Both the position numbers and the translations under genes were made by a program. Of a stretch of 64,000 nt of DNA, positions 1 through 64,000 are shown one piece after another. Source of the stretch: Oscillospiraceae bacterium (GTDB lineage Bacteria > Bacillota > Clostridia > Oscillospirales > CAG-272); contig SVTD01000003.1 of the NCBI GenBank assembly GCA_015063955.1, positions 3,952 to 67,951 on the forward strand, in the 5' to 3' direction. The notes beneath the pieces were generated by a model that searched no databases, was not told the origin of the DNA, and saw only the letters and a list, made by a program, of their open reading frames with translations. The first letter of the stretch is position 1, and each line of letters opens with the position of its first letter.

Positions 1-7
1 AACGGCG

Positions 8-505
8 GTGATCGCCACAAATACTGCCGCAAAGCGTGAGCTGATATCCGGGATCAAGACCTTCGTTCTCGTGGCGTCTGTTTTCATAAATATCGGAGTA
101 TGGCTTCTTGAGCAGTTCGTTCGTATCGATTTCGAGCTTCTTTCTCTTTCATACATTATGAGCGAGCTGTTTCTTCTCTGTCTTTTCCTGATGATAAGAG
201 ATGGTGATGATCAGAACGTCGAGGAGCCCGTAACAGCAGAATACGAAAAACAGGAGCAGATACCCACTCAAAAAGAGCGTGAAAACGAAACGTTCGTAAC
301 GTTCAAGGACGGTCTCTCAAAGCTTACTCCCACCGAAAAGGTGATATATGGCTATTATCTTGAAAAAAAGACCACCAAGGAAATAATGGCGATCCTGAAT
401 ATTACGGAAAACACCTTGAAATACCATAACAAAAATCTTTATTCAAAGCTCGGAGTATCCTCACGAAAGCGACTAATTGAGATCGCCGAAGAGCTTGATA
501 AGTAA
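8..505 (+). CDS. LuxR-family helix-turn-helix regulator with N-terminal membrane segments (probably truncated by the window edge)
   Basis: C-terminal LTPTEK...KEIMAILNITENTLKYHNKNLYSKLGVSSR matches the LuxR/GerE HTH pattern; hydrophobic stretches lie upstream. Confidence 0.8.
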   Translation: MIATNTAAKRELISGIKTFVLVASVFINIGVWLLEQFVRIDFELLSLSYIMSELFLLCLFLMIRDGDDQNVEEPVTAEYEKQEQIPTQKERENETFVTFKDGLSKLTPTEKVIYGYYLEKKTTKEIMAILNITENTLKYHNKNLYSKLGVSSRKRLIEIAEELDK

Positions 506-554
506 CCAAACCGGGGCTGTCGTTATCAAATAACGACAGCCTCTTTCTTATGTA

Positions 555-583
555 TTGATATTATCAAAAAACAGTGGTATACT
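555..583 (+). promoter_or_regulatory. sigma-A-like promoter of the beta-galactosidase gene
   Basis: TTGATA-17 bp-TATACT with extended TG; palindrome TTGATA-T-TATCAA overlaps the -35. Confidence 0.5.
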
Positions 584-610
584 GTAAACAGTAAAAACTG
601 AGGAGAAGCT

Positions 611-2374
611 ATGGGAATACTGACCTTTAACAACGGCAAATTTTATATGGATCAAAAGCCCTACACCGTAATGTCCGGTGCAATGCATTATTTCCGTATC
701 CCCCGCGAATACTGGCGCGACAGACTTTTGAAGCTTCTGGAATGCGGACTCAATACCGTAGAGACCTACACCCCCTGGAATCTTCACGAGCCGAGGGAGG
801 GGGAGTTTGATTTCTCGGGCAATCTGGATATTGAAGCGTATATTGATACGGCAGCATCTCTCGGGCTGAACGTTATCCTCCGTCCGGGGCCTTATATCTG
901 TGCCGAATGGGATATGGGCGGTCTGCCCTCCTGGCTCCTTACCTACGAAAAAATGTCTTTGAGATGCAACGATCCCGCATTTCTGTCTAAGGTAGAGCGG
1001 TATTACAAAGAGCTTCTTCCCCGTATCCGCCCCCGTCTTTCCACCAACGGCGGAAACGTTTTTATGCTCCAGATAGAAAACGAATACGGCAGCTTCGGCG
1101 ATGACAAGGAATACCTTCGCGCCGTTGCCGATATATACCGCAACGAAGGAATGGACTGCCTTCTCTTCACCTCGGACGGCCCCTGCCTTTCAATGCTTTC
1201 CGGCGGAAGCCTTGAGGGTTATCTGTGCACGAGCAACTTCGGCTCAAGACCTTGGGAGAATTTTCAGGCTGTCAGCGCCTTTCGCCCCGGCGAGCCCTCC
1301 ATGTGCTGTGAATACTGGTGCGGCTGGTTTGACCATTGGGGAGAGGAGCACCACGTCCGTCCCCCCGAGGAGGTAAGAGACGATATCCTTGAATTTACAA
1401 AGCTTTGTGCATCCTTTAATATTTATATGTTCCACGGCGGCACCAACTTTGCATTCACAAACGGAGCTAACCACGATAAGGGCTATCAGCCCACGGTAAC
1501 GAGCTACGATTACAACGCTCCTCTTTCCGAGGCGGGAGACAGAACGCCTCTTTACTATCAGATAAGAGAGATCATAAAAAAAAGCGGCGCTCCCGTGCCC
1601 GAAATGACGGCAAGAGACTCAAAAAAAGCGGCGTACGGCAAGGTGCGTCTTACAAGAAGGGCTTTGCTTTTTGACAACCTCGATAATCTTTCCAGACCTG
1701 TTTTCAGCCCCGAGCCCAAGGATATGGAGGAGCTTTTTCAGGACTTCGGATATATCCTTTACAGAACGAAGATGGCTCATCCCTCCGACGGATGGGAGCT
1801 GCATTTCGACCGCGTCAGCGACAGGGCGCAGATATTCGTAAACGGAGAGCTTCGGGGAATTGCAGAAAGACAGCGCCCCGAAAGTCTTGAAAGCACTCAT
1901 ATAGGTATCCCTCTTTCAAAGGGCGAGTCTGCAAGGCTCGATATTCTTTGTGAGAATATGGGCAGAGTGAATTACGGGCCGAAGATCCGCGATCCCAAGG
2001 GCATCAAGGGCGTAAGATTCGGAAATCAGTACCATTTCGGATGGGAGATGTATCCCCTTCCGATGAAGGATCTTTCCCGTCTTTGCTTTGAGGAAAGCGA
2101 TGCCATACCCGATTCACCCGCGTTTTTCGAGGGAAATCTAAGGATAGATGAAGAGCCCTGCGATACTTTCCTGCGGCTTGACGGCTTTACAAAGGGCTTC
2201 GTTACGGTAAACGGCACAAATATCGGAAGATATTTCAATCCTCCCGGACCGCAGAAGACGCTTTACGTTCCCGCCCCCTTCCTCAGAAAGGGTGACAACA
2301 GAATAATAGTATTTGAATCCGATAAAACCGACCGTCTTGAAATTGAGTTCACAGACAGTCACGACCTTGGATAG
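611..2374 (+). CDS. Beta-galactosidase, glycoside hydrolase family 35
   Basis: GH35 motifs SGAMHYFR, LRPGPYICAEW, QIENEYG, YMFHGGTNF, TSYDYNAP. Confidence 0.93.
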   Translation: MGILTFNNGKFYMDQKPYTVMSGAMHYFRIPREYWRDRLLKLLECGLNTVETYTPWNLHEPREGEFDFSGNLDIEAYIDTAASLGLNVILRPGPYICAEWDMGGLPSWLLTYEKMSLRCNDPAFLSKVERYYKELLPRIRPRLSTNGGNVFMLQIENEYGSFGDDKEYLRAVADIYRNEGMDCLLFTSDGPCLSMLSGGSLEGYLCTSNFGSRPWENFQAVSAFRPGEPSMCCEYWCGWFDHWGEEHHVRPPEEVRDDILEFTKLCASFNIYMFHGGTNFAFTNGANHDKGYQPTVTSYDYNAPLSEAGDRTPLYYQIREIIKKSGAPVPEMTARDSKKAAYGKVRLTRRALLFDNLDNLSRPVFSPEPKDMEELFQDFGYILYRTKMAHPSDGWELHFDRVSDRAQIFVNGELRGIAERQRPESLESTHIGIPLSKGESARLDILCENMGRVNYGPKIRDPKGIKGVRFGNQYHFGWEMYPLPMKDLSRLCFEESDAIPDSPAFFEGNLRIDEEPCDTFLRLDGFTKGFVTVNGTNIGRYFNPPGPQKTLYVPAPFLRKGDNRIIVFESDKTDRLEIEFTDSHDLG

Positions 2375-2400
2375 AAGAAAAAAAGAATAGAGAATAAATA

Positions 2401-2429
2401 TTGACACGGGGAAGGACTTATGTTATAAT
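2401..2429 (+). promoter_or_regulatory. sigma-A promoter of the lysine operon
   Basis: TTGACA (2401)-17 bp-TATAAT (2424) with extended TG. Confidence 0.85.
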
Positions 2430-2436
2430 TTGCTAT

Positions 2437-2597
2437 CGGTAGAGGTGCATTATGCCAAAAGTATTGCAGATGTAAGGGGTGACCGCCCGTTGTCTGTAAA
2501 AAAGGGGCAGGTGCCGAGGGCAGGCGGCGGTCTCGTCTGTGCCGGTTTGAGCGAATAAGATCGCTCCGACTGTCGCTTTTTTTGCGGAGAGCTATCT
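2437..2597 (+). ncRNA. Lysine riboswitch (L-box)
   Basis: Conserved blocks AGAGGTGC...AAAGGGG...GCCGAG...ACTGTC...GGAGAGCTA directly upstream of dapA-dapB-lysA. Confidence 0.9.
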
Positions 2598-2624
2598 GAC
2601 TATTCCCACACGGGGATTTTCGTT

Positions 2625-2648
2625 TGCCGACCGCTGTCGGCTTTTTTA
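2625..2648 (+). terminator. Intrinsic terminator of the riboswitch expression platform
   Basis: GCCGAC-cgct-GTCGGC followed by a T tract, between the aptamer and dapA. Confidence 0.75.
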
Positions 2649-2698
2649 ATTGCTTTTTGTTAATTTTGCATCGCCCTTCGGCGGAAAGGATATATATT

Positions 2699-3586
2699 AT
2701 GAAAAAGACTATTTTTAAGGGTATTGCAACTGCTCTTATCACCCCCTTCAACGAGGACGGTATCAACTACGATCAGTTCGGAAAGCTTATCGACTGGCAG
2801 ATAGATTCCGGTATCAACGCTCTTGTTATTGCAGGAACCACAGGTGAGGCCTCCACCCTTACCGACGATGAGCACCGCGATGCCATCGCATATGCGGTTA
2901 AGCGCGCAGGCGGACGCGTTCCGATCATTGCGGGAACCGGCTCAAACGACACAGGCTACGCTCTTGACCTTACAAGATGCGCGTGCGAGGCAGGTGCTGA
3001 CGCAGTTCTCGTAGTAACCCCCTACTACAACAAGGCAACTCAGAAGGGTCTCGTTAAGATGTTCACAGAGATCGCGGACAAGTCAACCGCTCCCGTTATC
3101 CTTTACAACGTTCCCTCCCGCACAGGCGTAAACATCGAGCCCGATACTTACCGTATTCTTGCAGATCACGAGAACATCGTCGGCATCAAGGAGGCAAACG
3201 GCAACCTTTCCAAGATCGTTGAGACAATGCACTACGTTCACGAGAAGCTTGACCTTTACTCCGGCAACGACGACCAGATCGTTCCCCTTATGTCTCTCGG
3301 CGGCGTTGGCGCCATCTCCGTTCTTTCCAACATCATGCCCCGCGAAACGGTTGAGATCTGCGACAAGTTCTTCGCAGGTGATATTGCAGGCGCTGCAAAG
3401 CTGCAGTACAAGTACCACTCCATTATCGACGCCCTCTTCTCCGAGGTCAACCCCATTCCCGTTAAGGCTGCTATGGCTAAGATGGGCTTTTGCGAAAATT
3501 CTCTCCGCCTTCCCCTTACCGAAATGGACGAGGCTAAGGCTGAGAAGATGTACGCAATCATGAGAGGTCACGGCCTTATCAAGTAA
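2699..3586 (+). CDS. dapA: 4-hydroxy-tetrahydrodipicolinate synthase
   Basis: GTTGE, PYYNK, LYNVPSRTG, GIKEA motifs; RBS GAAAGGA before ATG 2699. Confidence 0.96.
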   Translation: MKKTIFKGIATALITPFNEDGINYDQFGKLIDWQIDSGINALVIAGTTGEASTLTDDEHRDAIAYAVKRAGGRVPIIAGTGSNDTGYALDLTRCACEAGADAVLVVTPYYNKATQKGLVKMFTEIADKSTAPVILYNVPSRTGVNIEPDTYRILADHENIVGIKEANGNLSKIVETMHYVHEKLDLYSGNDDQIVPLMSLGGVGAISVLSNIMPRETVEICDKFFAGDIAGAAKLQYKYHSIIDALFSEVNPIPVKAAMAKMGFCENSLRLPLTEMDEAKAEKMYAIMRGHGLIK

Positions 3587-3596
3587 GAGGTGAAAT

Positions 3597-4328
3597 ATGA
3601 ACGTAATTCTTTACGGTGCAGGCGGTAGAATGGGCAAGGAGGTCAACGCTCTCATCGAGGCGAGCGATAACTGTACTCTCTGTGCCGCTGTTGACAAGAT
3701 AAGCGAGGATGTTGCTCTTCACGACCTTGCAGACTATCAGGGCGATGCCGACGTAATCATCGACTTTTCCCACCACTCCCTGACAAAGGAAGTTATTGCA
3801 TACGCTATAAGCCGTTCTCTTCCCCTCGTTATGTGCACAACAGGTCACACCGAGGAGGAAAAGGCGCTGATATTTGAGGCGGCAAAGTCTATTCCCGTAT
3901 TCTACTCCGCCAATATGTCTCTCGGCATTGCAACGCTCTGCGATTTTGCCCGCCGTGCCGCAGCTCTTTTCCCCGATGCGGACATTGAGATCGTAGAGGC
4001 TCATCACAACCGCAAGCTGGATGCCCCCAGCGGCACCGCTCTTATGATCGCCGATACAATTAAAGAGGTGCGCCCCGAGGCTCAGTACGTTTTCGGCCGC
4101 CACGGTATGGCAAAGCGTGCCCCCGAGGAGATCGGCATCCACTCTCTCAGATGCGGAAACGAGCCCGGTATGCACGAGGTCATCATCTCCACAGACTATC
4201 AGTGCCTCTCCCTCAAGCATAACGCAGAGTCAAGAGCCGTGTTTGCAGAGGGCGCACTTTCTGCGGCTAAGTTCATAAACCGCCGCATTGCAGGACTTTA
4301 CAATATGTACAGCCTTATCGATGGCTGA
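3597..4328 (+). CDS. dapB: 4-hydroxy-tetrahydrodipicolinate reductase
   Basis: GAGGRMG Rossmann motif and EAHHNRKLDAPSGTA signature. Confidence 0.96.
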   Translation: MNVILYGAGGRMGKEVNALIEASDNCTLCAAVDKISEDVALHDLADYQGDADVIIDFSHHSLTKEVIAYAISRSLPLVMCTTGHTEEEKALIFEAAKSIPVFYSANMSLGIATLCDFARRAAALFPDADIEIVEAHHNRKLDAPSGTALMIADTIKEVRPEAQYVFGRHGMAKRAPEEIGIHSLRCGNEPGMHEVIISTDYQCLSLKHNAESRAVFAEGALSAAKFINRRIAGLYNMYSLIDG

Positions 4329-4338
4329 CGAGGAAATT

Positions 4339-5634
4339 ATGCTACACACTAATCTTTCAATAAACGAAAAAGGTCACCTTTGCCTTGCAGGGCAGGACGT
4401 TTGCGACCTTGCAGAAAAGCACGGCACTCCCCTTTTCCTTATGGATGAGGAGCGTATCCGCTCCAATGCGAGGACCTATATCGACGCTATGGCGGAGTTT
4501 ATGCCCGAGGGCAGCCGCCCCCTTCTTGCAAGCAAGTCCTGCTGCTTCAAAAAGCTTTACTCCATCGTTGCAGAGGAGGGTATGGGAACAGACCTTGTTT
4601 CCCCCGGCGAGCTTTACACGGCGGCGGCGGCAGGGTTCCCCCTGGAAAACGCCTTTTTCCACGGAAACAATAAGACGGACGCCGATATTGCTTACGCTAT
4701 CGACTCCGGCGTCGGCTACTTCGTGGTGGACAACCGCGAGGAGCTTGATTCCGTAAACGAAACGGCAGGAAAAAAGGGTATCACACAAAATATCCTCCTC
4801 CGTCTCTCCCCCGGAATCGACCCTCATACCCAGAAAAAGATCTCCACGGGCAAGGTAGACTCAAAGTTCGGTACTGCTATAGAGACGGGACAGGCGCTTG
4901 AGATGTGCCGCTACGCACTCACCCTTAAAAACGTTTCCCTCAAGGGCTTCCACTGCCATATCGGCTCTCAGATATTCGAGTACGAGTCCTTTGCCGATGC
5001 GGCAGAGATCATGCTCCGCTTTATCCGCACACTTTTCGACGACTGCGGCTTCACCACCGAAATGCTCAACCTCGGCGGCGGCTTCGGCGTGCGCTACGTT
5101 GAGTCTGACCCCATTATCGACTACCGCGAAAATATCAAGGGTCTTGCAGGCGAGATCAAGAGAATTTGCCGTGAGCTTTCAATAAAGGAGCCCGCAATTC
5201 TTATGGAGCCCGGACGAAGCATCGTTGCTGATTCCGGTCTGACAGTCTATTCCGTAGGAAGCGTCAAGACCATAACGGGCTACAAGAGCTACGTATCCGT
5301 TGACGGCGGTATGCCCGACAACCCCCGCTACGCTCTTTACGAGTCCGATTACACCTGCCTTATCGCAAACAAGGCAGACCGCGAGCCTGATTTCTCGGCA
5401 ACCGTTGCGGGACGCTGCTGCGAAAGCGGCGACCTTATTCAGGAGGACGTGATGCTTACACGTCCCGAGCGCGGCGATTATCTTGCAGTCCTCGTAACAG
5501 GCGCATATAATTTCTCCATGGCCTCAAACTATAACCGCATCCCCCGTCCTCCCGTGGTCATGCTTCGGGACGGCGAGAGCTACGTTGCGGTAAAGCGCGA
5601 GACCTATGAGGATCTTTTAAGAAACGATATGTAA
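4339..5634 (+). CDS. lysA: Diaminopimelate decarboxylase
   Basis: SKFG, HCHIGSQ, EPGRS, CCESGD, GAYNFSMASNYN motifs; start chosen after RBS GAGGA. Confidence 0.95.
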   Translation: MLHTNLSINEKGHLCLAGQDVCDLAEKHGTPLFLMDEERIRSNARTYIDAMAEFMPEGSRPLLASKSCCFKKLYSIVAEEGMGTDLVSPGELYTAAAAGFPLENAFFHGNNKTDADIAYAIDSGVGYFVVDNREELDSVNETAGKKGITQNILLRLSPGIDPHTQKKISTGKVDSKFGTAIETGQALEMCRYALTLKNVSLKGFHCHIGSQIFEYESFADAAEIMLRFIRTLFDDCGFTTEMLNLGGGFGVRYVESDPIIDYRENIKGLAGEIKRICRELSIKEPAILMEPGRSIVADSGLTVYSVGSVKTITGYKSYVSVDGGMPDNPRYALYESDYTCLIANKADREPDFSATVAGRCCESGDLIQEDVMLTRPERGDYLAVLVTGAYNFSMASNYNRIPRPPVVMLRDGESYVAVKRETYEDLLRNDM

Positions 5635-5672
5635 GCCGTTAGTCTTACGAATCTAAAGAATTGGTGTTAATT

Positions 5673-6527
5673 ATGAACTTTTGTCCGAATTGTAATACTC
5701 CTGCAGGCGAAAACCACACGTTCTGCGCATCCTGCGGAGCAAGCCTGATAAAAGAGACACAACAGCCGAAGGCTCCCCATTGCCCAAATTGCGGAGCTGA
5801 AGTTGGCGATAATCATTCCTTCTGTCCTTTTTGCGGTACTGAAGTGGCGAAGCCGCAACCCCGTCTGTGTCCAAACTGCGGCGCCGCGGCTGAGGGTAAT
5901 CACACCTTCTGCCCCTTCTGCGGCACGGGGCTCAACGCAGCCCCCAAAAGACCTGCCGGAGGAGAATCCATAACCTGTCCTAACTGTGACTCAATAGTAA
6001 GACCGTATAACGGTCTTTGCCCCTTCTGCGGAACAGAGCTTCTTTCTCCCGCATATAAAACGAATCCCACGCCCCGTCCCTCAGCTGCTGAAAAAAACAG
6101 ACATAAGCTCCATTGTCCTTCCTGCAAATCGAATAATCTTGACAATGCCACAGAATCAAACGTAAGCGCCGGAATGGGAATCACCAAAGGCAATTATACC
6201 GGAATGGTTTTTAGCAACGAGCATAAGCATTACTGGATCTGCCGAGACTGCGGAGAAAAATTCAGAAATATCCAGAGCCTTGAGGAAGAGATCAAAAGCG
6301 AGAGCTTTGTTCCCAATTGTTGCAAGGTTTGCTTCTTTTTTATGCTGTTTGCCGTTCTGTTTTTCGGATTTACGGCAATGGCTATGCAGATCGAGATCCT
6401 TCGGTACTGTACCGTGTTTGCACTGGTAGGCTGCGCCATCACACTCCTTTTGTGGGCGGTTTTTGCAAAACACGTGAATAAGCTCAAGGACGAGCTTGAT
6501 TACCTTAAAACAGAATGCTTTAATTAA
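5673..6527 (+). CDS. Multi zinc-ribbon membrane protein
   Basis: Four CPNC-x10-CxxCG repeats, a fifth CxxC/CxxC pair and two C-terminal hydrophobic helices. Confidence 0.75.
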   Translation: MNFCPNCNTPAGENHTFCASCGASLIKETQQPKAPHCPNCGAEVGDNHSFCPFCGTEVAKPQPRLCPNCGAAAEGNHTFCPFCGTGLNAAPKRPAGGESITCPNCDSIVRPYNGLCPFCGTELLSPAYKTNPTPRPSAAEKNRHKLHCPSCKSNNLDNATESNVSAGMGITKGNYTGMVFSNEHKHYWICRDCGEKFRNIQSLEEEIKSESFVPNCCKVCFFFMLFAVLFFGFTAMAMQIEILRYCTVFALVGCAITLLLWAVFAKHVNKLKDELDYLKTECFN

Positions 6528-6678
6528 AGAATCAAGGCTGTTGTATTCCCACAACAGCCTTTACTCTGTCAAAAGACACCTGTCTTCGCTAAAATCACCC
6601 GATATGTTCGGGAACTATATCCAATCATCAGCAAATCATAAATGATTTTTCCTTATTTCGTATTAAAAAAGCAGGGAG

Positions 6679-7392
6679 ATGATGAACATTAAGAAAATAA
6701 AGGCCTATCTCGGCTTTGAGGTGCTTATGATCGTTTCGGTGGTCGGACTGAATATAGCGTTCTTTTTCGATCATGCCGCAGAGGCGATCATTTTTAAATC
6801 GGCTGCCGGTCTGTTTTTCGTTGCGGCAGGCTTGTGCGGATACCTGCAAAATAAAGATAACCGTGCCTTTTTCCGCCCGGTATTTATCGCAATTCTTTGC
6901 TGTATGGCAGGGGACGTATTCCTTGCCCTTGATAGCGACGGACTTCTTTTTCTCCTTGGCGTAGTAAGCTTTGGTGCTGCCCACGTACTGTTTTCCGTTG
7001 CCTTTTGCAAAAAGTCTCCCGTAAAAAAAACAGATATTGTCGCCGCGGCCGTGCTGCTGCTTGGATTCACACTAAGCCTGTTTTTCGTTGATCTTGAATT
7101 CAGGGGGCTGCTCCCGGTCGTTATCCTGTATGCGGCGATCATTGCTTTTATGGCAATAAAGGCGCTGTCTCTGTGGCCATACCGCAAAGAAGAGCCTGCC
7201 TGCATAAAGCTGCTGACCGTCGGGGGAGTTTTGTTTCTCATCTCGGATCTTGTGCTTCTGTTCTGGCTGTTCGGAACTGATCCCCAAAAGCCCGTCCAGT
7301 CTGTAAACTGGGTGCTCTACTATTCATCACAGCTCTGCACCACCGCCGCACTTAACGAATACGTAAGCGTTACATCAAATCAAAAAGCGTGA
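6679..7392 (+). CDS. YhhN / lysoplasmalogenase-family membrane protein
   Basis: Multi-TM protein with GDVFL, F..AH, LFLISD and terminal YYSSQ motifs. Confidence 0.8.
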   Translation: MMNIKKIKAYLGFEVLMIVSVVGLNIAFFFDHAAEAIIFKSAAGLFFVAAGLCGYLQNKDNRAFFRPVFIAILCCMAGDVFLALDSDGLLFLLGVVSFGAAHVLFSVAFCKKSPVKKTDIVAAAVLLLGFTLSLFFVDLEFRGLLPVVILYAAIIAFMAIKALSLWPYRKEEPACIKLLTVGGVLFLISDLVLLFWLFGTDPQKPVQSVNWVLYYSSQLCTTAALNEYVSVTSNQKA

Positions 7393-7416
7393 GCCCATCA
7401 AAGGCTCACGCTTTTT
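7382..7416. terminator. Bidirectional intrinsic terminator
   Basis: AAAAAGCGTGAGCC-7 nt-GGCTCACGCTTTTT between the yhhN-like gene and spoIVB 3' copy 1. Confidence 0.8.
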
Positions 7417-7417
7417 C

Positions 7418-7540
7418 TTACCCCGCCGCGTCCATCATATTCTCGATAAATATCCCATACCCGCGGCAGGGATCGGATACGAGGACGCGGATGACGGCGC
7501 CGATAAGCTTTCCGTCCTGCACTACGGGAGAGCCTGACAC
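7418..7540 (-). pseudogene. Displaced spoIVB 3' end, copy 1 (SGSPVVQDGKLIGAVIRVLVSDPCRGYGIFIENMMDAAG*)
   Basis: Near-identical to 10226-10345; homology stops at the GMSGSP Ser codon. Confidence 0.9.
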
Positions 7541-7559
7541 GAGTGTGTCAATATAGGAC
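7514..7559. mobile_element. Putative att recombination site 1 (46-bp imperfect dyad)
   Basis: GTCCTGCACTA...GA(7536-7537)...CAATATAGGAC; the non-coding arm is shared with 8305-8350. Confidence 0.65.
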
Positions 7560-7566
7560 CAACAAA

Positions 7567-8124
7567 TCAGGAAGCAGAATCGTCATCATTTTCCTTGTTT
7601 TCACGCAGATATTTTTGCCAGGCTTCAGTATATCGACATTCCCATTTTACAGTGGTGATTGCGCTATAATTGATTTCCCAGCCATCATCCCAAACACCGT
7701 TTGCATCAAAGGACTTGAAATGAAGCTTGTTTTTAAGGGCTTTTTCCACAACGCCAATTAAGAATTTATCCTCTATCTCATCTTCAATAATTACGAAGCA
7801 ACCCATTTCCTTGAGGGAAGAAAAAATGCTTTGCCAACTGGAAATATCCACCTGCGGCATTTTGATTTTCTCGTGAGTGCCATTGAATTTGTTGATGATA
7901 TTACATAGATCGTCTTTAATCTCAACTTTCTTCAATTGCGATATCTTTCGTATGCAATAACCGTCCAAAATAAAATCGTCTTCTTCCTGTCCTAACAGAA
8001 ATTTATCGTTTACGGCATTCGGGTAGTAATAGTGGTAGTTCTTATCGTAACTAAAGTAACAACGACAAATTTCCGTTTCCGAGATCCCTCTGCTTATAAT
8101 ATCTATTTTTTCTTGCTTCTTCAT
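7567..8124 (-). CDS. Hypothetical protein, cargo of cassette A
   Basis: 185-aa ORF with RBS AAGGCGGTGA; visibly AT-richer than flanking housekeeping genes; family not recognised. Confidence 0.75.
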   Translation of the reverse strand: MKKQEKIDIISRGISETEICRCYFSYDKNYHYYYPNAVNDKFLLGQEEDDFILDGYCIRKISQLKKVEIKDDLCNIINKFNGTHEKIKMPQVDISSWQSIFSSLKEMGCFVIIEDEIEDKFLIGVVEKALKNKLHFKSFDANGVWDDGWEINYSAITTVKWECRYTEAWQKYLRENKENDDDSAS

Positions 8125-8174
8125 ATTTTCACCGCCTTTTCTTTAATTATAGCACAAGGTGGTGAAATAGCAAT

Positions 8175-8203
8175 AAAAAACAGGCGGGAATTTACTCCCG
8201 CCT
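8175..8203 (-). terminator. Terminator after spoIVB 3' copy 2
   Basis: AGGCGGGA/TCCCGCCT hairpin with a minus-strand T tract. Confidence 0.7.
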
Positions 8204-8208
8204 TATGA

Positions 8209-8331
8209 TCATGATGCCGCATCCATCATATTTTCTACAAAAATTCCGTAGCCCTTAGTAGGATCGGAGACGAGGACGTGGGTGACGGCGCCGACGAGCT
8301 TTCCGTCCTGCACTACGGGAGAGCCTGACAC
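8209..8331 (-). pseudogene. Displaced spoIVB 3' end, copy 2 (SGSPVVQDGKLVGAVTHVLVSDPTKGYGIFVENMMDAAS*)
   Basis: Same length and frame as the native spoIVB tail, with synonymous and conservative differences. Confidence 0.9.
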
Positions 8332-8350
8332 GGACGTGTCAATATAGGAC
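8305..8350. mobile_element. Putative att recombination site 2 (46-bp imperfect dyad)
   Basis: GTCCTGCACTA...GA(8327-8328)...CAATATAGGAC, same architecture as 7514-7559. Confidence 0.65.
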
Positions 8351-8369
8351 CAACACACGTCTGTTAATT

Positions 8370-8807
8370 TTAGGTGTTTACGGGTTCTCCGTATTCACGC
8401 TTCATCGCATCTACGGAAACGATCCACTGCTTACCGAATTTGCAAACATCAACACCGTTTACAAGCTTTCCGTATGAGATCGCCTTTCTCAGCGTGCTCT
8501 CGTTAAGATTCCATAAGAACGTGGCATCGCTGAAGGCCATAAGTCCGTCAAAGGGTGTTTCTATCGTTTTTCCGTTGGCCCACAGTTCATCGCAGGAAAT
8601 GTCTATATCATCATTCCAGACGATTCCGTATCCGCCCTGATCTACCGTAACGTTATAAAACAAGGAACGGTCCTCCTTAAGGGGAGAAAACATTTTGTAT
8701 TTTTCAAAAAGCTGACCAACTTCATACACCTTGGTAACACCCTCTGAAAACTGAATGGTGAGCCTGTACTCAGGCAGCGCAGTTACACTTTTAACCTTAT
8801 GAAACAT
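8370..8807 (-). CDS. DUF2442-type antitoxin with C-terminal HTH
   Basis: KVKSV..LPEYRLTIQFSEG...GYGIVWNDDIDIS..ELW pattern followed by a short HTH; downstream partner of a DUF4160 gene. Confidence 0.8.
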   Translation of the reverse strand: MFHKVKSVTALPEYRLTIQFSEGVTKVYEVGQLFEKYKMFSPLKEDRSLFYNVTVDQGGYGIVWNDDIDISCDELWANGKTIETPFDGLMAFSDATFLWNLNESTLRKAISYGKLVNGVDVCKFGKQWIVSVDAMKREYGEPVNT

Positions 8808-8817
8808 AAATTCCTCC

Positions 8818-9072
8818 TTATTCCAAAGGACTAAGAGCTATAAACTCCTGTGTTTCCCAGATCTTCATAAGCTCATCTCTGTGAAGATCATTCCACTCAA
8901 GAACCATTTCAAGCGCCTTTCGCGGCAATTCACCCTCAAGCACCTTTCCGTCCTGAATACATATTGCCGCCATATGTTCACCGTATATTGCGTGAAAATG
9001 GGGCGGATTGTGTTCCGATTGCTGAAAATACATTCTGATTATTATTCCGTAAAACCGCGCAAGCACAGGCAT
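8818..9072 (-). CDS. DUF4160-type toxin
   Basis: MPVLARFYGIIIRMY...EHNPPHFHAIY signature. Confidence 0.85.
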   Translation of the reverse strand: MPVLARFYGIIIRMYFQQSEHNPPHFHAIYGEHMAAICIQDGKVLEGELPRKALEMVLEWNDLHRDELMKIWETQEFIALSPLE

Positions 9073-9104
9073 TGTGACACCGCTCCTTTCTATTCTTCAA
9101 CCTA

Positions 9105-9133
9105 ATTATATCACGGTACCGTGATGCTGTCAA
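9105..9133 (-). promoter_or_regulatory. sigma-A promoter of the TA operon with a palindromic operator in its spacer
   Basis: Minus strand TTGACA-17 bp-TATAAT; perfect 16-bp palindrome ATCACGGTACCGTGAT at 9110-9125. Confidence 0.8.
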
Positions 9134-9249
9134 TAGCTTATTATTACACACGATTCAAGAGTCCACACACAAAATAAGACGTTGCCATTACCGTCGGGCA
9201 GGGTTATAATATTACCGTAAGCTTACAAAATACGTTTTTGGAGATATTT

Positions 9250-10173
9250 ATGAATACAACTGTTTTTTCCGAGAATTTAAAGAAATTCCGAATTGCCAAG
9301 AATATGACGCAGGAACAGGTAGCAGAAATACTTTGCGTTAATGCTCAGACCGTTTCAAGGTGGGAATGCTCTAGCACTATGCCTGACGTTATGACACTTC
9401 CCGTGCTTGCGAAGCTTTACGGCGTGACTGTGGACGATCTCTACAAAAAGCATTCCGTTGCTTATGATAACTATGCACAGCGACTGTCCTCCGTTTATGA
9501 AAAAAGCCGCGATCCCGAGGATTTTTTGCGCTGTGTGCTTGAATACAAAAAGCTGATAAAAAACGGAGAGCTCTCTATGTCAGACAAATGGAACTATGCC
9601 ACGGTTCACCATTTTATGCTGCGCCACTGTAAAAACGTTGCGTTGGAATGGTATGACAAGGCAATAGCAGACGGTCCCAATGAGGACCCACACATCTACA
9701 GTCGGGCGCGTGCGCTGAGAGCAGACCTTATGAATGAGCTCGGAAAGATCGACACGGTGATCGCAGAACAGACAGAAAAATGCAATCAATTTCCCGACAA
9801 CGGAATGGAATGGGAATACCTCATTGAATCATATCTTATCGCGGGGAAATACGAAGATGCTTTTAAAATTTACGAAGAGGCTGTAAAGCGTTTTCCCGAA
9901 AGCTGGAGGCTTTATTTCCACGGCGGCGAGATCTACGAGCATATGCAGAAATACGATGAGGCTTTTTACTGTTGGGATAAGGCAGGAGAACTTGGCACAG
10001 ATTTTTATGACGAATACTACGCAAAGGCATCCTGCTACGACGATATGGGAGAGTATGAGAAAGCCTCTAAGATATATCAGGAAATTGCAGAAAAGCTTTT
10101 GGCAGACGGCTATGATGAGGAAGCTGAAATGGCAAAAGAAGAATCCTTACGCATCAAGCTGAAAATAAAGTAA
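9250..10173 (+). CDS. XRE-family HTH regulator with TPR repeats
   Basis: NLKKFR..KNMTQEQVAEIL.V..QTVSRWE HTH and C-terminal TPR-like helices; upstream TTGCCA-17-TATAAT. Confidence 0.85.
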   Translation: MNTTVFSENLKKFRIAKNMTQEQVAEILCVNAQTVSRWECSSTMPDVMTLPVLAKLYGVTVDDLYKKHSVAYDNYAQRLSSVYEKSRDPEDFLRCVLEYKKLIKNGELSMSDKWNYATVHHFMLRHCKNVALEWYDKAIADGPNEDPHIYSRARALRADLMNELGKIDTVIAEQTEKCNQFPDNGMEWEYLIESYLIAGKYEDAFKIYEEAVKRFPESWRLYFHGGEIYEHMQKYDEAFYCWDKAGELGTDFYDEYYAKASCYDDMGEYEKASKIYQEIAEKLLADGYDEEAEMAKEESLRIKLKIK

Positions 10174-10190
10174 TCCTGAAAGTATTTGGC

Positions 10191-10224
10191 AAAAGAATGG
10201 GGCAGTTGAAAAACCGCCCCATTC
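10191..10224. terminator. Terminator between convergent spoIVB and XRE-TPR genes
   Basis: GAATGGGGC...GCCCCATTC hairpin. Confidence 0.65.
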
Positions 10225-10225
10225 G

Positions 10226-11242
10226 TTATTCAGCCGCGTCCATCATATTATCGATAAATATCCCATACCCGCGGCAGGGATCGGAGACGAGGACGTGAGT
10301 GACGGCGCCGACGAGCTTTCCGTCCTGCACTACGGGAGAGCCTGACATTCCGCGGACTATTCCTCCGGTTTTTTCAATAAGGGAGGTATCGCTGACCGTT
10401 ATGAGAAAATTCTTATTCTTTTCCCCCGAGTCCTCAAGGCAGGTGATCTCTACGCTGTATTCACAGACGCCCTCACCGTCCACCGTTGAAAGGATGGTTG
10501 CACCGCCGTTCTTTACCTGCCCCTTTGGCATAAGCTCTATTTCCCGTGCTTCAAACCCTTCCGGAAGAACAGTGATATATCCGAATACTCCTCTCTGAGT
10601 ATTCTTATTCACAACTCCAAGCTTTTCGGAATGAAAATCTCCTTTAAGCTCTCCCGGCTCTCCTTCCTTTCCCTTTATAACACCGGAAACTGTTACCTCA
10701 GAAACAACTCCCTTTGAAAAATCGCACAGCTCTCCCGTATCGCTTTTCAGAATACCGTGACCGAGTCCGCCGAATCTGCCCGTGTCCTTTTCTATATAGG
10801 TAACGGTGCCAAGCCCGGCCGTGGAATCCTCAAGCCATATGCCAAGGCGCCATTCTCCCGTTTCCTTTGACAGTACCGGCTCAACCTCTACGGACAGCTC
10901 CTCTTTTCCCCTCAGTATACCAAATCTTACAGACGCACCGTTACCGCCTTTTACGGCTACAGTCACGTCGTGGGCGCAGGTTACCTCTTTGCCGTCTATC
11001 ATTTTTATAATATCGTTTTCCATAAGCCCCGCATCCTTTGCAGGTGACAGGATACCGTTTTCGGTTTCTATTTCGTCAAAGCCGCCGATCTTCAGCTCCC
11101 CCGTCTGAAAGCTTACTCCGAAGGGCATACCGCCGAGGATCACCGTTTTCTTCTTTCCCTTAGCCGAAGCCGCAGGACATAAAAGAATGAGAAGTGCCAA
11201 GGATACGGCAACTGCGCTCCTCACTTTATTTATATATTTCAT
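10226..11242 (-). CDS. spoIVB: SpoIVB serine peptidase (S55) with PDZ domain
   Basis: Signal peptide, GGMPFGV, PDZ region, GLGHG, TGGIVRGMSGSPVVQDGKLVGAVTHV; RBS GGAGG before ATG 11242. Confidence 0.95.
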   Translation of the reverse strand: MKYINKVRSAVAVSLALLILLCPAASAKGKKKTVILGGMPFGVSFQTGELKIGGFDEIETENGILSPAKDAGLMENDIIKMIDGKEVTCAHDVTVAVKGGNGASVRFGILRGKEELSVEVEPVLSKETGEWRLGIWLEDSTAGLGTVTYIEKDTGRFGGLGHGILKSDTGELCDFSKGVVSEVTVSGVIKGKEGEPGELKGDFHSEKLGVVNKNTQRGVFGYITVLPEGFEAREIELMPKGQVKNGGATILSTVDGEGVCEYSVEITCLEDSGEKNKNFLITVSDTSLIEKTGGIVRGMSGSPVVQDGKLVGAVTHVLVSDPCRGYGIFIDNMMDAAE

Positions 11243-11463
11243 ATTGCCTCCATTCTGGACTTTATGATTATTTCGTACAGCTTTAATTTGTGCAGAACTC
11301 ATCCTTTGTATGAATTGAAAAATTATAGACCGCTTCAAAACTTATCCATTTTGCTTTTCTACATCCATTTTAGTCAATTGTATAAATTGTATTCAAGCCG
11401 GTTGCTTTTAGTCAATCACCTAAAACCCGTATCCCCTGATTTCATTGGAGATTTTTCTTTCAG

Positions 11464-11492
11464 TAATATTTTTTATCACGCGAGAATACAGT
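11464..11492 (+). promoter_or_regulatory. Possible sigma-E promoter of the ylmC/ymxH gene
   Basis: TAATATT-14 bp-AATACAGT resembles the sigma-E consensus. Confidence 0.35.
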
Positions 11493-11524
11493 ATATAAAT
11501 CTCATTATTTCGGAGGCTTACCTG

Positions 11525-11809
11525 ATGGCTTGCAACACAAACGCTCTTTCGGGCAAAATAGTTATAAATATTTGCGATGCCCGAAAGCTCGGGCACATAA
11601 TAAACTACGAGATAGACCTTTGCGACGGGCGGATAACTGCCGTTTTCGTTCCCGGTGAGGGCGGATTTCTCGGTCTTTCCAGAAGGAACGACATCCGCAT
11701 CCCCTGGGACAGGATAAAGAAGATCGGAGAGGACGCCATTCTCGTTGACGTTCCTCCGCGCCCCGCAGAATGCGCTCACCCTCCTCAGAAAAAGCATATT
11801 TTTCATTGA
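11525..11809 (+). CDS. YlmC/YmxH family sporulation PRC-barrel protein
   Basis: L.GK.VINI.D.R.LG...EID..DGRI...IPWDRIKKIGED.ILVD pattern. Confidence 0.9.
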   Translation: MACNTNALSGKIVINICDARKLGHIINYEIDLCDGRITAVFVPGEGGFLGLSRRNDIRIPWDRIKKIGEDAILVDVPPRPAECAHPPQKKHIFH

Positions 11810-11852
11810 AATCACGGTCACAGCTCTTTGCTGTGACCTGTTTTTTATTAGA

Positions 11853-11881
11853 TTGACAAACGGGGGAATATATAGTATAAT
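11853..11881 (+). promoter_or_regulatory. sigma-A promoter of the wecB operon
   Basis: TTGACA-17 bp-TATAAT. Confidence 0.8.
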
Positions 11882-11918
11882 AGCTTATATATATTTATTT
11901 TTAAGGATGGGTTACGTT

Positions 11919-13019
11919 ATGATCAAAGTACTTTCCGTTTTCGGTACAAGACCTGAAACTATAAAGATGGCTCCCCTGGTTAAGGAGCTTGCTACACGTC
12001 CCGAGATCGAAAGCATCGTTTGCGTTACCGGTCAGCACCGTCAGATGCTGGATCAGGTTCTCTCGGCTTTTGATATCAAGCCCGATTACGACCTCGATAT
12101 TATGCGCGACGGACAGACTCTTACCGACATCACCGTCCGTGTTCTTGAGGGCATGAACAAGGTCATCGCCGAGGTTCAGCCCCACATCGTTCTCGTTCAC
12201 GGCGATACATCCACAGCATTTGCTTCAGCAATGTCTGCTTTCTATAACAGAGTACCCATAGGCCACGTTGAGGCAGGCCTTCGTACCTACAACAAGTACT
12301 CCCCCTATCCCGAGGAGATCAACCGTCAGTTCATCGGCACCGTTGCGGATATGAACTTCTCTCCCACGGAGAAGGCAAAGCAGAACCTTATCAATGAGGG
12401 CAAGGATGCCTCTACCATCTACGTTACCGGTAACACCGCCATCGATACGATGAAGCTCACCGTCCGCGAGGATTATTCCGACGAGACGGTCGAGTGGGCA
12501 AAGGATTCCCGCCTTATCGTTCTCACAGCTCACCGCCGCGAGAACATCGGAGAGACGATGAGAGGTATGTTCCGTGCTATCAAGCGCATCTGCGAAAAGC
12601 ATACCGACGTTAAGGTAGTTTATCCCGTTCACCTTAATCCCGCAGTCGTAGCTGCTGCAAACGAGGTTCTCGGAGATATGGACCGCGTCCGTCTCATCAA
12701 GCCCCTTGAGGTATTTGAATTCCACAATCTTCTTGCGAAGTCCTATATCATCCTTACAGACTCCGGCGGAATCCAGGAGGAGGCTCCCTCTCTCCATAAG
12801 CCCGTTATCGTTCTCCGCGATACCACCGAGCGCCCCGAGGGCGTTGAGGCAGGAACACTCAAGCTTGCGGGTACTGACGAAAATGTTATCTACGGTATGA
12901 TCGACGAGCTTCTTACAAGCTCAGAGCAGTACGAAAAAATGGCAAGTGCAAAGAACCCCTACGGCGACGGCTACGCTTCCAGAAGAATTGCCGATGCCAT
13001 TATCGAAAAATTTTCATAA
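11919..13019 (+). CDS. wecB: UDP-N-acetylglucosamine 2-epimerase (non-hydrolysing)
   Basis: FGTRPE, TGQH, VHGDT, HVEAGLR, TDSGGIQEEAP, NPYGDG motifs. Confidence 0.95.
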   Translation: MIKVLSVFGTRPETIKMAPLVKELATRPEIESIVCVTGQHRQMLDQVLSAFDIKPDYDLDIMRDGQTLTDITVRVLEGMNKVIAEVQPHIVLVHGDTSTAFASAMSAFYNRVPIGHVEAGLRTYNKYSPYPEEINRQFIGTVADMNFSPTEKAKQNLINEGKDASTIYVTGNTAIDTMKLTVREDYSDETVEWAKDSRLIVLTAHRRENIGETMRGMFRAIKRICEKHTDVKVVYPVHLNPAVVAAANEVLGDMDRVRLIKPLEVFEFHNLLAKSYIILTDSGGIQEEAPSLHKPVIVLRDTTERPEGVEAGTLKLAGTDENVIYGMIDELLTSSEQYEKMASAKNPYGDGYASRRIADAIIEKFS

Positions 13020-13034
13020 TTTCAAGGAGGCAAT

Positions 13035-14576
13035 ATGACCGGCGCAGTCCAGCTTTATAAAAAAGCAAAGCTCGGCATGACGAATATCGCTCCTGCCGCT
13101 CTCTTTGCACTTCTCATAATCCAGCCCCTCCTTGATATTATTTCCTACTGGGCAAACGAGTGGAGCTTCACCGCTCTCACTACCCTCGTCCGCTTCGGAA
13201 TGTTTGCTTTCGTGATGGTATACTGCTATATCATCTCCGACAAGAAGAAGGTATACGTTATCGGCTCTGCCGTTATGCTGTTATACTGGATATTCCACAT
13301 GATAGCCTGCTTCAGGGCTGAGGGCGGCTACGTTTCCATCGTGGGTGATATCAGCAATTTTTTCCGCACAGTCCATCTGCCCTATTTCACCTTCGCCTTC
13401 ATAACCGTTTTCAGAAAGAGTGATAAGGTACCGGAATACGTGCAGAAGGCCTTCTGCATCAATATGATAATTATGATGCACGCTCTCGTCATCTCATATA
13501 TGACGGGCACCCAGATATACACCTATGGCGATAAGGGCCTTATGAGCTGGGCAAGCGTTCACAATTCCCAGAGCGCGATCCTTGCCTTTATCGTTCCCCT
13601 CATGCTTCTCTACGCTTACAATAAGAAAAACAAGATAATGTACTACGTTATCGCAACGGTATGCCTTATCAACCTGTTTTTCGTAGGCACGAAGGTGGAC
13701 TATTTCTCCATCTTTATCATCGCCATCGGTATGATGGTGCTTCTCCTTATCGAAAAGGAGAAGGATCTGTTCTATTACGTTACCCTCTTTCTCATCGCAA
13801 TACTCTGCGCCCTCTGCTATAATCAGTCCATCGCCTTTGACGTAAAGATCACACACGAGGTAGCAATGGACGTAAAGCAGGATTACGTTGAGGAGGTTGT
13901 TGAGCAGGATCCCGGCGAGGCACCTCTTCCCGACCATATAAGCTGGGAGATCTTCGATTCTCTTTCTCCCAAGGAAAGATTCGATATCCGCAAGGTATAC
14001 GATCTCTATCTCGGCCCAATGGTCCAGCGGTACGGCTTTGAAAGAGTGTTCGAGCGGTATAACTTCAGCCTTGTGGTAAAGGAGCTTACCGCCGCGCGGC
14101 AAATGAAGGTCCATTTTGCTGAAATGGCATTTGAGGATGCCAACACTATGACAAAGCTCTTCGGCTATGAATATAAGACTCTGGTCTATGATTATACAAG
14201 AGTCAATAGCGAGGGAAAGACTGTAACCACACAGCACAATTACGATCTTGAAAACGACTTCCCCTCCGTATTCTATTACAGCGGATACGTGGGCTTTGCG
14301 ATCTATATGCTCTTTATCGCATACTTCGTGGGACTGATAATCGTTGCAGTCATCACGAAATTCAAAAAGTGCGTCAACCTTGAAAACGGTCTTCTTGCCA
14401 TCACGTTTGCGCTGGCACTGGGCTGCAGCCAGTTCTCAGGAAACGTACTGCGCCGTCCCAATGCTTCCATCTATATGTCCGTCATACTTGCCTACATCTA
14501 TTATGTGACGGTGGTTCGTGAAAATGTCCGTTTCCGTGATCTTTTCTCAATTTTTAAAAGAAAGAAAAAAAGCTGA
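13035..14576 (+). CDS. O-antigen ligase/polymerase-like membrane protein
   Basis: About 12 TM helices, a large extracellular loop and GTK and ENDF motifs; lies between wecB and a GT2. Confidence 0.65.
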   Translation: MTGAVQLYKKAKLGMTNIAPAALFALLIIQPLLDIISYWANEWSFTALTTLVRFGMFAFVMVYCYIISDKKKVYVIGSAVMLLYWIFHMIACFRAEGGYVSIVGDISNFFRTVHLPYFTFAFITVFRKSDKVPEYVQKAFCINMIIMMHALVISYMTGTQIYTYGDKGLMSWASVHNSQSAILAFIVPLMLLYAYNKKNKIMYYVIATVCLINLFFVGTKVDYFSIFIIAIGMMVLLLIEKEKDLFYYVTLFLIAILCALCYNQSIAFDVKITHEVAMDVKQDYVEEVVEQDPGEAPLPDHISWEIFDSLSPKERFDIRKVYDLYLGPMVQRYGFERVFERYNFSLVVKELTAARQMKVHFAEMAFEDANTMTKLFGYEYKTLVYDYTRVNSEGKTVTTQHNYDLENDFPSVFYYSGYVGFAIYMLFIAYFVGLIIVAVITKFKKCVNLENGLLAITFALALGCSQFSGNVLRRPNASIYMSVILAYIYYVTVVRENVRFRDLFSIFKRKKKS

Positions 14577-15565
14577 TGTATAAGTTAAGTATTATCGTTC
14601 CCATATACGGAGTTGAAAAATATCTGAACACCTGTCTTGATTCTATTTATTCACAGGCAACGGACGAATGTCAGATCATCCTTGTAGACGACCAGTCTCC
14701 CGACAAATGCGGCGAGATCTGCGAGGAATATAAGGCAAAGTATCCCGAGCATACCACGGTCATCCATCAGGAGAACCGCGGTCTCGGCGGCGCCCGCAAT
14801 GCGGGAATGGAGAGGGCGCAGGGCGAGTATCTGTTCTTCATCGACAGCGATGACTATCTGCCCGATGATACTATCCCCCACATTCTTCACAACATAAAAA
14901 GATTCGGTGCTGACGTTTTCGTGTTCCCCTTTAATCTCGTGGATGAGGCAGGGAATATTCTCGGCAAATACAGAGACGATTTTGTTCCCAAAACTCCCAT
15001 AAGCGTAAAGGATGACAAGGCTGTTCTTACAGGCATCCCCAGCGCGTGGAATAAGGTATGTAAAACAGATCTGTACCGCAGGCTCAATATTACTTTTCCC
15101 TCACGTGTGTGGTATGAGGATATAAGAACTACTCCAAAGCTCCTCTCAAAGGCAGACAGCGTAGTATTCCTTGAACGCGAGATGTATAATTATCTTCAGA
15201 GAGAGGGCTCCATCATGTCCAGCACAAAGGTGGAAAGAAACGTTGAGATCATCGAAGCCCTTGAGGACCTTCTGGATTGGTTTAAGAAGGAAGGTACGTA
15301 CGAGGAATTTCGCGAAGAGATCGATTATCTCATAATCGATCACGTTCTGGTTTCTGCAACGGTTCGCGTTCTGAGAAGCGCAGGCAAAAAGCATCCTCTC
15401 ATCGAACAGCTTAGAAGCTTTACAAAGGAAAACTGCCCTTCCTTTACCAGCGGCAAAAACTACTACGTAAAGCACCGTATGCCCCGCTCGAGAAAGATCA
15501 TCTACAGTCTTCTCAGAAAGAAGATGTACTCGGCAGTCAAGCTTATTTTCAGAATAAAGAAATAA
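14576..15565 (+). CDS. Glycosyltransferase family 2
   Basis: SIIVPIYGVE, VDDQSPD, NRGLGGARN, FIDSDD, YED motifs. Confidence 0.92.
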   Translation: MYKLSIIVPIYGVEKYLNTCLDSIYSQATDECQIILVDDQSPDKCGEICEEYKAKYPEHTTVIHQENRGLGGARNAGMERAQGEYLFFIDSDDYLPDDTIPHILHNIKRFGADVFVFPFNLVDEAGNILGKYRDDFVPKTPISVKDDKAVLTGIPSAWNKVCKTDLYRRLNITFPSRVWYEDIRTTPKLLSKADSVVFLEREMYNYLQREGSIMSSTKVERNVEIIEALEDLLDWFKKEGTYEEFREEIDYLIIDHVLVSATVRVLRSAGKKHPLIEQLRSFTKENCPSFTSGKNYYVKHRMPRSRKIIYSLLRKKMYSAVKLIFRIKK

Positions 15566-15609
15566 AAGACAAAAAAGCCTCCGTTTTTTCCCGGAGGCTT
15601 TCTTACTTG

Positions 15610-16344
15610 TTAATTATTATTTATTATCCTCAGAAATCTCTCAACGTAGCAGGAATCAAGCTTGCAGTTTTCGTATCCTGCGGTGCTTGCTTTCTTGGGA
15701 ATATCAAGGGCAGTCAGCGCAAGGTCAAGCTCCTCAAGCTCAAGATACGTGTCCTCGTATCTCTCGATATCGGAGTTTGTCGTAGGCGCTGTAAATACGG
15801 TCATCTCACCGTCCAGATATATTTTGTAGTAGAAGCTGCCCTTTTTATCGTATTCCGTAAGGGAATGCTTCTTCTTTCCAAAGCCCGTTTCTATCCTTTC
15901 AACGTCCGAGTAGCCGTACTCCTCGCCGGAAAGATTGAAGGGAGAGACCTTGACGATCCTTTCGGGCGTTACGTATGTAAAGCTTGTAAAGCAGCAGTAT
16001 CCGATGAACAGCCAGACCAGCGCAATAAGGATATTCCACTTTCCAAGCTTTTTTAGTATCGCAAACCAGGCAGGATCCTCGGGGTCCTCACTCTTTGGCA
16101 AAAGCTTGCCCTTTATAAGGGGAATAACGGTGCAAACCCCAATGCACACGGGCACTGCAACGATTATTGCCAGCATATTTGAGCACAGAGGGGTATTTTC
16201 AAAAAACAGATAATCCTTTGGGAGGATCGTGCTTTCCAAAAGAAGATCTATTGCAATGAATCCGCCTATCGTTACGGCAATGGCAACAAGGACCACAGCC
16301 ACGGAAATAAGTATAAATAAAACATATCTCAGAGTATTTTTCAT
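15610..16344 (-). CDS. Hypothetical membrane protein
   Basis: Three TM segments plus a soluble C-terminal domain. Confidence 0.65.
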   Translation of the reverse strand: MKNTLRYVLFILISVAVVLVAIAVTIGGFIAIDLLLESTILPKDYLFFENTPLCSNMLAIIVAVPVCIGVCTVIPLIKGKLLPKSEDPEDPAWFAILKKLGKWNILIALVWLFIGYCCFTSFTYVTPERIVKVSPFNLSGEEYGYSDVERIETGFGKKKHSLTEYDKKGSFYYKIYLDGEMTVFTAPTTNSDIERYEDTYLELEELDLALTALDIPKKASTAGYENCKLDSCYVERFLRIINNN

Positions 16345-16356
16345 ATGCCTTGTCCT

Positions 16357-16878
16357 TTATTGCGCCTTGACCGTTACCGACAGTTCGCCGGAAAGCTCAA
16401 AGTGCTTTTTATTGTAAACTGCCAGTATCTCACCCTTGCCGTCCTTCCCAACGACGAGATAGAACCCGTCGCCCTCCGTACAGCAGGAGTAAAGCTTTTC
16501 GGCGCTGACCTTCTTTTTCCAACGGTAAACGGAATTCGGGATCTCATATCTTCCGTATTCCGAAAACTTAAGGACGTATTGTGTGTCGTAACGGCCGATG
16601 GGGCCATCACTTTTTTCGGAGAGCCGATCCGTCACTATGATAAACTCTCCCTTTGAGCTTTTTCTTAGCTTCAGGATATAAAAAACCGAGTAAAGGATTA
16701 CCACGGCATCAAGACCGAGAGTTATCTGAGTTATGGAAGTAAAGCCGTATTCCAGATACCCCATAACGGCTATCAAAGTGCAAAAGACGGCGGCAAACGC
16801 AAAAAACCATACGTATCTTACAACTAAGTCGCCAAGGTCCCTTTTTACGTTTTTTGCAGTCAACAGCTCTTTTCCCAT
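16357..16878 (-). CDS. Hypothetical membrane protein
   Basis: Two TM segments; start placed after RBS GAAAGGA. Confidence 0.6.
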   Translation of the reverse strand: MGKELLTAKNVKRDLGDLVVRYVWFFAFAAVFCTLIAVMGYLEYGFTSITQITLGLDAVVILYSVFYILKLRKSSKGEFIIVTDRLSEKSDGPIGRYDTQYVLKFSEYGRYEIPNSVYRWKKKVSAEKLYSCCTEGDGFYLVVGKDGKGEILAVYNKKHFELSGELSVTVKAQ

Positions 16879-17137
16879 AAAACATATCCTTTCAATTTTT
16901 CTATATCCTATCACATTTCCGGCAAAAAATCAAACAAAAAAGTAACAAAACGGGACAAAAACGGCTTTTTGGGTAAAAGCACCCTAAGGCCCGAATTATG
17001 AAGGAGCTTGAGAGGCTGTCACCGGTTTTTATAAATTTGATAAATAAAAACAAAAGTTATTTACAAAAGCAGGAAAAAGTAGTATAATAAAGTGAATATT
17101 TTTATCTATATCTCCATATAAGAAGGAGGGGTGCTCT

Positions 17138-17932
17138 ATGCTTTGCTGCGGACGTACCGACGTGGGCAAAAAAAGAAAAGTTAATCAGGACAGCTTTTTT
17201 TGCGAATATTTTGATAACGGAATGATGCTTTGCGTCGTTTGCGACGGTATGGGCGGTGCTGCCGGCGGCGGTATCGCTTCCGGTCTTGCCTGCACAAGCT
17301 TCGTTGACAGCATTACTGATTTTGCCGAGGGCTACACCCCGCCCGAAAAGCTTACCCGAACTGACGAGCGCATTATCCGCAAGGTTCTGGCTGATGCCGT
17401 TGACTGCGCCAACAAGGCTGTTTTTGAAAAAGCCCTGGAGGATATCTCTCTCACCGGAATGGGTACGACCCTCGTTGCCACCCTCGCCGTCAACAGAACT
17501 CTTTTCACCGTCAACGTAGGCGACTCGAGAATGTATCTCATCAAGGACGGTGTCGCCCAGCAGATCACCAAGGATCACTCCTACGTGCAGTACCTCGTTG
17601 ATACCGGCAAGATGACGGAGGAGGAGGCAAAAAGCTCCCTCAACAGAAACATCATCACGAGAGCTGTCGGCACGGATACCGTGGTGGAGCCCGACATCTA
17701 CCTTACCCGTCTTCCCGAGACAGCGCCCGGAGCTCTGCGGGACTACGTAGGTCTTCTCTGCTCCGACGGTCTTACCAACCACGTTTCTCCGGAGGATATC
17801 GGCGCCTGCGTCAAGCACGCCTGCGCGGTGGACTCGGACAGACAGCTCGGCCCTCTTTGCGAGATACTTATCGATATGGCAAACGAAGGCGGCGGAAGCG
17901 ACAATATCACGGCAGTAGTTCTCACCGTCTGA
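17138..17932 (+). CDS. stp: PP2C-type Ser/Thr phosphatase (Stp1/PrpC)
   Basis: TDVG.KR..NQD, VCDGMGG, NVGDSR, LCSDGL, DNIT motifs. Confidence 0.93.
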   Translation: MLCCGRTDVGKKRKVNQDSFFCEYFDNGMMLCVVCDGMGGAAGGGIASGLACTSFVDSITDFAEGYTPPEKLTRTDERIIRKVLADAVDCANKAVFEKALEDISLTGMGTTLVATLAVNRTLFTVNVGDSRMYLIKDGVAQQITKDHSYVQYLVDTGKMTEEEAKSSLNRNIITRAVGTDTVVEPDIYLTRLPETAPGALRDYVGLLCSDGLTNHVSPEDIGACVKHACAVDSDRQLGPLCEILIDMANEGGGSDNITAVVLTV

Positions 17933-17953
17933 TGATTGCCTATAGGAGGTCAA

Positions 17954-19831
17954 ATGGAACTTTACGATAAATATGTCGGCGCCGTTCTTTCAGGTCGATA
18001 CAGAATAGAACGGATCATCGGCGTTGGCGGTATGGCTGTGGTGTTCAAGGCCTTCGACCTGCTTATGAACAAGCACGTTGCCATTAAGCTCCTCAAGGAG
18101 GAGATAGCCGGCGAGGAGGACAGCGTCAAGCGCTTCGTCAACGAATCAAAGGCCGTTGCGATGATGTCTCACAGAAACGTTGTCAGCATTTACGACGTCA
18201 ACGTCAGCGACGATATCAAGTATATCGTTATGGAATACATCGAGGGCATCACCCTGCGCAATTATATGACCAAAAGAGGCAGGCTTACCCTCAGAGAAAT
18301 CATCAGCTATACGGAGCAGATCCTTCTTGCTCTCAGTCATACGCATTCAAAGGGACTGGTCCACCGCGACATCAAGCCCCAGAACATTATGCTTCTCAAA
18401 AGCGGTATCATCAAGGTCACAGACTTCGGTATCGCAAAGCTGCCCAATGCCGAGACCGTCACTATGACGGACAAGGCTATCGGCACAGTATACTACATCA
18501 GCCCCGAGCAGGCAAGCGGTCACCCCATCGACAGGCGAAGCGACCTTTACTCCCTCGGCGTTATGATGTACGAAATGGCAACAGGCGAGCTGCCCTTTAC
18601 GGCAGACACCCCCGTTTCCGTTGCAATGATGCAGATCAACGATCAGGCAAAGGCTCCTTCCGAGCTCAACCCCGATATCCCCAAGGGACTTGAGCAGATC
18701 ATCGGCATCGCTATGGAAAAGGACCCTCAGTACCGCTATCAGTCGGCTGAGGATATGCTCCGCCATATACGCCGTCTCAAGGAAAACCCCGGCGTTATCT
18801 TCAAGATCCCCAAAAAGCACGAGGAGGGCGAGCCCAAGAGCGTTCTCTCTCTCCTTACCGGCGGAGGCCCCGCATTCCCTATGATCGCAGGAGTTGCCCT
18901 CGCATTCTTTATAGTTTTCGCCATCGGCGCCGCCTTTGTTCTGGGCAAAGCGTCGGATGCAATGTCGCAAACGGTGGAAACCATCGAGGTAGATGATTTC
19001 GAGGGGCGGAATTACGACGCCACCCTGGCAGAAGCCTTGGAAAATTCAGACAAATATACCGTTAAAATTGAATACGAATACTCCGATGCCTACGAGGCAG
19101 GAGTGATCATGGAGCAGTCCCCTGCCGCAGGCTCCTCCAAAAAGGTAAAGGTGGAGCTGACTCTCACAGTCTGCTCGGGAAATCGGGAGATCGATATGCC
19201 CTCCCTTTCCGACTACAACTATAAGGCGGCCATCAAGGAGCTCCGCAACCGCGGACTTGATTACGCCATCGAGTACAAAAAGGATAATATCCGCTCCTCG
19301 GGTCAGGTCATCTCAACCTCTCCCGCCGCAGGCGAAAAGGTAAAGGTGGGAAGCACCGTTACAGTCTACGTGTGCGACGGCTTTGAGGACGGAGATATCA
19401 AGGTTCCCGATTTCGTTGGCATGACGGAAAAGAAGGCATTCAAAAAGCTCGTTGAGCTTGATCTTCTCCCCGGTGCCGTTTCCTACGTCAAGGATAAGGC
19501 AGACCGCGGAACCGTTATCAAGCAGTCTGTTGAAAAGGACAAGGAGGTCCTCCCGAACACCCGTATCGGTCTCACCATCAGCGGAGGCCCCGATTACGAT
19601 CCTGCAAATCCCGACGGAACCACGGCTCCCGAGGAAACTACAGAGCCGCCCGAAACAACTGCTCCCGACACAACGACCGTGGATACCACCGATGCCGAGA
19701 CCACGGAAGCTGAAACCACTGATCCTGTAACCGAGGATACTACCGATTCAGAAACCACGGGAGACGGCGCAGCAGAGGAAACTACGGGACCTGCAGACAA
19801 CGAAAGCGCCGATAACAGTCAGTCAAACTAA
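17954..19831 (+). CDS. pknB: PASTA-domain Ser/Thr kinase (PknB/PrkC)
   Basis: IGVGGMAVV, HRDIKPQN, DFGIA, YISPEQ motifs, a TM helix, three PASTA-like repeats and an acidic Thr-rich tail. Confidence 0.93.
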   Translation: MELYDKYVGAVLSGRYRIERIIGVGGMAVVFKAFDLLMNKHVAIKLLKEEIAGEEDSVKRFVNESKAVAMMSHRNVVSIYDVNVSDDIKYIVMEYIEGITLRNYMTKRGRLTLREIISYTEQILLALSHTHSKGLVHRDIKPQNIMLLKSGIIKVTDFGIAKLPNAETVTMTDKAIGTVYYISPEQASGHPIDRRSDLYSLGVMMYEMATGELPFTADTPVSVAMMQINDQAKAPSELNPDIPKGLEQIIGIAMEKDPQYRYQSAEDMLRHIRRLKENPGVIFKIPKKHEEGEPKSVLSLLTGGGPAFPMIAGVALAFFIVFAIGAAFVLGKASDAMSQTVETIEVDDFEGRNYDATLAEALENSDKYTVKIEYEYSDAYEAGVIMEQSPAAGSSKKVKVELTLTVCSGNREIDMPSLSDYNYKAAIKELRNRGLDYAIEYKKDNIRSSGQVISTSPAAGEKVKVGSTVTVYVCDGFEDGDIKVPDFVGMTEKKAFKKLVELDLLPGAVSYVKDKADRGTVIKQSVEKDKEVLPNTRIGLTISGGPDYDPANPDGTTAPEETTEPPETTAPDTTTVDTTDAETTEAETTDPVTEDTTDSETTGDGAAEETTGPADNESADNSQSN

Positions 19832-19832
19832 A

Positions 19833-20789
19833 ATGAACGAAAAACAGTTTAAAGGAATTATAATCAAAGGGATCGGCGGACTGTACAACGTCCGCCCGAT
19901 CCTGCCCGAGAGCACAGCTACGGTTGAGGACGGCACCGTTCCCTGCCGCGCAAGAGGCGTTTTCCGTCACGACGGAATAACTCCCCTCCCCGGAGATTCA
20001 GTCATCTGCGAGATTATCTCGGAGGAGCCCTGCGAGGGCGTGATCAATGAGATCGAGGAGCGCTCAAACTGCCTTATCCGTCCCGCTCTTGCCAACCTTA
20101 CCCATCTCTTCATAGTTATCCCCGCAACCAAGCCCCGACCTGACCTGCTGACGGCAGACAAGCTCGTTTCCGCAGCAGAGGACAAGGGTATCGAGCCGGT
20201 CATCGTCATCACAAAGGAAGACCTTGACGAAGCCGAAACCGAGCGCATCGCAATGATATACCGCACCGGAGGCTTTTCCGTGTTCACCCTTTCGGGTCAC
20301 ACGGGAGACGGTGTGGCACAGCTTCTTTCCTACATGGAGGAGAATGCCAAAACCAGACTGACCGCCGCCTTTGCGGGAGTTTCAGGGGCGGGAAAATCGA
20401 CACTTATGGCAAAGCTTTTTCCCACACTTTCTTTGAAAACGGGAGAGGTTAGCCGAAAGATCGAGCGCGGAAAGCATACCACCCGCCACGCAGAGCTTTA
20501 CCCCCTGAAGGTGCTTGACAGCATGTGCTATATCGCCGACACCCCCGGCTTTTCAATGATAGACTTTGCCCGGTTTAACTTCACGGACAGAGAGGGCCTT
20601 CCCTATACCTTCAGAGAATTTGCCCCCCTTATGGGAGAATGCAGATATACGAAATGCACCCACACGAAGGAAGAGGGCTGCGCCGTTCTTGAAAAGGTGA
20701 AAAGCGGAGAAATATCAAAAAACCGCCACGAAAGCTATATCGCAATGCTGGAGGAGATCAACAAGAATCCCCCCTGGAAGAAGAGATAA
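19833..20789 (+). CDS. rsgA: Ribosome small subunit-dependent GTPase A
   Basis: TKED, GVSGAGKST, RGKHTT, DTPG and the C-terminal C-C-H-C zinc site. Confidence 0.95.
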   Translation: MNEKQFKGIIIKGIGGLYNVRPILPESTATVEDGTVPCRARGVFRHDGITPLPGDSVICEIISEEPCEGVINEIEERSNCLIRPALANLTHLFIVIPATKPRPDLLTADKLVSAAEDKGIEPVIVITKEDLDEAETERIAMIYRTGGFSVFTLSGHTGDGVAQLLSYMEENAKTRLTAAFAGVSGAGKSTLMAKLFPTLSLKTGEVSRKIERGKHTTRHAELYPLKVLDSMCYIADTPGFSMIDFARFNFTDREGLPYTFREFAPLMGECRYTKCTHTKEEGCAVLEKVKSGEISKNRHESYIAMLEEINKNPPWKKR

Positions 20790-20825
20790 CGAAAAAGAGA
20801 TCCGCGAACGCGGATCTCTTTTTCG

Positions 20826-20880
20826 TTCCAATTCGAGTTTGTAGGAGAGTGGAACGGTCGCTTTTTTGTGCGAAAGCAAA
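20826..20880. repeat. Degenerate fragment of the MITE/REP family
   Basis: AATTCGAGTTTGTAGGAGAGTGGAACGGTCGCTTTTTT resembles the left end of 29207-29522. Confidence 0.55.
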
Positions 20881-20927
20881 GAAAACAATAATTGTGTCTT
20901 CAGCTCTTTCGCACTAAAGTACCCGCA

Positions 20928-22670
20928 TCAGTCTTCGTCGGGAAAGCTCTTCGAAAAGGCCTCGTAAAGCTTTTCCCAAATGCTCTTCATCGTGTCCTCA
21001 TCAACCTTGACGATCTGTCTGTCATAGGTGCAAAGTCCGTTAGTCTCGTCCTCAACGTCGGAAAGCTGGGTGAGAACTGCGGCGCAAAGCCCGCTCTCTT
21101 CGATCTGGGGTACTATCTCCGAAAGGTAAAGCTCTTCAAGTCCTGCGGTCAGCTCCTCGGGGCTACGGAAGGTCTTATAGCCGTAGTTATCCGCAAGATT
21201 GAAGGAATGACCCCAAACCTTGTACGAATATCCCCCGAACTCGGAAAGAACCAAGGGCTTTTTTGGGTGGGGCTTCAGCTTGATCTTTCTGAAATAAACG
21301 TGCTCGCTTTTTACGTCGCTTTCGCCCCCGTCAAACCAGCCGCTGGCGCTGTCCCAGATCCTTGTGGGATCAAGGGCCTTCAGCTCTTTGTATATCCTTC
21401 CCGTATCGTACTGTCCCCAGCCCTCGTTGAAAATGGTATAGTAGCAGACCGAGGGGTGATTATACAAAAGAGCCACCGTTTTTCTTGAATCCTCTTCAAA
21501 ATGACGGGCACGGCGGGGAGATGCCTTTCTCGGAAGGCTTTTTTTAATGCCTATCGTGGGAAGCACCGTATCCTGAATATATCTGTAGACTCCGGAATTG
21601 ACCATATCCTGAAAGACCGCCATTCCGTACAGATCGCAATAGTAGTAGAAAATATCCGGCTCTGTTTTTATGTGCTTGCGAAGCATATTGAAGCCCAGGC
21701 GCTTCATGGTCAGAACGTCCCACTTATAGCCCTCGGGGCTGGCGGGAAGGTATATTCCGTCTGAAAAATACCCCTGATCCAGAAGTCCGTGGAAGAAATA
21801 GGGCTCGCCGTTCAGACAGATAACTGCCCTGCCCTTTCGCTTTTCAACGGTGACGGTTCTCAGGGCAAAATATGATTCTATCCTGTCCTCGCCGCAGGTA
21901 AGGGTGAAGTAATAAAGATAGGGCTCCTCGGGAGTCCAGTTTTTGGCGTTATCTATCCTTACGGTAATGCTGTCGCCCTCGTAGAGCCTTTCTATATCGC
22001 CCCTCTCCGTATGGATAACGAGCTTTTTTTGCCCCGTCCCGCCCTCGCTCTCTATTGTGATGCTGTCGAGGGTTGGGGTGAGCTTTACGGATTTTATATA
22101 GTCCTTTGCCACACCCTCAAGCCACACGGGCTGCCATATTCCGGAAATTGGGGTGTACCACATTCCGCCCCTCTTTTCCCTCTGCTTTCCGTAGGCAAGC
22201 TCACGGTCAAGAGTGTCGGTGATCTCCACCGTCAGAGTATTTTCTCTCTGCAAAAGCTCTCCGACCTCGTAGGAAAAGGGCAGATAGCCGCCAACGTGCT
22301 CAGATAGCTCCGTTCCGTTGAGCCATACCCTTGCCGTCTGGTCTGCGGCGCCGAAATGAAGAAGCGCCTGACTGCTGCCAATCTCGCCGTTCAGCTTGAA
22401 GGTCTTTTTATAGATATACTTTTCGTCCCTTTCCTTTTTTCGCCCGATATTTGAAAGACGGGACTCGGGAACGAAGGGGACCTTTATTTTCCCAAGGTAC
22501 TCCTCTCCCCCGTCGGTGCGCGAGAAAAGCTCCCACTCTCCGCAAAGGGAAAGGTAGGATTCTCTTTTCATCTGGGGGCGTGGATACTCCTCCCAGCCGG
22601 CACCTCCGCTTTTTTCAAAGGGGGTAAAAAGATCGCAAAAGGAAGTGTTTTTCGCTTTCATCGGGCTCAC
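20928..22670 (-). CDS. Glycoside hydrolase family 2
   Basis: YPRPQ, LHFGAAD, SGIWQPVW, LDQGY, GFNMLRKHIK, FNEGWG, SEFGG motifs. Confidence 0.9.
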   Translation of the reverse strand: MSPMKAKNTSFCDLFTPFEKSGGAGWEEYPRPQMKRESYLSLCGEWELFSRTDGGEEYLGKIKVPFVPESRLSNIGRKKERDEKYIYKKTFKLNGEIGSSQALLHFGAADQTARVWLNGTELSEHVGGYLPFSYEVGELLQRENTLTVEITDTLDRELAYGKQREKRGGMWYTPISGIWQPVWLEGVAKDYIKSVKLTPTLDSITIESEGGTGQKKLVIHTERGDIERLYEGDSITVRIDNAKNWTPEEPYLYYFTLTCGEDRIESYFALRTVTVEKRKGRAVICLNGEPYFFHGLLDQGYFSDGIYLPASPEGYKWDVLTMKRLGFNMLRKHIKTEPDIFYYYCDLYGMAVFQDMVNSGVYRYIQDTVLPTIGIKKSLPRKASPRRARHFEEDSRKTVALLYNHPSVCYYTIFNEGWGQYDTGRIYKELKALDPTRIWDSASGWFDGGESDVKSEHVYFRKIKLKPHPKKPLVLSEFGGYSYKVWGHSFNLADNYGYKTFRSPEELTAGLEELYLSEIVPQIEESGLCAAVLTQLSDVEDETNGLCTYDRQIVKVDEDTMKSIWEKLYEAFSKSFPDED

Positions 22671-22825
22671 CTTTACGTTTTTTTATAAGTATACCATATT
22701 TCGCCCGATTTTCCTATATCTGCAACCCTCTTTTCTTAAAAAAAGGGTTGAAATTCTTTCCTCAATCGTATATAATGACTCTCGGCGATTTTTTTACATA
22801 ACAAGTTTCAGAAAGGAGAAATACA

Positions 22826-23062
22826 ATGAAGAAGATCATTTGCAAGGTTGAATACGATACCGAGGCATCCGAGATCGTTGCAAAGTTCACAAGCGGTGAG
22901 CTTGGCGATCCCGCAGGCTATGAAGAAACTCTCTACGTAACAGCAGAGGGCAAGTACTTCATTTACACAAACGGCGGCGCTGAATCCATTTATCCCGAGG
23001 AGAACATCAAGAGAATCGCGAAGGATAAGATCGACGCCTGGAAGACAGAGCACTCTCTCTGA
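22826..23062 (+). CDS. Small hypothetical protein (78 aa)
   Basis: Strong RBS GAAAGGAG, own terminator, codon usage like the highly expressed genes. Confidence 0.8.
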   Translation: MKKIICKVEYDTEASEIVAKFTSGELGDPAGYEETLYVTAEGKYFIYTNGGAESIYPEENIKRIAKDKIDAWKTEHSL

Positions 23063-23110
23063 TAAGTATATCAAAAACAGCCTTGCTGCCAATGCAGCAA
23101 GGCTGTTTTT

Positions 23111-23743
23111 TTACTGTTTTTTACCGTCTTTATTATAAGCCGCAACTGCGCGGAGATAGGAAAAAAGCTTTCCGTCCTTCTCAAGATATATCTTGACTCT
23201 TCCCGCAGGGGTGCTTGAAATTATCGCTATCTGGTCGGAGACTGACATATTTCTGAAATATTTATATTTCACAAGTCTGCGCTCCTTGGCAGATACCTCC
23301 TCCCAGGCTTCCTTTTCCTCGGGGAGAGAATAGCAGCATTCTATATCGGTAAGCTTGATCAGGCACTCCGTTACCCATTCGCCCTTGCCCTGTCTTCTGT
23401 CTACTGTAAGCTCAAGCATTTCGGGTGGGACTGCAGTCACAGGGAGCTTTGCCGCCTCATCATAGCTGATGCCGCCCTCGGGAACGGTCTCCTCGTCATC
23501 CTCGTGGTGGAGACTGCTCTTCGGCTTCTGAGATACTCTTATGCTGTATCTGAATGCCGTCATCTTATATCTGATAAAAACAAAGAGCATCGCACAAAGC
23601 AGCACCATTGCCAGAAGCTGCAAAAAGCCCTGGCCGGGTATAAGCTCAACGGCTGAAAACGCAAAGGCAACACCCGCAGAGATAAACAGGCAAAGCACCG
23701 CTATCTCGGGGACCTTATTCTTTTGCTTCGGTTCAAAAGTCAT
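23111..23743 (-). CDS. Hypothetical membrane protein
   Basis: Two N-terminal TM helices; RBS GAGG before ATG 23743. Confidence 0.65.
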   Translation of the reverse strand: MTFEPKQKNKVPEIAVLCLFISAGVAFAFSAVELIPGQGFLQLLAMVLLCAMLFVFIRYKMTAFRYSIRVSQKPKSSLHHEDDEETVPEGGISYDEAAKLPVTAVPPEMLELTVDRRQGKGEWVTECLIKLTDIECCYSLPEEKEAWEEVSAKERRLVKYKYFRNMSVSDQIAIISSTPAGRVKIYLEKDGKLFSYLRAVAAYNKDGKKQ

Positions 23744-23818
23744 ATTTTTCCTCACTATTGAAAAAATGGGAGCCAAGGCTCCCATTTTCATCATTTTCCA
23801 TTAACACGAAAAATCAGC

Positions 23819-24004
23819 TTATGCCTCTTCCTTTGCGATTACCTGCTTGCCGTTGTAATAGCCGCAAGCGCTGCAAACTCTGTGAGAAAGATTGTACTCA
23901 CCACAGTTGGGGCACTTTGCCATGCCGGGCATGGACAGCTTCCAAACATTGGAACGTCTCTTATCTCTGCGTGCCTTGGATACTTTTCTCTTCGGTACTG
24001 CCAT
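23819..24004 (-). CDS. rpmF: 50S ribosomal protein L32
   Basis: [17 protein letters not shown]...CPNCG...[10 protein letters not shown]. Confidence 0.97.
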
Positions 24005-24068
24005 CGAAAACACACCTCCTTGAAGACATTAAGGGTTAATTTAAAAATCTACATCTGCTATTATAACA

Positions 24069-24599
24069 CTACTTATTCATATTTTCAAGTAGTTTTTTAA
24101 AAGTTTCCATCCTCGGATCGATTTCTTTTTCTTTTTTGCAGCTGCAATCGCTGCCGATCTTCTTTCCGCAGACGGAGCACAGGCCCGGACAGTCCTCATC
24201 GCAGAGGTGATAAACGGGAAGCTCGAGAGACAGCTCCTCAATTATATCTCTGTCAAAATCTATACCGCCCTCTTTGACTGTGAGCATCTCATCCTCGTCC
24301 ACACCCTCAAGAACGGAACGGTTGAGAGTTACGACGCGCTCAAAGACAAACTCTGCCCTGCCGAAAATATCTGCAAGACATCTGTCGCAAACGGTTCTGT
24401 AGCCTACACTGACGTCAGCCGTAAGGCTCATATATCCGTCCTTATCCGTGATCCTACCCTTTACGCTGATATCCTCCGTAAGAGCGATCTCCTCGGATAT
24501 ATCGGGGGCATCGGGAACAGACTCGGGTGCGACAGTAAAGTCAAAGCTTATAACAGGGACTCTTCTGTTGAGAATTGGTGTAAGATCTATCTTCATCAT
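24069..24599 (-). CDS. YceD / DUF177 family protein
   Basis: CDRCL, LC.EDCPGLCSVCG and DPR motifs; conserved position upstream of rpmF. Confidence 0.92.
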   Translation of the reverse strand: MMKIDLTPILNRRVPVISFDFTVAPESVPDAPDISEEIALTEDISVKGRITDKDGYMSLTADVSVGYRTVCDRCLADIFGRAEFVFERVVTLNRSVLEGVDEDEMLTVKEGGIDFDRDIIEELSLELPVYHLCDEDCPGLCSVCGKKIGSDCSCKKEKEIDPRMETFKKLLENMNK

Positions 24600-24852
24600 T
24601 TTTCTCCCTTCAAGATTCCTGCAATTGATTATTATATATGTATTCTTTCCGATTGTCAATGATAAAAACGAAAATATTTCCCTATATTTTTGATTCTTTC
24701 TTATAAAAAAACTATTGAATCTGAAAGTAGGGTTTGTTATAATGAAATGTGATGAAAAATCCCGTTTTTTCAGGTATAGTATTTTGTATTCAGAAGCCCC
24801 GTCGGGCTGTACTGCTTTTTATGCCGCTCCGTGCGGCGGAATGGAGGTATTA

Positions 24853-25434
24853 ATGAAGCTCGGAAAAATTCTGAAAATATGCTTCATTTCGATGCTCGTG
24901 ATCTTTCTGTCATTTATTGCCATTCGTATTTTCATGAGCTCGGACAGATCCTGCCTTGATTCCGTATTCCCCACAGATGCGGCAAAGACAGCCTACGAAA
25001 GCTATGGAGAAAGCGCGTTCACAACGAATCCCATCCCCTCTGATATGAGCGCCGACGGCTATTTCACAGCCTATGCCCTCGCTTACTGCGAAAGCGAAAA
25101 AGAGCTACAGATAACCGTTCGATACAACGAAAGCCTCCCTGAAAATTATCTCATAGGCTCAGACCCGGATAAGTATTACTTTGAGCTTCGCGATGCTGAG
25201 GGAAACACCGTTTCAAGCTCCCGTACCGTTGATACCAAAGACCGGTACTTCTACCGTCATCTGCGCCTTGCATTTTCCGACGTTGAGAGCGACAGCGAGC
25301 TTTATCTTTTCCTCATCTGTGAGGAATGTGCTTACCCCGCAGACCACACCGACGGCATTCTCGTCCGTCATCCTTCACTTGAATCCAAGCACTTAAAGCT
25401 TTCAAAAAACGAAAAATCCGCCCTTTCAGAATAA
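24853..25434 (+). CDS. Hypothetical protein with N-terminal membrane anchor
   Basis: RBS GGAGG and an N-terminal hydrophobic helix. Confidence 0.7.
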   Translation: MKLGKILKICFISMLVIFLSFIAIRIFMSSDRSCLDSVFPTDAAKTAYESYGESAFTTNPIPSDMSADGYFTAYALAYCESEKELQITVRYNESLPENYLIGSDPDKYYFELRDAEGNTVSSSRTVDTKDRYFYRHLRLAFSDVESDSELYLFLICEECAYPADHTDGILVRHPSLESKHLKLSKNEKSALSE

Positions 25435-25445
25435 AAGTAAAAAAT

Positions 25446-27536
25446 ATGAAAAGTATTAACGTACCCGAAATATTCGCAAGCCTCGTTTTTAACGAGACCG
25501 TTATGCAGGAGCGTCTCCCTGCCGATATTTACGAAATAGTAAAAAAGACTCTTACCGTGGGTAAGAGAATGACACTTGAAGTAGCAAACGTAGTTGCCGA
25601 CGCAATGAAGGACTGGGCAATAGAAAACGGCGCCACCCACTATACCCATTGGTTCCAGCCTATGACCGGAATTACCGCAGAAAAGCACGACAGCTTCATT
25701 TCTCCTACCTCCGACGGCAAGGTGATAATGGAGTTTTCAGGCAAGGCGCTGGTTCGCGGTGAATCTGACGCATCCTCCTTCCCCTCCGGCGGCATCCGCT
25801 CCACCTTCGAGGCCCGCGGCTACACAGCCTGGGACCCCACCTCCTACGCCTTTATCAAGGACGGTACCCTTTGTATCCCCACAGCCTTCTGCTCCTACGG
25901 CGGCGAGGCCCTTGACCAGAAGACTCCTCTTCTTCGCTCGATGGAGACTCTTTCAAAGCAGACCGTTCGCATCCTGAAGCTTTTCGGCCACGAGGATATT
26001 ACGAACGTAAAGGCCACCGTTGGTGCCGAGCAGGAGTACTTCCTTATCTCAAAGGAGGTGTTTGAAAAGAGAAAGGACCTTATCTACACGGGCAGAACTC
26101 TTTTCGGACAGAAGCCTCCCAAGGGTCAGGAGCTTGACGACCACTATTCCGGCAGTCTTAAATCCCCCGTTGCGGCTTATATGAAGGACCTTGACGAAAC
26201 CCTCTGGAAAATGGGAGTTCTCTCAAAAACGAAGCACAACGAGGCGGCTCCCGCACAGCACGAGCTTGCCCCCATATTCTCAAGCGCCAACGTTGCCGTT
26301 GACCAGAACCAGATAACCATGGAAATGATGAAGAAGGTTGCCGACCGCCACGGTATGGTCTGCCTTCTCCACGAAAAGCCTTTCGCAGGCGTTAACGGAA
26401 GCGGCAAGCACAATAACTGGTCTCTTACGGCAAACACGGGACTCAATCTTCTTGAGCCCGGTGACACTCCTCACGAAAACGCTCAGTTCCTTCTGATGCT
26501 TGTTGCCACCGTGAAGGCTGTTGACGATTATCAGGAAATGATGCGTATCTCCGTTGCCGATGCAGGAAACGACCTGCGTCTGGGCGCAGCAGAGGCACCT
26601 CCTGCAATTATGTCCATCTTCCTTGGTGATGAGCTTACAGAGATCCTTGAATCCATCGAGGAGGGCAGACCATACGACGCCCGCGACACCGTTCAGATGA
26701 AGATCGGCGTTCACGCCCTGCCAAAGTTCCCCAAGGATAATACCGACAGAAACCGTACGAGCCCCTTTGCCTTTACCGGTAACAAATTCGAGTTCCGTAT
26801 GGCAGGCTCATCCCAGTCTATCGCAACTGCAAACGCAGTTCTCAACACAGCCTTTGCAGAGGTTATCCGTCAGTTTGCAGATATCCTTGAAAATGCTGAT
26901 AATTTCAACGAAACACTCCACAATCTTATCAAGGATACCATAAAAAACCACAAGCGCATCATCTTTAACGGTAACGGATATGACGATAAATGGGTCAAGG
27001 AGGCAGAGGAGCGCGGTCTTGCAAATCTGAGAGCCACACCCGATGCCCTTCCCCATATGCTTGACCGAAAAAATATCGAGCTTTTCTCCCGCCACGGAGT
27101 TTTCTCCGAGGATGAAATGCGCGCACGCCTTGAAATACAGCTTGAAAACTATACGAAGATCATTCATATAGAAGCGCTGACGATGCTTGATATGGCACGC
27201 CACGATATTCTTCCCGCCGCAAGCGACTACGCCGCGCGCATAGCAAAGAACGCAGAGCTTAAATCAAAATACGGCTCCTGCGAGGCAGAAAAGAAGCTTC
27301 TTTCAAAGCTCTCCTCTCTGACAGACTCCTTCTATGGAAATATCGAGCGCCTTGAAGCAGCATGCGCTGAGGGCGAAAAGAATATCGGAAATCCTGATAA
27401 CGCCTCCTTCTACAAAAACGAGGTCATCTCGGCAATGGAAGCACTCCGCGCCGACGGAGACGCCCTTGAGGAGCTTTGCGACGCATCCCTCTGGCCCTTC
27501 CCCTCCTACGGCGAAATGCTTTTCTCCATCAAATAA
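25446..27536 (+). CDS. glnA: Glutamine synthetase type III
   Basis: THYTHWFQP, AEKHD, DASSFPSGG, EKPFAGVNGSGKHNNWS, DRNRTSPFAFTGNKFEFR; 696 aa. Confidence 0.95.
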   Translation: MKSINVPEIFASLVFNETVMQERLPADIYEIVKKTLTVGKRMTLEVANVVADAMKDWAIENGATHYTHWFQPMTGITAEKHDSFISPTSDGKVIMEFSGKALVRGESDASSFPSGGIRSTFEARGYTAWDPTSYAFIKDGTLCIPTAFCSYGGEALDQKTPLLRSMETLSKQTVRILKLFGHEDITNVKATVGAEQEYFLISKEVFEKRKDLIYTGRTLFGQKPPKGQELDDHYSGSLKSPVAAYMKDLDETLWKMGVLSKTKHNEAAPAQHELAPIFSSANVAVDQNQITMEMMKKVADRHGMVCLLHEKPFAGVNGSGKHNNWSLTANTGLNLLEPGDTPHENAQFLLMLVATVKAVDDYQEMMRISVADAGNDLRLGAAEAPPAIMSIFLGDELTEILESIEEGRPYDARDTVQMKIGVHALPKFPKDNTDRNRTSPFAFTGNKFEFRMAGSSQSIATANAVLNTAFAEVIRQFADILENADNFNETLHNLIKDTIKNHKRIIFNGNGYDDKWVKEAEERGLANLRATPDALPHMLDRKNIELFSRHGVFSEDEMRARLEIQLENYTKIIHIEALTMLDMARHDILPAASDYAARIAKNAELKSKYGSCEAEKKLLSKLSSLTDSFYGNIERLEAACAEGEKNIGNPDNASFYKNEVISAMEALRADGDALEELCDASLWPFPSYGEMLFSIK

Positions 27537-27617
27537 TCATCACATAACACCGCAGGAATTGACATTCTGCGGTGTTTATTTTATAATAGAGTATAAAGCG
27601 AAAAAGGAGGTACCGTA

Positions 27618-28037
27618 ATGCTTGAACTGTCTTGCGGAACTGTACCGTTTAAAATAAAGGATAATACCGTTTATTATCTCCTGATAGAAGGAAAGCCCTT
27701 CGGATACGTCGGTTTTCCCAAGGGCCATATGGAGGCAGGAGAAACAGAAGAAGAAACTGCCATCCGCGAAACCTATGAGGAAACCAGCATCACAGCAAAC
27801 ATTATCGATGGCTTCAAGGGCCATACCCACTACCGCCTTTCAAACGGAAACGAAAAAAAGGTCGTTTATTTTCTCTGCGATTTTTCAGGCCAGACCCCGA
27901 AGCATAACGAATCCTTCGAGGATTTCTATTACCATATAAAGCCCTTTGATAAGGCATACAGCGCCCTCAGATTTGAAAGCGACAGGGCAGTGCTGAAGGC
28001 AGCCGATGAATATATCAGAAAGAATATTTTAAAATAA
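27618..28037 (+). CDS. Nudix hydrolase (Ap4A hydrolase-like)
   Basis: FPKGHMEAGETEEETAIRETYEET Nudix box. Confidence 0.88.
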   Translation: MLELSCGTVPFKIKDNTVYYLLIEGKPFGYVGFPKGHMEAGETEEETAIRETYEETSITANIIDGFKGHTHYRLSNGNEKKVVYFLCDFSGQTPKHNESFEDFYYHIKPFDKAYSALRFESDRAVLKAADEYIRKNILK

Positions 28038-28064
28038 ATCATTCAGAAACCGGGAGAACTGAAA

Positions 28065-29171
28065 ATGAAAAAGCTTGGATTCGGACTTATGAGACTTCCC
28101 CTCCTTGAGGACGGAAAAACTATTGATATTGAAAGAGTAAAGGCTATGGCGGACAGCTTTATGGAGGCAGGCTTTACTTATTTTGATACTGCCGCCCCCT
28201 ATCACGGCGGCGAAAGCGAGGTCGCCTTCAGAGAGGCGGTTGCAAAGCGCTATCCCCGCGATTCTTATATCCTTGCCGATAAGCTGAGCCTTTTTAAGAT
28301 CGGCTCCGCTGAAGATATCCCCCCTTTCTTTGATAATCAGCTCACCGCCCTCGGGGTCGATTACATCGATTATTATCTCGTTCACGCTCTCGGTGCCGAC
28401 CGCCACGAAACGGCAAAATCCTACGGGGTTTACGAGTTCGTTCAGGAAAAGAAGAAAGAGGGAAAGGTGCGTCACGTAGGCTTTTCCTTCCACGACTCCC
28501 CCGAGGTGCTTGACCGCATCCTTACGGAGCAGCCTGAAATGGAATTCGTTCAGCTCCAGATCAATTATCTTGACTGGCTTGACGAGGGAGTTCGGGCAAA
28601 GGACTGCTACGAGGTCGCAAGAAAGCACAAAAAGCCCGTCATCGTTATGGAGCCCGTCAAGGGCGGCGCCCTTGCAAGCGTCTCCCCCGATGCCGCTTCT
28701 CTTTTCAAAGGTGCCCGTCCCGACCTTTCCTGCGCAGGCTGGGCTATCAGCTACGCCGCAAGCCTTGAGGGTGTGTTTATGGTCCTTTCCGGTATGTCTA
28801 CAGAGGATCAGATGGCAGAGAATATCGGCTTTATGAAGGATTTCGTGCCCTTCTCTGCCGAGGAGCTTGCCCTTTCAGAAAGGGCGGCAGAGATCGTCAA
28901 GAACGATAACGCTATCCCCTGCACAGCCTGCCGCTACTGCACCGACGACTGCCCCCAAAAGATCGCGATACCCGATATTTTCAAAACCTATAACAATTTC
29001 CGCCGCTTCCAAAGCTCAAATCTCGACGGCGCAAAATGGCGCTATAATTCCGTAACCGAAAACGGTGGCAAAGCATCCGCCTGCATCGGATGCGGACTCT
29101 GCGAGTCCGTCTGCCCCCAGCACATCGATATAAGAGCCGCTCTTCAGTCAATCAGCGAAATATTTGAATAA
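28065..29171 (+). CDS. Aldo/keto reductase with C-terminal 4Fe-4S dicluster
   Basis: LGFGLMRLP, YFDTA, MEPVKGG, C..CRYC...CP and CIGCGLCESVCP motifs. Confidence 0.92.
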   Translation: MKKLGFGLMRLPLLEDGKTIDIERVKAMADSFMEAGFTYFDTAAPYHGGESEVAFREAVAKRYPRDSYILADKLSLFKIGSAEDIPPFFDNQLTALGVDYIDYYLVHALGADRHETAKSYGVYEFVQEKKKEGKVRHVGFSFHDSPEVLDRILTEQPEMEFVQLQINYLDWLDEGVRAKDCYEVARKHKKPVIVMEPVKGGALASVSPDAASLFKGARPDLSCAGWAISYAASLEGVFMVLSGMSTEDQMAENIGFMKDFVPFSAEELALSERAAEIVKNDNAIPCTACRYCTDDCPQKIAIPDIFKTYNNFRRFQSSNLDGAKWRYNSVTENGGKASACIGCGLCESVCPQHIDIRAALQSISEIFE

Positions 29172-29206
29172 CAAAAGGAATCCGCCTCGGCGGATTCCTT
29201 TTGTTA

Positions 29207-29522
29207 TTCAAATTCGGGTTTATCGGGGAGGAGGAACGGTCGCTTTTTTTGAAAAAAAGCTCCGCAAAAAACTTCAACAAAACAAAGATAGCGAAAAGGC
29301 AAAAACCAACGCTTTAGGATAAAAAACCGAAAATAAACTTGTTCATTTTCGGTTTTTTACCCTAAAGCGTGGCTGGCGCTGTAAGCGCCGCAGGGCTTTG
29401 CCCTGCAACTTTTGCCTTGTAAACTTCAGCTACACCAATAGTTCAAAGTTTTTTGAGAGTTCAGAGAACTTTTTTCCAAAAAAAGTTCTTTGCATCAACC
29501 CACCGATAAACCCGAATTTGAA
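29207..29522. mobile_element. MITE/REP-like non-autonomous element, copy 1
   Basis: Perfect 20-bp terminal inverted repeat TTCAAATTCGGGTTTATCGG, internal hairpins, no ORF; second copy at 57727-58060. Confidence 0.8.
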
Positions 29523-29611
29523 GATTGTGGCGGACTGTAATTTTTACTACTTGCACATATAGAAAAAATATGTTATTATAAAGGGTAAACTATAGAAAGG
29601 TAGGTGTTCGT

Positions 29612-30808
29612 ATGTACGGAGAGCTGCAGAAAAAGCTTGGCATCTATATCCACATTCCCTTTTGTCGCACAAAATGCGCTTACTGCGACTTTTATTCCTT
29701 CATTCCCAAGAGTGAGGGCATATACGAGCGCTATACCGACGCCGTCATTGCCCATATGGAGGCTTACCGCGAGGCGGCGCGCGACCGACTGCCCGATTCC
29801 GTCTACATCGGCGGCGGCACTCCCACCGCTATGCCCATAGAGCAGCTGCTGAGGATAGTCCGTGCGGTAAAGAAAAACTTCAAGCTTTCAAAGAATACTG
29901 AGTTCACCGTTGAGGTGAATCCCAAAACTGCAGACGCAAAGACCTTCCGCGCCCTTCGCCGTGCGGGAGTAAACCGAATAAGCATCGGTCTGCAGTCTGC
30001 TGATGCCGCAGAGCTGAAGGCACTCACCCGCACTCATTCGAGAGTGGATTTTGAGGAATGCTTCATGGATGCAAGGGCGGCGAAAATACAGAATATAAGC
30101 GTTGACCTTATGTTCGGCATCCCCAATCAGACTACTCAGACTCTGCTTTCATCCATAGACTACGTAACGAGGCTCCATCCCGACCATATCTCTCTGTACG
30201 ATCTCAAGATCGAGGAGGGCACCCCCCTTGCCCGCATTGCATCAAGGCTCGTCCTTCCCGATGAGGATACGGAGTTTGAGATGTATACAAACGCCATCAG
30301 AATGCTTGAAAAGCGTGGCTACAAGCAGTATGAGATATCGAATTTTGCCCGCCCCGGCAAGATGAGCCGCCATAATCTGAAATACTGGAACTGCGAGGAA
30401 TATCTGGGATTCGGCCCCGGAGCTTATTCCTATTTCAACTCCACCCGCTTCTCCTTTGTACGCAGCATTGAGGCGTATATAAAGGGAGTCGCCGACCCTC
30501 AGAGCCGCGTGAATCTCACGGTGGGACTTGAGGAGATCAGCGGCAGAGCACAGCTCGGAGAATATATAATGCTTGGACTCAGGCTTAACGAGGGGATCTC
30601 GATTTCCGAGGTTTCAAGACGCTACGGCGTGGATTTTGCCTCCCTTTACGGAAAAAAGGCAGATAAGTATATCAAATACGGCTATATGGTCTGCAAGGGT
30701 GACCGCGTATACCTGACGCCCTCGGGAATGTTTATATCGAACTACATACTTTCCGATCTTCTTTCCTTCGAGGATCTTGGAGCGCTTTCCCCTGCGGGAA
30801 GGTTTTAA
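29612..30808 (+). CDS. hemW: Radical SAM heme chaperone HemW (HemN-like)
   Basis: YIHIPFC.TKCAYCDF, GGGTP, YEISNF, HNLKYW, YLGFGPGA motifs. Confidence 0.92.
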   Translation: MYGELQKKLGIYIHIPFCRTKCAYCDFYSFIPKSEGIYERYTDAVIAHMEAYREAARDRLPDSVYIGGGTPTAMPIEQLLRIVRAVKKNFKLSKNTEFTVEVNPKTADAKTFRALRRAGVNRISIGLQSADAAELKALTRTHSRVDFEECFMDARAAKIQNISVDLMFGIPNQTTQTLLSSIDYVTRLHPDHISLYDLKIEEGTPLARIASRLVLPDEDTEFEMYTNAIRMLEKRGYKQYEISNFARPGKMSRHNLKYWNCEEYLGFGPGAYSYFNSTRFSFVRSIEAYIKGVADPQSRVNLTVGLEEISGRAQLGEYIMLGLRLNEGISISEVSRRYGVDFASLYGKKADKYIKYGYMVCKGDRVYLTPSGMFISNYILSDLLSFEDLGALSPAGRF

Positions 30809-30834
30809 AAAAGGACTGCCTGGGCAGTCCTTTT

Positions 30835-31149
30835 TTAAGTTAATGAAAATATAAGCTGTGTGACGTACGCTACGGCGCAGGAGGAAAGTGCTACAACGAT
30901 GAGCGATCGCTCAAAATACGCCAGAACAAAGGCGCACACCGTGCCTGCGGCGGCACCGACAAAGCTTCCCGTTGAGTAGAATATCCACGGGATAGTCATA
31001 GCACCCAGAACCGCGTAGGGAATATAATAGAAAAAGCTTTTTAGAAATGGGTTTTTTATCTTTTTTCTGAAAAGCGTGAAGGGCAACATCCTTATAAGAT
31101 ACGTCGTCAGCGCCATTACGAGGATATACAAAAGGAGCTTAACCGTCAT
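30835..31149 (-). CDS. azlD: AzlD-family branched-chain amino acid transporter subunit
   Basis: MALTTYLIRMLPF...YIPYAVL; overlaps azlC. Confidence 0.85.
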   Translation of the reverse strand: MTVKLLLYILVMALTTYLIRMLPFTLFRKKIKNPFLKSFFYYIPYAVLGAMTIPWIFYSTGSFVGAAAGTVCAFVLAYFERSLIVVALSSCAVAYVTQLIFSLT

Positions 31150-31864
31150 TCTCGCAGTCCTCCTTTACGGGAAAGATAAGAGCTGCCACAGCGGCGGCAA
31201 GAAGGGCGCAGATGATTATTGCAAAGCCCTGAGTAATAAATGAAAACCATTTCACGTATTTTATCAGGCAGCTTACGGCGGCGGCAAGGACTACCGCAAA
31301 AAGTATGCCGCAGTCCCGCTTTGCAGGAGGCACTATGATGGCTACGAACATTCCGTATATGGCAATTCCCAGTGCCGATGAAATATCGGCGGGAAGAAGG
31401 GAGCCTGCAACGGCGCCGAGAAGTGTTCCCGCCGCCCAGCCCAGGTAGGGCAAAAGCCCGAGGCCGTACATATACCGCGTATTGACCCCTCCCGTTTTTG
31501 AAGAGGAAACGGCGTATATCTCGTCAGTTATGAAAAACGCAACTGCCATTCTGTGCAGAGTTGAAAAGGTATCGTCAAGCTTTTGCGTGAGAGAAAGCCC
31601 CATGAGAGAATACCTGAGATTTATTATGAGCTGGGTCATTATCATCTCGATAATGGCGCCCGATGCGGCTATTACCGAAAGCCCCGCCACCTGACCGGCG
31701 GAGGTCAGATTCGTCATTGATATGAGAAGCGCCGGAAGGGTCTCAAGCCCCTTTGCCACGGCACTTATGCCGAATCCGAAGGATACGGAAAGATAGCCGA
31801 GGGCTATGGGAAGTCCGTCCCGAAGTCCGTTTCTGAATTTAAGCTTTGATGCGCGAATTTCCAT
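31139..31864 (-). CDS. azlC: AzlC-family branched-chain amino acid permease
   Basis: PIALGY, SAGQ, INLRY, FITDEIYA motifs. Confidence 0.9.
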   Translation of the reverse strand: MEIRASKLKFRNGLRDGLPIALGYLSVSFGFGISAVAKGLETLPALLISMTNLTSAGQVAGLSVIAASGAIIEMIMTQLIINLRYSLMGLSLTQKLDDTFSTLHRMAVAFFITDEIYAVSSSKTGGVNTRYMYGLGLLPYLGWAAGTLLGAVAGSLLPADISSALGIAIYGMFVAIIVPPAKRDCGILFAVVLAAAVSCLIKYVKWFSFITQGFAIIICALLAAAVAALIFPVKEDCENDG

Positions 31865-31879
31865 GATATTGCCGATTTT

Positions 31880-32926
31880 TTACTCCTTACCGAGGGTTGC
31901 GCGCCGCTTGCTTTCGATCCATCTGCGGCGCATTGCTATGCTGTTTTTCGTAAGGGACCACATTCCCATCATTACCGCGTACTGAACGCAAAGCTGGATC
32001 GCAACGAATACTGCCACGTCCACAAATCCTTCAAACTCCGTTACGAGGGTTGCGATAATGCACAGGGGAATGGGCAGAAGGAAATAGAAAAGGCGGGTCT
32101 TTTCACCTTTTTCGCATTCCTTTTCCTGCATATCCAAAAATTCCTCCCATGTCAGAGATGCTTTTCCCTTTTTGGCTCTTTTGCGGTTCTTTGACTCGAA
32201 TATCCTCTCCATCTCATTTGCAAAGGCCGCATCCGTTTCGTTTGTCATCACGTCTGACATTTTTATGCTTTTGCGTCCGTCTTCTTTTTTTCTTTTGTGA
32301 TTCAGGATAAAGTACAAAACAAGGAAGGCCAGGCATACGGCGCCGACGATCCAGAGAGGAACCGATACTTCACTAAAGGGACTGAAAAATATTATCAAAA
32401 GACATATCCCAAGGGATACGGCCGCCGCAGCGTACCACACTGCCCGGAATGCCGAAAGGCTCAGCCTTTTTCTTTTGAACATCATAGCCCTCACCGCCAT
32501 TCCGCAAGCCTCGCTGATCGCAACGGATATAAGGATCGCAAGAAACAGTCCGCCGTAATCGTATTCTCCCGTGGCGGTAAAGAAGCTTACCTTTGAATAG
32601 TCGGCAAACAGAAGATCAAGGATAACGAATATAAGCTCGATTATGAAAAACACCTTCAGCGAATCGAGAAATCTGAGTATCTTATTCCTGATGCCCATAT
32701 CAGAGCAGAAGGTGCGGGAAAACTCCTCAACGCTTCTGCCCACTATCTTTTCAGCAGGCTTGCCCTCCTCCTGAGCCGTGAGAAAGACCTCAACAAGCTG
32801 CAATAGCCTTTCCTCCTTTGAAGGCTCGTCGATGTAAAGGGAATTTACGTAAAGCTCCACCTCTGAAAAAACGGAAATGTAGCTGCCCTTTAATTTATCT
32901 TTATAAAACAAATAGCTGTCCTTCAT
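31880..32926 (-). CDS. PadR-associated membrane protein (DUF1048/DUF1129-like N-terminus)
   Basis: AQEEGKPAEKIVG..VEEF pattern then several TM helices; overlaps padR. Confidence 0.65.
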   Translation of the reverse strand: MKDSYLFYKDKLKGSYISVFSEVELYVNSLYIDEPSKEERLLQLVEVFLTAQEEGKPAEKIVGRSVEEFSRTFCSDMGIRNKILRFLDSLKVFFIIELIFVILDLLFADYSKVSFFTATGEYDYGGLFLAILISVAISEACGMAVRAMMFKRKRLSLSAFRAVWYAAAAVSLGICLLIIFFSPFSEVSVPLWIVGAVCLAFLVLYFILNHKRKKEDGRKSIKMSDVMTNETDAAFANEMERIFESKNRKRAKKGKASLTWEEFLDMQEKECEKGEKTRLFYFLLPIPLCIIATLVTEFEGFVDVAVFVAIQLCVQYAVMMGMWSLTKNSIAMRRRWIESKRRATLGKE

Positions 32927-33252
32927 TTTTCTTCCTCCGTTGTCAATACCTTTTCACAAGCTCCCGTGATTCTGTTATAGCTCTCCCTGAAAGAAAGAAG
33001 CGCCTCCCTGCCCTCGCCCGTAACGGAATAATATTTTCTTACGGGGCCGAAGGGTGATTTTTCACGGCGGCAGGAAATATAACCCCGCTTTTCAAGTCGG
33101 GTAAGAACGGGATAGAGAGTACCCTCGAAAAGATCCTCGAAGCCGCTCCTCTGAAGCTCGTCAAGTATAAGATAGCCGTAGGTCTCGCCCCTTGCAATGA
33201 CCGAGAGAACACAGCCCTCAAGTATTCCTCTCAAAAGCTGAGAATCATCCAT
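32923..33252 (-). CDS. PadR-family transcriptional regulator
   Basis: QLLRGILEGCVL, YGY, EGTLYPVLTRLE, RKYYSVT motifs. Confidence 0.92.
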   Translation of the reverse strand: MDDSQLLRGILEGCVLSVIARGETYGYLILDELQRSGFEDLFEGTLYPVLTRLEKRGYISCRREKSPFGPVRKYYSVTGEGREALLSFRESYNRITGACEKVLTTEEEK

Positions 33253-33269
33253 TTCTTCATCCCCTTCCG

Positions 33270-33335
33270 AGCTACTATACGTCACATAGTAGCTGCGGAT
33301 ATTATATCACAGCTACTTTGCATTGTCAAGTAGCT
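33270..33335 (-). promoter_or_regulatory. padR promoter with two dyad operators
   Basis: Minus-strand TTGACA-17-TATAAT (33301-33329); AGCTACT-N11-AGTAGCT at 33270-33294 and 33311-33335. Confidence 0.75.
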
Positions 33336-33483
33336 GTGATTTTTTATTGAACAAGCTTGCTTTTTTCATTTTATTTCATTAAATTATATAATAATATACA
33401 ATAATTCCTCAAATCCTTGAAATCAGAAAAGGTTTGTAGTATAATACACTATGTATAGTTGTGCATAGAAAGGAGGAACGAGC

Positions 33484-35256
33484 TTGAAAAACGCAGACAA
33501 AAAAACGGCTCCACTGAAGTTTATATCGGACAGGCTTTTCAGCCTTGATACAGCATTTTGCCGTCTTTACGATAACAGCCTTTTCTCCCACCTTGCGTCT
33601 AAGGTGCGCCACGGCTTTCTAACTCTTTATACGAGAGTGATCGGCGTGTTCTTCTTCACCTTCGGAATATACGCGTTTCTCATCGCTATGCTCACGAATC
33701 TGTTTTCAGACGCCGTTGCACATTCCTCCTCCCTTTACGGAGGCGCCGCTCTCGCAGTTGCCTCGATCCCCCTGCTCTTTTCAAAGGGCAACGTTTCAAC
33801 CGTCCTTACTGACAGCAATTTCGGCGCAGTTATCTGCGAGTATCTTGATATAAGGCAGGAGACCCTCACTACCCACAGCTTTTCAGGACATCTCAACATA
33901 GCCTTTATTCTGGGAGTTGCGGCAGGAGGAGCCACCGTGATCTTCCCCCTCTCCTCCATAGTGTCGGCGATGGTCCTCGTCACGGTATTCTGCATAATTA
34001 TGGCGCGTCCCGAGGCGGGCATCACCTTTATGACCGTTCTCATCTTCGTCTCTGATATGGGACTGTTGTACACGGTGCTCGGCGTTACCGCCATATCATA
34101 CGCCTTCAAGCTTATCCGCAGAAAAAGAAAGCTCTGCCTGAAAAGAACGGACACGATCCTTGCGATCTTTGCCGTTTCTGTATTTTTCGGCGTGTTTATT
34201 ACGGAGGGCGAGGCTGTCAGCCTTTCCTCTCTCAAATATTTTCTGCTTCTCTTTGCATATTTTCTTACGGTAAGTCTTATGCGCGACCGCAAAAAGCTGC
34301 TCCGCGTTCTCTATACCGCAATTATGGCGGCAGGTATCCTCGGCTCACTTTATATCCTCGCAAGGGCATTCGCCTCCCTGCTTCCCGCAGGAATCTTTGC
34401 CCGTCCCGATCTGCTTTACGGCTACGTTCTTTCCCTCCCCATCTTTTCCGGAGGACTTGCCCCTCTTGCTTTTGCGGCACTGATACCTGTTTGTACATCA
34501 TTCATCATCAAGGCGCGCTCGGACGGATACCGCTTCACCTCCTGCCTCTGCCTTATCGCAATGGTAGGCTACCTTATCCTTTCCGGTGAGCTTGCATATG
34601 CCCTTGCGGCGGCTGTCGCAACGGCACTCTTCCTTTTCGTAACGGGCTCGAGAGGCGTTTACCTTACCATCAGCGCTCTTTTGGCGGGATCTGTAGTGCT
34701 TGCCTTTTCCGGCTCCTTCGGAGACAGGCTTTACAGATACGTTTTCAGCCGCCTTTCCGATGCCTTCAACCAGGCGAGGGACCTTTCCTATATTTCACAG
34801 AACGCATTTTCTGCTGAATACGCCGTCTGCGGACACGGCTTTTCCGGCTTTGCCGATCAGGGCTCCAACTCTTATTTCACCCTGATCTCACAGCTCGGCA
34901 TTACGGGCTTCGTTATTCTCTGCTTCTTCGTTGCTTTGATTCTTGCACAGGCGGCGTCTCTTATTATAAAGACCTACCGCTCAAGCGAATGCGAGGAGGC
35001 AATGAACCGCTTCTCCTCCCTCGGCTCCCCCGCAGAGGCGAGGGCATGCGCTCTTTCCGTTTCATGCTCGGTTATCGTTTGCATGATCTGTGCAACCTTC
35101 TTTAATTTCTTTTCAAATCCCACAGCGTATCTTCTCTTCTTTATGCTTTGCGGCTTCTGTGCGGCGTACGCAAGAAGCGCAAAAAGCGAGATAAGCTCCG
35201 CCGCAGGCTCTCTCGCCTGCCATCAGTCGGAGGACCGCTGTCAGACAAGGCTTTAA
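33484..35256 (+). CDS. Polytopic membrane protein, O-antigen ligase/polymerase-like (divergent)
   Basis: Many TM helices; C-terminal G.GF...NSYFTLISQLGITG resembles the Wzy_C region; first gene of a cell-wall glycan cluster. Confidence 0.55.
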   Translation: MKNADKKTAPLKFISDRLFSLDTAFCRLYDNSLFSHLASKVRHGFLTLYTRVIGVFFFTFGIYAFLIAMLTNLFSDAVAHSSSLYGGAALAVASIPLLFSKGNVSTVLTDSNFGAVICEYLDIRQETLTTHSFSGHLNIAFILGVAAGGATVIFPLSSIVSAMVLVTVFCIIMARPEAGITFMTVLIFVSDMGLLYTVLGVTAISYAFKLIRRKRKLCLKRTDTILAIFAVSVFFGVFITEGEAVSLSSLKYFLLLFAYFLTVSLMRDRKKLLRVLYTAIMAAGILGSLYILARAFASLLPAGIFARPDLLYGYVLSLPIFSGGLAPLAFAALIPVCTSFIIKARSDGYRFTSCLCLIAMVGYLILSGELAYALAAAVATALFLFVTGSRGVYLTISALLAGSVVLAFSGSFGDRLYRYVFSRLSDAFNQARDLSYISQNAFSAEYAVCGHGFSGFADQGSNSYFTLISQLGITGFVILCFFVALILAQAASLIIKTYRSSECEEAMNRFSSLGSPAEARACALSVSCSVIVCMICATFFNFFSNPTAYLLFFMLCGFCAAYARSAKSEISSAAGSLACHQSEDRCQTRL

Positions 35257-35282
35257 GGCCGCCGAAAAAGGAGTGATCCGTT

Positions 35283-35756
35283 TTGAATACGAAAAACAAA
35301 AAAAGAATAAACGCCGTTGACATAATCATTCTTCTGGCAATGCTTGGCGCCATTATCTGCGCAGGATTCGTCATTATCAGAGGCCTCGGCACCTTCGGAG
35401 AAAAGGTCACCGTCAGCTACACAGTGGCTATCGACCCTATAGACAGCGATTTTGTTTCCAAGGTCGCTGAGGGAGACGGCCTTTATGAGTACCGTACTGC
35501 CGAGCATATCGGCACGGTAAGAGCCGTTTCCGATGCTCAGGCATACCGCAAATCCTACCGCGACGGCGCAGACCCCAGAGGAAGCGCCATTGAAGGAATG
35601 AGCGTGCTCTACGTTACTCTCACGGCAGAGGCAACGAAGACTGACACGGGCTACGCCGTAGGCAACACCGTTCTCGGCATCGGCCGCCAATTAGAAATGA
35701 GATTCCCGAATCTTTACTGCATCGGAGAGTGCGTAAGGATCGAAGTAATCGAATAA
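35283..35756 (+). CDS. DUF4330-like membrane-anchored protein
   Basis: RINAVDIIILL N-terminus followed by a beta-rich domain. Confidence 0.65.
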   Translation: MNTKNKKRINAVDIIILLAMLGAIICAGFVIIRGLGTFGEKVTVSYTVAIDPIDSDFVSKVAEGDGLYEYRTAEHIGTVRAVSDAQAYRKSYRDGADPRGSAIEGMSVLYVTLTAEATKTDTGYAVGNTVLGIGRQLEMRFPNLYCIGECVRIEVIE

Positions 35757-35806
35757 AAAACGCTTGACTTGCGAAATAGTGTAAAAAGAAAGGATCGGTC
35801 ACAGCT

Positions 35807-37051
35807 ATGGAAATCACCTCTCTCGTAACCGCTGAATTAACCTCGATCATAACCTCCCTTATCATCGCGATAGTTGCAGTAGCCTGCGCGGCTCTCGTTT
35901 CTTACACGACCACTCCCCCCGTAAGACTTCTTGCATTCCGTATCGGCGCCATCGACATCCCCACTGACGCAAGACGTATGCACAAAAAGCCTATGCCCCG
36001 TATCGGCGGACTTGCGATCTTTGCAGGCTTTCTCGTTGCTACCCTCGTTTTCTGCGAGCCCTCCTCACAGCTTTTCGCTATATGGATCGGCGGCGGCATC
36101 CTCGTTGTTCTCGGTATCCTTGACGATATCTTCCGCCTCCCCGCCCTTATAAAGCTGATAGTACAGCTCTGCGTTGCAGGTATTGCAGTTTCATTCGGAA
36201 TACTTATCGAGCATATCACCCTTTTCGGTGCACATATCGAGTTTGGCTATTTCGCGATCCCCATTACCATGCTCTGGATCGTAGGTCTTTCCAACGCCAT
36301 CAACCTTATTGACGGACTTGACGGTCTTTCCTGCGGAGTAAGCGCCATCACCTCCATCTCTATCTTTATGGTAATGCTTATCACAGGAGATTACACAGCG
36401 GCTCTCATCACGGCGATCCTCACAGGCTCCTGCCTCGGATTCCTCCCCTACAATAAGAACCCCGCTAAGATCTTTATGGGAGATACGGGCGCTCTGTTCC
36501 TCGGATATACTCTTTCCATCATCTCCGTACAGGGACTTTTCAAGCTCCATACGATGCTTTCATTCCTTGTACCCGTTTCCATTTTTGCACTTCCCATTTT
36601 CGATACTCTTATTGCAATCATCCGCCGTCTGCTCCACGGACAGAGCCCCTTTCATCCCGACCGCGGACACTTCCATCATAAGCTGGTGGATATGGGCTTC
36701 TCCCACAAGGAGGCAGTTAAGATCCTTTACGCTATAAGCGGACTTATGGGTCTCGTTGCGGCAACCTATACCGAGGCTATGTTCCAGGAATCCTCTACGA
36801 GAATCTGGAAGACCGTTATCCTCCTCGTTGCGGCAGTCATCATTCTCGTGCTTATCTTTATCTGTATGAAGAAGCCCAGCACAAGAATCCTTTCCGGCCT
36901 TGCAGAGCACGTCAGCGAGATCAGGCTGGAGGCTGAAAAGCAGGAGCGCGAGGCAAAGGAAAAGGCCGAGGCTGAGGCTGAGGCTCACGAAAAGGCTGCC
37001 CTCGTTGAAAAAAAGCGTCAAAAAAAAGAAAACAAAAAAGCTGATAAATAA
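35807..37051 (+). CDS. tagO: Undecaprenyl-phosphate GlcNAc-1-phosphate transferase (TagO/WecA, GT4/MraY family)
   Basis: RRMHKKPMPRIGG, GILDD, NAINLIDGLDGL, PAKIFMGDTG, DRGHFHH motifs. Confidence 0.9.
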   Translation: MEITSLVTAELTSIITSLIIAIVAVACAALVSYTTTPPVRLLAFRIGAIDIPTDARRMHKKPMPRIGGLAIFAGFLVATLVFCEPSSQLFAIWIGGGILVVLGILDDIFRLPALIKLIVQLCVAGIAVSFGILIEHITLFGAHIEFGYFAIPITMLWIVGLSNAINLIDGLDGLSCGVSAITSISIFMVMLITGDYTAALITAILTGSCLGFLPYNKNPAKIFMGDTGALFLGYTLSIISVQGLFKLHTMLSFLVPVSIFALPIFDTLIAIIRRLLHGQSPFHPDRGHFHHKLVDMGFSHKEAVKILYAISGLMGLVAATYTEAMFQESSTRIWKTVILLVAAVIILVLIFICMKKPSTRILSGLAEHVSEIRLEAEKQEREAKEKAEAEAEAHEKAALVEKKRQKKENKKADK

Positions 37052-37065
37052 CGGTTTGAATAAAT

Positions 37066-37563
37066 ATGAATAAAAAAGAAGAAATTAAATCTAAGAAAAA
37101 GATCGCCGCGGTTGACGTGATGATCGCGATCCTTCTGATACTTTGTGTGGCAGGCATCGTTATTCGCGTAGCTGTGGGAGACAGCGGGATTTTCGCCTCC
37201 GGCAAGGGAGAGTATATCGTTTCCTACGTGGTGCGCGGAGAGGACGATGAATACAGTCCCTACTTTGCCGAGGGACGAGAGTTCTTCCTTGAAAGCGGAG
37301 AGAAGTTCGGCACTCTTATTGCAGACGCAGAGCTCCCCCCTGCTGAGATCTACGAGGAAAACCCCAACGGAGATCTTGAGCTTTATTACGCTCAGGACGG
37401 TACCGTGGATTTTAAGGGTACGCTCCTCGTTAAGGGAACCATGACGGATTCCGGCTTTCTCCTTAACTCAAACACCTATATCGCCCCCAATATGACCGTT
37501 ACCGTATCAAGCTCCGATATAACCGTAGAGCTTCTTATAACCGACATCACAAAGGCTCAGTGA
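37066..37563 (+). CDS. DUF4330-like membrane-anchored protein (paralog of 35283-35756)
   Basis: KIAAVDVMIAILL N-terminus and similar architecture. Confidence 0.6.
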   Translation: MNKKEEIKSKKKIAAVDVMIAILLILCVAGIVIRVAVGDSGIFASGKGEYIVSYVVRGEDDEYSPYFAEGREFFLESGEKFGTLIADAELPPAEIYEENPNGDLELYYAQDGTVDFKGTLLVKGTMTDSGFLLNSNTYIAPNMTVTVSSSDITVELLITDITKAQ

Positions 37564-37596
37564 TCCTCCTGAGCACAAAGAAAGGTTGGTATTTTA

Positions 37597-38739
37597 TTGA
37601 ACAATCTCAGAAATTTCGGAATAGTTTTTGCAGTTTCCTTCGTTATTCTCGGAATAATCGCTCTTTTTGCCTGCGGCTACGTTGCAGACACCGTAGCCGG
37701 CATCTTCACCGATGACGGCGATGATCTCGATGCGATCCTTACCCCCTCCGAAACTACGGGAATCGGAAACGAGGGCGAGGACGACAGACTGACGAGGAAG
37801 CTCAACGGCGAAAGCTTTACCTGGCTTATGATAGTCTCCGATTACCGCCCCAACGTTTTTGACAACTACTATCCCCAGTCTGAAAAGGACGTTGACAAGA
37901 TCAAGGAGGATTTCGGTATCCTTGACGATGAGTATAAGCTTATCGAGGCAACGAATATCGTTATCGTCCGCGCCGACGTCAAAACGAGAGAATACGTTAT
38001 TATGACAGTCCCCACCGCCACGAAGGTGGATACCCCCTCCGGCAAGATATCTCTCGGCGAGGTATACGCTCTCGGCGGTGCCGAAACTCTTTCTGCAGAG
38101 ATCGGCAGCATGACGGGACTTACGGTGGATTACTACTCCGTGATCCACGCAACGGAGCTTCAAAGCGTTGCAAACGCCGTGGGAAGCATCCAGTGCAACA
38201 TCCCCGTTGATATCGCCTTCGACGGAAAGAACTACGTTACCGCTCCCGAAGAGGTGACGACGGACAAGGACGATAAAAAAGAGACCACGGCAAAAAAGGA
38301 TAATGACAAAGATAAGGACAAGGATAAGGACGAGACCACCGAGGCCGAGACCACCTACGTTGTGGAGCTTGACCGCGCCTCCTCCGTAAACCTTGCAAAG
38401 AAGCTGACCGCAGCTCTCCTTTTCTACGACGATGCCGACGGCATTGACGATGAGATGCTCATTCTCCAGAGCTTTGCCAACGGTCTTATGGTCAATCTCT
38501 CGGAAAAATCCGACGGAGACCTTACAAGCGCCTTCACAAGCATCAACAAAAAGCTTGTTAAAACAAATATCACAAAGGAAGACGTGCTGGCTCATACCGA
38601 GGTCATCCGCGGCTACAGCTGGTTCAAGATCCAGACCCTCACCTACCCCGGCAAATATATCACAGGCAGACAGGGCCGTGAGGGCTACTACAATCCCGAT
38701 ATCGATGCGGCGATCAGCTTCTTTGCCGACTACCGCTGA
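37597..38739 (+). CDS. LCP (LytR-CpsA-Psr)-like protein, divergent
   Basis: N-terminal TM; ATNIVIVRAD...MTVP and TGLTVDYY...VANAVG LCP-like segments; follows tagO. Confidence 0.65.
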   Translation: MNNLRNFGIVFAVSFVILGIIALFACGYVADTVAGIFTDDGDDLDAILTPSETTGIGNEGEDDRLTRKLNGESFTWLMIVSDYRPNVFDNYYPQSEKDVDKIKEDFGILDDEYKLIEATNIVIVRADVKTREYVIMTVPTATKVDTPSGKISLGEVYALGGAETLSAEIGSMTGLTVDYYSVIHATELQSVANAVGSIQCNIPVDIAFDGKNYVTAPEEVTTDKDDKKETTAKKDNDKDKDKDKDETTEAETTYVVELDRASSVNLAKKLTAALLFYDDADGIDDEMLILQSFANGLMVNLSEKSDGDLTSAFTSINKKLVKTNITKEDVLAHTEVIRGYSWFKIQTLTYPGKYITGRQGREGYYNPDIDAAISFFADYR

Positions 38740-38776
38740 AATAATATAAGCTAATAACCGAAAGGACATAAATATC

Positions 38777-40183
38777 ATGGCAAGAATGAAAAACACAGAC
38801 AAGACGATGGATAAGATCGTCGCACTTTGTAAGAACCGCGGCTTTGTATACGCGGGCAGTGAGATCTACGGCGGTCTCGCTAACTCCTGGGACTACGGCC
38901 CTCTCGGCGTTGAGTTCAAGAATAACGTAAAGCGAGCTTGGTGGAAGAAGTTCGTTCAGGAATCAAAGTACAACGTAGGCCTCGATGCAGGTATCCTTAT
39001 GAACCCCCGCACCTGGGTCGCATCCGGCCACGTAGTTAACTTCAACGACCCCCTTATCGACTGCCACTCCTGCAAGATGCGTCACCGCGCTGACAAGCTC
39101 ATCGAGGACTGGAACGCTGAAAACGGCATCGACATGGTAGTTGAGGCTCTCTCAAATGAAGAAATGACAGCATACATCCGCGAGAAGGGCGTTCCCTGCC
39201 CCGGCTGCGGCAAGTGCGATTTTACAGATATCCGTAAGTTCAATATGATGTTCAAGACCTTCCAGGGCGTTACAGAGGACTCCTCCACTGAGCTTTACCT
39301 CCGTCCCGAGACTGCTCAGGGTATCTTCGTAAACTTCAAGAACGTTCAGAGAACTACAAGAAAGAAGGTCCCCTTCGGCGTTTGCCAGATCGGTAAGTCC
39401 TTCCGTAACGAGATCACTCCCGGTAACTTCACATTCCGTACCCGCGAGTTCGAGCAGATGGAGCTTGAGTTCTACTGCAAGCCCGGAACCGACCTTGAAT
39501 GGTTCAACTACTGGAAGGATTACTGCCACAAGTGGCTCCTGGATCTCGGCATGAGAGAGGAAAACCTTAAGCTCCGTGACCACGAGCAGGCAGAGCTTTC
39601 TCACTACTCTAAGGCTACTACAGACTTCGAGTTTATGTTCCCCTTCGGATGGGGCGAGCTCTGGGGTATTGCCGACAGAACTGACTTCGACCTCAAGTCT
39701 CACCAGAACGAGTCCGGCGAGGCTATGGATTACTTCGACCCCGAAACGAACGAAAAGTATATCCCCTACGTTGTAGAGCCCTCCCTCGGCGCTGACCGCG
39801 TTGCTCTCGCTTTCCTTATCGAGGCATACGACGAGGAGGTAGTTGATGAGGCAAAGAACGACGTAAGAGTTGTTCTCCACCTCCATCCCGCACTTGCACC
39901 CATTAAGGCTGCTATCCTTCCCCTCTCCAAGAAGCTCTCTCCCCAGGCTGAGGAGGTATTTGCAGAGCTTTCCAAGTACTACAGAGTTGACTTCGACGAG
40001 GCAGGCTCTATTGGTAAGCGCTACCGCCGTCAGGACGAGATCGGTACTCCCTACTGCATTACATACGACTTTGACTCCCTCGAGGACGGCTGCGTAACGG
40101 TTCGTGAGCGTGACTCTATGGAGCAGGTTCGTCTCCCCATCGCTGAGCTTAAGGCATACCTCGACGAGAAGCTTTACTTCTAA
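38777..40183 (+). CDS. glyQS: Glycine--tRNA ligase (homodimeric alpha2 type)
   Basis: [50 protein letters not shown] motifs. Confidence 0.96.
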
Positions 40184-40192
40184 GGTTAGCAC

Positions 40193-40460
40193 TATGCAAA
40201 ACCTTTTTTGAAAAAAAGGTTCTGCACTCCAAAAAACTTTAAAAAGGACTTTGTCTTATTAAAGTTTTACTCGATTTTTTTCAAAAAATCGCGGATTCTT
40301 AAGGCAGAGCCTTAAGTCGCCTCCACAGAGGCGAAACACCTTTTGCCTTCCCGGATTCCAAAGGTTTGCCTTTGGTCGCCCACCGCTTGTGGGCGAAATT
40401 CGCAAAGGATAAACTAAACAATAAACCAACCGACCAGGGGAGGGGCAACCCCTCCCCTAA
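40193..40460. repeat. Hairpin-rich REP-like cluster sharing a module with the MITE family
   Basis: ATGCAAAACCTTTTTTGAAAAAAAGGTTCTGCACTCCAAAAAACTTT resembles 57762-57812; several short palindromes follow. Confidence 0.6.
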
Positions 40461-40496
40461 GATTTAATTTTACCTTTTACAGAAAGGACGAAAATT

Positions 40497-41378
40497 ATGG
40501 AATTCATTATCTCTAAGGGCGAAACTGTTGCTAAGTGCACTTCTGTCGGCGGTGAGCTTACGTCCTTCGTTAAGAACGGCACAGAGTACGTCTGGTACGG
40601 TCACGCAGAGCATTGGAGCGGCCAGGCTCCCTGTCTTTTCCCCGTTGTTTGCCGTCCCAAGGACGACTGCGTTATTATCGACGGTGTGACCTATCCTATG
40701 AAGAAGCACGGCTTTGCAAGAAAGGCTCCCTTTACACCTATCGAGGTAAAGCCCGACAGCGTTACCTTCCGTATCACCGAAACTGAAGAAACGAAGGCGA
40801 TCTACCCCTTTGATTTCAATCTTGATATCACTCACTCCGTTACAGAGGACAGCTTTACTACTGAATACAAGGTAACGAACCGTTCTGATAAGGAAATGAT
40901 CTTCTGCATCGGCGGACACCCCGGCTTCAACTGCCCTATTTTCGAGGGTGAGAAGTTTGAGGACTATTCCCTTGTATTTGACAACGCCGAGGGCGCTGTG
41001 GCACACAACTGCGATCTTGACGCCGGCGGATACATGAGCCCCGATATGCCCGAGCTTGATTATATCAAGGACGGTGCAATCGATCTTATCTACGACCGCT
41101 TTGACTTTGACGCTATCGTTGTTGAAAACCTTCCCGTAAAGAAGGTTAACCTCGTTAACCGCAGTACCGGTCACGGCGTTCGCTTTGAGTTTGATTCCTT
41201 CGACGCTATCGGCTTCTGGACTCCCATCAAGATGTCCTCTCCCTTCATCTGCCTCGAGCCCTGGAACGGTCTGCCCGGCGGTCTCGACGAGACAAGTGAT
41301 TTCACCTCCAAGAAGTACGTAAAGACTCTCGCTCCCGGCGAAAGCTTCGTTACAGCCTATAAGGCATCCGTTATCTGA
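40497..41378 (+). CDS. Aldose 1-epimerase family protein (LacX-like)
   Basis: GGELTS, APCLFP, KHGFAR, GGHPGF, FICLEPW motifs. Confidence 0.9.
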   Translation: MEFIISKGETVAKCTSVGGELTSFVKNGTEYVWYGHAEHWSGQAPCLFPVVCRPKDDCVIIDGVTYPMKKHGFARKAPFTPIEVKPDSVTFRITETEETKAIYPFDFNLDITHSVTEDSFTTEYKVTNRSDKEMIFCIGGHPGFNCPIFEGEKFEDYSLVFDNAEGAVAHNCDLDAGGYMSPDMPELDYIKDGAIDLIYDRFDFDAIVVENLPVKKVNLVNRSTGHGVRFEFDSFDAIGFWTPIKMSSPFICLEPWNGLPGGLDETSDFTSKKYVKTLAPGESFVTAYKASVI

Positions 41379-42328
41379 TGAATCTTTGTAATCTTTCCAC
41401 CGTCCGCGAGCTTCTTGACCGATACGGTCTTGCTCCCCGAAAGGGCTTCGGACAGAACTTTCTCATAAATCCCGACGTTCCTGCCCGTATTGCAGGCTCC
41501 TCCGCTCTCGGCTTTGATTGCGGCTGGGGAGGGGCAGACAGTACGGCACCCGAGGGTGTATGCGCCCTTGAGATAGGCCCCGGAATCGGAGCGATGACGA
41601 GAGAGCTGTCCGGTCTTTTCGAAAAGGTCCTTGCCGTCGAGATCGACCGCGGACTGATACCTCTGCTCTCGGAAACTCTTGAGGACTGCGATAACGTCAC
41701 CGTCATCAACGAGGACTTTATGAACCTCTCTCTCAAGGATCTTCTCCGAGAGAATTTCGGCGACAGCCCCGTTCGCATCTGCGCAAATCTTCCTTACTAT
41801 ATAACCTCTCCCATCCTTATGGCAGTGCTTGAGGCTTATAAGCCCTCAGAGCGGCCTCAGGTGGAGTCTATCACCGTTCTCGTGCAGAACGAGGTGGCAG
41901 ACCGCCTTTGCGCCGAGGCAGGAAGCAACGAGTACGGCTCTATCACCGCCGCCGTAAACCTTTGCGGCGAGGCGAAAAAGCTCTTTACGGTTCCCGCAGG
42001 ATGCTTCTATCCCGCTCCCAAGGTAACCAGCGCAGTCGTTCAGATAACCCTTTACAAAAACGGAGTACGCGCAGCATTTGATTCTCTCCCAGAGGATGAC
42101 GGCGAGCTTGATAAGCTTATCGCTCTTGCAAAGCGTCTTATTGCCGCCGCATTTGCACAGAGAAGAAAAACTCTTACAAATGCCCTATCATCCGTTTCTC
42201 CCAAGGAAAAAACAGAGGCGGCTCTGGAGGCTCTGGGACTTCGCACGGATATCCGCGGAGAAAAGCTCTCTGCCAAGGATTTCGTTGCCATCGCAAAGTA
42301 TATAAGAGGTGATGACAATGACAAATAA
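41378..42328 (+). CDS. rsmA: 16S rRNA adenine dimethyltransferase
   Basis: FGQNFL, EIGPGIG, ANLPYYIT, PAPKV.S, QRRKTL motifs. Confidence 0.95.
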   Translation: MNLCNLSTVRELLDRYGLAPRKGFGQNFLINPDVPARIAGSSALGFDCGWGGADSTAPEGVCALEIGPGIGAMTRELSGLFEKVLAVEIDRGLIPLLSETLEDCDNVTVINEDFMNLSLKDLLRENFGDSPVRICANLPYYITSPILMAVLEAYKPSERPQVESITVLVQNEVADRLCAEAGSNEYGSITAAVNLCGEAKKLFTVPAGCFYPAPKVTSAVVQITLYKNGVRAAFDSLPEDDGELDKLIALAKRLIAAAFAQRRKTLTNALSSVSPKEKTEAALEALGLRTDIRGEKLSAKDFVAIAKYIRGDDNDK

Positions 42329-42806
42329 ATTCAATCTTTATTCCCGAACAGAGGAAGAAAAGACCCGCGACATCATAATGTACGAAAAAAAGGCTCATGC
42401 ACGGGAGATATGCGAGCTTTTCGAAAAAAAGAAAAAGCGGGCAGATATTGTGACAGTATGCTCGGCAGTAGTCTTTGCGGCTGCGGCTTTTCCCCTGTTC
42501 TATAAGGCATACGACTCGGAAAGCATCATAGGTATGCTTTCGGTAATACTTTCGGCAGTTCTTCTCACAGTGCTGGCAAGGCTTGTTGCAGGGGCCGTTC
42601 TCACTCGCTCCTTAAAGGTGTTTCTTAAATGGGGCTCCCTTTGCACAAGATGGAAGGAAGCTCGAAAGGAAATGCACGATTACGAGGCAAAATTTACCGA
42701 CCAGACCGTGTTTGAGGCTGACATGAAAAAGGCAGAAAAGCGCCTTATGGATGCCTGCGACGCACTTAATTCCTTTGCTGAAAAGCACGGAATCACCGTA
42801 GATTGA
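42318..42806 (+). CDS. Hypothetical membrane protein
   Basis: Two TM helices; overlaps the rsmA end. Confidence 0.6.
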   Translation: MTNKFNLYSRTEEEKTRDIIMYEKKAHAREICELFEKKKKRADIVTVCSAVVFAAAAFPLFYKAYDSESIIGMLSVILSAVLLTVLARLVAGAVLTRSLKVFLKWGSLCTRWKEARKEMHDYEAKFTDQTVFEADMKKAEKRLMDACDALNSFAEKHGITVD

Positions 42807-42816
42807 CGGAGGAGCT

Positions 42817-43569
42817 ATGGAAGCTGTAATTCTCACAGCCCTGGGAGTAGGCGGTGCAACCGTTTTCGGCTCCCTGCTTGGCTTTGTATTTAAAAGAATA
42901 TCCCACCGCTTTTCCGATATCGTTCTGTCCTTTGCGGCGGGAGTAATGCTTTCTGCAGCGGTTCTCGGGCTGATACTCCCCTCCCTTGAATACGGCGGCA
43001 GGTTCGGAATAATCATAACCGTTGCAGGCATATTTGCGGGAGCGCTTTTCCTTAACGTTATCGATAAGCTCGTACCTCATTTGCATAAAATGGTAGGGGC
43101 GGATATTGAAGAGCATCATAAAACGAGCCTTTCCAGGGTACTTTTGTTCGTACTCGCCATCGCCATTCATAACCTTCCCGAGGGTATTGCAGCCGGTGTC
43201 GGCTTCGGTGCCGGAGACACATCTCAGGCGCTTCTTATCGCAGGAGGCATAGCTCTCCAGAATATCCCCGAGGGTATGGTCATCATCGGACCTTTGCTTT
43301 CTGCGGGAGTGTCTGCAAAAAAGACCTTCCTGCTGGCACTGATGACGGGAGCGGTTGAGGTTCTGGGAACCTTTATCGGCTACTTTGCAGTCAGTATCGC
43401 CTCCTTCATCCTCCCCTTTGCACTTGCCTTTGCAGGAGGAACGATGCTTTACGTAATAAGCGATGAAATGATCCCCGAGACCCACGCCCACGGAAGCGAG
43501 CGCGGCGCAACCTACGCCCTCCTCGCAGGCTTTTCCGTAATGCTTATAAGCGACGTTCTTCTTGGCTAA
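42817..43569 (+). CDS. ZIP family metal transporter (ZupT-like)
   Basis: FAAGVML, HNLPEG, QNIPEG, EMIPE motifs. Confidence 0.92.
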   Translation: MEAVILTALGVGGATVFGSLLGFVFKRISHRFSDIVLSFAAGVMLSAAVLGLILPSLEYGGRFGIIITVAGIFAGALFLNVIDKLVPHLHKMVGADIEEHHKTSLSRVLLFVLAIAIHNLPEGIAAGVGFGAGDTSQALLIAGGIALQNIPEGMVIIGPLLSAGVSAKKTFLLALMTGAVEVLGTFIGYFAVSIASFILPFALAFAGGTMLYVISDEMIPETHAHGSERGATYALLAGFSVMLISDVLLG

Positions 43570-43607
43570 ATAAAAATGCTGTTGCATTGTTGCAACAGCA
43601 TTTTTAT

Positions 43608-45944
43608 TTAGCCTTCATCCACTTTTATTACGCAAACGGTTATGTCGTCCTCTCTGCCTGTGTTTTCGGCAGCGGTCTCGGCTACGGTGCGGGCAAGAAC
43701 TGAAGGAGATTCTATCCCCCGTATTCCCTCGGAAAGAAGCTCGTAGAGCCAGGGGCTCTCCTCATAGGAGCCCGTTACCCCGTCGGTCATCATTATGACC
43801 GTATCCCCTGCTTTCAGGTCAAAGGACACCGACTCTGCATCGAGGGCTCTCATTATCCCCACGGGAACAGTTTTTGAGTGGATGCGGTATAGCTGTCCGC
43901 CTCTTATGACAAAGGTGGGTGCGGCGCCGCTTTTTATAAATCTCGCTCTGCCCGTATAAAGGTCTGCCTCCATAAGATCCACGGTTGTAAAGCATTCCCC
44001 CGCCGCTCCTCTGACAAAGCAGTTGAGAAGCTCAAGGGCGCTTCTCATGGGGCATCCTGCCGACAGAAGCTTTTCGAGGAAATACGCCGTGATACCGCTG
44101 GTCTGCGCAGCCTCCGTGCCTGAGCCCATACCGTCGGATACGAGGGTATAGAAATAACCCTCCTCGTTTTCAAAGGAGCAGACGCTGTCGCCGCTGCGGT
44201 TGTCCCTTCCCGAGCGAAGGCTGAAGCGTCCGTGGGAAAGTGAAATTACAGGCAAGGAATGCATCGATGCCGATATATGCTTTCCGTCTATGGAAAACTC
44301 AGGCGATGACAGTCGGGCAGACAGTACCCTCTGGGCGCAAATGCGTATATCGTTTTCGCCGGCACCCGCTCCCGAGGGATCTATTCCTCGAAGGTACACT
44401 CTTCTCAGGCGCTTGCCCCATACGGAGCACGCGGAAAAGGTAAAGCCCTCCGAGGTCAGCTCGCCCGACAGGCGTTTTTCCCCATCCTCATCACGTAGGG
44501 CGATCTCCGCCTCTCCCATCTCTCGCATAAGATTTGCCACGGCTGAATAATCCGAGGCGAAAAGCTCGCTCTTTTTTGCGCTTTCCGAAAGGCTCCTCGC
44601 CCTTCTTACGGCACCGTTTATGCTTTCGATTATGGGATCGATATTGAAGCATCGGCGGGCAACGGATTCGGGCACTATCCGCGCCGTGATCTTTCCGTTC
44701 TGGCACAGCCTGTATGCCATATTTGAAAACATGGAGTCTACGGTGGCGGCGTCGATCCCCGAGCATTCCTTTTCGTGTACACATCCGCTGCAATACTTTG
44801 CCCGTGCAGAGGCACAGATGCGCTGTGATTCACGGCTCGTAGGCAGGCGGAGCCTGTCTCCTACCTCCCGTATCAATTGCGAAAGAGAATCAAGGGCTTC
44901 TCCGATCCTCGGAAGTCTCTCATCCTTTACCGAGCCCTCCTTTTCCCATATTCCCCTTCGCTCAAAGTCAAGAAAGGCAGGCAGAGCATCGGGCAGAGGC
45001 CCGAGGCTTACGAAGGGGGATGCCACTGCCGCCGCAAGGGCGATCTCGGGGATAACGTCGGAAAGGGCTGAAAGCCCACCCGAAAAAAGAGAGATCACCG
45101 ATGCTGCAAGGGCCGCGATTATTACAGACGCTACCTTGCTGTACTCCCAGAAAAGTGAGGTTACAAGTCCGACGACTCCGAAGGCGGGGGCGTAAGCGCC
45201 TCCCATCGCAAGTCCTCCCGCAAGACCTACGACGCTTCCCATTGCAGCACCGCCGGCGTAGCTGAAATAAACTGCGGCAATAAAGGTAAGAGTCGCGCAT
45301 AGATTAAAGGGAAGCCTTACAAGGGATACCGATGCAAAAAGCCCCAGGGCAAGAACGAAAAGTCCTGCCATTCTTTTTGATCTTCCCGCACTCCTGTCAG
45401 AAAGAAAAACGAAGGCTGCTGCTCCGATAACTGCCTCACCGATACCCAAAAGTGCTGAAAACAGCCCGTAGTAAAGGCTCTCGCTCTCAACGATGGCTAC
45501 CACGCCTGCCGCCGCGGCTCCCGCGGCGCAGACCGTTATCTTCATATATCCCCGTTCTCTGAAAAGCCTTCTGAAAAGTGCGTTCTTTTCCTTGAAATCA
45601 CCCTTGAAAACGCAGACCCACAGGCGTATGAGAAGCATTGACAAAAGTATGAGTATCTGCCACAGAGCGCCGGTATCCATAGTCACCGTTGCAAGGACAG
45701 CCCCCATAAAGCAAAGTGCCGTGCTCATTCCCCCCGAGGATGCGGCGAGAACCGCAAAGCTTAATGGGTAGGTGCCCATCGGCGCTCTGACGGCGCTGAG
45801 AAGGAATGACAGCGCAAGAGTTACTCCATAACCGGCCACCGCTCTGATTTTTGATATATCGGCAACGCTTTTTGCTTTCGTAATTCCCACGTCTCCCGAA
45901 AGGAATCCCCTTCCGAGGCCTGATCTTATCTTTTTTCTTTTCAT
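43608..45944 (-). CDS. spoIIE: Stage II sporulation protein E phosphatase
   Basis: N-terminal multi-TM region, C..C...C central domain and PP2C domain (SGDS, SDGMGSG, TVDL, KSGAAP, MTDGV, DDITV). Confidence 0.9.
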   Translation of the reverse strand: MKRKKIRSGLGRGFLSGDVGITKAKSVADISKIRAVAGYGVTLALSFLLSAVRAPMGTYPLSFAVLAASSGGMSTALCFMGAVLATVTMDTGALWQILILLSMLLIRLWVCVFKGDFKEKNALFRRLFRERGYMKITVCAAGAAAAGVVAIVESESLYYGLFSALLGIGEAVIGAAAFVFLSDRSAGRSKRMAGLFVLALGLFASVSLVRLPFNLCATLTFIAAVYFSYAGGAAMGSVVGLAGGLAMGGAYAPAFGVVGLVTSLFWEYSKVASVIIAALAASVISLFSGGLSALSDVIPEIALAAAVASPFVSLGPLPDALPAFLDFERRGIWEKEGSVKDERLPRIGEALDSLSQLIREVGDRLRLPTSRESQRICASARAKYCSGCVHEKECSGIDAATVDSMFSNMAYRLCQNGKITARIVPESVARRCFNIDPIIESINGAVRRARSLSESAKKSELFASDYSAVANLMREMGEAEIALRDEDGEKRLSGELTSEGFTFSACSVWGKRLRRVYLRGIDPSGAGAGENDIRICAQRVLSARLSSPEFSIDGKHISASMHSLPVISLSHGRFSLRSGRDNRSGDSVCSFENEEGYFYTLVSDGMGSGTEAAQTSGITAYFLEKLLSAGCPMRSALELLNCFVRGAAGECFTTVDLMEADLYTGRARFIKSGAAPTFVIRGGQLYRIHSKTVPVGIMRALDAESVSFDLKAGDTVIMMTDGVTGSYEESPWLYELLSEGIRGIESPSVLARTVAETAAENTGREDDITVCVIKVDEG

Positions 45945-46143
45945 TTCTACTTCCGTTTCCTTTTCATTTTGTAAAAGGATTTTACGCTTTTCCCTTCAAA
46001 AAGTGCGTCGCATAAGGGGCTTGAAATATAGCTTTTTTATTCGTATTTTTGCGGGAATTGAAAAGAAAAAAGATTCCCCGCAATTCTTTGGTCGAAGAAG
46101 CTCTGAGAATTGCGGGGAATTTTCGGAAATACTATTCGGTTTT

Positions 46144-46386
46144 TCAGATGTTTTTCATTTCCTCAAGGCAGGAGGTGCATATTTTCTTATCCTTGTACGT
46201 AACGATGCCGTCCGCCTCACCGCAGAAGATGCAGGAGGGTGCGTATTTCTGAAGGATGATCCTGTCCTTATCGGAAAACATTTCAACTCCGTCGCCGGAA
46301 TTGATATCAAGCATTCTTCTGATCTCAATGGGGAGAACGATTCTGCCAAGCTCGTCGATCTTTCTTACCATGCCAAGTGATTTCAT
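46144..46386 (-). CDS. abrB: AbrB-family transition-state regulator
   Basis: MKSLGMVRKIDELGRIVLPIEIRR...CIFCG...ICTSC. Confidence 0.93.
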   Translation of the reverse strand: MKSLGMVRKIDELGRIVLPIEIRRMLDINSGDGVEMFSDKDRIILQKYAPSCIFCGEADGIVTYKDKKICTSCLEEMKNI

Positions 46387-46475
46387 ATTATTTACCGTCC
46401 CTTTCTTTTGGCAAAGGGCGACATTTTATTTCCTGTTATCGCCTCAAATTACCATATATTGTATATTGCAACATT

Positions 46476-46600
46476 ATTGTAACTCAATTTACAGATTTTG
46501 TCAATAACTCGACAGCATTTTCTGAAATAAACCGTTTTCCACCGTTCGCCACTTTTCGACAAGCCCCTGTGTTGACTTCACTTTCATATTAGTATATAAT
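46476..46600. promoter_or_regulatory. Divergent sigma-A promoters (abrB and LRR operon) with tandem Spo0A boxes
   Basis: Minus TTGACA-17-TACAAT (46504-46476); plus TTGACT-17-TATAAT (46572-46600); minus TGTCGAA-aag-TGGCGAA at 46561-46545. Confidence 0.7.
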
Positions 46601-46629
46601 TATATCAATATTATATAATGGAGAAAACT

Positions 46630-47994
46630 ATGAGTTCTAAATCAAAAAATAACAAAAGCGCCGGCACTATAGGGTGCATCGTACTCATGCTTATTTCATT
46701 CGGCCCGGTTATTGTGCCTCTCTTTCTCTTATTTACCGAAGCGCCCCCCGCGGTAGTGGCGGTTTTATCAGCTATAGCATTCGTTCTGATACTTTCACAT
46801 CACAATAAATCATTTAAGAACGCCGGCACCGCGAAAGCAGCGCTTGATCCCAATGCCTCCGAAAAGGCTTTTGCACGCAGGATAGTCCTTTCAAGGCTGC
46901 GCGAAATGACGACGGATACCTACAGACCCGTTGCAAAAAAGCTTATCCGGGACAGATTTATCGTTTGCGGCGCTTATGCCTTGTTTATCATCCTGTTTCT
47001 TGGATTCGGCGGGCTTTACGTTTCCCGCTTATTCATAAATATTTGCATTATTCTTGCCGTTGTGACTGAGGCGATATTTCTCTCCCTCTCTACGGAGAAA
47101 TATATCGTACGGGCTATGAAAAAGAACCCTCAGAAAAAGATCACAGAGATCGTCGGTGAGGTGACCTTCAACGACGCTGAGACTCCGAAGCTCAAGGGAC
47201 GGACGGTTGCGGCCGTTCTCCTTATCCCCGTGGCACTCGGCGTTTCCCTTGCATTCAATTCAACTCCTTACATAACCACAGAGTCCTGCATTGGCGGAGT
47301 ATCCGTCGTTGAATACCGTCCTGCATTTTTCGCTATGGATACGATTTCCATCCCCGAAAAGATCGACGGAAATACCGTCGTCAGCATTGGGGAAAATGCA
47401 TTCTCCGGCAACTCCTACGTAAAGGAGATCCGTCTCCCGGATACGGTCAAGGATATAGGCTCCTATGCCTTCAAGGACTGCCGCGCCCTTACAAGGATCA
47501 CTCTTCCCAAAAGCCTTGAAGCCCTTGGCGGCGAAGCATTTATGGACTGCAAAAGCCTCAGCTTCATCTCGATTCCCGAGGGAGTGAAGGAGATACGAGG
47601 CAGCACCTTTGAGGGCTGCTCCGCGCTTTCAAGCATCAATCTTTGTGACAGCATTACCGACATTCACGCGAGAGCCTTCTTCGGCTGCTCCTCTCTCAGA
47701 TCCATAGATCTTCCCGAGGGCATCACAGAGATCCACGCCAATACCTTCGAGGAGTGCTCAGCTCTCCGCAGCGTGACTATTCCCGAGGGCGTTACGAGGA
47801 TCGCAGCCCACGCCTTTTACGGCTGCTCCTCTCTCAGCGAGGTCAACGTGCCCGATTCCGTCAAGGAGATCGGAAGCTCCGCATTCCGTCTTTGCACCTC
47901 ACTTGACGAAATAACTATCCCCAAAGACTGTATCGTTAACGAAAGAGCCTTCAAGGAAAGCCCCACAAACGTAACAAGGAAGATTCATGAATAA
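46630..47994 (+). CDS. Membrane protein with BspA-type (LRR_5) leucine-rich repeats
   Basis: About five TM helices, then repeats of IG..AF.GC.SL.SI.IPEGV; RBS GGAG before ATG 46630. Confidence 0.88.
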   Translation: MSSKSKNNKSAGTIGCIVLMLISFGPVIVPLFLLFTEAPPAVVAVLSAIAFVLILSHHNKSFKNAGTAKAALDPNASEKAFARRIVLSRLREMTTDTYRPVAKKLIRDRFIVCGAYALFIILFLGFGGLYVSRLFINICIILAVVTEAIFLSLSTEKYIVRAMKKNPQKKITEIVGEVTFNDAETPKLKGRTVAAVLLIPVALGVSLAFNSTPYITTESCIGGVSVVEYRPAFFAMDTISIPEKIDGNTVVSIGENAFSGNSYVKEIRLPDTVKDIGSYAFKDCRALTRITLPKSLEALGGEAFMDCKSLSFISIPEGVKEIRGSTFEGCSALSSINLCDSITDIHARAFFGCSSLRSIDLPEGITEIHANTFEECSALRSVTIPEGVTRIAAHAFYGCSSLSEVNVPDSVKEIGSSAFRLCTSLDEITIPKDCIVNERAFKESPTNVTRKIHE

Positions 47995-49741
47995 ATTTAT
48001 CCATCTTTTATACGTCCCCACGAAAAACTGCAATATGCAGTGCAGCTACTGCTATCTCGGAGACTCAACAAGGGACGGTGACTGCGACCGCAGTCCCCTT
48101 GAGACCCTTGACTACGCAGTTCGGAAATTCAAAGAATGTGAGATAATTCCCTTTAATATCTCCCTCCACGGCGGCGAAGTCACAACCCTTTCAAAAGAGG
48201 ATTTTGCCTCCCTTGTCCGTTACATAAGGGACTATTACGAAGAAAACCGCACACTTATTACGGAAAACGGCTTCAAGGTGGGAAATCCCCATATCAAAAC
48301 GAACCTTTTCGGCATCGACAGGCATCTTGACGCCATAAGAGAGTATAACGTCAGCATTAGCGGAAGCCTTGACCTGCCCCTCTCCCTTCACCGTGAATAC
48401 AGACTGACAAAGGGCGGCGGCGATACCCTTCCGAAGATCCTTGAAAATATCGCCCTCCTTGAAAGCCTGCCAAACAGGAAAAAGGTCTCTGCCACCATTT
48501 TCCGCGAGCATTTTCTCCGTATGGACGAGATGATCAGAGATATAAAATTTCTCCACGAAAGCACCTGCCTTGATATGAACGATTTCAACTTCATGATAGG
48601 CTTTGCATCATCCAATATCCACCCCTCCTGCCGCCCCCTCACTCCTCTCTCCGAGGATGAGCAGGTGGAGCTTTTCAGAAGGATGAACGAGGAGTTTGAA
48701 AACACAGACCTGAAAAAAGGACTTGACGGCGCCTGGTTTGCCGAATTTACTCAGGCTTACTGCACAAACTGCGATCTCTGCTCGGAGAAGTTCTTTCTCC
48801 TTGAGAGAAACGGAGACGTCTACTCCTGCGTCAGAGGTCAGGGAGACCGTGACTTCTATTACGGCAACGTATACGAGGACACCCCCGAGGAGATCATGAA
48901 CCGGGCAAGGCTCAAGATCTATAACGTTCACAATCTTACCCCCTTTCCCGAGGAATGCGCCGAATGCGGATATCTTCACCTTTGCAAAACGGGCTGTCCC
49001 TTCGTTAAAAAGGAATACGGCTCAGGCAAATCCTATACCTGCCGTCTGCAAAAGGAGATCTACAAGAAAAACGGCGAGGCCGAGGAGCGGGAGGCATACC
49101 CCTTCGAATATCTCAGACGCGTTCATCCGCAGCTTTGCAAGGATCATCTCCCAAAAGCAAATGCGCCTGAAAACTCTCTTGAGGATCTGATTTCAAGGGA
49201 TGAAAAGCTGCAGCGTGTCTACGATCCCGATGCATTCATCCTCGTATGCGACGGTAACGAGTACCGCCTTGAGTCTCAGCTGACAAAATCCCTGCGTGAT
49301 TTCATCTTTATCGGCAATCACTCAAAGATTACCCTTTATACGAGAAAGGACGTGATAGACGCCCTTTCCGATTACCCCGTAAACAACGCCCTTTATATGA
49401 TGCTTCTCAGCGGAGATACGGTGGTGTACGGTGACGAGGGACGTGAAAAGCAGGAGCATATCATGACTCATCTCATCTACAAAAGCACCCTTGCGCGCCG
49501 GGAAAGCGACAGAGAGGGATATTATAGGACAGATCTTACAAAGATACTCCGTCCCTATCTTCCCCATCTTTCAAGGGAGCGGGAAAACAATCTGTTTTTC
49601 ACCACCTCTGCCCTCAGAGACTACCATTATACAAAGCAGAAAAATAACGGCTACTATCATATAGCCGCAATGGATCTGCCATTTCAGAATATAGAGTTTT
49701 ACTACATCGATACGGAGGAATCAGGCCATGAGCTTCAATAA
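47987..49741 (+). CDS. Radical SAM/SPASM domain protein with a C-terminal extension
   Basis: CNMQCSYC, LHGGE, SPASM cysteines (C..C..C...GDVYSC; CAECGYLHLCKTGCP...C), then about 220 aa of unrecognised sequence. Confidence 0.9.
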   Translation: MNKFIHLLYVPTKNCNMQCSYCYLGDSTRDGDCDRSPLETLDYAVRKFKECEIIPFNISLHGGEVTTLSKEDFASLVRYIRDYYEENRTLITENGFKVGNPHIKTNLFGIDRHLDAIREYNVSISGSLDLPLSLHREYRLTKGGGDTLPKILENIALLESLPNRKKVSATIFREHFLRMDEMIRDIKFLHESTCLDMNDFNFMIGFASSNIHPSCRPLTPLSEDEQVELFRRMNEEFENTDLKKGLDGAWFAEFTQAYCTNCDLCSEKFFLLERNGDVYSCVRGQGDRDFYYGNVYEDTPEEIMNRARLKIYNVHNLTPFPEECAECGYLHLCKTGCPFVKKEYGSGKSYTCRLQKEIYKKNGEAEEREAYPFEYLRRVHPQLCKDHLPKANAPENSLEDLISRDEKLQRVYDPDAFILVCDGNEYRLESQLTKSLRDFIFIGNHSKITLYTRKDVIDALSDYPVNNALYMMLLSGDTVVYGDEGREKQEHIMTHLIYKSTLARRESDREGYYRTDLTKILRPYLPHLSRERENNLFFTTSALRDYHYTKQKNNGYYHIAAMDLPFQNIEFYYIDTEESGHELQ

Positions 49742-50084
49742 CCCCGAAACCTATAACGAGATCGTTGCATACAGAATCTGTCTTCAGCTGAAGGTGAATA
49801 TACCTAATCTGAACGATAGCCTCCTCACAGAGGTCTTTGACCATATAACCGTTCCCGGAAACACCGCTCACGTTGCAAACGGGATCCTTTCCCTCTGCAC
49901 AGGTCCTGACATTGTCAAGACCTTCAACGTTGAATCCTTCATTAATCCCGCAGTTACAGCTATAGGAATGTCTCTTTCAGGCATAAATATCGCAAGACAG
50001 AATAACGGCTACTCCGGCGGCGATTATTCCGGAGGCAGCTCAAACAACAATAATAACAACAATAACAACAATAACAACGCATAA
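49728..50084 (+). CDS. Small protein with Gly/Ser and poly-Asn C-terminal tail (candidate rSAM substrate)
   Basis: RBS GGAGG, overlaps the rSAM stop; ends YSGGDYSGGSS-N12-A. Confidence 0.8.
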   Translation: MSFNNPETYNEIVAYRICLQLKVNIPNLNDSLLTEVFDHITVPGNTAHVANGILSLCTGPDIVKTFNVESFINPAVTAIGMSLSGINIARQNNGYSGGDYSGGSSNNNNNNNNNNNNA

Positions 50085-50085
50085 T

Positions 50086-50207
50086 AAAAAAAGGCGGTAC
50101 GTCTTGAATCCTAAATAAAAGAAAAGATACTTGACTCTGCCATCAGCGGGAAGTGCAGTATGAAAGCAAAGCCCGCGGCATCGTGATCCCCTCCCGGCGG
50201 ATTCGGT
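50086..50207 (-). ncRNA. Candidate structured small RNA
   Basis: Own TTGCCA-17-TATAAT promoter (50241-50213), rod-like self-complementarity, ends at a T7 tract. Confidence 0.4.
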
Positions 50208-50240
50208 AACGGATTATAAAAAAGATTGCCCGATTTGGCA

Positions 50241-50276
50241 AAAAACGGCTGACGGAAACCGTCAGCCGTTTTTTTA
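50241..50276. terminator. Intrinsic terminator after spoVM
   Basis: AAAAACGGCTGACGG-aaa-CCGTCAGCCGTTTTT. Confidence 0.8.
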
Positions 50277-50345
50277 TTTAAGCTTAAATATCCTTGCAAG
50301 GATCGGTGCAAGAAATCTCGGAGAGCGTACAAGTTTTATTTTCAT
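50274..50345 (-). CDS. spoVM: Stage V sporulation protein M-like peptide (MKIKLVRSPRFLAPILARIFKLK), absent from the ORF track
   Basis: 23-aa amphipathic peptide with Pro9 and PRFL, like SpoVM; RBS GAAAGG and its own terminator. Confidence 0.8.
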   Translation of the reverse strand: MKIKLVRSPRFLAPILARIFKLK

Positions 50346-50413
50346 ATGTATAAAGCCTTTCCAAGGCAAGTCTGCCTTTACTTTATAATATGCACCTTCC
50401 GCCCTGCCTGACA

Positions 50414-52000
50414 TCAGTTTCCGAGGGACTTCGTAGTCTTAACGGTAACGTTTTCGTCAAAGCAGACGAACATCCTGTCAACGGTATCCTTCTTCATTTT
50501 AGGTGTGATAAGGCTCACGACGGGAACTATTACAAGTCCGCCCAACATAGCAAACACGCCTGAATAGAGGGAGTTTGTGAATACGAAGGAGAGAACGGGG
50601 ACGTCTGCAACGGAGAATACTCCGAGAGAGATTAAAAGCTGGCACATCATCAGCACGGTGCCGAAAATGAAGCTTGCAACAACGGACGCCTTGGTGGTCT
50701 TCTTCCAGTAGAGACCGTAGAGGAATGGTGCGAGGAACGCTCCTGCAAGAGCGCCCCAGGATACGCCCATCATCTGTGCGATAGCGGAAAAGTTGAAGGT
50801 ATCCTTGAGAATGGCGATAACTGCGGAAAGAACGATAAACACCATAACGAACACGCGGAGGATAAAGAGCTTCTTCTTTTCGCTTGGAGCCTTTTTCATT
50901 GCGGGAACGATCATATCAAGGGTGAGAGTTGAGCTTGAGGTAAGTACAAGGCTTGAAAGAGTGGACATTGATGCACTCAGTACAAGCACCATAACGATGG
51001 CAATAACTACGCCGGGAAGAGTTGAGAGCATTGCGGGAACTATGCTGTCAAATACGATCATATCGCCTACCTTCTTGATAGCGGGGCTGTCTGCATAGAG
51101 ACGTGCAAAGGAGCCGAGGAAGTAGCAGCCTCCGGAAACAACGATAGCAAAGACCGTAGAAATAATGGTTCCCTTTTTGATAGCGTCCTCATTCTTGATG
51201 GAATAGAACTTACCAACCATCTGAGGAAGGCCCCAGGTGCCGAGAGATGTCAGCATGACTACGAAGAAGAGGAACGTAGGCTGAGGGCCGAGGAAGGATG
51301 CAAATGCTCCGTTAAGATCGGGATTTGACTCTGCAGTATTCTGAGAAAGCTCAGCGATAGCCGCGCCAAGGCCTCCGTTGTCGGCAAGAACTGCACCGAT
51401 AACGACAACGATACCGATAAGCATGATAATGCCCTGAATGAAGTCGTTGATTGCAGTTGCCATATAGCCGCCGAAAATAACGTAAAGACCGGTAAGAAGG
51501 GCCATAACTACGATAACTACCCAGTAGGGGATGTCAAATGCAATATTGAAAAGACTGGAAAGACCGTTATAAAGAGATGCGGTGTAGGGGATAAGGAATA
51601 TGAATACGATGGCGCTTGCAGCGATCTTGAGACCGTTGGATTCAAAGCGCTTGCCAAAGAAATCGGGCATAGTCTTTGATTCGATGTGCTGAGTCATAAC
51701 GCGGGTGCGGCGTCCGAGAACTACCCAGGCAAGCAGGGAGCCGATAAAGGCGTTACCGAGACCGATCCACGTGGAGGCAAGGCCGAAATTCCATCCGAAC
51801 TGTCCTGCGTAGCCGACAAAAACAACGGCGGAGAAATAAGACGTACCGAAGGCAAAGGCGGTAAGCCAGGGTCCAACGCTTCTGCCGCCGAGAACGAATC
51901 CGTTAACGTCGGTGGAATGCTTACGGCAATAGAGACCGATGCCTATCATAACTGCGAAAAAAATTACAAGTAAAACTGCTGTCAGGATTTTGGTAAACAT
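50414..52000 (-). CDS. Sodium:solute symporter family protein
   Basis: FVLGGRSVGPW, SYFSAVVFVG, LSASMSTLSS motifs; about 13 TM helices. Confidence 0.9.
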   Translation of the reverse strand: MFTKILTAVLLVIFFAVMIGIGLYCRKHSTDVNGFVLGGRSVGPWLTAFAFGTSYFSAVVFVGYAGQFGWNFGLASTWIGLGNAFIGSLLAWVVLGRRTRVMTQHIESKTMPDFFGKRFESNGLKIAASAIVFIFLIPYTASLYNGLSSLFNIAFDIPYWVVIVVMALLTGLYVIFGGYMATAINDFIQGIIMLIGIVVVIGAVLADNGGLGAAIAELSQNTAESNPDLNGAFASFLGPQPTFLFFVVMLTSLGTWGLPQMVGKFYSIKNEDAIKKGTIISTVFAIVVSGGCYFLGSFARLYADSPAIKKVGDMIVFDSIVPAMLSTLPGVVIAIVMVLVLSASMSTLSSLVLTSSSTLTLDMIVPAMKKAPSEKKKLFILRVFVMVFIVLSAVIAILKDTFNFSAIAQMMGVSWGALAGAFLAPFLYGLYWKKTTKASVVASFIFGTVLMMCQLLISLGVFSVADVPVLSFVFTNSLYSGVFAMLGGLVIVPVVSLITPKMKKDTVDRMFVCFDENVTVKTTKSLGN

Positions 52001-52034
52001 AGCTTTATTTCTCCTTTTCTTTAATATTTAGAGT

Positions 52035-53672
52035 TTACTTTGTGATCTGACTTTCAACGAGAGTCACGCCGCCGCAGTATATCTCGCGGAGACGAGGCTT
52101 CTCAATTTTTCCTGTAGGATTGCGGGGAACGGAGGCAAAAATGATCTTTCGGGGACGCTTGTAGCGGGGAAGATCCTCGCAGAATGCGTTGATCTCATCC
52201 TCGGTAGCGCTTCCCTCCACCTTGAGCTCGATAATTGCTGCGGCGATCTCGCCGAGACGCTCGTGGGGAAGACCGATAACTGCAACGTCCTTGATCTTGT
52301 CGTTTGCACGGAGGTAATCCTCGATCTGTACGGGATAGAGATTCTCACCTCCGGAGATGATAACGTCCTTCTTACGGTCAACGAGGAAGATGAATCCGTC
52401 TTCGTCCTCCTTTGCCATATCTCCCGTCCAGAGCCAGCCGTCGTGAAGGATCTCGGCGGTAGCCTCGGGATTCTTATAATAGCATTTCATAACGCCGGGG
52501 CCGCGGACTGCAAGCTCGCCCACCTCGCCACGCTCAACGGGTGTTCCGTCGGGGCGGATGATGGCGGTTTCCCAATGGTATCCTGCGATACCGATGGCGC
52601 CAACCTTATGGATGTTCTCAACGCCGAGATGCACGCATCCGGGGCCGATGGACTCTGAAAGACCGTAGTTCGTATCGTAATCGTGGTTCGGGAACTGCTC
52701 CTTCCAGCGCTTGATAAGGCTGGGGGGAACGGGCTGAGCACCTATGTGCATAAGGCGCCACTGGGATAGTCTGTATTCCTTCGGATCAATATCGCCACGG
52801 TCGATGGCATCAAGAATATCCTGAGCCCACGGAACGAGGAGCCATACGATGGTTGCTTTTTCCTCGCTGACAGCCTGCATGATCCATTCGGGGCTGACAC
52901 CTCGGAGGATAACTGCCTTACTTGCGGAAAGGAGGCTTCCGAACCAGTGCATCTTAGCACCTGTATGGTAGAGGGGAGGAATGCAGAGGAAAACGTCGTC
53001 TCTTGTCTGGGAATGGTGACGCTGCTCAGTCTCGCAGGAGCAGATAAGCGCGCGGTGGGCGTGGAGGATGGCCTTAGGAAAGCCCGTAGTACCCGATGAG
53101 AAGTAGATTGCAGCATCGTCATCCTCGGTGATGGTTACAGGAGGGGGAGTCGACGTGCAGTAGGTGGAGTATACCGTATAGCTGTCAGCTCCCTCGGGAA
53201 CGTCGTTACCCACGAAGAAGAAATTCTTGATGCCGCAAAGCTGATCCTTCACGGCTGCCACACGGTCGATAAACTCGGGACCGTATATGAGCATACAGGA
53301 ATCGGAAAGATCAAGACAGTATTTGATCTCGTCTGCTGTATAGCGGTAGTTCATGGGAACTGCAAGGGCGCCGCATTTGAGGATACCGAAGTATACGGGC
53401 AGCCATTCAAGGCAGTTCATAAGAAGTATGGCCACCTTATCGCCCTTTTTGATTCCGCGGGTGAGAAGAAGGTTTGCACAGCGGTTTGCCTGACGGTCGA
53501 AATCCTTCCAGGTCATGGTGCGGCGGTATTTGTCACCTTCTGCAGTTTCGATAAGATTGTATTCTCTCCAGGTAGTAGTCTTGGAGGGCTGATTTGCAGG
53601 GTTTATCTCAACGAGCGCCTCGTCGTTAGGATAAAGTCTTGCGTTTTTTTCAAGTACGTCAACGATTGTCAT
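52035..53672 (-). CDS. Acyl/aryl-CoA ligase (class I adenylate-forming enzyme)
   Basis: FSSGTTGFPK, YGLSE, WTGD, DRKKD, PRNPTGK motifs. Confidence 0.92.
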   Translation of the reverse strand: MTIVDVLEKNARLYPNDEALVEINPANQPSKTTTWREYNLIETAEGDKYRRTMTWKDFDRQANRCANLLLTRGIKKGDKVAILLMNCLEWLPVYFGILKCGALAVPMNYRYTADEIKYCLDLSDSCMLIYGPEFIDRVAAVKDQLCGIKNFFFVGNDVPEGADSYTVYSTYCTSTPPPVTITEDDDAAIYFSSGTTGFPKAILHAHRALICSCETEQRHHSQTRDDVFLCIPPLYHTGAKMHWFGSLLSASKAVILRGVSPEWIMQAVSEEKATIVWLLVPWAQDILDAIDRGDIDPKEYRLSQWRLMHIGAQPVPPSLIKRWKEQFPNHDYDTNYGLSESIGPGCVHLGVENIHKVGAIGIAGYHWETAIIRPDGTPVERGEVGELAVRGPGVMKCYYKNPEATAEILHDGWLWTGDMAKEDEDGFIFLVDRKKDVIISGGENLYPVQIEDYLRANDKIKDVAVIGLPHERLGEIAAAIIELKVEGSATEDEINAFCEDLPRYKRPRKIIFASVPRNPTGKIEKPRLREIYCGGVTLVESQITK

Positions 53673-53717
53673 ATGGGTTTCCTTTATATAAATAAAAAAT
53701 AATTACAATTAAAAAAC

Positions 53718-53975
53718 AAAAAAGCCTCTTGAAACAGTCGTTTCAAGAGGACGGAAAATCCGCGGTACCACCTCAATTGCCTGTAAGGCCACTCAAAGCA
53801 CGGCATAAGCGATGCTCGTCTGCTGTAACGGGCAGACCCGTCAACCCCTACTCAGTTTCGGGACGAAGCTCTCGGAATGTATTTCGAAAAAGGGACTCTT
53901 ACCGCCTTTCACCAACCGACGGCTCTCTGAAAGAGCAAAACCTTTACTACTTATTTCCGGTCATTGCCTTTTAAC
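53718..53975 (-). ncRNA. T-box riboswitch, specifier read as UAC (Tyr)
   Basis: Stem I with AGTA, AGAGA and GGTGAA motifs; specifier loop GAAA-TAC-A; T-box GAGGTGGTACCGCG; terminator CCTCTTGAAAC/GTTTCAAGAGG-T tract; promoter TTGACA-17-TAAACT. Confidence 0.9.
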
Positions 53976-54113
53976 TTGTTTAGTAGTTTATCACAATAAA
54001 GTACTGATGTCAAGTCTTTTTTTATAAAAACCGACAATATTTATTTTTCAAAAAAGAGAGAACTCCAAAAGGAAGGAGCCGTCGCATCCGGATGCGACAG
54101 CTCCTTCACTTTT

Positions 54114-54482
54114 TTATTCTGCTTCTACGATCTCAGCGTCGGGAGCGTTCTTTTTAACGCTTGCAATGCCGTTTTCGCAGCTTGCCTTTGCCTTGTAGCC
54201 TTCGCCTGTTGCGATGATCTCGCCGTTCTTTGCCTTGAGACGGAAGCGGTACTCGCCTGCCTTGTCCTGATAAAGCTCGAACTTAGGATGCTTAACGGCA
54301 ACAACGGGATCCTGTGTCTGATCCTCGATCTCGCCTACGCAGTTGTTCTTAACGGATTTGATTCCGTTAAGGCAAGCAGCCTTTGTTGTGTAGACCTCAC
54401 TTGTTGCGATAACCTCGCCGTTACCTGCCTTAAGATCGAACTTGAAGCCGGTAGCAGTTTCCTTAACTACGAATTTTCCCAT
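54114..54482 (-). CDS. YegP / DUF1508 family protein
   Basis: Duplicated F.LKA.NGE.IAT.E.Y..KA.C.NGI.SVK.N repeat. Confidence 0.92.
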   Translation of the reverse strand: MGKFVVKETATGFKFDLKAGNGEVIATSEVYTTKAACLNGIKSVKNNCVGEIEDQTQDPVVAVKHPKFELYQDKAGEYRFRLKAKNGEIIATGEGYKAKASCENGIASVKKNAPDAEIVEAE

Positions 54483-54704
54483 TTTTCTTTCCTTTCATGT
54501 TATTTATTTTGAAAAAGAGCCTGTGCGAAAGCTCTTTTAACATTTAACGAAAAGTTCTTCTACTAAAATAATAACAAGAAATCGACGTTTTGTCAATAGA
54601 CTGCTTTATGTGCTTTTGATATCTCAGTGTTTTTTATAAGATTATTGATTTATCCTGCTATTTGCGTTAAAATAGAAATATATTTGTGTAAGGAAAGGTA
54701 TTAT

Positions 54705-56327
54705 ATGATCAAAACGGCACTGGCAATCGGCAGATGGATGCCTATCCATCTTGGACACAAGCAGTTTCTCACAGACCTTGCAAGAAAGTTTGACAGGCTC
54801 GTTATAGGAATCGGCTCGTGCTACGAAAACGGCACCCCCAGAAACTGCATCCCCGCTATCGAAAGAGAGAAGCTTTTGAGAAGGATATTCAAAAGCGAGG
54901 GACTCACAAACGTGATAATCGTTCCGGTGGAGGACAGACCCACCTTTGAGGAATGGTTTTCTGACGTTATCAAGCTTTGCGAAAAATACGACGTCACCCA
55001 TTTCTGCACCGGAAACAAGGAGGATATCCTGAACGTAATGAAGGAAAAGGACCTTACTCTGAATGCAGAAATGATAAATCCCGAGGATAAAAGCAACTTT
55101 CCCTATCATGCAACTGACGTTCGCAACGCTATCCTCAGAGGAGACATGGAGCTTGTGGATTCAATGCTCCCCTCGGAGATAAAGGATATGGTCCTCAGTC
55201 AGGTGGCAAGGGAGATACGTATGGCTTCCGAGGGACGGGGACAGGAGTTCATTCCCGGAAGGCAGACGGTGGATCTCATATTCATCGTCACACAGAAGAG
55301 CACGGCAAATCATTATCTTCTCATAGGAAAAAGGAACGGCGAAAAGATAGATTTCCCCGGATGCTGGGGTATTCCCGGAGGAAAGATACTGGAGTTTGAA
55401 TCTCCCGTGGATGCCGCCGTCAGATGCTTTGAGATGGAGGCAGGCATAGATATCCGCGTGGCGGACAACAGCTGCGAGCCTGCTCTTGTTACCGTGGAGA
55501 GTCTTGACGGGATGGAAAGCCTTTTGCATTTTTCGGGAATATACGCATCGGAGGACGAGCGCATAAACGGGACCCGCGGAGGCGGCTCCCAGTGCTTTGC
55601 TGTCTGCGTTGAGGGGGACGTTTCTGAAATCTCCCGCCTTCTTCACTCAAGACACGATATGGACGAGCTTAAATTTATCGACGTCGACAGCATCCACTCC
55701 ATTGAGCTGGCGTACGACCAGAAGAGGATGGTACTTGATGCTCTGAATAAGCTTGGCATAGCATACGATAACGGAGAGATGCTCTGTACCCTTGACGAGA
55801 ACGGTGTCGCCCTTCGTGAGGGAGTATCCAGATCCCGCGCCCACAGCGAGGGCATCCTTCACGGAGCTGCTCACACCTACATATATAAGTGGGAGGAGGA
55901 GGAGCTCTACATCCTTCTCCAGCGCAGAAGCCTCAATAAGGACAGCTTCCCCGGCTGCCTTGACTCTTCAAGTGCAGGGCACATAGAGCTTGGCTCAGAC
56001 TTTTTGCAGACAGCCAAAAAGGAGCTTTTTGAGGAGCTGGGACTTGAGGCAGGCGAGGAGCTTTTCCGGGAGCTTTTTGAGCAGAGGATCCATTCGGAAA
56101 ACGTTTTCCACGGCAGAGCCTTTATCGATAACGAGATCAACAAGGTCTACGCGATAGAAATGCCCGTGGATATATCGACCCTTGCGTTTCAGCCCTCCGA
56201 GGTATCTGAGGTAGTATGGCTGAGCGCAGACCGCATACTTGCAATGCTCACATCCGGAGACGGCGAGCTTTGTATGGATGATGCCGAAATAAAAAGGGTT
56301 ATTGAAATTCTTAAAGAGAAAAAATAG
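54705..56327 (+). CDS. NadM-like nucleotidyltransferase fused to two Nudix domains
   Basis: GRWMPIHLGH (HxGH) and ATDVR motifs; Nudix-like boxes GGKILEFESPVDAAVRCFEMEAG and AGHIELGSDFLQTAKKELFEELG. Confidence 0.82.
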   Translation: MIKTALAIGRWMPIHLGHKQFLTDLARKFDRLVIGIGSCYENGTPRNCIPAIEREKLLRRIFKSEGLTNVIIVPVEDRPTFEEWFSDVIKLCEKYDVTHFCTGNKEDILNVMKEKDLTLNAEMINPEDKSNFPYHATDVRNAILRGDMELVDSMLPSEIKDMVLSQVAREIRMASEGRGQEFIPGRQTVDLIFIVTQKSTANHYLLIGKRNGEKIDFPGCWGIPGGKILEFESPVDAAVRCFEMEAGIDIRVADNSCEPALVTVESLDGMESLLHFSGIYASEDERINGTRGGGSQCFAVCVEGDVSEISRLLHSRHDMDELKFIDVDSIHSIELAYDQKRMVLDALNKLGIAYDNGEMLCTLDENGVALREGVSRSRAHSEGILHGAAHTYIYKWEEEELYILLQRRSLNKDSFPGCLDSSSAGHIELGSDFLQTAKKELFEELGLEAGEELFRELFEQRIHSENVFHGRAFIDNEINKVYAIEMPVDISTLAFQPSEVSEVVWLSADRILAMLTSGDGELCMDDAEIKRVIEILKEKK

Positions 56328-56345
56328 CAGGAGGGAGGTGTCCTG

Positions 56346-56867
56346 ATGGATAAGGAAAAGACCGCTTTTTTCACCGGTCACAGAGCTATACCTGAGTCAA
56401 GTGTCCGACCTATGCTCTCTGAGCTTTATTCCACCGTTTGCCGTCTTATTCTTGAAGGGTACGATAGCTTTATCTGCGGAGGCGCCGTTGGCTTCGATAC
56501 CTACAGCGCAGAATGCGTTCTTTCCTTTCGGGAAAGATTTCCCGATATCCGTCTGACACTCGCTCTCCCCTGCCGCGATCAGACTATGAAATGGAATAGT
56601 CTCAAGGATCTTAATAAATACAAAAGCATTCTCGGCAGAGCTGACAGCGTCGTTTACGTGAGAGACTTCTACTGTGACGGATGTATGCTTGAACGAAACA
56701 GATGGATGGCAGACCACTCCTCCTTATGTATCGCCTATCTCACAAAATCCAAGGGCGGATCTGCATATACATACAACTATTCAAAAAAAATCGGAATCCG
56801 GATCATTAATATTGCAGAAAAAACAGAAAACCCACAGCTTCCCCTCGAAATTCCTATGAAAGGCTGA
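56346..56867 (+). CDS. SLOG / DUF1273 (YpsA-like) protein
   Basis: FTGHR, GGAVGFD, RNRWMAD, GGSAYT motifs. Confidence 0.88.
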   Translation: MDKEKTAFFTGHRAIPESSVRPMLSELYSTVCRLILEGYDSFICGGAVGFDTYSAECVLSFRERFPDIRLTLALPCRDQTMKWNSLKDLNKYKSILGRADSVVYVRDFYCDGCMLERNRWMADHSSLCIAYLTKSKGGSAYTYNYSKKIGIRIINIAEKTENPQLPLEIPMKG

Positions 56868-56873
56868 AAAATT

Positions 56874-57716
56874 ATGAAAGAAATGCTTGAAAGAATATTT
56901 ACTCCCGATACGCTTGATGCGCTTATTAAGTTCCTTGCAAACACAGGCGTGAAAATACTGATCTCTATACTGATCCTTTTCATCGGATTCAGACTGGTCA
57001 ATTCTATCCTCAAAAAAATCAAGAAATCAAAGGCTGCCGCAAAGATCGACAGCTCAGCAAACAGCTTTATTCTGAGCTTTGCATCTATTGCTCTTAAGGC
57101 GATAATACTCATTACCGTTGCAGCATATCTGGGCGTTCCCATATCGTCAATGGTAGCGCTTGTTGCAAGTGCAGGCGTTGCCATCGGCCTTGCTCTTCAG
57201 GGAGGACTTTCCAATATCGCCAGCGGACTTATGATAATCATCTTCCGCCCCTTCGTTCTCGGTGATTATATTGAAAATGCAGGGCAGTCGGGAACGGTTG
57301 ACTCCATCGGCATTTTCCATACTACCCTTGCCACGGTAGACAATAAAAAGATCGTCATTCCCAACAGCATCCTCACAAGCCAGACGCTTATCAACTACTC
57401 TGCAGAAAAGACCCGCCGTGTTGATCTTGAGTATACGGCGGCATACGAATGTGATATTGATAAGGTGAAATCCATAATTCTCGAAACTGCAAAGGCGATC
57501 CCTGCCGCCCTGAAAAGAGAGGACATCGCTCCCATCGAGGTCATGGTAGTCGCCCACGATGCAAGCGCAATAAGATACCGCATCCGTATCTGGTGCAATT
57601 CAGAGGATTACTGGACTATCGCCTTCGCCATGAACGAGAACGTCAAAAAAGCCTTCGACCGCGAGGGCATCGAGATCCCCTATAATAAAATGGACGTTAA
57701 CGTCGTTAATAAATAA
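56874..57716 (+). CDS. mscS: Small-conductance mechanosensitive channel
   Basis: GVAIGLALQGGLSNIASG, RPF..GD, IPNS, GIEIPY motifs. Confidence 0.92.
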   Translation: MKEMLERIFTPDTLDALIKFLANTGVKILISILILFIGFRLVNSILKKIKKSKAAAKIDSSANSFILSFASIALKAIILITVAAYLGVPISSMVALVASAGVAIGLALQGGLSNIASGLMIIIFRPFVLGDYIENAGQSGTVDSIGIFHTTLATVDNKKIVIPNSILTSQTLINYSAEKTRRVDLEYTAAYECDIDKVKSIILETAKAIPAALKREDIAPIEVMVVAHDASAIRYRIRIWCNSEDYWTIAFAMNENVKKAFDREGIEIPYNKMDVNVVNK

Positions 57717-57726
57717 CAAAAAAATA

Positions 57727-58060
57727 AATAAATCCGGGTTTGTCGGGGAGGGGGAACGGGGGATGCAAAGAACTTTTTTGAAAAAAAGTTCTCTGCACTC
57801 TCAAAAAACTTTGAACTATTGGTGTAGCTGAAGTTTACAAGGCAAAAGTTGCAGGGCAAAGCCCTGCGGCGCTTACAGCGCCAACCAACGCTTTAGGGTA
57901 AAAACCCGAAAATAAACTTGTTCATTTTCGGGTTTTTACCCTAAAGCGTTGGCTTTTGCCTTTTCGCTATCTTTGTTTTTTGAAGTTTTTTGCGGAGCTT
58001 TTTTTCAAAAAAGCGACCGTTTCCTTATTACTTGAACTGTTCTATAAACCCGTATTTGAA
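57727..58060. mobile_element. MITE/REP-like element, copy 2 (core inverted relative to copy 1)
   Basis: 57762-58021 is largely the reverse complement of 29235-29496; degenerate TIRs at both ends. Confidence 0.8.
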
Positions 58061-58203
58061 GAATTTTACAGGCACAAAATGTGGTATGTGATAGGATATA
58101 TTGTGTAAAAAATACCGGTCGGAGTACTGTATAAAGCATTGCGGCAGCGCGTTTTTTGCCCGCTCTTTTTTTATCACTTTTTAGGCACTCGCAGAAACTT
58201 CAA

Positions 58204-58369
58204 CCACAATATATTGTGTTTTCGAACTTTTCGACACCCATATATGCCACAATGAACAAATTTTTAACCAAATAAAGGGTGCGATCTTTGGTTATTGTGC
58301 CGATTCGTTCCAAAAACAAATATATCTTGTTGCATCCCTATTGACTAAACACAATATATAGTGTATAAT
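58204..58369 (+). promoter_or_regulatory. nrdD promoter with NrdR boxes
   Basis: TTGACT-17-TATAAT (58341-58369); NrdR-like boxes ACACAATATATAGTGT (58349), CCACAATATATTGTGT (58204) and a weaker one near 58316. Confidence 0.82.
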
Positions 58370-58418
58370 ACGTTTGCTTCGAAAATAACAAACCACTAAT
58401 AAGACAGGAGAAACAACT

Positions 58419-60773
58419 ATGTATCAGGTTCTGAAAAGAGACGGCAAGGTCACAGATTTTGACCTTTCAAAGATCACACAGGCGATCACAATGGCGTTTG
58501 AGGCGCAGGAAAAGAATTACGTTCCCTCCGTCATTGACTTTCTCGCACTTAAGGTTACCGCAAACTTCGAGTCCAAGATAAAGGAAAACCTCATCTCCGT
58601 TGAGGACATCCAGGACTCCGTTGAGTCTGTTCTCGTACAGGCAGGCTACGATGACGTTGCTAAGGCATACATCATCTACCGCCGTCAGAGAGAAAAGGTT
58701 CGTAACATCGAAAACACCACACTCGACTACAAGGAGCTCGTTGACAACTACGTTAAGATCAACGACTGGCGCGTTAAGGAAAACTCCACAGTTACTTACT
58801 CCGTCGGCGGACTTATCCTTTCAAACTCCGGTGCTATCACTGCAAACTACTGGCTGAGCGAGATCTACGACGACGAGATCGCAAACGCTCACAGAAATGC
58901 AGACATCCACCTCCACGACCTTTCCATGCTCACAGGCTACTGTGCAGGCTGGTCTCTTAAGCAGCTCATTCAGGAGGGTCTCGGCGGCGTTCCCGGAAAG
59001 ATCACATCCGCTCCCGCAAGTCACCTCGCAACTCTCTGCAACCAGATGGTCAACTTCCTCGGTATTATGCAGAACGAGTGGGCAGGCGCTCAGGCATTCT
59101 CCTCCTTCGACACATACCTCGCCCCCTTCGTTAAGGTTGATAACCTCACCTACGATCAGGTAAAGAAGTGTATCGAGAGCTTCATCTACGGTGTAAACAC
59201 CCCCTCCCGTTGGGGTACTCAGGCTCCCTTCTCCAACATCACCCTTGACTGGGTTGTTCCCGCAGACCTTGCAGAAATGAACTGTATCGTCGGCGGTAAG
59301 GAGATGGACTTCAAGTATAAGGACTGTAAGGCTGAAATGGATATGGTAAACCGTGCCTTCATCGAGATCATGATCGAGGGAGACGCCAACGGCCGCGGCT
59401 TCCAGTATCCTATCCCCACCTACTCCATCACCCGTGACTTCGACTGGTCTGAGACAGAGAACAATAAGCTTCTCTTCGAGATGACATCCAAGTACGGTAC
59501 TCCCTACTTCTCCAACTACATCAACTCCGATATGGAGCCCAGCGACGTTCGTTCCATGTGCTGCCGTCTCCGCCTTGACCTCAGAGAGCTTCGCAAGAAG
59601 TCCGGCGGCTTCTTCGGCAGCGGTGAGTCCACAGGTTCTATCGGCGTTGTTACGGTAAATATGCCCCGTATCGCTTACCTTGCTGCTGACGAGGCTGACT
59701 TCTACAAGAGACTTGACCGCATCATGGACATCTCTGCTCGAAGCCTCAAGATCAAGCGTCAGGTAGTTACAAAGCTCCTTGACGAGGGTCTCTATCCTTA
59801 CACAAAGCGTTATCTCGGCACCTTCGCTAACCACTTCTCCACCATCGGTCTTGTTGGTATGAACGAAGCTTGCCTTAACGCTAAGTGGCTCGGAAAGGAT
59901 CTCACAAACGAAGAGGCTCAGAAGTTTACTCAGGAGGTTCTCGATCATATGAGAGAGCGCCTCTCCGACTACCAGGAAATGTACGGCGACCTCTACAACC
60001 TTGAGGCAACACCTGCTGAGTCCACAAGCTTCCGTCTTGCAAAGCACGACAAGAAGCGCTTCAACGACATCATCACAGCTCACGAGGGCGCAACACCCTA
60101 CTACACCAACTCCTCTCACCTCCCCGTTGGCTACACCGACGATATCTTCACAGCTCTCGATATTCAGGACGAGCTCCAGACAAGATACACATCCGGTACT
60201 GTATTCCATGCATTCCTCGGTGAGAAGCTTCCCTCCTGGAAGAGTGCTGCAAATCTTGTTCGCAAGATCGCAGAGAACTACAAGCTCCCCTACTACACAC
60301 TTTCTCCTACATACTCAGTATGTAAGAACCACGGATATATCTCCGGCGAGGTTTACGAGTGCCCCGAGTGCGGCAACAAGACCGAGGTTTATTCCAGAAT
60401 CACAGGCTACTACCGTCCCGTTCAGAACTGGAACGACGGTAAGAGCCAGGAGTTCAAGGACCGCGTAGTTTACAAGCCTGAGACAAGCGTTCTCAAGAGA
60501 GAGGGCTGCCCCACAGACGAGCCTGCTGTAGCAGCAGAGGCTCCTGCAGAGAGCGCAAAGCCCATCCTCTTCACAACAAAGACCTGCCCCAAGTGCAAGG
60601 TAGCGGCTTCTATGCTTGACAAGGCAGGAATCGCATACGATAAGCTCTTTGTTGAGGAAAACGAGGACTTCGCACGCGAGATCGGTCTCCGTCAGGCACC
60701 TACACTTCTCGTAGGCGACAAGAAGTACGCTGAGATCGCAGGCGTTCGCGAATACATCGACAGCCAGAACTGA
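58419..60773 (+). CDS. nrdD: Anaerobic ribonucleoside-triphosphate reductase with N-terminal ATP cone and C-terminal glutaredoxin-like domain
   Basis: VLKRDG ATP cone, HLHDL, SMCCRL, ATPAES, YYTNS, SRITGYY glycyl site; C-terminal FTTKTCPKC...APTL. Confidence 0.95.
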   Translation: MYQVLKRDGKVTDFDLSKITQAITMAFEAQEKNYVPSVIDFLALKVTANFESKIKENLISVEDIQDSVESVLVQAGYDDVAKAYIIYRRQREKVRNIENTTLDYKELVDNYVKINDWRVKENSTVTYSVGGLILSNSGAITANYWLSEIYDDEIANAHRNADIHLHDLSMLTGYCAGWSLKQLIQEGLGGVPGKITSAPASHLATLCNQMVNFLGIMQNEWAGAQAFSSFDTYLAPFVKVDNLTYDQVKKCIESFIYGVNTPSRWGTQAPFSNITLDWVVPADLAEMNCIVGGKEMDFKYKDCKAEMDMVNRAFIEIMIEGDANGRGFQYPIPTYSITRDFDWSETENNKLLFEMTSKYGTPYFSNYINSDMEPSDVRSMCCRLRLDLRELRKKSGGFFGSGESTGSIGVVTVNMPRIAYLAADEADFYKRLDRIMDISARSLKIKRQVVTKLLDEGLYPYTKRYLGTFANHFSTIGLVGMNEACLNAKWLGKDLTNEEAQKFTQEVLDHMRERLSDYQEMYGDLYNLEATPAESTSFRLAKHDKKRFNDIITAHEGATPYYTNSSHLPVGYTDDIFTALDIQDELQTRYTSGTVFHAFLGEKLPSWKSAANLVRKIAENYKLPYYTLSPTYSVCKNHGYISGEVYECPECGNKTEVYSRITGYYRPVQNWNDGKSQEFKDRVVYKPETSVLKREGCPTDEPAVAAEAPAESAKPILFTTKTCPKCKVAASMLDKAGIAYDKLFVEENEDFAREIGLRQAPTLLVGDKKYAEIAGVREYIDSQN

Positions 60774-60860
60774 TAATAAAAAATCACCCTTCGGTGCAAT
60801 GTCATTAAGATAAGCTAATGGCATTGGCCGAAGGGTAATTTTTTTACAGGATGTGACCTG

Positions 60861-61790
60861 TTATTTATTCGTGCTTTTCTTTAATATGTCAGGCACCTGA
60901 GTGAGCATAATTGCCGTGAACATAAGAGCACAGCCGATCCACTCGCGGGCGGTGGGAAGCTGTACCTCTCCTACAATCGCTGTAAAAGCGATTGTTCCGA
61001 GAACGGCAAAGAGAGATTCAAGGCTCATAAGAATAGACGCAACGCAGGGGTCGGTCCTTTGCTGACCGAGGATCTGAAGGGTATAGGCAACGCCGCTGGA
61101 GAGTATCCCCGCATAGGCTACGCTTATCCATCCGTCGCGAAGGGCGGCAATTGAGGGCTCCTCGAAAATGAACATTGCGATCCCCGAGATCACGGCGCTT
61201 GTGAAAAACTGGATGCAGGAGATGCGAACGCCGTCAAGGGGTGAGGCAAGATTGTCGATGACCGTAATGTGAAGGGCGAAGACCACCGCGCAGGCGAGAG
61301 TCACAAGGTCGCAGGGGAGAACGGAAAAGTCGCCCTGAATACAGAGAAAATAAAGACCGAACACCGCAACGCCGATGCTTACCCAAATGATCGGGTGGAC
61401 CTTTTTTTTGAGAAAAAGCCCGTAAACGGGAACGAGTACTATGTAAAGTGCAGTTATGAATCCCGCCTTGTCGCTGGTGGTTCCGAGGGCGATGCCGTAC
61501 TGCTGGAGCAGTGCCGCCACGGTAAGAACGATTCCGCAGATGATGCCGACGGTAAGCGTTTTCTTATTTGTTTTCTTGTCAGGTGCCTTGAAGGTGCCTT
61601 TTTTCTTTTTTATCCCGTCACCTGCGAGGATGATGGGGATAAGGAATATGCCTCCGAGGACGCTTCTTGCCGCCTGATATGTAAGGGGCCCCATATGGTC
61701 CATACCCTCGCTCTGAGCTACGAAGGTGGTACCCCAAAGCAGCGCCGCCAACAGCAGCATTAAATTACCGATCAATTTTTGTGATTTCAT
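60861..61790 (-). CDS. DMT/EamA family transporter
   Basis: LWGTTFVAQ, KAGFITALY, AYTLQILGQ, SLESLFA motifs; about 10 TM helices. Confidence 0.9.
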   Translation of the reverse strand: MKSQKLIGNLMLLLAALLWGTTFVAQSEGMDHMGPLTYQAARSVLGGIFLIPIILAGDGIKKKKGTFKAPDKKTNKKTLTVGIICGIVLTVAALLQQYGIALGTTSDKAGFITALYIVLVPVYGLFLKKKVHPIIWVSIGVAVFGLYFLCIQGDFSVLPCDLVTLACAVVFALHITVIDNLASPLDGVRISCIQFFTSAVISGIAMFIFEEPSIAALRDGWISVAYAGILSSGVAYTLQILGQQRTDPCVASILMSLESLFAVLGTIAFTAIVGEVQLPTAREWIGCALMFTAIMLTQVPDILKKSTNK

Positions 61791-61838
61791 ATTTTTCCTT
61801 TTAAGTGATAGGTATACAAAGAATGAGGGATTACGTTA

Positions 61839-62018
61839 TTGGCTTCCCCTTGAGGGGAGGCTCCGCCGAAGGCGGTGGTGAGGTGTAGCCGCGAAGCGGC
61901 GTGGCCTTGCGAAGCAAATAAGTAAACAAGCAAAGCTTCGCTTTGCAACGGCAACATACGTTGCCTACACCTCATCCGTCACCCTGCGGGTGCCACCTTC
62001 CCCTCAAGGGGAAGGCAA
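61839..62018. repeat. REP-like nested palindrome next to the DUF559 gene
   Basis: CTTCCCCTTGAGGGGAGG ... CCTTCCCCTCAAGGGGAAGG inverted ends, inner TGAGGTGTAG/CTACACCTCA arms. Confidence 0.75.
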
Positions 62019-62027
62019 CAGTCAAGG

Positions 62028-62384
62028 TCATTGATTTTTCTGTATATGACGGAGAATATCGAAGCATACTCCTCTGAAATTACTGTTCACATCCCTGTTT
62101 GTATAACGAAGAACTGTAAGGCCTATAGAACTAAGATAATCATCTCTTTCAATATCCTTTTGGTGATGCTCTTCCTTATAATGCTGTGCACCGTCAAGCT
62201 CGATGACTGTTTTAGCTTCTGCACAGTAGAAATCTACGATATAATTACCGATAACCTTTTGTCTGTTAACAGTAACATCCAATGTTTTCAGAAAGTCATA
62301 CCATAGTTTTCTTTCTTCAGGTGTCATGTTTTTTCTTAATGTTTTTGCATTTGGAGTAAGCTTTTGGTTTTTTGTTTTATTCAT
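62028..62384 (-). CDS. DUF559 (Vsr-like) endonuclease domain protein
   Basis: LRKNMTPEERKLW, RQKVIGNYIVDFYC, IELDGAQH, D.ERD.YL...G..VLR motifs. Confidence 0.92.
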   Translation of the reverse strand: MNKTKNQKLTPNAKTLRKNMTPEERKLWYDFLKTLDVTVNRQKVIGNYIVDFYCAEAKTVIELDGAQHYKEEHHQKDIERDDYLSSIGLTVLRYTNRDVNSNFRGVCFDILRHIQKNQ

Positions 62385-62431
62385 AATCGCAAAATATAAA
62401 AGTCTGCCCCGCTGTGCGGGGCAGATTTATT

Positions 62432-64000
62432 TTATTTCTTTGCTCTTTTCCTTGCGGGGCGGCGGTGGGTTGTGGAGCACTGGCGGTAGTCAAAGATGGG
62501 GGGCACCTTTGCGGTGTTACGGTCAAACTCCGCTCCGTCGCGCTTTGCCTTTGCCTCCTCGATAAGAAGCCAGAGCTCTGTGATGATGGTCTCGCCCTCG
62601 CGGATATCGGGAAGGATAAGTCCGCCGTTTTCCCAGAGAACGGTCTCCGCCTCTTCGATATGACCGAGGCGAATGTGGGCAACCGTTGCATAAAGGCGAA
62701 CTCTGCCGTTAGCTCTTACCTCGGCGGGCATAGAAGCGTAGAGTTCAAGCGCCTCTGCATATTTTTCAGCGCCTACAACGATCTCCATGGCTTCCTTTGC
62801 TATAGAAACGTCGTGGGGAAGCATCTTTGCCGCATTCATAACGTGGAGGCTTGCATTTTCCATATCGCCGATAACGCGCTTAACAACGCATTTGCCGTAC
62901 TCAGCCCATGCGGAATTCTTGATAGCCTGAGATTTTTCAAGCTCGATCCATCCGTCGTTAAGGCGGCCTTCTGCGATATAGCTCATACCGAGCTGGAGGG
63001 TTGCATACCAGTTATCCTTGTCGGTGGTCTCTGCAGCCTCCTCCATACGGCGGGTCCACTCAGGCTGGAGCATCCAGGAGATGGGAGAATCCTTTTCATC
63101 GTGAGTAAGGTATTTCTTATCATTAAGAAGGCTGACCCAGTCTGCCTGCTCCTCTCCGACAGTGCCGAAGTCCAGGTGAGGTGTCATCTTGGGACGGCCA
63201 TTCTTCTCGCGAAGAAGATTTTCAAGTGCGCCCCAACCGCTGCCGCGGAACCTGAGGTCGCCGTCAGCGGCGCTTCTTGCCATAGGCTTAGTTCTTTCAA
63301 GAAGCTCGTCCATCTCCTCGTCTGTGATGATCTCATCAAGACGTGCGGCTACCTCGGCCTTTGCGCCCTGCCATTCACCGTGAACGGTATCTCCGTCGGC
63401 GTTCAGTGCGCCGTAAGCCTCAAGCCATTCCCAGGTTGTGTGGGGAGGCATGGGAAGGCACTCGTACTGAGTGTGAGCGATACCGCCCTGAAGCTCAACG
63501 TAGCGATCGGGAGAACCGTCTGTTGTAAGGTATTCCTGCCAGCGGTCTCCGCCGGGGTTCTGACCCCAGCAGAAGAGCTTTCTGCCCTTGAGACGGTATG
63601 TGGATGCAAAAATAAGACCGTAGCCGTCAGCGTCAAGGCAAGCCTCAAACTTTCTTGCCTTGTGAGGGATGTTATAGAAATAGTCGCCTGCGGCGGGAAC
63701 GTTTATGGGGTATGTAACGTCGTCTCCGTTATACTCGGGGATATCTACCTTTGAGGTGTTGTTATCCGCAACGAAGGTAGTGTCCGCGTTAACAACGATT
63801 CTCGTGTCGGGAGTTTCGGGAGCGGCGATATTGGACCACCAGTACATAGGAACAACGTCTGGCAGGGGATTGATAATCCTGTTTCTTGCAAAGAGGACCT
63901 TTGAGCCTGCGGGAAGGAAGAAATCCATCTGCTGAACGACACGGCGGATACGGTGGAATTCGTACATACGGAGAACGGGAGTGCCGTCCTCAAGGTGTGT
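62432..64000 (-). CDS. DUF5107-like protein with C-terminal TPR-like helices (5' end outside the window)
   Basis: RMYEF.RIR, PMYWWSN, GRKLFCWG, YVELQGG patterns; ORF open to the window edge. Confidence 0.7.
   Translation of the reverse strand, partial: THLEDGTPVLRMYEFHRIRRVVQQMDFFLPAGSKVLFARNRIINPLPDVVPMYWWSNIAAPETPDTRIVVNADTTFVADNNTSKVDIPEYNGDDVTYPINVPAAGDYFYNIPHKARKFEACLDADGYGLIFASTYRLKGRKLFCWGQNPGGDRWQEYLTTDGSPDRYVELQGGIAHTQYECLPMPPHTTWEWLEAYGALNADGDTVHGEWQGAKAEVAARLDEIITDEEMDELLERTKPMARSAADGDLRFRGSGWGALENLLREKNGRPKMTPHLDFGTVGEEQADWVSLLNDKKYLTHDEKDSPISWMLQPEWTRRMEEAAETTDKDNWYATLQLGMSYIAEGRLNDGWIELEKSQAIKNSAWAEYGKCVVKRVIGDMENASLHVMNAAKMLPHDVSIAKEAMEIVVGAEKYAEALELYASMPAEVRANGRVRLYATVAHIRLGHIEEAETVLWENGGLILPDIREGETIITELWLLIEEAKAKRDGAEFDRNTAKVPPIFDYRQCSTTHRRPARKRAKK

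Follow-up and report, generated by a model that had tools for sequence, protein, structure and literature searches.

Units that lack ccr genes are known in staphylococci as pseudo-SCC. The staphylococcal cassette chromosome (SCC) elements carry their own LSR-type serine recombinases (CcrAB, CcrC) and insert at the 3' end of rlmH (orfX), leaving the gene intact (PMC13739063, in excerpt), and a three-element composite island that includes a PsiSCC has been described (10.1101/336396, in excerpt). The best reading of the locus presented here is that it is closest to these SCC and pseudo-SCC islands: an LSR-driven "cassette chromosome" at spoIVB, not an integron. In both systems, elements bring their own LSRs and target one site in a conserved gene's 3' end without disrupting the gene; att sites flank the units, and tandem composite islands include units without a recombinase. 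The spoIVB elements differ in replacing 120 bp of coding sequence, catalytic serine included, rather than a short att core where the gene ends. They are also much smaller (units of 0.8-9 kb were seen), carry regulators, sugar and metabolic genes and surface proteins, live in spore-forming gut Clostridia, and have single or triple LSRs.

CIMEs (cis-mobilisable elements), which in Streptococcus thermophilus occur at the 3' end of fda together with ICESt1/ICESt3, are bounded by att sites, lack recombination genes and accrete in tandem. They derive from conjugative elements with tyrosine integrases and can be mobilised by the recombinase of a related element. The two units in our window (the whole 64,000-nucleotide stretch of DNA analysed) are likewise att-bounded and without recombination genes, and may derive from complete elements and be mobilisable by a relative's recombinase, whereas the enzymes linked to the spoIVB elements are LSRs, with no tyrosine recombinase found in 107 loci. 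Integrons and chromosomal superintegrons resemble the spoIVB arrays in their many small, mostly co-oriented and diverse cassettes, toxin-antitoxin genes among them. However, the spoIVB arrays have no IntI, no attI/Pc platform and, as far as sequence tells, no attC hairpins, and their cassettes contain predicted promoters and regulators. Finally, skin in sigK (SpoIVCA) and SPbeta in spsM (SprA) are LSR-excised elements that split sporulation genes, and must be excised in the mother cell to restore the gene. The spoIVB elements share the LSRs and the sporulation-gene target, but their replacement tail keeps the gene whole and makes developmental excision needless. Literature searches restricted to papers on spoIVB yielded no description of such a cassette system.

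Three spoIVB tails and two cassettes

The live spoIVB gene, which lies downstream of PRC-barrel and wecB-like genes, is intact: its product matches Peptidase_S55/SpoIVB over profile positions 2-210 of 210 (E 5e-72), plus a PDZ domain (Pfam), and the SpoIVB chain 9lnf_A in the PDB (E 1e-52). We take the native B. subtilis motif to be GMSGAP; GMSGSP of the live gene aligns with GMAGAP of 9lnf_A. A SpoIVB S378A variant is described in the literature (PMC12502668, in excerpt).

A repeat search recovered 122 nt of the spoIVB 3' end as one family of three direct copies (7418-7539, 8209-8330 and 10226-10347) spaced 791 and 2017 nt apart, confirming the tail copies and unit lengths given by an earlier, sequence-only reading of this DNA. 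Over 124 nt, the tails agree at 99 (T1-T2), 112 (T1-T3) and 102 (T2-T3) positions, and 34 nt are identical in all three (Table 1). With up to 6 mismatches allowed, this 34-nt core occurs in the 2.07-Mb genome only at the three tails. The tails are also mosaic; T3 is closest to T2 in its first third (40/41 positions) and to T1 elsewhere (37/41 in each third). T1 has I-R where 9/9 other compared tails have T-H, and is presumably the host's original tail. Each tail had been credited with a terminator of its own: one is indeed predicted after T1 and another after T2, but after T3 the scanner called none and only a weaker hairpin is visible.

In both extra copies, spoIVB homology begins at the identical base, the TG of the codon preceding the serine codon in G-M-S-G-S-P. 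On the minus strand these copies read TGTTGGTCCTATATTGACAC-nnn-CG-TG-TCAGGC..., and the live gene ...CGCGGAA-TG-TCAGGC.... The break at one base and the shared arm had both been noted from the sequence, and both hold, with a 25-nt arm before the catalytic-serine codon in each extra copy. This shared junction is not a product of chance. Across the 2.07 Mb of the genome, the 20-nt arm (up to 4 mismatches) turns up nowhere but at these two junctions. The sole palindrome there, TGACAC-nnnn-GTGTCA (6-bp), spans the join of arm and tail. The arm is presumed to be the P half-site of an LSR attachment site, and the TG, the first base pairs common to attB-type and arm-type junctions, would be the candidate crossover dinucleotide.

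Table 1. Features of the spoIVB locus, in window positions.
Feature	Position	Strand	Remarks
Live spoIVB	10226..11242	-	338 aa from ATG at 11242; ORF open back to 11338
TG of Met codon before catalytic Ser	10346..10347	-	likewise at 8329-8330 and 7538-7539
Cassette 2	8329-10345		T3, XRE-TPR, DhiT-like pair, arm
Tail T3	10226..10345	-	catalytic-Ser codon to stop; in use; part of cassette 2 (attL side)
XRE (HTH_3) + TPR regulator, cassette 2	9250..10173	+	307 aa, convergent with spoIVB; Pfam; predicted promoter 9182-9210
Arm-proximal backbone module, cassette 2	8336..9134	-	consensus promoter 9133-9105, DUF4160, DUF2442/HTH_59, arm
DUF4160 protein, cassette 2	8818..9072	-	84 aa; DhiT-like type II toxin relative; Pfam DUF4160 E 1e-22
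DUF2442 + HTH_59 protein, cassette 2	8370..8807	-	145 aa; Pfam
Arm of cassette 2	8331..8355	-	TGTTGGTCCTATATTGACAC GTC CG
Cassette 1	7538-8328		T2, 185-aa gene, arm
Tail T2	8209..8328	-	displaced; 80% identical to T1; part of cassette 1; then terminator 8203-8182
185-aa protein, cassette 1 cargo	7567..8124	-	predicted promoter 8173-8146; GC 0.371 vs genome 0.482
Arm of cassette 1	7540..7564	-	TGTTGGTCCTATATTGACAC ACT CG
Tail T1	7418..7537	-	most distal displaced copy; then bidirectional terminator 7416-7382

Both cassettes are AT-richer than the genome (GC 0.374 and 0.436 vs 0.482), and predicted promoters precede all three cargo transcription units in the window (12/12, 11/12 and 10/12 consensus matches). 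The toxin-antitoxin pair proposed for cassette 2 consists of a DUF4160 gene and, adjoining it, a DUF2442/HTH_59 gene, its presumed partner; the DUF4160 protein scores 86 bits against NCBIfam toxin_DhiT, below the curated cut-off of 100. PADLOC gave no match for the pair. The 185-aa protein of cassette 1 has no Pfam match; it belongs to a widespread uncharacterised family (191 related protein clusters) with no informative name, the named members being 'hypothetical protein', and its relatives mostly lie away from spoIVB (31/33 metagenome loci).

Both units are att-flanked and without recombination or transfer genes, and the identical arm bounds LSR-bearing elements elsewhere. Pfam found no recombinase domain in the window genes from 6679 to 11809, in agreement with the sequence-only reading, which saw none in either unit. 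The source MAG (84% complete) contains no intact LSR; its sole serine recombinase (C54, 313 aa), without a zinc-ribbon domain, shares 29% identity with the LSR of genome G402, described below.

The arm and tail in other Clostridia

Searching genome contigs with the exact arm pattern, we found the arm-plus-tail junction in 107 stretches of other species' genomes, all Clostridia MAGs. The break is thus at the same base in many genomes, as the cassette proposal required, and 23 of the 107 loci have arrays, with 2-4 displaced tails within 8 kb. Among 401 family genomes, a spoIVB tail follows at the same base after four of five other arm matches; the fifth (2 mismatches) has no tail. Nearly all of the 81 arms read in the 80 loci listed run on in frame as V-S-G-S-P. 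Over all 107 loci, the strict arm stands at 95 of 126 displaced-tail matches, and the remaining 31 mostly have arm variants (TGTTG..CC.TA..TTGACACAC.C, then GTG) at equal distance, the others being offset or decayed. Conservation extends over the 25 nt of the arm; farther upstream, the elements are unrelated in sequence. Since an LSR attP measures about 50 bp, this is expected for one half of such a site. The host records are labelled Acutalibacteraceae, Oscillospiraceae and Faecousia, and some bear Lachnospiraceae-type names.

Within the genus, spoIVB is visible in 22 of 31 genomes and extra tails only in G000, G411 and G428; cassette content thus varies within it, again as the proposal required. 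Junctions were read in 7 genus relatives. Five live genes (G411, G421, G415, G409 and G413) read ...GGAATG-TCN-GGN..., and an arm variant precedes the displaced tails of G411 and G428.

The 41 complete cassettes each keep an exact arm and together hold 102 ORFs in 72 clusters, with 75 ORFs co-oriented with spoIVB and 27 opposed. Their cargo is very diverse and includes regulators, sugar and other metabolic genes, surface proteins and a toxin-antitoxin-like pair; AraC or XRE regulators make up 20 of the 90 cargo ORFs outside the window. Forty of the 41 lack a recombinase and one has serine-recombinase fragments. A home-built tyrosine-recombinase HMM, which recovered both own-genome genes as a control, gave 0 matches when run on ORFs of 120 aa or more from the 107 loci. 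No recombinase gene stands at a fixed position beside spoIVB.

LSRs were found inside arm-bounded elements, either singly right after the new tail or as three tandem genes beside the arm. In G402 (locus L123), the order is spoIVB, a 549-aa LSR, Fic, a LytTR regulator, a kinase, a 1088-aa protein, the arm and the old tail. The LSR gene starts 134 nt beyond the spoIVB stop, in the same direction, and encodes Resolvase, Recombinase and Zn_ribbon_recom domains. G433 (L138) carries a 4.3-kb LSR-bearing version. In G429 (L136), three tandem LSRs are followed by DUF4160 and DUF2442 genes and then the arm. Taking Resolvase, Recombinase and a zinc ribbon together as the mark of a complete LSR, the G402 protein and all three G429 proteins are complete; G433 is also LSR-bearing. 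The two LSR types are only about 28-29% identical, yet they are bounded by the same arm. The enzymes found in company with the arm are the LSRs of such complete members. In a set of 50 arm-bearing genomes there was no intact close homologue of the G402 LSR, with 2 truncated (57-61% identity) and 5 at 30-32%.

Probable stacked insertion and its alternatives

We consider it likely that the two units make up a composite island, built by stacked insertions at an LSR attachment site in spoIVB. The attP of an element would consist of the conserved 25-nt arm joined to the element's own spoIVB tail, from the catalytic serine codon to the stop. An LSR would join it to the chromosomal site, crossing over at the TG that precedes the serine codon or immediately beyond it; the host gene would receive the element's tail, and the old tail would end up farther downstream, past the arm. 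Since the incoming tail is similar to the resident one, a usable attB would be recreated at the new left junction, so further elements could insert, the newest adjoining spoIVB. On this model T1 would be original, cassette 1 the earlier arrival and cassette 2 the last, and the live spoIVB would be a chimera of the host body and 40 final codons from the newest cassette. The window units would become mobile again only with an LSR supplied in trans. The short Logan unitigs showed neither an excision product nor a clean skip or circle joint, and such joints as did appear had 20-52-nt sides at 90% likeness.

A possible but less favoured explanation is pure decay, in which LSR-less cassettes are in-situ deletion remnants that were never mobile as such, and arrays are graveyards of complete elements. 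Cassette 2 gives it some support. Over 800 nt, its module (9134-8336) shares 75% identity with L136 (reverse strand, 9377-10161), where the match begins 66 nt after the third LSR gene, and its DUF4160 and DUF2442/HTH_59 proteins are 81% and 82% identical in amino acids to their L060/L136 homologues, the former encoded there after the third LSR. Having kept the arm-proximal module of a triple-LSR element, cassette 2 looks from this alignment like a reduced relative or derivative of one; in cassette 1 there is no trace either way. L055 has two LSR fragments within a cassette, and L037/G453 and G459 have truncated LSR genes with stops. Together with the cassette 2 module, these suggest that at least part of the cassettes arose by reduction from complete elements, which in part bears out the remnant origin that the sequence-only reading had set against its own proposal. 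The degenerate arm of L042, fused to 125 nt of another cassette's end, and the alteration of T1 at conserved residues also fit decay. Against it, 40 of the 41 complete cassettes are without recombinase trace, with exact arms and cargo as varied as described above. A one-gene LSR-less cassette (L037/L042/L115) is moreover 96-98% identical over 1.3-1.6 kb in three species, while the flanks of L037/L042 are only 73-75% identical and its right edge lies exactly at the arm end. Such LSR-less units thus appear to move; either this one was transferred without an LSR or three identical deletions occurred. The earlier picture of sequential cassettes survives in that these are real units of tail, terminator, cargo and arm, stacked by site-specific insertion, although at least some appear to be reduced derivatives.

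The sequence-only reading had also called the system integron-like. In the strict sense, with a dedicated host-encoded recombinase capturing cassettes at spoIVB and platform-dependent expression, we find this improbable. Small, mostly co-oriented cassettes, diverse cargo with a toxin-antitoxin-like pair and the rarity of recombinases within units do recall integrons. However, the recombinases that were found sit inside elements rather than beside spoIVB, tyrosine recombinases are absent from the 107 loci, the window cargo has consensus-like promoters and many cassettes have AraC/XRE regulators. The arm is conserved in sequence, with a palindrome of only 6 bp, and judged by its sequence is not a folded attC.

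Campbell-type integration by RecA anywhere in the 120-bp homology, without a site-specific enzyme, is very unlikely, although it would suit the mosaic tails and the left edges of shared blocks, which differ between pairs. In L037/L042, high identity sets in roughly 21 nt into the tail rather than at the TG, and in other cassette pairs the shared block leaves out the first tail or takes in the second; a simple crossover at the TG, as in the favoured model, does not predict such edges. But in over 100 species homology always ends at one base and gives way to one 25-nt arm family, to which LSR genes are linked, and perfect identity among the tails extends over just 34 nt. Some of the mosaicism is probably due to homologous exchange between tails, superimposed on site-specific insertion.

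An assembly artefact, with the three tails as collapsed or chimeric metagenome repeats, is extremely improbable: the source genome is a MAG of 92 contigs, and public unitigs break at the tails without any bridging a whole cassette, but the copies can be told apart at 12-25 of 124 positions and by their unique flanks, more than 100 independent assemblies repeat the same architecture, in several cases on contigs longer than 100 kb, and the unique parts are matched by unitigs of run X1 with 0 differences.

A shared site in spore-forming Clostridia

The window cassettes belong to a widespread and apparently undescribed family of mobile elements in gut Clostridia, with LSR-bearing complete members. 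More tentatively, spoIVB could be a dock for LSR-driven gene capture, a functional counterpart of an integron with different machinery, where attB is regenerated at each insertion, stacking is unlimited, cassettes leave singly or in blocks, and visiting LSRs exchange them between species. LSR activity might even be timed to the forespore. Lying 134 nt behind the spoIVB stop in the same direction, the single-type LSR gene may be transcribed by read-through from spoIVB, whose promoter is forespore-specific; cassettes would then be gained and lost in the cell becoming the spore.

If the stacked-insertion model is true, arm and tail together would be a simple marker for accessory genes in MAGs, and the model would explain contig breaks at the spoIVB locus. 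It would also be a source of natural LSR/att pairs in which the attP arm is short and well defined, and would provide a second, independent case of the staphylococcal "cassette chromosome" principle. Gut spore-forming Clostridia would share one hot spot at which serine recombinases swap small modules between species: regulators, carbohydrate and other metabolic genes, surface proteins and toxin-antitoxin genes. The essential sporulation protease would be undamaged by this traffic, its catalytic serine then encoded by mobile DNA.

Three copies of the spoIVB 3' end and the cargo between them

The last 120 bp of spoIVB occur as three direct copies in the window (T1 to T3, of which T3 belongs to the live gene and T1 is the most distal), spaced 791 and 2017 nt apart. 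Their identities are 99/124 (T1-T2), 112/124 (T1-T3) and 102/124 (T2-T3), and a 34-nt core is identical in all three. In minus-strand orientation, TGTTGGTCCTATATTGACAC-nnn-CG-TG precedes both T1 and T2, whereas the live gene reads ...GTCCGCGGAA-TG at the equivalent place; the break hence lies in the Met codon preceding the Ser codon of GMSGSP, at its TG. Alignment confirms what had been read from the sequence alone, namely three direct copies with the same sequence (the arm) at the same base in both extra ones; the arm is 25 nt long. GMSGSP had also been taken as the catalytic-serine motif, and it aligns to GMAGAP in a solved SpoIVB chain (an S378A variant is described in PMC12502668). The live ORF encodes an intact Peptidase_S55 protein. 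As for the claim that each tail has its own terminator, a terminator scan bears it out for T1 and T2, with calls downstream of both.

The arm is absent elsewhere in the 2.07-Mb genome. It does not resemble the native upstream codons and is thus not spoIVB-derived coding sequence, nor is it a promoter; TTGACA lies inside it, yet no -10 box follows. T1 carries I-R where all nine other compared tails carry T-H, the sole change that marks it as decaying. Identities to relatives' tails (66-88%) did not decide which tail is ancestral. YhhN, the zinc-ribbon protein and lysA did not adjoin spoIVB in any of eight stretches from six genus relatives, so the original downstream neighbour is of no use for dating the insertions.

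Cassette 1 encodes a 185-aa protein with no Pfam family, and cassette 2 an XRE-TPR regulator and a DUF4160 and DUF2442/HTH_59 pair, whose DUF4160 member scores 86 bits to NCBIfam toxin_DhiT (cut-off 100). Neither unit contains a recombinase gene, in agreement with the sequence-only reading. All three cargo transcription units are preceded by consensus-like predicted promoters, and both cassettes are AT-richer than the genome (GC 0.374 and 0.436 vs 0.482). The DhiT-like operon and the XRE-TPR gene are separated by a predicted divergent promoter pair, one matching the consensus at 12/12 positions (TTGACA-17-TATAAT, extended TG) and the other at 11/12. Of the four cargo proteins, only the XRE-TPR one had PADLOC matches, and these were at HTH level; the other three gave no defence-system match.

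The 185-aa protein's match to the NleE family (19 bits, cut-off 75) is not meaningful. Its own family has many invariant residues (C20, R21, C22 and several W/Y), and many members lie on contigs of just 0.7-1.5 kb. Most metagenome relatives are away from spoIVB; among 33 metagenome loci where the gene has a relative, only L170 and L173 adjoin spoIVB sequence, and cassette 1 is therefore not a recurrent spoIVB cassette.

Parts of the window were present in 24 sequencing runs, all as Logan contigs, of which we examined four (X1, X4, X24 and X8). Their pieces are 60-955 nt long and none bridges a cassette. The joints listed include ones from 10277 back to 8261 (X8) and from 7462 to 8272/8275 with 18-21 other letters (X8 and X24). 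All have short sides that match at 90% likeness and may stem from other organisms' tails, so we do not take them as circles, excision or misassembly. In X24 and X8, cassette 2 is partly covered while the spoIVB body or downstream flank is uncovered, and the gap in cover is not evidence either.

Coordinates of tails, cargo genes and other features in the window and in related loci
Feature	Location	Strand	Remarks
Tail T1	window 7418-7537
Tail T2	window 8209-8328
Tail T3 (live spoIVB)	window 10226-10345
185-aa cargo protein	window 7567-8124	-	at least 191 protein clusters, ~177 aa, no Pfam family
Divergent promoter pair (predicted)	window 9105-9210
XRE-HTH cargo examples	L015 2487-4833; L011 594-2444; window 9250-10173		HTH_3 in 9/90 cargo ORFs
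288-aa ORF downstream of array	window 5661-6527	+	at least 5 repeats of a CPxCG...FC(x)xCG zinc-ribbon-like motif, then hydrophobic C-terminal part
Sole serine recombinase of the window's genome	G000:C54:8385-9326 (L003 1027-1968)	-	313 aa, Resolvase and Recombinase domains, no zinc ribbon
Start of live tail, two loci compared	L037 2443-2490; L042 1390-1437	both reverse	7 differences in first 21 nt (Ser codon AGC vs TCG), then identity
Near-identical LSR-bearing spoIVB element	L021 1-1577; L111 5366-6942	L111 reverse
Degenerate/exact arm	L136 10142/10298	reverse
Degenerate/exact arm	L138 13613/13765
Degenerate/exact arm	L137 2362/2516	reverse
Degenerate/exact arm	L042 2729/2879	reverse

Recurrence of the junction and cassette contents

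Among 401 same-family genomes, the arm (at most two mismatches) was found in five beside the window's own, compared with one match for a reversed-pattern control. Four of these five (G193, G039, G017 and G008) have a spoIVB tail at the same base after the arm, with differences from the window's tails at synonymous sites; the two-mismatch match in the fifth (G166) has no such tail and is due to chance. G017, G008 and G039 carry arrays of two or three tails, some with related but different arms.

In a scan of one genome per species, the exact arm pattern occurred in 107 stretches, assigned by record title to Acutalibacteraceae, Oscillospiraceae, Faecousia, Eubacteriales and some Lachnospiraceae-type MAGs. 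The arm-tail junction recurs well beyond the window, at the same base. Nearly all of the 81 arms read in 80 listed loci continue in frame as V-S-G-S-P..., and a few tails are decayed. A tblastn search over the 107 loci returned 39 full spoIVB genes and 126 displaced-tail matches, 95 with the strict arm. The other 31 mostly have arm-family variants at equal distance (TGTTG..CC.TA..TTGACACAC.C|GTG), and the remainder are offset or decayed. Counted within 8-kb blocks, 23 of the 107 loci have two to four displaced tails. The exact arm had no match in viral contigs, and that collection therefore gives no sign of a phage origin.

Within the window's genus, spoIVB was seen in 22 of 31 genomes, with extra tails only in the window's genome, G411 and G428. 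The live junction reads ...GGAATG-TCN-GGN... in all five genomes read for it (G411, G421, G415, G409 and G413); an arm variant precedes the displaced tails of G411 and G428 (junctions read in seven genus relatives). Cassette content hence varies between close relatives, as the sequence-only reading had anticipated.

From the 80 listed loci we delimited 41 complete cassettes (spoIVB gene or tail to next arm) of 873-6293 bp (median 2503), with 102 ORFs of at least 60 aa in 72 clusters, 75 co-oriented with spoIVB and 27 opposed. Among the ORFs of 90 aa or more (90 in all), Pfam identifies AraC-type (11) and XRE-type (9) regulators along with LRR_5, EamA, pyruvate-formate-lyase-like, Fic and collagen-like families and many that are represented singly. 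Recurrent cargo in several genera includes XRE-HTH proteins whose C-terminal part contains TPRs or is long and helical. No recombinase family is among the 25 Pfam families listed for these ORFs, any unlisted family having at most one member, and a serine-recombinase HMM built here matched only two fragments, both in one cassette (L055).

Large serine recombinases and the proposed mechanism

The TGACAC-nnnn-GTGTCA palindrome had prompted us to consider a tyrosine recombinase/Xer/pdif-type mechanism. However, its centre lies outside the sequence common to the empty site, and a tyrosine-recombinase HMM matched no ORF in the 107 loci. This model was built from 30 genes of five genomes; run as a control on the window's MAG (84% complete), it detects both tyrosine recombinases there, which lie far from the spoIVB locus.

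Insertion at spoIVB by large serine recombinases (LSRs) is the best-supported reading. In the relative G402, a 549-aa protein with Resolvase, Recombinase and Zn_ribbon_recom domains is encoded 134 nt after live spoIVB, followed by a Fic protein, a LytTR response regulator, a GHKL kinase, a 1088-aa protein, the arm and an old tail (8.85 kb overall). G433 has a 4.3-kb version (spoIVB, LSR, 796-aa protein, arm, tail). Three further loci (L111, L098 and L037) have a homologous LSR gene directly behind arm and tail (46-56% identity; truncated in L037), the same tail-first layout as in G402.

G429 has a second layout, in which DUF3854 and actin-like segregation genes and one XRE gene are accompanied by three LSR genes in tandem (552, 568 and 536 aa); DUF4160, DUF2442/HTH_59, a degenerate arm, ~130 nt of further sequence, the exact arm and a tail come next. 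At the protein level, DUF4160 and DUF2442 of the window are 81-82% identical to their G429 counterparts, and window 9134-8336 (promoter to arm) matches G429 at 75% over 800 nt, starting there 66 nt past the third LSR gene. Cassette 2 therefore has the backbone that adjoins the arm in a triple-LSR element, but not the LSRs. The sequence-only reading had proposed looking for a recombinase that co-occurs with the arm; those found with it are the LSRs of complete arm-bounded elements (G402, G433 and G429).

None of 50 arm-bearing MAGs encodes a close homologue of the G402 LSR in intact form; two have truncated homologues at 57-61% and five have LSRs at 30-32% identity. The window's genome has a single serine recombinase, which is 29% identical to that of G402 and probably a truncated LSR. 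Its contig carries neither arm nor tail, and its neighbours lack Pfam families.

In the mechanism we propose, attP would be made up of the 25-nt arm, a TG at the centre and the first part of the tail that the element carries, and attB of conserved spoIVB ...GGNATNGTNC/ANGGNA-TG-TCNGG.... Half of an LSR attP has the same length as the conserved arm, and the sequence beyond the arm is unrelated between elements. Since the tail brought by the element resembles that of the host, the left junction would stay attB-like and the right attP-like, so that units would stack with the newest adjoining spoIVB. An LSR supplied in trans would allow excision of one or several units. Both LSR types are candidates for using the arm, and crossover at the TG and mobility of the window's units are putative.

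Spread, decay and relation to known systems

One-gene cassettes in three species (L037, L042 and L115) are 96-98% identical over 1.3-1.6 kb, compared with 73-75% for the spoIVB body and next tail of L037 and L042. The L037 and L042 cassettes are 98% identical; the right edge of their identity block is the arm end, and on the left the block begins only ~21 nt into the tail. The differences in those first 21 nt are not explained by a crossover at the TG. Other locus pairs have cargo and arm in common at 86-96%, excluding the first tail in some and including the second in others. Cassette units do move from species to species, with tails reshuffled afterwards. L021 and L111, from MAGs representing different species, have an LSR-bearing element in common at 99.9% identity over 1577 nt, reflecting either very recent transfer or cross-binning.

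Decay is also seen, with LSR fragments in L055, truncated LSR genes in G453 and G459, and a degenerate arm fused to another cassette's end in L042. Degenerate arms were found 150-156 nt upstream of the exact arm in four loci (L136, L138, L137 and L042), reading TGTTGGTCCTATTATCACAC in three of them, with an AT-rich spacer and no tail after the first arm. Such a pair represents a conserved double site or else what is left of a tail-less unit travelling with several different elements.

CIMEs (cis-mobilisable elements) with ICESt1/3 are a tyrosine-integrase analogue of the spoIVB cassettes. Among known systems, the staphylococcal cassette chromosome (SCC) comes closest. SCC elements carry their own LSRs, insert at the rlmH 3' end, have att sites around each unit and form composite islands including pseudo-SCC units (PMC13739063, 10.1101/336396). 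Pseudo-SCC units lack a recombinase. The spoIVB system shares element-borne LSRs, insertion at a gene's 3' end and stacked units, including recombinase-less ones. In the spoIVB literature on recombinases, integration or the catalytic serine, we found no description of the gene as an attachment site.

The reading of these units as real, stacked, mostly recombinase-less cassettes at one spoIVB base stands, but its integron-like part does not. The system departs from integrons in both integrase and attC, and the predicted promoters in the cassettes argue against platform-driven expression. The spoIVB cassettes are instead best read as an LSR cassette-chromosome system with decayed members.

Follow-up and report, generated by a model that had tools for sequence, protein, structure and literature searches.

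A radical SAM/SPASM enzyme family encoded beside Asn-tailed proteins: a candidate protein modification system

Described enzymes closest to the family

Enzymes that combine a radical SAM core with a SPASM domain have been a repeated source of new peptide chemistry. The substrate of anSME is a protein, not a short peptide, and the enzyme oxidises Ser or Cys in it; QhpD, likewise a radical SAM/SPASM enzyme, modifies a whole protein by forming Cys thioethers. TqqB makes a Thr-Gln ether and NxxcB a Cys-Asn thioether, and PoyD and YydG are epimerases, the former acting on many residues of one peptide, Asn included. DynA, DarE, XyeB, GrrM and OscB are SPASM enzymes that mature peptides, each with the precursor gene next to its own. 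The dynobactin enzyme is reported to join Trp to the β-carbon of Asn (PMC10288494), so that C-H activation at Asn has a precedent; an archaeal radical SAM/SPASM enzyme is reported to make thioethers in a whole protein (PMC13692751).

Our search of the open literature for a connection between Asn runs and radical SAM enzymes found none, and passages of PMC8743553 and PMC2853527 were not relevant to such a pair.

Organization of the locus

The window, i.e., the whole stretch of 64,000 nucleotides that was analysed, belongs to a contig of an Oscillospiraceae bacterium. An earlier note, made from the sequence alone, described here three genes with overlapping ends behind one promoter, and all three open reading frames were found where it had placed them. 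The stop of the gene for a leucine-rich repeat (LRR) protein overlaps the start of the radical SAM (rSAM) gene by 8 nt, and the stop of the latter overlaps the start of the small ORF by 14 nt; the rSAM frame (47987..49741) encodes 584 amino acids and the small ORF (49728..50084) encodes 118. The features are, in window coordinates:

46572..46600, + strand: sigma-70-type promoter TTGACT-17-TATAAT on the 5' side of the operon (11/12 matches)
46630..47994, + strand: membrane protein, about 5 hydrophobic segments at the N-terminus and BspA-type LRR at the C-terminus, the latter ending in ...ERAFKESPT..., from PF13306 and hydropathy
47987..49066, + strand: radical SAM core with C15xxxC19xxC22, and SPASM domain with 8 conserved Cys, from Pfam, NCBIfam and alignment
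49067..49741, + strand: family-specific C-terminal domain of about 224 aa, a predicted β-sandwich with helices (model pLDDT 90.9; profile search)
49728..50042, + strand: partner protein, folded body (residues 1-92) and Ser/Gly/Tyr linker (model pLDDT ~95 over 1-92)
50043..50084, + strand: Asn12 run, terminal Ala and stop codon, with Ser104-Ser105 just before the run (from the sequence)
50244..50276 (about), no strand assigned: GC-rich hairpin between an A-run and a T-run, read off the sequence and absent from the output of the scanner

Two starts, 46618 and 46630, are candidates for the LRR gene, and the ATG at 46630 is favoured because GGAG stands 6 bases before it. The hairpin is likely to be a two-way terminator, shared by the operon and a convergent spoVM-like ORF. 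The names given earlier to the flanking genes hold only in part. The putative abrB product, a protein of 80 aa, does contain an AbrB/MazE/SpoVT domain (PF04014, TIGR01439), which bears out the label only to that extent; the 23-aa ORF called spoVM resembles SpoVM by eye but has no Pfam match even at E≤1. Around the symporter gene in 11 same-genus loci, tblastn found no AbrB-like or SpoIIE match, so that synteny is not kept and a clean insertion site is not seen; a spoVM-like ORF lies near the symporter gene in 1 of the 11. The cassette itself is patchily distributed, being present in 2 of 25 same-genus genomes.

That there is no sulfatase near the cassette agrees with a Pfam scan of 58 window ORFs (52 + 6), which found none, and the same scan found no protease or exporter. 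Genes for leader removal and export (C39 peptidase, ABC exporter, other protease) are likewise missing from the conserved neighbours of the family loci, as are genes of small-molecule biosynthesis. Identical contigs from three DNA runs hold the stretch, and all of them stop at 50036-50039, where the N-tract starts; an RNA library yielded one contig, of 352 nt with 8 differences, which spans 46678-47029 only.

The enzyme and its C-terminal domain

The enzyme has both parts attributed to it in the earlier note, i.e., a full SPASM cysteine set and a C-terminal extension of about 220 aa. The core matches PF04055 (Radical_SAM; 42 bits, cut-off 29.5), with C15, C19 and C22 making up the CxxxCxxC cluster motif at which the sequence begins, so that there is no N-terminal domain. 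The SPASM region is recognised by PF13186 (22.8 bits, cut-off 21.5) and TIGR04085 (45.2, cut-off 27), and its eight Cys follow the pattern C-x5-C-x10-G-x4-C ... C-x2-C-x5-C-x3-C ... C, which is invariant in the family, divergent members included. The family alignment has no invariant Cys beyond these 3 + 8 cluster ligands that could be a candidate H-donor, and Pfam and NCBIfam gave no match to a PqqD-like RiPP recognition element in the proteins.

No characterised enzyme family claims the rSAM protein. The best NCBIfam match is DynA (NF041298; 78.8 bits against a cut-off of 450), followed by anSME (TIGR03942; 77.2 bits against 349.45), and the only solved structure found by sequence is anSME (PDB 4K37; E 2.1e-5, 26.7 bits, residues 13-357). 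PADLOC had no system model for any of the three proteins, and its single match was of the generic pVip type, to the radical SAM core (26.6 bits). The family is large, with 269 relatives among one-per-species genomes and more than 120 full-length protein clusters; one Atlas cluster holds 105 proteins, mostly from Campylobacterota.

The C-terminal domain carries the motifs YGDE.R.KQ.H and R.YHY.KQKNN.YYH..A.NLPFQN. A profile of the domain run against 1.84 billion representatives gave 113 hits; the eight full-length hits inspected were all rSAM-fused proteins of 582-616 aa, and most other hits were shorter than the enzyme and covered the domain partially. The structural neighbours of the domain in the Atlas are other radical SAM clusters only. 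By this profile search, the domain is restricted to the enzyme family. Foldseek against the PDB found no match at E≤0.001 for the model of the domain or of the partner, and the best match of the domain in the wide VIA search, a phage Chi tail-tip chain (Z 6.7, rmsd 3.1, 110 residues aligned), stands among generic Ig-like sandwiches and under the noise level stated for the tool. Within Pfam, NCBIfam and the PDB, no family accounts for either the C-terminal domain or the partner protein.

The Asn-tailed partner

The product of the third gene is, as the earlier note had it, a protein of 118 aa that ends in YSGGDYSGGSS-N12-A. Its gene has its own ribosome-binding site, GGAGGA, and its Asn12 tract mixes AAC and AAT codons. 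In the six-frame translation of the 2,070,159-base assembly, this tail is the sole stretch of at least five Asn. The body, residues 1-92, is modelled at pLDDT ~95 as two helices and five strands, and the tail that follows is read as disordered. Pfam, NCBIfam and PADLOC offered no useful match to the protein, and with the body the best VIA match reached Z 3.7 and BFVD gave none at E≤0.001. Since it lacks a signal peptide, the partner is presumably cytoplasmic.

Partners from different loci are 22-41% identical, and 196 clusters in the protein collection belong to the partner family. Two longer hits, of 298 aa and 737 aa, the latter carrying FtsH/AAA/peptidase M41 domains, are read as gene-call fusions. 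What is conserved in the tails is Ser at -1/-2 from the run, the Asn run itself and, within the Firmicutes clade, Gly at -4 (71 of 77; Gly also stands at -5 in 47). Thus, where the earlier note proposed the Asn run or the Tyr/Ser/Gly repeats as the modified part, the run is conserved and the repeats are not. Of the 77 tails, 58 have an aromatic residue among the 10 positions that precede the run, and 7 contain Cys. The run is 4 to 28 residues long, and the last residue is R, G, S, H, A, Q, Y or none; with both so variable, there is no obvious single defined site. AAT and AAC codons occur together in every one of the 76 N tracts, AAC making up 43% as compared to 20% in the rSAM genes, which indicates that selection acts on the protein.

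Conservation of the pair

The earlier note had suggested a neighbourhood analysis, and had named as refutation the case in which homologs usually lack the small ORF. The opposite is found: a candidate substrate gene lies directly 3' of the enzyme gene, as an Asn-tailed ORF, in 76 of 80 homologous loci. Its start and the rSAM stop are at most a few bases apart, with an offset of -4, -8 or -1 in 47 of the 76. Three of the exceptions are explained: the contig end cuts inside the N-run in L030, a frameshift lies in the N tract of L063 (the twin contig L064 is intact), and L013 has a downstream remnant and, 2 kb upstream, a copy that is intact. The fourth, L049, is not assessable, as its contig has no room for the small ORF. 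Of the 80 family loci, 78 have an N-run of at least 5. The controls were 47 loci with genes for other rSAM/SPASM enzymes, 269 kb in total; two of them have such a run, in both cases exactly 5 long. On these counts, the enzyme and the Asn-tailed protein are a conserved pair and not a chance association.

The association extends beyond the Firmicutes clade. In nine loci on metagenome contigs of 25-67% GC (the range is also given as 23-67%), enzymes 33-40% identical to that of the window are followed by proteins of 129-173 aa ending in S-N13-28-G; Ser stands at -1 in all nine, and Gly-Gly in none. A former reading, that the partner bodies of different clades are unrelated, was dropped, because hhalign aligns the divergent bodies with that of the window at a probability of 84.7% (E 6.7e-6); they would be remote homologs at best. 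A further clade, of 31-32% GC and six loci, has its Asn-tailed ORFs upstream of the enzyme gene and with short runs, N3-N7 (PSNNNNNNGG, SHNNNNH and SPSNNNNNSGGY are among the tails), for which reason we consider the link within the pair to be looser there. The large proteins that neighbour the genes on group-3 contigs have no identity in Pfam or PHROGs, and these contigs have no relatives on viral contigs.

Campylobacter phage CAM-P21 encodes a homolog that aligns with 97% of the window enzyme at 35.9% identity (E 1e-95). Its gene belongs to the tail module and comes two genes after that of a tail fibre (PF12571) with the C-terminus SGSTNNNNY, and the same order of fibre and enzyme is found in a C. 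coli plasmid prophage. The fibre of phage PC10 has an N-terminus as in CAM-P21 and a different C-terminus (...SFMELR), and neither enzyme query has PC10 among its matching records; this comparison involves very few independent records. A viral scan seeded with the enzyme alignment of the Firmicutes clade found one relative-encoding locus in 2.9 million viral contigs. The phage appears to apply the same putative modification to its own tail fibre, and the pair is, across the loci compared, kept in three divergent clades and in a phage.

Complex structure prediction, another check suggested at the outset, speaks for the interaction weakly. Enzyme and partner together gave a median score of 0.35 (runs 0.64, 0.27 and 0.35), the best of three controls being 0.00; in the calibration, 116 of 157 solved complexes pass, as do 2 of 215 mismatched pairs, and passing at a score of 0.60 or lower are only 18 of the 157 solved complexes along with both of those mismatches. 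The runs had at least 51% of contacts in common, with partner pLDDT of at least 73; unlike the calibration they used their own alignments and riding ligands, and their output is scores, with no interface map.

Proposed activity and alternative readings

Taken together, these observations make it probable that the core of the locus is an enzyme-substrate pair, in which a new radical SAM maturase has the C-terminal Ser-(Asn)n tail as its substrate or recognition element. The 584-aa enzyme would act on the 118-aa protein encoded directly after it, with the tail held by the unique C-terminal β-sandwich domain. The radical SAM cluster would cleave SAM to yield the 5'-deoxyadenosyl radical, which would abstract hydrogen either where Ser adjoins Asn or at positions within the run, and the two fully Cys-ligated auxiliary clusters would take up electrons, so that the outcome would be an oxidative change, either a cross-link or dehydrogenation of Ser or Asn. 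The oxidative role is suggested by full Cys ligation, read in the light of anSME and SuiB; epimerisation, which had also been proposed, is less likely. We infer the role of the tail as the catalytic site, its binding by the domain and every chemical step. The product would remain a protein, as was thought earlier: the body of the partner is confidently folded, which makes a modified protein more likely than a cleaved peptide. The LRR membrane protein would be an accessory outside this core.

Each described system shares some of these properties. Like anSME, the window enzyme has a radical SAM core and a SPASM domain with all auxiliary-cluster Cys, and the Ser directly before the Asn run recalls the action of anSME on Ser or Cys; however, anSME lacks the C-terminal domain of 220 aa and the genes of its substrates lie elsewhere than beside its own, and the window has neither a sulfatase nor the C/S-x-P-x-R context. 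With the dynobactin and darobactin types the likeness is in the aromatic residue that precedes most runs, but that residue is not conserved here, and those substrates are short peptides with defined aromatic motifs, in contrast to a folded partner with a homopolymer tail and an enzyme with an extra domain. The succession of hydroxyl and amide residues in S/T-N-N resembles the T-Q-Q motif of TqqB, yet no sequence evidence places the window enzyme with TqqB, NxxcB, PoyD or YydG; Cys, required for the NxxcB thioether, is rare in the tails, and the PoyD and YydG type of enzyme would call for an H-donor Cys beyond the cluster ligands. QhpD and, by its report, the archaeal thioether enzyme are similar in that the likely product is a modified protein, and differ in forming Cys thioethers, as opposed to acting on a C-terminal Ser-(Asn)n tail.

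There are other ways to read the locus. It is unlikely, in our view, that the Asn-tailed protein is only a partner, scaffold or regulator and that what the enzyme modifies is the LRR protein, some protein encoded elsewhere or a small molecule. Catalysis at the tail is indeed a proposal, complex prediction helps little, and anSME, the closest named relative by sequence, is known to act on unlinked proteins; but the tail is the one feature common to all partners across clades, where the fibre body at least differs, the genome has no other protein with an Asn run, the LRR protein is missing from all clades but one, no small-molecule biosynthesis genes are kept nearby and the window has no sulfatase. 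We regard as distinctly improbable a classical RiPP pathway, in which a 92-aa leader would be cut after Gly-Gly and the modified Ser-(Asn)n peptide exported. A double-glycine motif marks leader ends, leaders in other RiPP classes can be long and folded, and Gly at -4 and -5 resembles such an end; against this, Gly-Gly is missing from the nine divergent partners, the neighbours and the window lack the peptidase, exporter and protease, the phage version of the tail sits on a structural tail fibre, and the body of the partner is conserved as well as confidently folded.

A phage-related or defence module, with the LRR protein as sensor and the enzyme as maker of an antiviral product, would fit the patchy distribution, the homolog in a phage and the weak pVip match of the core, but has very little probability: apart from that generic match none of the three proteins fits a PADLOC model, the viral scan seeded with the Firmicutes-clade enzymes found a single locus, the phage gene belongs to a tail-fibre module rather than to a defence island, and the LRR domain is extracytoplasmic. 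Hardly credible, finally, is that the small ORF is a non-coding chance frame over a low-complexity repeat. Slippage can make such tracts, and public contigs break at this one; the ORF, however, has its own ribosome-binding site, is kept in 76 of the 80 loci in an alignment that folds at pLDDT ~95, has mixed codons in every tract and recurs in the 196 clusters.

The preferred reading, that of a maturase and its tail-bearing substrate, can be carried further, if tentatively and at somewhat less than even chances. The modification would then be an undescribed one, in which a dedicated enzyme with a poly-Asn-binding domain rewrites the Ser-(Asn)n tails of folded proteins by unprecedented chemistry, e.g., serial Asn cross-links, a Ser-Asn heterocycle or an aldehyde, in gut Firmicutes, unrelated environmental bacteria and Campylobacter Mu-like phages (at the receptor-binding end of the fibre); a tail modified in this way could be an adhesion or assembly device. 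The enzyme family is large and unnamed, and the signature of its putative substrates, a C-terminal Ser-(Asn)n, is unusually simple; the homopolymer tail is also easy to approach biochemically, as one tryptic peptide holds the whole site. That such a pair also occurs at a phage tail fibre points to a function in recognising surfaces or assembling fibres, which, if true, would tie radical enzymology to phage-host and gut-surface biology.

The LRR membrane protein

The product of the first gene is matched by PF13306 (E 1.7e-56; 190 bits, threshold 27.7). Its proposed place as a core partner (receptor, display or immunity) is not supported, since it is absent beside the enzymes of the divergent clades and phage; on this distribution, it is a frequent accessory confined to the gut Firmicutes clade, and possibly a surface partner. 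The LRR domain is placed outside the cell because lipoprotein versions exist, and a conserved surface protein is not readily connected with a signal-less partner. In the Firmicutes clade, the LRR protein is encoded in about 70 of 77 assessable loci, and BspA-type LRR were also found in all 7 upstream proteins sampled from other loci.

The operon and its flanking genes

The radical SAM/SPASM enzyme belongs to a single compact operon on the forward strand (46572-50276). The earlier note had described three overlapping genes behind one promoter, correctly so, as the coordinates, overlaps and promoter listed here indicate. The partner gene has a GGAGGA ribosome-binding site of its own, and an 80-aa AbrB/MazE/SpoVT-domain protein and spoIIE are encoded 5' of the operon.

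Features of the operon and its flanks
46144-46386, reverse strand: "abrB" neighbour, 80 aa, AbrB/SpoVT-type N-domain, then a zinc-ribbon-like CxxC...CxxC end (weak DZR_2 match)
46572-46600, forward strand: promoter TTGACT-17-TATAAT, 11/12 consensus matches
46630-47994, forward strand: LRR protein gene, about five hydrophobic segments, then a BspA-type LRR domain (PF13306, E 1.7e-56)
47987-49741, forward strand: enzyme gene, 584-aa radical SAM/SPASM protein, 8-nt overlap with the LRR gene
49728-50084, forward strand: partner gene, 118 residues, end ...NNGYSGGDYSGGSS-N12-A, 14-nt overlap with the enzyme gene
about 50244-50276: hairpin and T-run between the operon and a convergent 23-aa ORF
50277-50345, reverse strand: 23-aa ORF (MKIKLVRSPRFLAPILARIFKLK), SpoVM-like by eye

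The flanks had been labelled abrB and spoVM. An AbrB-domain protein and a SpoVM-like ORF are indeed present, but the former is not a canonical AbrB, and the latter has no Pfam match, even at E<=1. The 23-aa ORF is 91% conserved in one locus of the same genus (L174).

The enzyme and its C-terminal domain

The cluster motif, C15xxxC19xxC22, is placed almost at the N-terminus, so that the enzyme has no N-terminal recognition domain. Its Radical_SAM and SPASM domains both score above Pfam thresholds, and eight cysteines of the SPASM region are invariant, even in relatives of only about 33% identity. Maturase-type models of NCBIfam (release of June 2026) match the enzyme in 42 cases; among the 25 of 42 matches listed it is nowhere near an equivalog cut-off, the best scores being 78.8 for DynA (cut-off 450) and 77.2 for anSME (cut-off 349). 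The only solved structure retrieved by sequence search with the enzyme is that of anSME, 4K37 (E 2.1e-5).

An extra domain, residues 361-584, is very strongly conserved, with the motifs YGDE.R.KQ.H and R.YHY.KQKNN.YYH..A.NLPFQN. The AlphaFold2 model of this domain is confident (pLDDT 90.9, pTM 0.84) and represents a beta-sandwich with helices, for which structural searches gave no convincing relative. A profile of the domain, searched against 1.84 billion representative proteins, produced 113 matches. All eight full-length matches inspected are proteins of 582-616 aa, in which the domain follows a radical SAM/SPASM core; most of the others do not reach the enzyme's length and cover the domain partially, and one weak match is a giant LRR protein. 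This distribution of matches, fused to the radical SAM core or mostly partial, indicates that the domain is restricted to this enzyme family.

The representative search also retrieved a protein of 477 aa (P0301), in which LRR_5-like repeats are followed by sequence from the middle of the enzyme (the SPASM region and a portion of the C-terminal domain), apparently a chimera of LRR protein and enzyme or the product of a deletion.

Pairing of the enzyme with an asparagine tail

We scanned contigs of one genome per species; 279 stretches matched, 269 of them encode a relative, and the best 80, fetched around full-length homologs, were kept. The expectation that an Asn-tailed ORF accompanies the enzyme was upheld by this neighbourhood check: at 76 of 80 loci a 115-145-aa ORF with a C-terminal N-run begins at the enzyme stop, with a start-to-stop offset of -4, -8 or -1 in 47 of these. 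Of the remaining four loci, L030 runs off its contig within the run and L049 leaves no room for the ORF on its contig; L063, a MAG contig, has a frameshift in the N tract, which is unbroken in its twin L064, and at L013 a degenerate remnant is left, the gene being intact in a second copy 2 kb upstream. An N-run of at least five occurs in 78 of 80 family loci versus 2 of 47 control loci around other radical SAM/SPASM genes (269 kb), each of these two being exactly five residues long. In the six frames of the window's 2.07-Mb assembly, the tail is the only N-run of at least five.

The 72 complete ORFs have runs of 5-20 Asn, mostly 12-15, followed by R (26), nothing (14), G (13), S (9), H (5), A (4) or Q (1). 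The earlier note had pointed to Tyr, Ser and Gly before the run. Gly at -4 (71/77) and Ser at -2 (73/77) and -1 (61/77, with Gly in 10 and Thr in 4) are conserved, but Tyr or Trp within ten residues of the run, though common, is not fixed (58/77); Cys in tails is rare (7/77). All 76 tracts use both AAT and AAC, with a larger share of AAC than in the enzyme genes (411/965 vs 822/4125), which argues against simple slippage and for selection at the peptide level.

Pfam and NCBIfam yield no family for the partner. In a fold prediction from a 71-homolog alignment, residues 1-92 form two helices and five strands (pLDDT about 95), for which fold searches gave no match, and residues 96-118 are disordered. 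The partner family comprises 196 clusters in the protein collection, unnamed except for three, two of them labelled "hypothetical protein" and the third evidently mislabelled. Public contigs from three DNA runs all end where the Asn tract begins (50036-50078). Together with the frameshift in L063, this suggests that the tract is prone to assembly breaks and errors, and the small gene may therefore often go uncalled.

Divergent relatives and a phage tail fibre

Divergent members were chosen from the representative search and used to retrieve metagenome loci, of which 40 (L091-L129 and L132) were analysed by script; in four no enzyme ORF was recognised. Most of these loci are of the window type, with the tail present wherever the contig permits. 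At nine loci the enzyme is only 33-40% identical to P0260, the query and first sequence of the enzyme alignment. These loci span 25-67% GC (six of nine at 57-67%), and the protein encoded next after their enzyme, 129-173 aa long, ends S-N13-28-G, with Ser at -1 in 9/9. Upstream of the enzyme, 8/9 have a TM protein of about 150 aa that is not LRR. The partner bodies would be remote homologs of the window's at best, as judged by profile alignment (hhalign 84.7%, E 6.7e-6, 62 columns).

Six loci at 31-32% GC (L092, L114, L115 and L118-L120) have no tailed ORF downstream of the enzyme. Several of their upstream ORFs end in short N-runs (N3-N7), such as PSNNNNNNGG, SHNNNNH, FSNNNNNN(N)LAGNV and HGNNNS. 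Two or more ORFs of 84-127 aa with such endings precede the enzyme and resemble alternative C-terminal cassettes. Nearby genes encode proteins of about 1000 aa that begin MGKINFKDS..., one of which (984 aa) ends SPSNNNNNSGGY; the neighbours at these loci have no Pfam or PHROGs identity.

The Campylobacter phage CAM-P21 (L171, 5235-8743) has a full-length enzyme homolog in its tail module (35.9% identity to the window enzyme, 97% coverage, E 1e-95), in the order baseplate, tail fibre (PF12571, E 4e-40), 211-aa protein, enzyme, DUF1353, 337-aa protein, tail sheath. The fibre, encoded two genes 5' of the enzyme, ends ...YAPSGSTNNNNY (SGSTNNNNY); a C. coli plasmid prophage (L172, 1807-5243) has the same gene order and fibre ending. 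The fibre of a related phage, PC10 (L185, 450-1481), is 93% identical to that of CAM-P21 over its first 152 residues, but its C-terminal part differs, ending ...SFMELR without an N-run, with DUF4376 next; PC10 is absent among the phage records matching either enzyme query. The two phages make a small natural presence/absence comparison, which we treat as a lead since the records are few and closely related. When viral contigs were scanned with the Firmicutes-clade (window-type) enzyme alignment as seed, one locus was returned.

Proposed function

The conserved gene pair, the enzyme-specific domain and the tail as the one feature common to all partners suggest that the tail is the recognition element of the enzyme and is most likely modified by it. 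The extra domain, which equals the tail in invariance and has many conserved Tyr, His, Asn, Gln, Lys and Arg residues, may grip the Asn run and bring the Ser/Asn junction, or one Asn after another, to the SAM site. Complex prediction favours the enzyme-partner pairing weakly: the median is 0.35 (runs 0.64, 0.27 and 0.35) against 0.00 for the best control, values that the use of own alignments and riding ligands places outside calibration. In that calibration, 116 of 157 solved complexes and 2 of 215 mismatched pairs attained the pass mark, but only 18 of the 157, and both passing mismatches, did so with values of at most 0.60.

Both cross-linking and epimerisation had been proposed. The family retains all eight auxiliary-cluster cysteines and has no additional invariant Cys to act as hydrogen donor. 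Given this full ligation, a two-electron oxidation, to a cross-link or by dehydrogenation, would fit better than epimerisation, by the precedent of anSME, SuiB and the epimerases. No protease or exporter was found among the conserved neighbours or in the window, where their absence had been noted from the sequence; together with the folded partner body and the phage tail fibre, this suggests that the product remains a protein.

That a SPASM maturase is encoded beside its substrate is a known logic. What is new is the enzyme family and the type of presumed substrate, a homopolymeric Asn tail on folded proteins, including a phage tail fibre. No recognisable relatives of the putative recognition domain were found, nor any description of the enzyme family or the Asn tail in the main texts of the open-access literature, and the chemistry itself stands a fair chance of being new.

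LRR protein and other neighbours

An LRR_5 protein is encoded directly upstream of the enzyme at 69 of 77 Firmicutes-clade loci with 1.5 kb of room, and at one more (L021) by eye; all seven sampled have PF13306. The N-terminal parts vary, with 0-8 hydrophobic segments and in some a zinc ribbon, and two or three loci, plus L002, have a lipoprotein signal; these segments and signals indicate that the LRR domain is extracytoplasmic. The LRR protein had been counted as part of the system, which does not hold for the core: it is missing from seven loci with room, from the divergent clades and from the phage, and is thus an accessory.

At 37 of 68 loci with room, the next gene after the partner encodes a membrane protein of about 338 aa with two zinc-ribbon pairs (L025-L090, e.g., L083, 7115-8131). 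DUF2207 precedes the cassette at 16 loci and LemA at 15, and a Kv-type channel gene follows it in a few; none of the four is in the window.

In the window's genus, 2 of 25 genomes have the enzyme. In the only other cassette found there (genome G023, L002, 1501-3237), the enzyme gene contains an in-frame TAG, which may point to a pseudogene or to a sequencing error; the LRR protein of this cassette is of lipoprotein type, and a Kv-type channel gene follows the partner gene. Elsewhere in the window, a 288-aa protein (5661-6524, forward strand) has three double-zinc-ribbon units (PF12773, E 1.1e-23); zinc ribbons are also found at the N-terminal end of many cassette LRR proteins in other genomes.
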